Part shown: piece by piece, positions 1 through 5,764 of the stretch
Layout: every line of letters begins with the position of its first letter
Position numbering within the stretch: position 1 is the first letter of the stretch
Notes under the pieces: model-generated
Told to the model about the DNA's origin: nothing
Seen by the model: the letters and a program-made list of their open reading frames with translations, nothing else
The model's database searches: none
Made by a program: the position numbers and the translations under genes
Assembly (NCBI RefSeq): GCF_003231495.1
Contig: NZ_PQWO01000054.1
Coordinates: 1 to 5,764 of the forward strand
Direction: 5' to 3'
DNA: 5,764 bases
DNA from: Acaryochloris thomasi RCC1774
GTDB lineage: Bacteria > Cyanobacteriota > Cyanobacteriia > Thermosynechococcales > Thermosynechococcaceae

Positions 1-59
1 CTCACGAGATAGAGGTGGTCGGAGAACAGCACAAGCATTTTAGAGACACATTGCCATGA
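1..59 (+). CDS. 3' end of a gene entering from upstream of the window (partial, product unknown)
   Basis: Frame 3 is open from the window edge and reads ..HEIEVVGEQHKHFRDTLP. Its TGA at 57-59 overlaps the ATG at 56-58 (ATGA). Only 18 codons are visible. Confidence 0.35.
   Translation, partial: HEIEVVGEQHKHFRDTLP
24..59 (+). repeat. Copy A of a ~36-nt direct repeat (gene 3' end + ATGA junction)
   Basis: GAACAGCACAAGCATTTTAGAGACACATTGCCATGA aligns with 118-154 GAACAGCAGCAGGCATTTTAGTGACGTATTGCCATGA. There are a few substitutions and one 1-nt indel. Confidence 0.8.
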
Positions 60-154
60 CCACCCAACTAGCCCTACCCTGGCCGTCCCCGGAAACACGC
101 ACTTTCGTAAGACCCCAGAACAGCAGCAGGCATTTTAGTGACGTATTGCCATGA
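56..154 (+). pseudogene. 32-codon mosaic ORF, interpreted as a recombination scar: decayed PP-loop gene 5' end fused to a decayed copy of the upstream gene's 3' end
   Basis: ATG 56 to TGA 152-154 gives MTTQLALPWPSPETRTFVRPQNSSRHFSDVLP. The first ~9 codons resemble the starts at 401 (MNTQLSLPF) and 913 (MNTQLELAL). The last codons (RHFSDVLP*) copy the end of the upstream gene (KHFRDTLP*), including the ATGA overlap. Nucleotide similarity continues upstream of a 1-nt indel in a different frame, which argues for a non-coding relic. Confidence 0.45.
118..154 (+). repeat. Copy B of the ~36-nt direct repeat (gene 3' end + ATGA junction)
   Basis: See 24-59. It ends in ATGA, where ATG 151 starts the 73-aa ORF. 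Confidence 0.8.
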
Positions 155-372
155 AATTCTTAATCCAATTAAGGGATTCCAATAGCTACTACCCTACTCG
201 CTGGACAGTATCTTTCCACGAGAAACCGATAGGTACGATCTCCCGGCCAGTCGGTTCAGAGACCTATCACGCAATTCCAGTGAGGCTCGGGGTTCCCATC
301 CTCCAGGATGGAGACATTCGAGAATTCCTAACCAAAGAAGCTGCGGCAGCAGAGCTATGGAATGCCTATTAG
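151..372 (+). CDS. Hypothetical small protein (73 aa)
   Basis: ORF-track ORF with ATG start in an ATGA overlap with the preceding 32-codon frame. No motif recognised. The antisense ORF 194-412 is less plausible. Confidence 0.55.
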   Translation: MKFLIQLRDSNSYYPTRWTVSFHEKPIGTISRPVGSETYHAIPVRLGVPILQDGDIREFLTKEAAAAELWNAY

Positions 373-400
373 TCAATAGCAGAGAGGGTTTTAAGCAGAA

Positions 401-520
401 ATGAATACGCAACTGTCCCTTCCGTTCTGCCAGCCTGCTCAGCCCCCACCGCTTAGCAAATACGATCGCACCATCATTGCCTTCAGTGGTGGGAAAGACT
501 CCCTAGCCTGCGTCCTGTGG
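401..520 (+). repeat. Diverged direct repeat of the first 120 nt of the PP-loop gene (copy 1)
   Basis: My codon-by-codon hand alignment with 913-1032 gives about 82/120 nt and 29/40 aa identical. Segments 494-520 and 1006-1032 are identical over 27 nt. Similarity ends abruptly after 520/1032. Confidence 0.9.
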
Positions 521-916
521 ACCACTTTTCATGCCAACAAGGAGAACAATATGGTTTTCGACAATGCATTCACGGATCAGATGATGTACGGACAACATGC
601 CGTTAGGGTTCCAGCTTGGCTCTATACACAACCAGGGAAGGAAGAAGTCATCTTCGTTGGAGCAACAAAGGATCTTAGAGCAAGCCACGGCAACCAGAGA
701 ACCCACCAATTCATGCTGGGTGAAATTATTCTACGGCCTCACTTTGCTGTCGCTTCAGACAATTTTAGAGGCCACGGTGCAACCGCACTGCTCACGGCGA
801 ATCACATGGACTTCCTTCTTGCAGATGACATGGAAGTCATTTGCGATCCAATGGGTAAGCTCGGAACACTTTGCGACAGATACAGCAAACAGATACAGGC
901 AATCACGGGGCAATGA
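401..916 (+). CDS. Chimeric ORF (171 aa): 40-aa PP-loop N-terminal fragment (includes SGGKDS) fused in frame to an unrelated ~121-aa hypothetical protein
   Basis: The N-terminus MNTQLSLPFCQPAQPPPLSKYDRTIIAFSGGKDSLACVLW duplicates the start of the 913 gene. The remainder has no similarity to it. A strong internal start signal exists (AAGGAG at 539-544, 6-nt spacer, ATG 551), so the functional product may be 551-916 (MVFDNAFTDQ..., 121 aa). The stop TGA 914-916 overlaps ATG 913 (ATGA). Confidence 0.6.
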   Translation: MNTQLSLPFCQPAQPPPLSKYDRTIIAFSGGKDSLACVLWTTFHANKENNMVFDNAFTDQMMYGQHAVRVPAWLYTQPGKEEVIFVGATKDLRASHGNQRTHQFMLGEIILRPHFAVASDNFRGHGATALLTANHMDFLLADDMEVICDPMGKLGTLCDRYSKQIQAITGQ

Positions 917-1032
917 ACACCCAGCTTGAATTAGCGCTTAATGAACCTGCTGCCCTCCCTCCCCCAGAAGCGTACGACCGCACGGTAATCGCCTTCAGTG
1001 GCGGCAAAGACTCCCTAGCCTGCGTCCTGTGG
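913..1032 (+). repeat. Direct repeat of the PP-loop gene 5' end (copy 2, inside the intact gene)
   Basis: See 401-520. Confidence 0.9.
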
Positions 1033-1917
1033 GCCATCAAAGCAGGATGTCCCAACATCGAACTATGGCACCACGACATCGATGGTCGTGAAGGTTCCAA
1101 CCTTATGGACTGGCCTGTCACTCGCTCCTATTGCAAAGCCGTGGCTGACGCCCTAGAGCTGCCCATTTACTTCAGTTGGCTAGAGGGAGGCTTCGAGCGT
1201 GAGATGCTGCGAGAGGAACAGCGCAAAGCACCGACATGGTTCGAGATACCTGACGGCCTTCAATCGACTGGAGGACAAAGCGGCAAGCTGGGCACTCGCC
1301 GCAAGTTCCCGCAAGTATCCGGCAATCTGGCGGTGCGCTGGTGTAGCGCTTACCTGAAGATCGACGTTTGTGCGATCGCAATCACCAACCAAGAAAGATT
1401 CAACCACAGCAAGACGCTCATTCTTTCTGGAGAGCGGGCCGAGGAATCACCCCAGAGAGCCAAGTACGAAGCTTTCGAGCCAGACCGAACTGACAATCGG
1501 GATGGCAGAAGCCGTCGCTATGTAGACCGCTATCGTCCGATTCATCACTGGTGTACAGCAGAAGTCTGGAGCCTAATCGAAGAGTTTTGCATCAATCCAC
1601 ATCCGGCCTATCAACTGGGTTGGGGTCGGCTGTCCTGTATGTCCTGCATCTTTGGCAGCGCGAACCAATGGGCCTCCATTCGTAAGATCGCCCCTGCTCA
1701 CTTCGAGCGTATCGCCCAGTACGAGGAAAGATTCAACACAACGATCCAACGAACGATGAGCGTCCGACAGTTGGCCGAGAGGGGAACACCTTACCCCGAG
1801 GCAAACAACCCTGAGCTAGTGGCCCTGGCGCTCAATGACAAATACGAACAGCCGGTGATTGTCAGCGAATGGAAGCCCCCCGCTGGTGCCTACGGAGAAA
1901 GCAATGGACCGAACTAG
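913..1917 (+). CDS. PP-loop ATP pyrophosphatase / PAPS-reductase-family protein (334 aa from ATG 913), the DndC/IbrA-like class common on phages and plasmids
   Basis: It carries the canonical PP-loop motif AFSGGKDS (SGGKDS at 997-1014) near the N-terminus. A later WGRLSCMSCIFGS Cys pair (1636-1647) is typical of this family. The ORF track starts at TTG 871. I prefer ATG 913 because it is in frame, forms an ATGA overlap with the upstream stop, and is where homology with the copy at 401 begins. Confidence 0.9.
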   Translation: MNTQLELALNEPAALPPPEAYDRTVIAFSGGKDSLACVLWAIKAGCPNIELWHHDIDGREGSNLMDWPVTRSYCKAVADALELPIYFSWLEGGFEREMLREEQRKAPTWFEIPDGLQSTGGQSGKLGTRRKFPQVSGNLAVRWCSAYLKIDVCAIAITNQERFNHSKTLILSGERAEESPQRAKYEAFEPDRTDNRDGRSRRYVDRYRPIHHWCTAEVWSLIEEFCINPHPAYQLGWGRLSCMSCIFGSANQWASIRKIAPAHFERIAQYEERFNTTIQRTMSVRQLAERGTPYPEANNPELVALALNDKYEQPVIVSEWKPPAGAYGESNGPN

Positions 1918-1996
1918 AGAAAACAAATGATTCATCTATTGAATTTCGGGATGGGCGCGCCAAGACTGCATAGATTATCTCAAATCAAAGCTAGGA

Positions 1997-2575
1997 GTGA
2001 CCTGGGAGAAATCCTGTTGTAGTTTCTGCCCCTTTCAAAGCAAACAAAATGCGATCGCAAGGTACAAAAAACTCCCGAAGTCAGGAGCCTTCGCCCTCTG
2101 GATTGGCGGTCTAGCTCTGGCGCTCAATCCCAGAATGCATCTGTTCAGCTCAGGAACAGCCTACGACCTCTGCGTCGAGGGAGGTTGCCATGATGCGATC
2201 TCACTCTATGAAAAAAGGCTCAGAGAGTCTGAGTTCGCTATCTATCGTGTCCGACGTATTTACAAAGCCAACGGAACAACCAAACGAACGATGGTTAACG
2301 CTCGCCGCAGCGTGGAAACCATCGGTAGCGGCAGTCGGAAGGATATAGAAGCCCAAATCAACAGACTTGAGATCGCAACCCACAGCGAACTTGAAACCAC
2401 TGGCGGGTGGATCAGAGTTTATATACATCGAAGGGAGCCAAAGACGTATCCAGCTATCGAAGAATTTTTTGTCGCTTGCCCTTCTGCAATAGAGGACAAA
2501 TGCCAAAACATCAGCAAGTTCGAGAGCGACTGGCGAGAGATGACCGGAGCTGTGCAGCAACTCTCATTGCTGTAA
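1997..2575 (+). CDS. Hypothetical protein (192 aa from GTG 1997), possibly the 3' remnant of an internally deleted second PP-loop-family gene
   Basis: The N-terminal TWEKSCCSFCPFQSKQNAIARYKKLP aligns loosely with GWGRLSCMSCIFGSANQWASIRKIAP of the 913 gene. The only starts are GTG 1997, where AGGAG abuts the start with no spacer, or much later ATGs. The frame is open back to 1943. A separate 31-codon ORF (1927-2022, MIHLLNFGMGAPRL...) overlaps it in another frame. Confidence 0.5.
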   Translation: MTWEKSCCSFCPFQSKQNAIARYKKLPKSGAFALWIGGLALALNPRMHLFSSGTAYDLCVEGGCHDAISLYEKRLRESEFAIYRVRRIYKANGTTKRTMVNARRSVETIGSGSRKDIEAQINRLEIATHSELETTGGWIRVYIHRREPKTYPAIEEFFVACPSAIEDKCQNISKFESDWREMTGAVQQLSLL

Positions 2576-2612
2576 TTGAAAGCTCTATTGCTTGCGATCT
2601 CAACTCGCAATC

Positions 2613-2628
2613 TATACATCGATGTATA
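2613..2628. repeat. Perfect 16-bp palindrome TATACATCGATGTATA in the convergent intergenic region
   Basis: Checked base by base and it is self-complementary. It is preceded by a small hairpin, TTGCGA-N7-TCGCAA (2592-2610). Neither has a U-tract, so a terminator role is unproven. Confidence 0.6.
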
Positions 2629-2709
2629 AAGCCACCCCTCAGATCTCCGACCGCAGCCCTTGATATTCTCGCCAGCTCTCCAGCGCCTCCTCAACATCGA
2701 GATCGGTAA

Positions 2710-2901
2710 TTATGCGATGGCGTTAGCCTGCCTTCGGCAATCGCAAGCGGAAGTTAGCGACCACCAAACCTTGACCCAGTAGCGATGGTTGATCGCATCC
2801 CCCAGTGAGCCGTAGAGCAAGGCTTTAGTTTCTGCATGTTCGATCGCTGCCGTCAGGACGTTTTCAATGCCTTCAGACTGGATGAAATCTTGGGGGTTCA
2901 T
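2710..2901 (-). CDS. Hypothetical small protein (63 aa), third gene of the minus-strand operon; C-terminus may be frameshift-damaged
   Basis: ATG at 2901 lies 4 nt after the stop of the upstream gene. The N-terminal 40 aa look protein-like (MNPQDFIQSEGIENVLTAAIEHAETKALLYGSLGDAINH). The tail WVKVWWSLTSACDCRRQANAIA looks unnatural, and a protein-like frame (ITDLDVEEALESWREYQGLRSEI*) continues in another frame at 2639-2710. Confidence 0.4.
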   Translation of the reverse strand: MNPQDFIQSEGIENVLTAAIEHAETKALLYGSLGDAINHRYWVKVWWSLTSACDCRRQANAIA

Positions 2902-2905
2902 CTGC

Positions 2906-3133
2906 CTAAACGCCGGAGAGTGATCTCGTTATAACAACGACAGAAGCTCCGATAATTCCAGCCCAGGCCGTACCAATGAGAGCAAGGGTCAAACCCCACA
3001 ACCGACCATCCCACTTTTCTACCTTGGCATTGGTGGCCTTGATATCTACATCAATCGTCGTAAGCCGATTATCAATGGCATCAAAACGACTCAATACCTT
3101 TTGCTCAAATGATTCCGGTGTTGCCTGCGTCAT
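2906..3133 (-). CDS. Small membrane protein (75 aa): N-terminal coiled-coil-like segment plus one C-terminal TM helix, an XhlA/holin-like architecture
   Basis: The hydrophilic heptad-like N-terminus (FEQKVLSRFDAIDNRLTTIDVDIKATNAKVEKWDGR) is followed by LWGLTLALIGTAWAGIIGASVVVI. The ATG overlaps the upstream stop as ATGA (3130-3133, minus strand). Confidence 0.7.
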   Translation of the reverse strand: MTQATPESFEQKVLSRFDAIDNRLTTIDVDIKATNAKVEKWDGRLWGLTLALIGTAWAGIIGASVVVITRSLSGV

Positions 3134-3354
3134 ATCAAACCCTCACGCTCTGCAGCTTCACGGATCACCCGTCTCAGCCACGCTGACTTATTCGGAAGCC
3201 GATCAACCGCAGCTTCCACCTCAGGCTCCAAACAAGTGCCTGTAGTACGCCGAGACAACTTGGGCGCAACTTCAGAATCAAGGCGAACTGAGCGAAGATG
3301 TTCAGTCTTTGGCGAAGGATTGGGCATATATGCATCATAAGCAGGATAGAACAA
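3130..3354 (-). CDS. Putative ribbon-helix-helix (CopG/Arc/MetJ-like) DNA-binding protein, first gene of the minus-strand operon
   Basis: The C-terminal TCLEPEVEAAVDRLPNKSAWLRRVIREAAEREGLI has a strand-helix-helix pattern. An earlier SVRLDSEVAPKL segment repeats the strand motif. The longest start is TTG 3354; ATG at 3327 (MPNPSPK...) is the more conventional start. The gene lies next to the 24-bp palindrome. Confidence 0.7.
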   Translation of the reverse strand: MFYPAYDAYMPNPSPKTEHLRSVRLDSEVAPKLSRRTTGTCLEPEVEAAVDRLPNKSAWLRRVIREAAEREGLI

Positions 3355-3415
3355 TCTTAACTTAGCCCATCATCATGAATTCCTTCAATGTAAACTTTCT
3401 AAAATAAAGTCTTTT

Positions 3416-3439
3416 TGTATGCATCATATGATGCATACA
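3416..3439. promoter_or_regulatory. Perfect 24-bp palindrome TGTATGCATCATATGATGCATACA in the divergent intergenic region: candidate operator (or oriT inverted repeat)
   Basis: Verified as self-complementary base by base. It sits in the AT-rich 187-bp spacer between the divergent operons (3354 leftward, 3542 rightward), next to the RHH gene. Confidence 0.6.
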
Positions 3440-3442
3440 TGA

Positions 3443-3449
3443 TATTATA
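3443..3449. promoter_or_regulatory. Overlapping candidate -10 hexamers: TATTAT on + (3443-3448) and TATAAT on - (3449-3444)
   Basis: The hexamers are read directly and lie immediately right of the palindrome. I found no convincing -35 at 17-bp spacing on either strand, so the promoter calls are tentative. Confidence 0.35.
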
Positions 3450-3541
3450 GATACATACAAACAAAGCAAAGCCACCGCCCAATCCCGGAAAGAAACAAGC
3501 GGTGACGATGCACTCCCAAGACTAATCAGGAGATTTCCATT

Positions 3542-3817
3542 ATGACTATTTCCCTCGCCCCTGCAACAGCCCAGCAGTCGCAACTCTTCTGTGTCGATGC
3601 CGAAGTCGAGCAGTTCGACCCACTCAACGAGTGCATGGTCCGCGAAGATTACACCTTCGCCTGTGAGCGCAAAGGCGGTTACGTCCAACGCATCAAAGCC
3701 TGGGTTGCAACCAATTGCACCTTTGGTACTGTTGCCCCCAACCTTATCGAGCTGTATTGCTCTGAATGGAAGACAGCAGCAGACGACCGTATCGCAGCCA
3801 TCGACGACCAGTTCTAA
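3542..3817 (+). CDS. Hypothetical acidic small protein (91 aa, 5 Cys), first gene of the plus-strand operon
   Basis: ATG 3542 is preceded by AGGAG (3528-3532) with a 9-nt spacer. I count 14 D/E versus 7 K/R. No motif recognised. Confidence 0.75.
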   Translation: MTISLAPATAQQSQLFCVDAEVEQFDPLNECMVREDYTFACERKGGYVQRIKAWVATNCTFGTVAPNLIELYCSEWKTAADDRIAAIDDQF

Positions 3818-3895
3818 GCACCAGGGGGCCGCAGCGCCCCCATCGCCTCACCATTGCAAACCCCAGCGCTACAGGGGACTACGCGAGAAATACTC
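3818..3895 (+). repeat. Intergenic module copy 1 (GC hairpin + C-run/G-run element + RBS region)
   Basis: GGGGGC-CGCAGC-GCCCCC at 3824-3841, then CCCC-N9-GGGG at 3861-3877 containing CGCTACA, then GAGAAATA..ATG. It aligns with 4094-4171 and 4550-4625. Confidence 0.8.
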
Positions 3896-4093
3896 ATGCT
3901 TGAAGTTTCAGCCGCTCCAATCCCAGACACCTGGACTGCCTCAGACTCCAATGATGACCCTGAGATATTCGCAGTCAGCACGGGAAACTCACCAGACCAA
4001 GCGATCGCAAACTACTTCGACAATTGCTTAGAGCAAGATCCCCATTACATGAACGATTCGTCTGAATTCGTTCGCTTCATGCGGACCTACTAA
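3896..4093 (+). CDS. Hypothetical very acidic small protein (65 aa from ATG 3896)
   Basis: The ORF track starts at TTG 3854, inside the conserved intergenic module. ATG 3896 sits at the same module position as the starts of the next two genes. I count 8 D + 4 E versus 2 R and 0 K. Confidence 0.7.
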   Translation: MLEVSAAPIPDTWTASDSNDDPEIFAVSTGNSPDQAIANYFDNCLEQDPHYMNDSSEFVRFMRTY

Positions 4094-4171
4094 CGCAAAC
4101 AACAGGGGCCATAGCGCCCCCGCCGCATACCTTCCGTAAACCCATCGCTACAAGGGACAGGAGAAATATAC
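4094..4171 (+). repeat. Intergenic module copy 2
   Basis: GGGGC-CATAGC-GCCCC at 4105-4120, then CCC-N10-GGG at 4141-4156 containing CGCTACA, then AGGAGAAATATAC-ATG. Confidence 0.8.
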
Positions 4172-4549
4172 ATGATTACCGCAGAAGCACTTCAGCAAAA
4201 TCTCGCGCATTGCACCGGCACCGAGCAATGGTACCGGCATCCACTGGGAATCACTTACACAGACGGCATCAAGATATTGACCGAGGATGCCCAGTGTATG
4301 TGGCTTGTGGATGCGATCACATCTCACCAAAAAAGCTACCAGATTATATACAACCCTGACCTACAAGAGTTCCAGCTCTGGCTGCTGAAAGTTAATGAGG
4401 ATCGCAGCGCAATCCTAGCCTGCTACGAAGACAGCCCCAGCACTTGCGAACCTGCGATCAGCCAGCTAATCCCCTCCACGGACTTCCCGATGCAGGAAAT
4501 CAAGCTTTATATGGAGCAAGGAACACTACTGCTTCCCTCAGAACACTAA
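4172..4549 (+). CDS. Small acidic protein (125 aa), paralogue 1 of a tandem pair; DUF6876-like by recollection
   Basis: ATG 4172 follows GGAG. It shares with the next gene the motifs YTDG, WLV.AI..HQK, LQ.FQ.W, CY, FP and G.L.LPSE. I count 17 D/E versus 6 K/R. Confidence 0.85.
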   Translation: MITAEALQQNLAHCTGTEQWYRHPLGITYTDGIKILTEDAQCMWLVDAITSHQKSYQIIYNPDLQEFQLWLLKVNEDRSAILACYEDSPSTCEPAISQLIPSTDFPMQEIKLYMEQGTLLLPSEH

Positions 4550-4625
4550 AGCCATCGGGGGCCACAGCGTCCCCGCAGCAATACAAACGCCCGACCACTG
4601 CAAGGGCCATACAGGAGTAAGACCC
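4550..4625 (+). repeat. Intergenic module copy 3
   Basis: GGGGGC-CACAGC-GTCCCC at 4557-4574 (one G.U pair), then GCCC-N11-GGGC at 4589-4607, then AGGAGTAAGACCC-ATG. Confidence 0.8.
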
Positions 4626-5000
4626 ATGAAACCGAAAGAACTTGAGCAACGGCTCAGGCAGTTTCAGCCTAGCCCCACTCGCCACCGACATTTCACTGGG
4701 CTTTTATACACCGATGGAATTCTATACATCATTGAAAAGCTTGAAATTGAGTGGTTAGTACTTGCGATCGCCACTCACCAGAAAGGCACCAGCATCACAG
4801 CTAGCAAAGAACTACAGCAATTCCAATGCTGGAAATTTCACAATGGCAGCACTCCTGTCCTGTTTTGCTACAGGGATAGGCTCAACACATCTCCAGAATT
4901 TGGCCGTCAAGTCCGTGCTACAGCCTTCCCCTTGCCTGAACTAGAGCTATTCGTTGTCGAGGGTTGTCTCATGCTGCCCTCGGAATACGAAGGCTCCTGA
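4626..5000 (+). CDS. Small protein (124 aa), paralogue 2 of the tandem pair; DUF6876-like by recollection
   Basis: ATG 4626 is preceded by AGGAG. It is collinear with 4172-4549, at roughly 30 percent identity by eye, with the same conserved motifs and C-terminal LPSEY. Charge is near neutral. Confidence 0.85.
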   Translation: MKPKELEQRLRQFQPSPTRHRHFTGLLYTDGILYIIEKLEIEWLVLAIATHQKGTSITASKELQQFQCWKFHNGSTPVLFCYRDRLNTSPEFGRQVRATAFPLPELELFVVEGCLMLPSEYEGS

Positions 5001-5054
5001 TTATCGCGGCCACCCAACGCAGAAATATTGATCTATTCAGAAGGACGTATTGAT

Positions 5055-5258
5055 ATGCAGCCAACATTACCCAAAAGACTCCAAAGACATCCACAACATG
5101 CAATCGCAGTTGCGATCGCAAGTCTAATCAACGATTTACTATTCGCTGGCCGGATCGACTGGAACACGGCGGTTTACTACTGTCCGCCTGGAGCCTTTCA
5201 TTTGCTGGAATGTCCAGCAAGCCATGCAACAGTCGCAATCAAATCAAAGGAGGTTTGA
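5055..5258 (+). CDS. Hypothetical small protein (67 aa from ATG 5055)
   Basis: The ORF track starts at TTG 5028. ATG 5055 is preceded by AAGGA about 10 nt upstream. The stop lies 3 nt before the next start. No motif recognised. Confidence 0.55.
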   Translation: MQPTLPKRLQRHPQHAIAVAIASLINDLLFAGRIDWNTAVYYCPPGAFHLLECPASHATVAIKSKEV

Positions 5259-5261
5259 CCC

Positions 5262-5744
5262 ATGAAGACACTACGGCCCCTCGGGTTCGGCGAATCCCTC
5301 CGAACCCTGTATATCTATGCTCACAGAGCCAACGGAAATAAACTCTGGTTTCAGCTCATCGACAGCGAACCTCAGGAACTACCCCCGTCCCTCACCGGCT
5401 ATCTCAAAGCCATCGAATTTCCCAAGGTCGAACGACGGGGAAAAGAGTGCTGCAAACTCAATATCACCCTGACCGCACACCGGCCCGTCGTCATCGAATG
5501 CGGTCATGATTCTACTTTTGCGAAAAGTTTCATGGTTGCGATCGCAAGTCTAACACCAGCTCAACTGCAGCAGCCGATTACTCTTGAGGCCCAGCCGGGA
5601 ACGCAGGATGAATCTGTTCTGTTTTGCAATGTGTGGCTAGGGTACAAGCGCATCTTTCTGGAGTGGGACGAGAACACCGACTGGAGAGCCGTCGCTGGGC
5701 AGGCGATCGCTAACGTTCGGGCAGCTCAGGGGGTGAGGGCATGA
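5262..5744 (+). CDS. Hypothetical protein (160 aa)
   Basis: ATG 5262 follows AAGGAGG (5248-5254). It is tightly packed with its neighbours, and its stop overlaps the next ATG as ATGA (5741-5744). No motif recognised. Confidence 0.8.
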   Translation: MKTLRPLGFGESLRTLYIYAHRANGNKLWFQLIDSEPQELPPSLTGYLKAIEFPKVERRGKECCKLNITLTAHRPVVIECGHDSTFAKSFMVAIASLTPAQLQQPITLEAQPGTQDESVLFCNVWLGYKRIFLEWDENTDWRAVAGQAIANVRAAQGVRA

Positions 5745-5764
5745 GCTTCCTCGACGAAAAGGTA
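5741..5764 (+). CDS. 5' end of a further operon gene (partial, MSFLDEKV...)
   Basis: ATG 5741 forms an ATGA overlap with the upstream stop, and the frame stays open to the window edge. Only 8 codons are visible. Confidence 0.4.

Follow-up and report, generated by a model that had tools for sequence, protein, structure and literature searches.

The left part of a small contig of Acaryochloris thomasi RCC1774 carries partial copies of a PP-loop (PAPS-reductase-family) gene and of its upstream neighbor, and these repeats are genuine traces left when diverged gene arrays recombined in the past, an ordinary event of which this is an unusually readable example. The most probable account is serial one-sided homologous recombination at the PP-loop gene, in which truncated 5′ ends (heads) of resident genes were left behind as scars, the oldest being leftmost. 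Probably two recombination events with diverged paralogous arrays were needed at a minimum. The region is to be read as a trace of evolutionary history and not as a device. As a clean, datable example of how small-gene arrays are rebuilt on cyanobacterial plasmids, it suggests that diverged paralogous arrays recombine via a conserved gene while truncated heads remain.

Organization of the Locus

The window, meaning the whole stretch of DNA analyzed, is an entire 5764-bp contig whose left end falls inside a gene. The scar region lies in a one-directional (same-strand) run of small accessory genes, and direct reading showed each of the four junction ORFs to be open, with ATGA overlaps linking them. 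The features of this region are as follows.

1–59, + strand: 3′ end of a probable DUF6283-family gene (HEIEVVGEQHKHFRDTLP, then stop; frame-3 translation), entering from the left contig end
56–115, + strand: scar 1, an old decayed PP-loop head (MTTQLALPWPSP...) of about 20 codons, which opens a 32-aa ORF at 56–154 (ORF32)
116–154, + strand: second, more diverged DUF6283 3′ end (..RHFSDVLP, then stop) with the same ATGA stop/start overlap, forming the tail of ORF 56–154
151–372, + strand: ORF73, an orphan small gene whose start lies in the ATGA that closes the second DUF6283 tail, with no Shine-Dalgarno sequence of its own
401–523, + strand: scar 2, a preserved PP-loop head of 41 codons, SGGKDS PP-loop motif included
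494–520, + strand: left copy of a 27-nt perfect direct repeat, the putative crossover zone
524–550, + strand: linker with a ribosome-binding site (AAGGAG at 539–544, 6 nt 5′ of the ATG at 551)
551–916, + strand: ORF121, member of a conserved uncharacterized family; its stop (914–916) overlaps the PP-loop ATG at 913
913–1917, + strand: intact PP-loop/PAPS-reductase-family gene (334 aa), the conserved anchor of the locus
913–1005, + strand: diverged head of the intact gene (MNTQLELALNEPAALPPPEAYDRTVIAFSGG), which may have arrived together with ORF121
1006–1032, + strand: right-hand counterpart of the 27-nt repeat at 494–520 (repeat finder, alignment)

A promoter/terminator scan of the + strand over 1–1917 found no terminator-like and no notable promoter-like site, and Rfam, tRNA and promoter/terminator scans of 1–1032 returned nothing relevant. 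A DNA search of plasmids and phages with the whole window yielded nothing but two short DUF6876 matches on Acaryochloris plasmids; with 1–1040 as the query it gave no match, nor did viral contigs searched with the junction pattern.

Two Heads of the PP-Loop Gene and an Identity Step

The intact gene belongs to the PAPS-reductase family, as its product scores 47.3 bits against PF01507 (PAPS_reduct; cut-off 22.5). It also matches phrog_424 at 9e-36 and carries the SGGKDS motif at residues 29–34. The start of this gene had earlier been reported, by hand alignment, to recur at 401–520, and the counts given for 401–520 versus 913–1032 (82/120 nt, 29/40 aa) proved exact, as did the perfect 27/27-nt match of 494–520 with 1006–1032. 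A repeat finder returned 461–524 versus 973–1036 at 88% identity (64 nt), and the local alignment score of the repeat (48) was reached by none of 1000 dinucleotide shuffles. Identity between the two copies rises in steps, from 29/60 (48%) through 26/33 (79%) to 27/27 (100%), and then falls to 15/60 (25%) past the breakpoint at 520–524, where microhomology amounts to at most 3 nt (CCA). Over the first 60 nt the DNA match is at chance level (627/1000 shuffles) and similarity is found only at the protein level. The 27-nt run is more identical than local divergence predicts: third codon positions differ at 6/11 sites just 5′ of it and at 0/9 within it (P about 8e-4), and Fisher tests gave 0.013 against nt 61–93 and 9e-6 against nt 1–93. 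A profile of this kind, stopping at the breakpoint, is what a crossover beside an illegitimate join predicts. Homology of the two copies beyond 524, into the region of the ribosome-binding site, was considered and ruled out on the same 15 of 60 positions.

The fragment at 401–523 is a remnant and not a member of the PAPS_reduct family, since it holds the motif only and its PF01171 score of 14.6 bits is below threshold (cut-off 27). Its reading frame runs on into ORF121, and its codon score is +0.18.

Polarity From the Closest Relative

The closest relative is a metagenome contig (L004) whose PP-loop protein is 80% identical. The unsplit order predicted by the earlier note, upstream gene then PP-loop gene, is present there as DUF6283 followed by the PP-loop gene; the expected ATGA overlap is replaced by a 76-nt spacer, and the DUF6283 protein is nine residues longer. 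Across the three segments defined above, the head at 401 matches the gene start in L004 at 42/60, 30/33 and 22/27 nt (94/120 nt in all; 34/40 aa, 85%), and the head at 913 at 30/60, 26/33 and 22/27 nt (26/40 aa). L004 differs from both 27-nt copies at the same proportion of sites (5/27), all synonymous. The rest of the gene matches L004 at about 75% nt, and the first 60 nt of the 913 head form the lowest bin; in a chimera of head 401 and the body from nt 94 this bin rises from 30 to 42 of 60. Head 401 thus diverges from L004 at the gene-wide rate and head 913 is the outlier, so that 401 looks resident, while ORF121 and 913–1005 look incoming. Judged by these alignments, the 401 fragment is probably the 5′ end that originally belonged to the gene body continuing at 1006; this polarity depends on one close relative and on about 90 nt, which encode a protein segment that varies across the family. 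The 401 copy had been supposed to come from a diverged homologue and not from a recent local duplication. Divergence of the heads bears this out, and the direction of transfer is probably the reverse of that proposed. Alternatively, the intact gene could be of a single lineage with a fast-evolving head, the 27-nt identity being due to gene conversion.

The Left Scar and the Duplicated DUF6283 Tail

Window positions 1–56 match the L004 DUF6283 gene (119 aa) at 44/56 nt (79%), and the L004 protein scores 40.2 bits against PF19800 (cut-off 27). The part of the gene inside the window comprises 18 residues only, too few for the PF19800 model, and 16 of the 18 are identical to the L004 protein in its C-terminal part; by this match, the gene cut by the left contig end is probably a DUF6283 gene. 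Its stop (57–59) overlaps the ATG at 56. The second copy of its tail was confirmed (22–59 versus 116–154, 33/37 nt plus one 1-nt gap, equalled in 0/1000 shuffles) and matches the L004 tail at about 25/33 nt. This copy had been described as broken in frame by an indel. That description does not hold, as only 3–4 codons at its 5′ edge are shifted and no frame is closed: 56–154 is a single open 32-aa ORF, the last nine codons of which are in the DUF6283 frame and whose stop overlaps the ATG at 151. No clear microhomology was seen at the join (113–116).

For the decayed PP-loop copy proposed at 56–85, a free local alignment is weak (score 11, equalled by 65–72 of 1000 shuffles), but its best match anywhere in the window is at 401. 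A start-anchored test of 56–91 was passed at about 5e-4: at the amino acid level, only 4e-4 to 7e-4 of frames equal scar 1, in a background of 7149 ATG-opened frames from 89 sequences in which the top few include true PP-loop starts. Compared with the three other PP-loop starts, scar 1 matches at 7/12 aa and 18–20/36 nt. In addition, it directly follows the DUF6283 stop and so occupies the place that the PP-loop gene has as next gene in L004, and its codon score of −0.13 fits decayed sequence, ORF 56–154 scoring as non-coding. Decay is seen in the left scar but not in the right (codon scores −0.13 versus +0.18; 7/12 versus 34/40 aa), which fits a nested order of events.

A local tandem duplication of the segment DUF6283 tail–ATGA–PP-loop head, with copies that diverged and intervening parts later replaced by unrelated DNA, would produce just such a joint of PP-loop head and DUF6283 tail as is found at 115/116, where a boundary-spanning duplication is expected to leave one, and would also account for the fact that all three heads start M(N/T)TQL, against MHQQL in L004. 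Nevertheless, the second DUF6283 tail is followed by ORF73 and not by a PP-loop head, ORF121 has no copy upstream of 401, and head 401 is nearer to the gene of another organism than to its neighbor in cis. Uniform decay is also mismatched with heads that are about 50% different in their first 60 nt and 100% identical beside the breakpoint. Such a duplication is regarded as unlikely.

Probable Inserts ORF73 and ORF121

That something was inserted between the PP-loop heads, as the earlier note held, is supported by the homologue search, in which ORF121 turned out to be a genuine stand-alone gene family. Its 79 representatives at E ≤ 1e-3 were obtained by an exhaustive HMMER search and align from their own N-termini; the members are stand-alone proteins of about 100–120 aa. 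A word-indexed search with ORF171 or ORF121 had given nothing, and the family surfaced only in the exhaustive search. None of five longer homologues inspected has a PP-loop head. The AlphaFold2 (AF2) model of ORF121 is confident (pLDDT 89) and found no match at E ≤ 0.001 in a fold search of the PDB and BFVD, which makes ORF121 a conserved family without domain annotation that has a confident predicted fold without a solved or viral structure match.

The AAGGAG-N6-ATG (539–553) ahead of this gene is present as described, and the gene at 551–916 is real; what had been overlooked in calling it an unrelated small ORF is that it forms part of an uninterrupted 171-aa ORF (ORF171, 401–916). Family members begin at the residue that corresponds to 551, which makes the 50-aa extension in front of it a secondary addition. 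ORF171 is annotated by NCBI as a protein (C1752_17186) and appears to bear a PAPS-reductase-type name in UniRef. As a gene remnant joined to an unrelated gene, it is unfit to be counted as a member of that family.

Homologue searches with ORF73 (5.8 billion proteins; plasmid tblastn) returned self-matches only, and Pfam, NCBIfam, PHROG and PADLOC gave no match. Its codon score of +0.11 is the top one among six frames; the AF2 model built from its sequence alone is poor (pLDDT 57). Neither ORF73 nor ORF121 matched a toxin or immunity family. The start of ORF73 was also inspected by eye as a possible decayed PP-loop head, and this was ruled out, there being nothing similar past the ATGA.

Probable Serial One-Sided Recombination at the PP-Loop Gene

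From the repeats, the identity gradient, the unsplit order in the relative, the outgroup polarity and the ORF121 family, we infer a mechanism and an order of events. Each event would be of a one-sided type, either homology-facilitated illegitimate recombination (HFIR) or an unequal exchange equivalent to it. Incoming DNA would pair at its right end with the 5′ part of the PP-loop gene, which is conserved, and would be joined illegitimately at its left end within the head of the resident gene. Through such one-sided events a new upstream gene and a foreign head would be gained, and the truncated resident head would be pushed upstream as a scar. In the older event, an array DUF6283–ATGA–PP-loop(A) may have gained [DUF6283′ tail–ATGA–ORF73–PP-loop(B)], leaving head A at 56–115. 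In the recent event, PP-loop(B) may have gained [RBS–ORF121–ATGA–PP-loop(C) head] by a crossover inside nt 94–120 of the gene, which would leave head B (401–523) and the 27-nt perfect direct repeat. These 27-nt repeats could in turn re-delete the 512-bp ORF121 segment and restore an intact gene. A donor locus (DUF6283′–ORF73–PP-loop, or ORF121–PP-loop with an MNTQLELAL head), with ORF121 or ORF73 lying beside a PP-loop gene, was found in none of 91 loci nor among the plasmids and phages searched; the other RCC1774 contigs were outside this search.

Only frame-preserving products would be expected to survive, because the ATGA-start genes at 151 and 913 have no Shine-Dalgarno sequence and would need termination-reinitiation through the scar ORFs. 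A functional reading goes further, with ORF171 as a selected fusion, or ORF32 and the ORF171 head as translational-coupling bridges, and it is compatible with an origin by recombination. Both scar ORFs are indeed open and in frame, each starts and ends at an ATGA overlap, the 171-aa ORF is an annotated protein, and the starts at 151 and 913 are unlike the free-standing starts of the window, which have GGAG 6–10 nt upstream. However, the 50-aa extension occurs in no homologue, the AAGGAG-N6-ATG belongs to ORF121 itself, a 41-aa head with its sub-threshold PF01171 score cannot form a PP-loop domain, and the codon score of ORF32 is non-coding. Two in-frame scars would arise by chance in about 1/9 of cases, so that the translational-coupling argument has no statistical support. 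There is only a small probability that the scar ORFs are functional. Also of low probability is the broader proposal that the PP-loop gene serves as a general portable homology anchor for the capture of upstream genes by plasmid accessory arrays, as a 5′ counterpart of the C-terminal displacement of Rhs loci, with open scar frames selected and repeats making the capture reversible.

Joining of paralogous plasmid arrays at short common sequences into a chimeric contig is very unlikely to have produced the pattern. The draft assembly of RCC1774 is of a kind that could allow it (MiSeq 160-nt paired reads, 20x, 72 contigs), the window is a whole contig that opens inside a gene, and several Acaryochloris plasmids carry paralogous arrays. 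Nevertheless, the common stretches of 27–64 nt are shorter than the reads and thus spanned by single reads, and the 115/116 joint has no common repeat that could mislead an assembler. Even a chimera made at the 27-mer would still require a real locus with the PP-loop 27-mer before ORF121, which would itself be scarred.

The Conserved Gene as Anchor

The arrangement had been interpreted in the earlier note as a cassette-acquisition hotspot on a conserved gene junction. This interpretation is not supported by the relatives. Searches with the PP-loop protein gave 3752 homologues, and its relatives occur in 1586 plasmid records, of which 1151 are conjugative. A second 5′ fragment was found at none of 86 other loci of PP-loop relatives, indicating that the scarred locus is a one-off; alternative inserts at the same breakpoints were not found either. 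The PP-loop gene has neighbors that vary to the same degree on either side (61 clusters among 70 ORFs upstream, 60 among 71 downstream). Only the window and L004 have DUF6283 upstream of the gene, and on three other plasmids checked DUF6283 never adjoins a PAPS-reductase gene. It is the conserved PP-loop gene, and not the gene junction, that forms the anchor.

Site-specific capture of cassettes at the ATGA junction, by an integron-like or other recombinase, would explain why a start codon or ATGA bounds each unit, and the extreme variability of PP-loop gene neighbors across the family agrees with it. Yet downstream neighbors vary as much as upstream ones, the other loci are unscarred, and the breakpoints lie in coding sequence, at PP-loop codons 20 and 41 and 12 codons before the DUF6283 stop. 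Besides, the three junctions share no inverted repeat or common motif beyond gene homology (no inverted repeats at 100–160, 373–400 or 520–550), and a Pfam scan of 15 window ORFs, from which short ORFs were left out, found no recombinase domain. Integron arrays resemble the locus in that promoter-less small genes are gained serially and older material is pushed along; they differ in that no integrase, attI or attC is present in the 5.8-kb window and that the breakpoints fall at differing positions within coding sequences. Capture of this kind is considered highly improbable.

Comparison With Known Recombination Systems

Homology-facilitated illegitimate recombination was reportedly defined experimentally by de Vries and Wackernagel and by Prudhomme et al. 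in 2002 and by Meier and Wackernagel in 2003, and is said to occur also in conjugation of E. coli (PMC3240628). It would share with the locus described here a one-sided homologous crossover beside a putative non-homologous join; the foreign DNA gained here would amount to roughly 390–490 nt. The identity step and the 27/27-nt run are consistent with its homologous-crossover end, which gene conversion could mimic, and the insert was not seen beside the anchor in an identifiable donor among the loci searched. Experimental anchors are roughly 150 nt or more, and the visible homology here is shorter (64 nt at 88%). Microhomology at the illegitimate join is typically 3–10 nt, compared with at most 3 nt in a case that is known from sequence only.

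The closest precedent for stacked displaced fragments is found in the Rhs/CDI/T6SS C-terminal displacement arrays, where strings of orphan 3′ fragments have been proposed to form via homology-facilitated illegitimate recombination (PMC5361080). In both systems a conserved gene part anchors incoming DNA, and the resident fragment is displaced and stacked by age instead of being deleted, keeping a piece of the conserved region. As in those arrays, partial copies are stacked beside an intact gene and the older is the more decayed. The locus is, however, a mirror image, with 5′ heads going upstream where 3′ tips go downstream in Rhs/T6SS arrays. It involves a PAPS-reductase-like enzyme gene and not a polymorphic toxin, and its cargo consists of unrelated small genes and not of toxin-tip and immunity pairs. 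Moreover, one locus and two events are all there is, and nothing indicates that displaced heads are reused. If the pattern were general, the Rhs/T6SS displacement model would extend to plasmid accessory arrays; a single locus is an anecdote.

Plasmid Context of the PP-Loop Relatives

Leading regions of conjugative plasmids are described as variable islands of small genes of anti-defense type (Samuel et al. 2024, cited in PMC13551039), and phage and plasmid PAPS reductases are discussed as possible DNA-modification or anti-defense genes. Such regions are similar to the window in their same-strand, small, mostly uncharacterized genes with high turnover, and relatives are found both on MOBF/MPF_T plasmids and next to a TrwC relaxase gene. 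By contrast, relaxase and oriT are absent from the window, and an anti-defense role has been demonstrated for none of its genes.

Conjugative plasmids of Acaryochloris are the type of setting for such small-gene arrays. For instance, pREB7 and pREB8 of A. marina, both MOBF/MPF_T conjugative, have in common a 4.6-kb block of 91–94% identity around DUF6876 and a PAPS-reductase gene, with flanks that differ; suitable recombination partners are thus present within the genus. A scan of genome contigs with the PP-loop protein returned a Hydrogenophaga locus as the only one. In one further relative (L005) the array is divergent from the TrwC relaxase gene, and other arrays with a PP-loop relative contain NADAR, DUF4031 or SprT-like genes.

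Repeated gene heads

An intact PP-loop gene of the PAPS-reductase family is preceded in this contig by two further sequences resembling its 5' end, here called heads.

56-115: head A, an old scar
151-372: ORF73
401-523: head B, a scar
551-916: ORF121
913-1917, + strand: PP-loop / PAPS-reductase-family gene (334 aa; PF01507, 47.3 bits, cut-off 22.5), with its own head at 913-1005

All repeats named in an earlier note were found in the window. As stated there, 401-520 shares 82/120 nt (29/40 aa) with 913-1032, and the stretches 494-520 and 1006-1032 are identical (27/27 nt); the local score of the longer match was reached by 0/1000 dinucleotide shuffles. Identity between the two copies changes stepwise, from 29/60 through 26/33 to 27/27, and then to 15/60 past the breakpoint. 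Third codon positions differ at 6/11 sites just upstream and at 0/9 inside the 27-nt run (P ~8e-4), where five synonymous sites separate the closest relative locus, the metagenome contig L004, from both copies. This identity exceeds what conservation of the SGGKDS motif would yield. The repeat of 22-59 at 116-154 (33/37 nt plus one gap) was likewise matched in score by 0/1000 shuffles. The decayed copy at 56-85 does not stand out as a free alignment (65-72/1000 shuffles reach its score), although its best match window-wide is at 401. Anchored at the start codon, it has 7/12 aa in common with other PP-loop starts, which about 5e-4 of 7149 ATG-opened frames equal.

Two reading frames need correction. 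The ORF at 401-916 is uninterrupted (171 aa), and therefore joins a gene head in frame with the gene at 551-916. Similarly, 56-154 is a single open ORF of 32 aa, whose last nine codons are read in the same frame as the duplicated tail of the upstream gene and whose stop overlaps the ATG at 151. Since each is one open ORF, open frames follow one another throughout the stretch, joined by ATGA overlaps at 56, 151 and 913, with a 28-nt gap 5' of 401 as the sole break. The scar ORFs might function as bridges for translational coupling. No Shine-Dalgarno sequence precedes the ATG at 151 or 913, unlike at the free-standing genes of the window, but two in-frame scars would occur by chance at about 1/9.

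Polarity and proposed exchange

Identity of the two heads to L004
Head; first 60 nt; aa; first 93 nt
401; 42/60; 34/40; 77%
913; 30/60; 26/40; 60%

With L004 as outgroup, a comparison over ~90 nt of variable region with a single close relative, the 401 head appears to resemble the remainder of the gene, whose body is ~75% identical to L004. A second relative (L005, 71%) has QLSL.F and RTIIAF, as in the 401 head. Because head 401 matches L004 at the gene-wide rate and head 913 matches less, the former would be resident, and ORF121 with 913-1005 incoming. The most economical reading is that 401-523 was once the 5' end of the gene now resuming at its nt 94 (position 1006), and that ORF121 and the diverged head 913-1005 arrived jointly, by a crossover within the 27 identical bases and an illegitimate join of the other end at 520-524. 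The proposed origin from diverged homologues holds up, with its direction probably reversed, as it is the 401 head that is gene-like against L004. Tandem duplication followed by decay is improbable: it does not account for a 5' divergence of about half between heads that match fully at the breakpoint, nor for the 401 head being nearer to the gene of a different organism than to the adjacent copy in cis. An assembly chimera is also unlikely. The window is one whole contig (5764 bp) of the draft A. thomasi RCC1774 assembly, which was built from 160-nt paired MiSeq reads at 20x, in 72 contigs (PMC6002478); single reads exceed the common stretches in length, and even a chimera would require a genuine piece of PP-loop gene adjoining ORF121.

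The same exchange geometry accounts for the older scar too. A resident DUF6283-ATGA-PP-loop(A) arrangement would have received a fragment that carried ORF73 and PP-loop(B) and whose left edge lay within a DUF6283 paralogue, 12 codons from its end; head A (56-115) would thereby be left upstream. The scars seem nested by age, with the left one decayed (7/12 aa, codon score -0.13) and the right one intact (codon score +0.18). The A. marina plasmids pREB7 and pREB8 have a common 4.6-kb block of 91-94% identity around the PAPS-reductase gene, with differing flanks; suitable recombination partners are present in the genus. No donor locus for the inserts was found among the fetched relatives' loci, plasmids and phages. 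In Rhs, CDI and T6SS effector loci, one-sided (homology-facilitated illegitimate) recombination via a conserved gene part has been proposed to stack orphan fragments (PMC5361080). The event is of a known kind, and the locus may be regarded as a mirrored version of the C-terminal displacement arrays in those systems. These recombination scars are real and uncommonly legible, and lie in an accessory gene array of plasmid type.

The upstream junction

In L004, a Logan contig of 2131 bp, the PP-loop protein has 80% identity to that of the window, and its gene is preceded by a 119-aa DUF6283 gene (PF19800, 40.2 bits, cut-off 27; C-terminus ...MIEVVGEQHKHFRDTLPTEVSQPHES). Since window positions 1-56 match this gene (44/56 nt, 16/18 aa), the gene entering from the left is most probably a DUF6283 gene. 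The predicted unsplit order is present in L004, but with a 76-nt spacer instead of the ATGA overlap. The junction does not serve as a conserved anchor: the order DUF6283 then PP-loop gene was seen in the window and L004 only, and on three other plasmids checked DUF6283 does not adjoin a PAPS-reductase gene. Nor was the dedicated cassette-acquisition hotspot borne out, as a second 5' fragment occurs in 0/86 other loci with PP-loop gene relatives. The flanking ORFs vary as much on one side as on the other (61 clusters among 70 upstream ORFs vs 60 among 71 downstream ORFs). Neither inverted repeats nor recombinase genes were detected at the junctions by the window repeat scan and a Pfam scan of 15 window ORFs, and the breakpoints lie at differing positions, all inside coding sequence.

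ORF121 and ORF73

ORF121 is a genuine gene. Exhaustive HMMER search gave 79 representatives at E<=1e-3, nearly all stand-alone (100-130 aa) and aligned from their own N-termini, and 0/5 longer homologues inspected carry a PP-loop head. The family (~110 aa) has invariant G14, R62, P63 and G74 and near-invariant H52 and H64, and none of the Pfam, NCBIfam, PHROG or PADLOC models matched it. AF2 predicts the ORF121 fold with confidence (pLDDT 89), but PDB and BFVD gave no structural match. On Streptomyces plasmids, homologues occur in small-gene arrays near DNA methyltransferase or helicase genes. ORF73 is an orphan by protein search and plasmid tblastn, with a weakly coding-like in-frame codon score. 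The fusion ORF 401-916 is publicly annotated as C1752_17186, with a UniRef name beginning 'Phosphoadenosine phosph...'; this name is misleading, because the PP-loop-like part comprises the first 41 residues only, a gene remnant.

Genomic surroundings and other elements

The PP-loop protein (334 aa) has the same sequence as C1752_17187 (100% identity); its gene matches phrog_424 (9e-36) and, partially, BrxP, DndC and SspD. Plasmid records with relatives number 1586, of which 1151 are typed as conjugative. Those of A. marina lie on pREB7 and pREB8 (MOBF/MPF_T) within same-strand arrays of small hypothetical genes, and in a JGI contig such an array is divergent from a TrwC relaxase gene. Across the relatives' loci (L001-L092), the PAPS-reductase-family gene is a conserved island amid hypervariable surroundings. 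Its neighbours include NADAR, DUF4031, SprT-like and DUF4326 genes and TrwC relaxase, suggesting an accessory or anti-defence-type plasmid region.

HIP1 (GCGATCGC) occurs 7 times in the window against 0.1 expected, fitting a cyanobacterium. Both contig ends lie inside genes, at 1-59 (the DUF6283 gene) and 5741-5764, where an ATGA-overlapped ORF (MSFLDEKV...) begins and leaves at the right end; the breaks may fall at sequences present in several copies in the genome. The 192-aa ORF at 1997-2575, 3' of the PP-loop gene, has a cluster of cysteines (CCSFC) at its N-terminus; it matched no family of Pfam, NCBIfam, PHROGs or PADLOC, and among the fetched loci its sole counterpart is a 28-aa match in L087.

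An intergenic module of ~78 nt (3818-3895, 4094-4171, 4550-4625) precedes small genes starting at 3896, 4172 and 4626. It consists of a G+C-rich hairpin (GGGGGCC..GCGCCCCC, without a T-run), then CTACAAGGG, GGAG and ATG, and is absent from 88 related loci. Its role may be that of a repeated promoter, terminator or processing unit, or of a gene-exchange boundary. A perfect 22-nt palindrome, GTATGCATCATATGATGCATAC (3417-3438; related half-site 3329-3348), lies in an AT-rich region (3355-3541) between the ORF at 3130-3354 (-) and the array from 3542 (+); an operator/promoter function is probable here, and A. marina arrays too are preceded by a divergent small regulator gene. The genes at 4172-4549 and 4626-5000 are tandem DUF6876 paralogues (35% mutual identity), the former 63% identical to a DUF6876 gene in pREB7 and pREB8. 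As that gene lies directly upstream of the PAPS-reductase gene there, the window holds the same genes in a different order.

Follow-up and report, generated by a model that had tools for sequence, protein, structure and literature searches.

Hairpins between the cistrons of an operon can stabilise the mRNA, as described for the REP elements in malE-malF and for the hairpins of the puf operon. Other intergenic elements act on translation, either by masking the Shine-Dalgarno (SD) sequence or as translational operators, and include the cyanobacterial hsp17 thermosensor, the MS2 replicase operator and the T4 RegA targets. On the Bacillus plasmid p576, the RHH protein Reg576 binds dual TTATCCC heptamers before establishment genes (PMC6294495), and elements of the Frpo/ssi type are hairpin-forming sequences among early-expressed plasmid genes, with Frpo being a long hairpin that rebuilds the -35 and -10 elements of a promoter (PMC11541004). 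Here, we compare these systems with a repeated intergenic module from a cyanobacterial plasmid operon, which is undescribed in the databases and literature that we searched.

The window, by which we mean the whole stretch of 5,764 nucleotides analysed, is Acaryochloris-like conjugative-plasmid DNA. It contains a repressor-controlled operon of small genes, and such a small-gene operon is typical of plasmid establishment regions. Two of the genes encode DUF6876 proteins and are paralogues with 37% identity; the operons of relatives contain PAPS reductase and SSB genes and a Sak4-like AAA_24 gene. The plasmids are conjugative (MOBF/MPF_T) and encode a CyRepA1 replication protein, and in L. boryana pLBX the DUF6876 gene adjoins those for ArdC, RadC and the MobF relaxase. 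The closest genome is A. thomasi, with a DUF6876 protein that is 86% identical. Upstream, the arms of the 5'UTR hairpin covary across the A. marina-type operons, with some A·C intermediates. The 74-aa protein encoded divergently gave no match in Pfam and NCBIfam searches; in relatives, the equivalent place is occupied by a regulator of the RHH_5 or HTH kind.

Three consecutive gaps between the small genes of this operon align end to end, and we refer to them as modules W1, W2 and W3 (Table 1). Each contains a GC hairpin after the stop codon (hairpin 1), a C-rich tract and a G-run beside the ribosome-binding site. The coordinates and sequences that the sequence-only reading had given for three double-hairpin modules proved correct, and the pattern GGGGCN6GYCCCC occurs at three + strand sites in the window, against 0.01 expected from shuffled sequences. 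An extra match to the same pattern on the - strand is a palindromic reading of the first site. The gap that follows the second DUF6876 gene lacks a full module and gave no match to the covariance model built from the modules.

Table 1. Features of the operon and its three modules in the window. Covariance-model scores are those of sequences that belong to the model's own seed.
Feature	Position	Strand	Sequence or remark
Divergent 74-aa gene, presumed operon repressor	3130..3354	-	C-terminus ribbon-helix-helix-like by eye
Operon control region	3416..3541	+	Layout shared with A. marina-type operons
Perfect palindrome, presumed operator	3416-3439		TGTATGCATCATATGATGCATACA
-10-like element	3444-3449		TATTAT
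5'UTR hairpin	3473-3478 / 3499-3504		CACCGC / GCGGTG
SD in the control region	3528-3533
Polycistronic unit punctuated by modules	3542..5744	+	91-aa, 65-aa, DUF6876, DUF6876, 67-aa and 160-aa genes
Module W1	3818..3895	+	Gap between 91-aa and 65-aa genes; 68.6 bits (seed sequence)
W1 hairpin 1	3824-3829 / 3836-3841		GGGGGC / GCCCCC, loop CGCAGC
W1 degenerate box 1	3839-3850		CCC-AT-CGCCTCA
W1 C-run	3861-3864		CCCC
W1 box 2	3867-3873		CGCTACA
W1 G-run	3874-3877		GGGG
W1 start codon of next gene	3896		ATG
Module W2	4094..4171	+	Gap between 65-aa and first DUF6876 genes; 64.1 bits (seed sequence)
W2 hairpin 1	4105-4109 / 4116-4120		GGGGC / GCCCC, loop CATAGC
W2 degenerate box 1	4124-4130		CGCATAC
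W2 C-run	4141-4143		CCC
W2 box 2	4146-4152		CGCTACA
W2 G-run	4154-4156		GGG
W2 SD	4159-4163		AGGAG
W2 start codon of next gene	4172		ATG
First DUF6876 gene	4172-4549	+
Module W3	4550..4625	+	Gap between first and second DUF6876 genes; 59.3 bits (seed sequence)
W3 hairpin 1	4557-4562 / 4569-4574		GGGGGC / GTCCCC, loop CACAGC, one G·U
W3 C-run	4589-4592		GCCC
W3 box 2	4596-4602		CACTGCA
W3 G-run	4604-4607		GGGC
W3 SD	4613-4617		AGGAG
W3 start codon of next gene	4626		ATG
Second DUF6876 gene	4626-5000	+
Possible degenerate remnant in the next gap	within 5001..5054	+	CCACCC-AA-CGCAGAA
67-aa gene	5055-5258	+
160-aa gene	5262-5744	+

Hairpin 1 begins 6-11 nt past the stop codon, and the post-stop hairpins have stems of 5-7 GC pairs with predicted energies of -10 to -14 kcal/mol. 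Structural covariation, which the first reading had proposed as a check on the module, was found in the sister post-stop hairpins of neighbouring gaps, where changes are compensatory (GGGTGGT/ACCACCC, GGGCAGT/ACTGCCC and GGGTGA/TCACCC), but not in hairpin 1 of the full modules, which is nearly invariant and gives no such signal. Read on the + strand, the non-Watson-Crick pairs of the intercistronic hairpins comprise 11 G·U and no A·C pairs. On this comparison of sequences, hairpin 1 appears to be a selected structure of the sense strand. G·T wobbles are tolerated in single-stranded DNA too, and a sense-strand bias fits either RNA or ssDNA. The loop consensus CRYAGC drawn from the three window hairpins fails in relatives, where the loops are AACAGC, TATAGC, CAAATC, CATT, CATCGC, ACCCCT and ACCCTA, and it appears to be local to the window. 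The folding energies of the whole gaps were no different from those of shuffled sequences (z = -0.36, -0.36 and -0.96). The signal lies in recurrence and conservation, not in stability.

Hairpin 1 had been judged not to be a canonical terminator, and we reach the same view: it has the stable, GC-rich hairpin of an intrinsic terminator but no U-tract, the sequence on its 3' side being C-rich (ATCGCC, CGCCGC, GCAGCA), and a terminator scan returned no + strand site in the three gaps. The REP and puf hairpins have the same configuration: they are GC-rich, lack a U-tract, stand just past a stop codon inside an operon and vary in a way that implies sense-strand action. Unlike REP/BIME elements, which are dispersed, the module is confined to one operon type within the plasmid DNA covered (the 120-kb pREB8 and 249 kb of related DNA), and no RAYT-type gene was seen with it. 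The module further differs from both REP and puf elements in that a conserved C-rich box tract and a G-run accompany its hairpin.

This tract had been described as a variable spacer, yet it is far from featureless. Its composition is 48% C and 9% G, whereas the genes on either side have 29% C and 21% G. Directly after hairpin 1 comes a box, CCC-N2-3-CRCYNCA, in degenerate form. The box occurs twice per gap, with the copies 19-23 nt apart. In 249 kb of DNA it was found 70 times against about 9 expected (about 8-fold), mostly on the sense strand and inside operons. The G-run follows the second copy after 0 to 3 nt, or up to 5 nt where the box precedes GGAG. In A. marina-type copies the G-run is itself the SD sequence, at -13/-14 from the ATG; in the window lineage it lies just 5' of a canonical AGGAG, which we propose to be a newer SD. 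The G-run is predicted to be paired in 19 of 19 copies (P(unpaired) <=0.14), with the AUG mostly open. For the canonical SD of the window copies, the predicted unpaired probability is 0.42-0.62, a prediction of a largely accessible site, indicating that SD masking is not the whole story in window-type copies.

The C-run and the G-run of the second hairpin that had been claimed for each gap do exist, but they offer just 3-4 GC pairs around a loop of 9-11 nt, which is thermodynamically marginal, and RNAalifold did not predict the hairpin. The CCC/GGG core of this candidate masking stem is invariant, the fourth pair being C-G in W1 and the relative L018a and G-C in W3, L009b and L017b; the stems of L022 and L023 contain TCC/GGG wobbles. 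The A. marina-type copies resemble SD-masking operators in that the C-runs flank a conserved loop and are predicted to pair with the G-rich SD, and the module recurs before several early genes, as translational operators do. It differs from SD-masking stem-loops in the shortness of its stems (3-4 bp) and in the position of the canonical SD of the window lineage, which is outside the stem.

We propose that a single cis-acting module, present as one copy in each of the three gaps, would act in the sense-strand mRNA as punctuation, combining a 3' protective or insulating hairpin with an element that controls translation initiation. We favour this reading over the others, with moderate confidence. 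In the first part, the GC hairpin would form in the transcript after each stop codon and could act as a barrier to 3'-to-5' exonucleases, as a mark of processed 3' ends or as a weak attenuator. The preceding cistron would be insulated, and the hairpin would contribute to the relative expression levels along the operon. In the second part, the C-rich, G-poor tract would be kept single-stranded and, with its two boxes and terminal G-run, would provide the initiation context of the next cistron. Since the surrounding C-runs would clamp the G-run, the tract would determine how ribosomes load onto the next gene, and might serve as a gate for them. We infer action in RNA rather than in sense-strand DNA, and likewise the stabiliser role and the translational control. 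Among the roles suggested by the sequence-only reading, one in mRNA stability or translation is best supported, by compensatory or G·U variants that appear on the sense strand only and by the A. marina-type G-run, which stands at SD distance and is predicted to be paired.

The distribution of the module bears on how the three copies arose. The A. marina plasmids have one full module per operon and the window's lineage has three, always on the sense strand. In a search of 531 kb on both strands, the covariance model matched solely the + strand of Acaryochloris-type operons, all matches being its own seed sequences except for one end-truncated copy (E = 5.3). GGGGC-N4-7-GCCCC occurs solely inside modules in ~249 kb of related plasmid DNA, and the composite motif was found in this operon alone on the whole of the 120-kb pREB8. 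The module was present in none of 46 distant DUF6876 loci from a metagenome scan (all <=53% identity), nor at a distant Argonema locus, the only one returned by a scan of genome contigs. A search among plasmids and phages had been suggested; it placed the module in A. marina plasmid operons but not in phages, where a DNA search of a phage collection gave no match and a module-pattern search of IMG/VR gave one chance match in a GC-rich coding region. Across all Rfam families at a permissive threshold, the sole match in the window was a chance-level snoRNA elsewhere (E = 3.3). Window-type and A. marina-type modules are 0.60-0.62 identical, whereas the third codon positions of the adjacent DUF6876 genes have an identity of 0.42-0.47. 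This slower evolution relative to synonymous sites indicates that the module is under selection.

The module had been thought to be conserved independently of the coding sequence, and this is true in part. It precedes the 65-aa gene, DUF6876 genes and, in A. marina, the gene of a 109-aa protein without similarity to DUF6876, and in L022 and L023 the box with its flanking runs precedes the gene that follows a 32-nt gap. However, W2 and W3 both stand before the paralogous DUF6876 genes, and W1 is the orthologue of the single module between gene 1 and DUF6876 in the A. marina plasmids; at locus L018 the W1 orthologue lies directly 5' of DUF6876. Taken together, the orthology of W1 and the position of W2 and W3 before paralogues indicate that descent, through duplication or insertion, accounts for much of the triplication. 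In this scheme, W1 would be the ancestral leader between gene 1 and DUF6876, W3 would have arrived through duplication of DUF6876, and W2 would have come with the 65-aa cassette.

These relationships also allow the module to be read as nothing other than a DUF6876 leader, inherited by gene duplication and cassette insertion, whose box and C/G runs have no specific role beyond those of a generic post-stop hairpin and ribosome-binding site. Such a leader would account for the single full module of each A. marina-type operon at the junction of gene 1 and DUF6876, for the two of three window-lineage copies that precede paralogues and for the arrangement in L018. We nevertheless consider it unlikely, as it sits poorly with the occurrence of box and runs before unrelated genes, with the slower evolution of the module relative to synonymous sites, and with the enrichment and strand specificity of the box.

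The 65-aa gene and W2 form an indel bounded by modules, and within each gap the 5' part moves together with the preceding gene and the 3' part together with the following one. From these alignments, the module repeats appear to mark the boundaries of cassette indels. The suggestion that the modules are recombination sites receives indirect support from this indel, but integron-like core sites and a long palindrome are missing. Like integron attC sites, the modules are structured elements of ~60-80 nt between same-orientation, promoter-less ORFs downstream of one promoter, and they bound a cassette indel. Unlike attC sites, they lack RYYYAAC/GTTRRRY core sites (GTTRRRY is found in 0 of 3 gaps), no palindrome spans the module, for which local hairpins alone are predicted, and no intI gene is consistently adjacent.

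Cassette shuffling could also be a consequence of a role in single-stranded DNA, with hairpin and box acting on conjugative entry either as an ssi-like signal that primes synthesis of the complementary strand or as a mini-site at which the MOBF relaxase, or a different ssDNA recombinase, would act. The conjugative MOBF/MPF_T plasmids with CyRepA1, the module-bounded indel and the separate movement of the two gap parts are in keeping with this idea, as is the layout of a GC hairpin with a conserved single-stranded box a few nt 3', which we take to resemble relaxase nic sites and the RSF1010 ssi sites. However, the position of the element is tied to start codons, stop codons and SD sequences, its folding strand is the sense strand, and near mobF no similar hairpin-plus-box was found, just CACTACA inside a palindrome (pREB8 9567-9640). 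For known leading regions, it is the strand transferred for which transcription has been proposed (PMC11541004). We consider a role in ssDNA improbable. Still less credible to us is the related proposal of a nic-like or ssi-like site for a relaxase, primase or other ssDNA enzyme, by which leading-region genes would be exchangeable cassettes or be primed gap by gap; if true, the module would be a functional analogue of integron attC served by a different enzyme. The module shares with Frpo/ssi elements the placement of hairpin-forming sequences between early-expressed plasmid genes, but its stems of 5-7 bp and lack of promoter hexamers set it apart from the long, promoter-rebuilding Frpo hairpin (PMC11541004), and an ordinary double-stranded promoter, with a presumed operator, precedes its operon.

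If the gap were instead a terminator followed by an internal promoter, read by a dedicated RNA polymerase or with an alternative sigma factor, box and G-run would be the promoter and its start site. An ECF-like sigma factor gene directly follows DUF6876 at locus L012, a sigma-70 family gene lies on pREB8, and gene 1 of the operon, with a sigma-70-like promoter of its own, has no box. Furthermore, we take the arrangement AACCC-AT-CGCTACA-A-GGGAC to be superficially similar to T3/T7 promoters (AACCCTCACTAAAGGGAGA). Unlike in a T7-type promoter, the spacing from box to start is not fixed, and the variation from box to G-run is incompatible with a fixed start site. No promoter-like -10/-35 hexamers were matched in the three gaps, the window and most of the operons have no ECF sigma factor, no gene for a single-subunit polymerase was seen, with none in the pREB8 annotation, and in A. 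marina-type copies a transcript that began at the G-run would have a leader of 13 nt. We judge an internal promoter highly unlikely. The box, CGCTWCA, also differs from lambda nut (boxA CGCTCTTA/TGCTCTTTA), which is a single promoter-near site, in recurring in every gap.

The reading to which we give the least credence is that of the box as a DNA operator for a plasmid repressor. The precedent is Reg576/p576 (PMC6294495), where a short heptamer is likewise repeated before several establishment genes on a conjugative plasmid with a divergent RHH repressor; the module has two direct copies of its box per gap and a divergent RHH- or HTH-type regulator gene upstream. Sites of the Reg576 type, however, are ~2 bp apart, lie by a sigma-A/sigma-70 promoter and are specific to their cognate repressor. 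In contrast, the module boxes are strand-specific, stand 19-23 nt rather than 2 bp apart in promoter-less gaps, and remain constant across plasmids whose main-promoter regulators and palindromic or direct-repeat operators vary. The strand asymmetry in composition and the G·U variation favour a single-stranded reader.

Several other candidates were tried and rejected. Pairing of the hairpin-1 loop with the box in a kissing complex or pseudoknot (TAGCG/CGCTA) is compatible with W2, but conservation of the loop does not extend to relatives. Matches to the anti-box TGWAGCG of a separate antisense RNA fell mostly on the reverse strand of the modules themselves, the rest being scattered and non-conserved in the DNA at hand. 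A G-quadruplex on the antisense strand is possible in A. marina-type copies but is not conserved in the window copies, and the outer helix that could mask the canonical SD of W2 (CUUCC/GGAG) is not conserved in W3, L009b or L018a. The box is presumably complementary to 16S rRNA helix 23 (UGUAGCG), but the chance expectation for such a 7-mer is ~9% and the rRNA segment is already paired. Likenesses to CsrA sites (ACA...GGA), MazF sites and tRNA-fMet 3' ends were judged coincidental, and the cognate factor is absent. The DUF6876 protein, whose AlphaFold model is confident (pLDDT 91), was rejected as an RNA-binding autoregulator, its sole weak fold match being the uncharacterised 2r41 and distant DUF6876 loci being without the box. 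The 65-aa gene could be extended in frame across W1 from a TTG at 3854, but this extension meets an in-frame TAA in L018a and is not conserved. Finally, the C-rich tract is just ~30 nt long for a rut-like site, and Rho is absent from cyanobacteria, most of whose 3' ends are unexplained (PMC12642595).

Establishment (leading-region) genes decide the survival of a conjugative plasmid on entering a new host. Work on how these genes are controlled, through ssDNA promoters and RHH repressors, has dealt with enterobacterial and Bacillus plasmids and hardly at all with cyanobacteria. Our analysis suggests a post-transcriptional layer in large Acaryochloris plasmids, in which each cistron would be set off by a hairpin and by a conserved tract for ribosome loading. 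The module also appears to mark the sites of cassette exchange in these operons. If confirmed, it would provide a testable example of how such an operon sets the expression of its individual cistrons, and a defined, portable intercistronic part for the engineering of cyanobacterial operons.

The three intergenic gaps that carry the module (W1, W2 and W3) align end to end, with a mean column identity of 75% including flanks. The sequence-only reading had described one order of elements, and we read the same order and sequences in all three: a GC hairpin (hairpin 1) beginning 6-11 nt past the stop codon, a spacer, a C-run, CGCTACA or CACTGCA, a G-run, the Shine-Dalgarno (SD) sequence and the ATG. 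The pattern GGGGCN6GYCCCC has these three matches and no other; the expectation from shuffles is 0.01. Whole-gap folding energies are the same as those of shuffles (z = -0.36 to -0.96); thus, recurrence and not thermodynamics is the unusual aspect of the gaps. No Rfam family matches the module. A canonical intrinsic terminator, already rejected from the sequence, is ruled out by the absence of a U-tract. The 65-aa gene has an in-frame TTG upstream, at 3854, which makes the second half of W1 (3854-3895) formally an ORF extension; this extension is probably non-coding, since the orthologous module at the related locus L018 has an in-frame TAA.

Features upstream of and within the module-bearing operon (for hairpin 1, the position is that of the whole gap)
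Feature	Position	Strand	Sequence	Context
Divergent 74-aa gene	3130-3354	-		
Perfect 24-nt palindrome	3416-3439		TGTATGCATCATATGATGCATACA	between the divergent 74-aa gene and the operon
5'UTR hairpin	3473-3504			3' of the palindrome
Hairpin 1 arms/loop, W1	3818-3895		GGGGGC/CGCAGC/GCCCCC	gap 1
Hairpin 1 arms/loop, W2	4094-4171		GGGGC/CATAGC/GCCCC	gap 2
Hairpin 1 arms/loop, W3	4550-4625		GGGGGC/CACAGC/GTCCCC	gap 3

The gaps belong to a + strand operon preceded by the palindrome, a -10-like hexamer and the 5'UTR hairpin. The window is rich in the cyanobacterial HIP1 palindrome GCGATCGC; an extended form, the exact 19-nt repeat GTTGCGATCGCAAGTCTAA, lies in two different ORFs (5109-5127 and 5535-5553) and encodes VAIASL in both. 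At the DNA level the window has relatives only among large MOBF/MPF_T conjugative plasmids of Acaryochloris marina and in a few further plasmids of cyanobacteria, and a search of phage DNA gave no match. Matching operon layouts occur on A. marina pREB2/5/7/8 and pREC4, on plasmids of the S15 and Moss Beach strains and on several metagenome contigs. These operons have a divergent RHH_5 or HTH regulator, a plasmid-specific operator, a 5'UTR hairpin with covarying arms (GGCATCGC/GCGATGCC, GGCACCGC/GCGGTGCC, GGCATCCG/CGGATGCC) and at least 10 small genes, including DUF6876, PAPS-reductase-like, DUF4326, Sak4-like AAA_24 ATPase and SSB genes; operators and regulator families differ among plasmids at the equivalent site. 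On Leptolyngbya boryana pLBX, DUF6876 adjoins a MobF relaxase, ArdC and RadC. We read the operon as of the establishment or leading-region type, with zygotic-induction-style repression. The nearest parallel in the literature is Bacillus plasmid p576, on which establishment genes are under RHH-type repression (PMC6294495).

The nearest DUF6876 protein is from Acaryochloris thomasi (86% identity). AlphaFold2 confidently predicts an alpha/beta fold for the DUF6876 protein of the window (4172-4549; pLDDT 91.4, pTM 0.84). A PDB sequence search found no match, and the sole, weak fold match of the model is an uncharacterised E. faecalis protein (2r41, TM 0.48-0.56).

A covariance model was built on an alignment of 19 module copies, each spanning stop codon to ATG. 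Over 531 kb of fetched loci, searched on both strands, the model returned these 19 copies and one truncated by a contig end, all on the sense strand; as the matches are its own seed sequences, they show that nothing else matches and do not independently confirm the copies. Operons of the A. marina type have one full module each, between the first gene and DUF6876, and the window lineage (the window, L009, L017 and L018) carries the W1, W2 and W3 types. The composite motif is confined to this operon on the complete 120-kb pREB8, GGGGC-N4-7-GCCCC occurs only inside modules in 249 kb, and 46 more distant metagenome DUF6876 loci have no module. The module is therefore lineage-restricted and operon-specific and not a dispersed repeat, which rules out a REP element. 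It is genuine and conserved, and undescribed in any database or paper searched.

The hairpin 1 stem is near-invariant across copies and its loop variable; the CRYAGC loop consensus proposed earlier holds in the window alone. The "variable spacer" also proved not to be featureless: C makes up 48% of it and G 9% (~29% and 21% in flanking genes), and it contains a box, CCC-N2-3-CRCYNCA, twice. The first copy lies directly 3' of hairpin 1, whose 3' arm is its C-run, and is degenerate in the window (CCC-AT-CGCCTCA and CCC-GC-CGCATAC); the second follows 19-23 nt further on, immediately 5' of the G-run. In 249 kb we count 70 boxes (~9 expected), mostly on the sense strand within operons. Genes of at least four unrelated families follow the box: DUF6876, the 65-aa gene of the window, a 109-aa gene and a gene preceded by a 32-nt gap. 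Between window-type and A. marina-type copies, module identity (0.60-0.62) exceeds that of third codon positions in adjacent genes (0.42-0.47), which indicates, on this comparison, purifying selection on the module. The gene that follows DUF4326 carries, within it or at its end, a recurrent box-like element, CCC-N3-CACTTCA-GAGGGGGAGGAA (L002 9089, L014 34399, L022 10072, L023 10062). The pREB7 ORF ends exactly at this element and those of other plasmids read through; an internal restart site or a difference in frame may account for this.

A Reg576-type operator is opposed by the 19-23 nt spacing, the lack of a promoter and a box unchanged across plasmids with different regulators and operators. 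An alternative-sigma promoter would fit one related operon, where a 245-aa ECF-like sigma factor (Sigma70_r2 + r4; L012 583-1320) directly follows DUF6876; variable box-to-G-run spacing and the lack of a consistent factor gene argue against this and against a T7-like promoter. The absence of promoter hexamers and the shortness of the stems rule out a Frpo/ssi promoter. Four soil or sediment metagenome loci (L029 ~5850-5958, L030, L031, L038) have before DUF6876 a ~27-bp imperfect hairpin abutting the SD (arms GCTTTCC...CCGCCGTGGGGG / CCCCCACGGCG...GGAAAGC), which recalls Frpo-type ssDNA promoters.

Hairpin 1 of the full module is uninformative on the folding strand, since it hardly varies. Nearly every other gap of these operons has a variable hairpin directly past the stop codon, with compensatory changes (GGGTGGT/ACCACCC, GGGCAGT/ACTGCCC, GGGTGA/TCACCC). 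Without strand-specific selection, G·U and A·C intermediates would be equally frequent; the intercistronic hairpins, W3's included, show 11 G·U cells on the + strand (~6-7 independent events) against 0 A·C. Because all non-Watson-Crick pairs in these hairpins are G·U, the sense strand is, by this pairing criterion, the folding strand. Together with fixed placement relative to stops and start sites and the G-poor composition, this points to mRNA as the acting molecule. A role of the sense strand as ssDNA during transfer, in priming or as a relaxase or recombinase site, is improbable; a candidate oriT-like palindrome on pREB8 shares just CACTACA with the box. That nested palindrome (TTGTAACAC...ACACTACAAATTTGTAGTGT...GTGTTACAA; L014 9567-9640), whose arm includes this box variant, is followed by ~10 GGGTACCA iterons (9770-9920), 1.4 kb from mobF, and the two form a candidate oriT or partition site.

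For the second half of the double hairpin first proposed, RNAalifold did not predict the CCC/GGG stem (hairpin 2). Its sole hint of covariation is a fourth pair that is C-G in W1 and L018a and G-C in W3, L009b and L017b. Copies of the A. marina type have no SD-like sequence other than the G-run, which lies at -13/-14 from the ATG; the window lineage adds a canonical AGGAG 3' of the G-run. In partition-function folding of all 19 copies, the G-run has P(unpaired) <=0.14, with any available one of several C-runs as predicted partner, and the AUG is mostly open. We read this as a predicted redundant C-run clamp on a G-rich SD or SD-proximal element, in a tract otherwise kept unstructured by G depletion. 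Any reader of the box could be ribosomal protein S1, which in cyanobacteria is reported to use upstream pyrimidine-rich tracts, a different protein, or an RNA. The DNA available shows no antisense partner of the box.

The single A. marina module has W1 as its orthologue, and in L018 W1 lies directly before DUF6876. W3 sits before the second DUF6876 paralogue (37% identity), and W2 goes together with the 65-aa gene, absent from L018. On A. marina plasmids the hairpin-plus-box after DUF6876 is constant, the next gene varies (PAPS reductase, an 85-aa gene, a 111-aa gene or an ECF-like sigma factor) and the RBS-proximal part of the gap goes with that gene, which places the modules, as far as these arrangements tell, at cassette boundaries. 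To account for this position, nothing more than homologous exchange between the repeated modules is needed. An integron attC is ruled out, as core sites and a spanning palindrome are both absent. Window ORF 401-916 opens with a copy of the PAPS-reductase-like PP-loop N-terminus and then diverges (repeat 461-524 / 973-1036, 88% identical). Lying immediately upstream of the intact gene (913-1917), it has the look of a partial duplication or a scar of recombination.

mRNA punctuation, by a mechanism that we infer, is the best explanation of the module, and we hold it with middling confidence. Hairpin 1 would protect or insulate the 3' end of the upstream cistron, and the C-rich, box-bearing, G-run-clamping tract would set the translation-initiation context of the next. 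In the ArdC-RadC-DUF6876 leading region of pLBX (L006 4631-7537), every gap ends in a long GC-rich hairpin and T-run immediately 5' of TTGGA and the ATG: an operon of the same kind is here punctuated differently, in a terminator-like way. The module is a cis element of cyanobacterial plasmid establishment operons, akin to known kinds of element.
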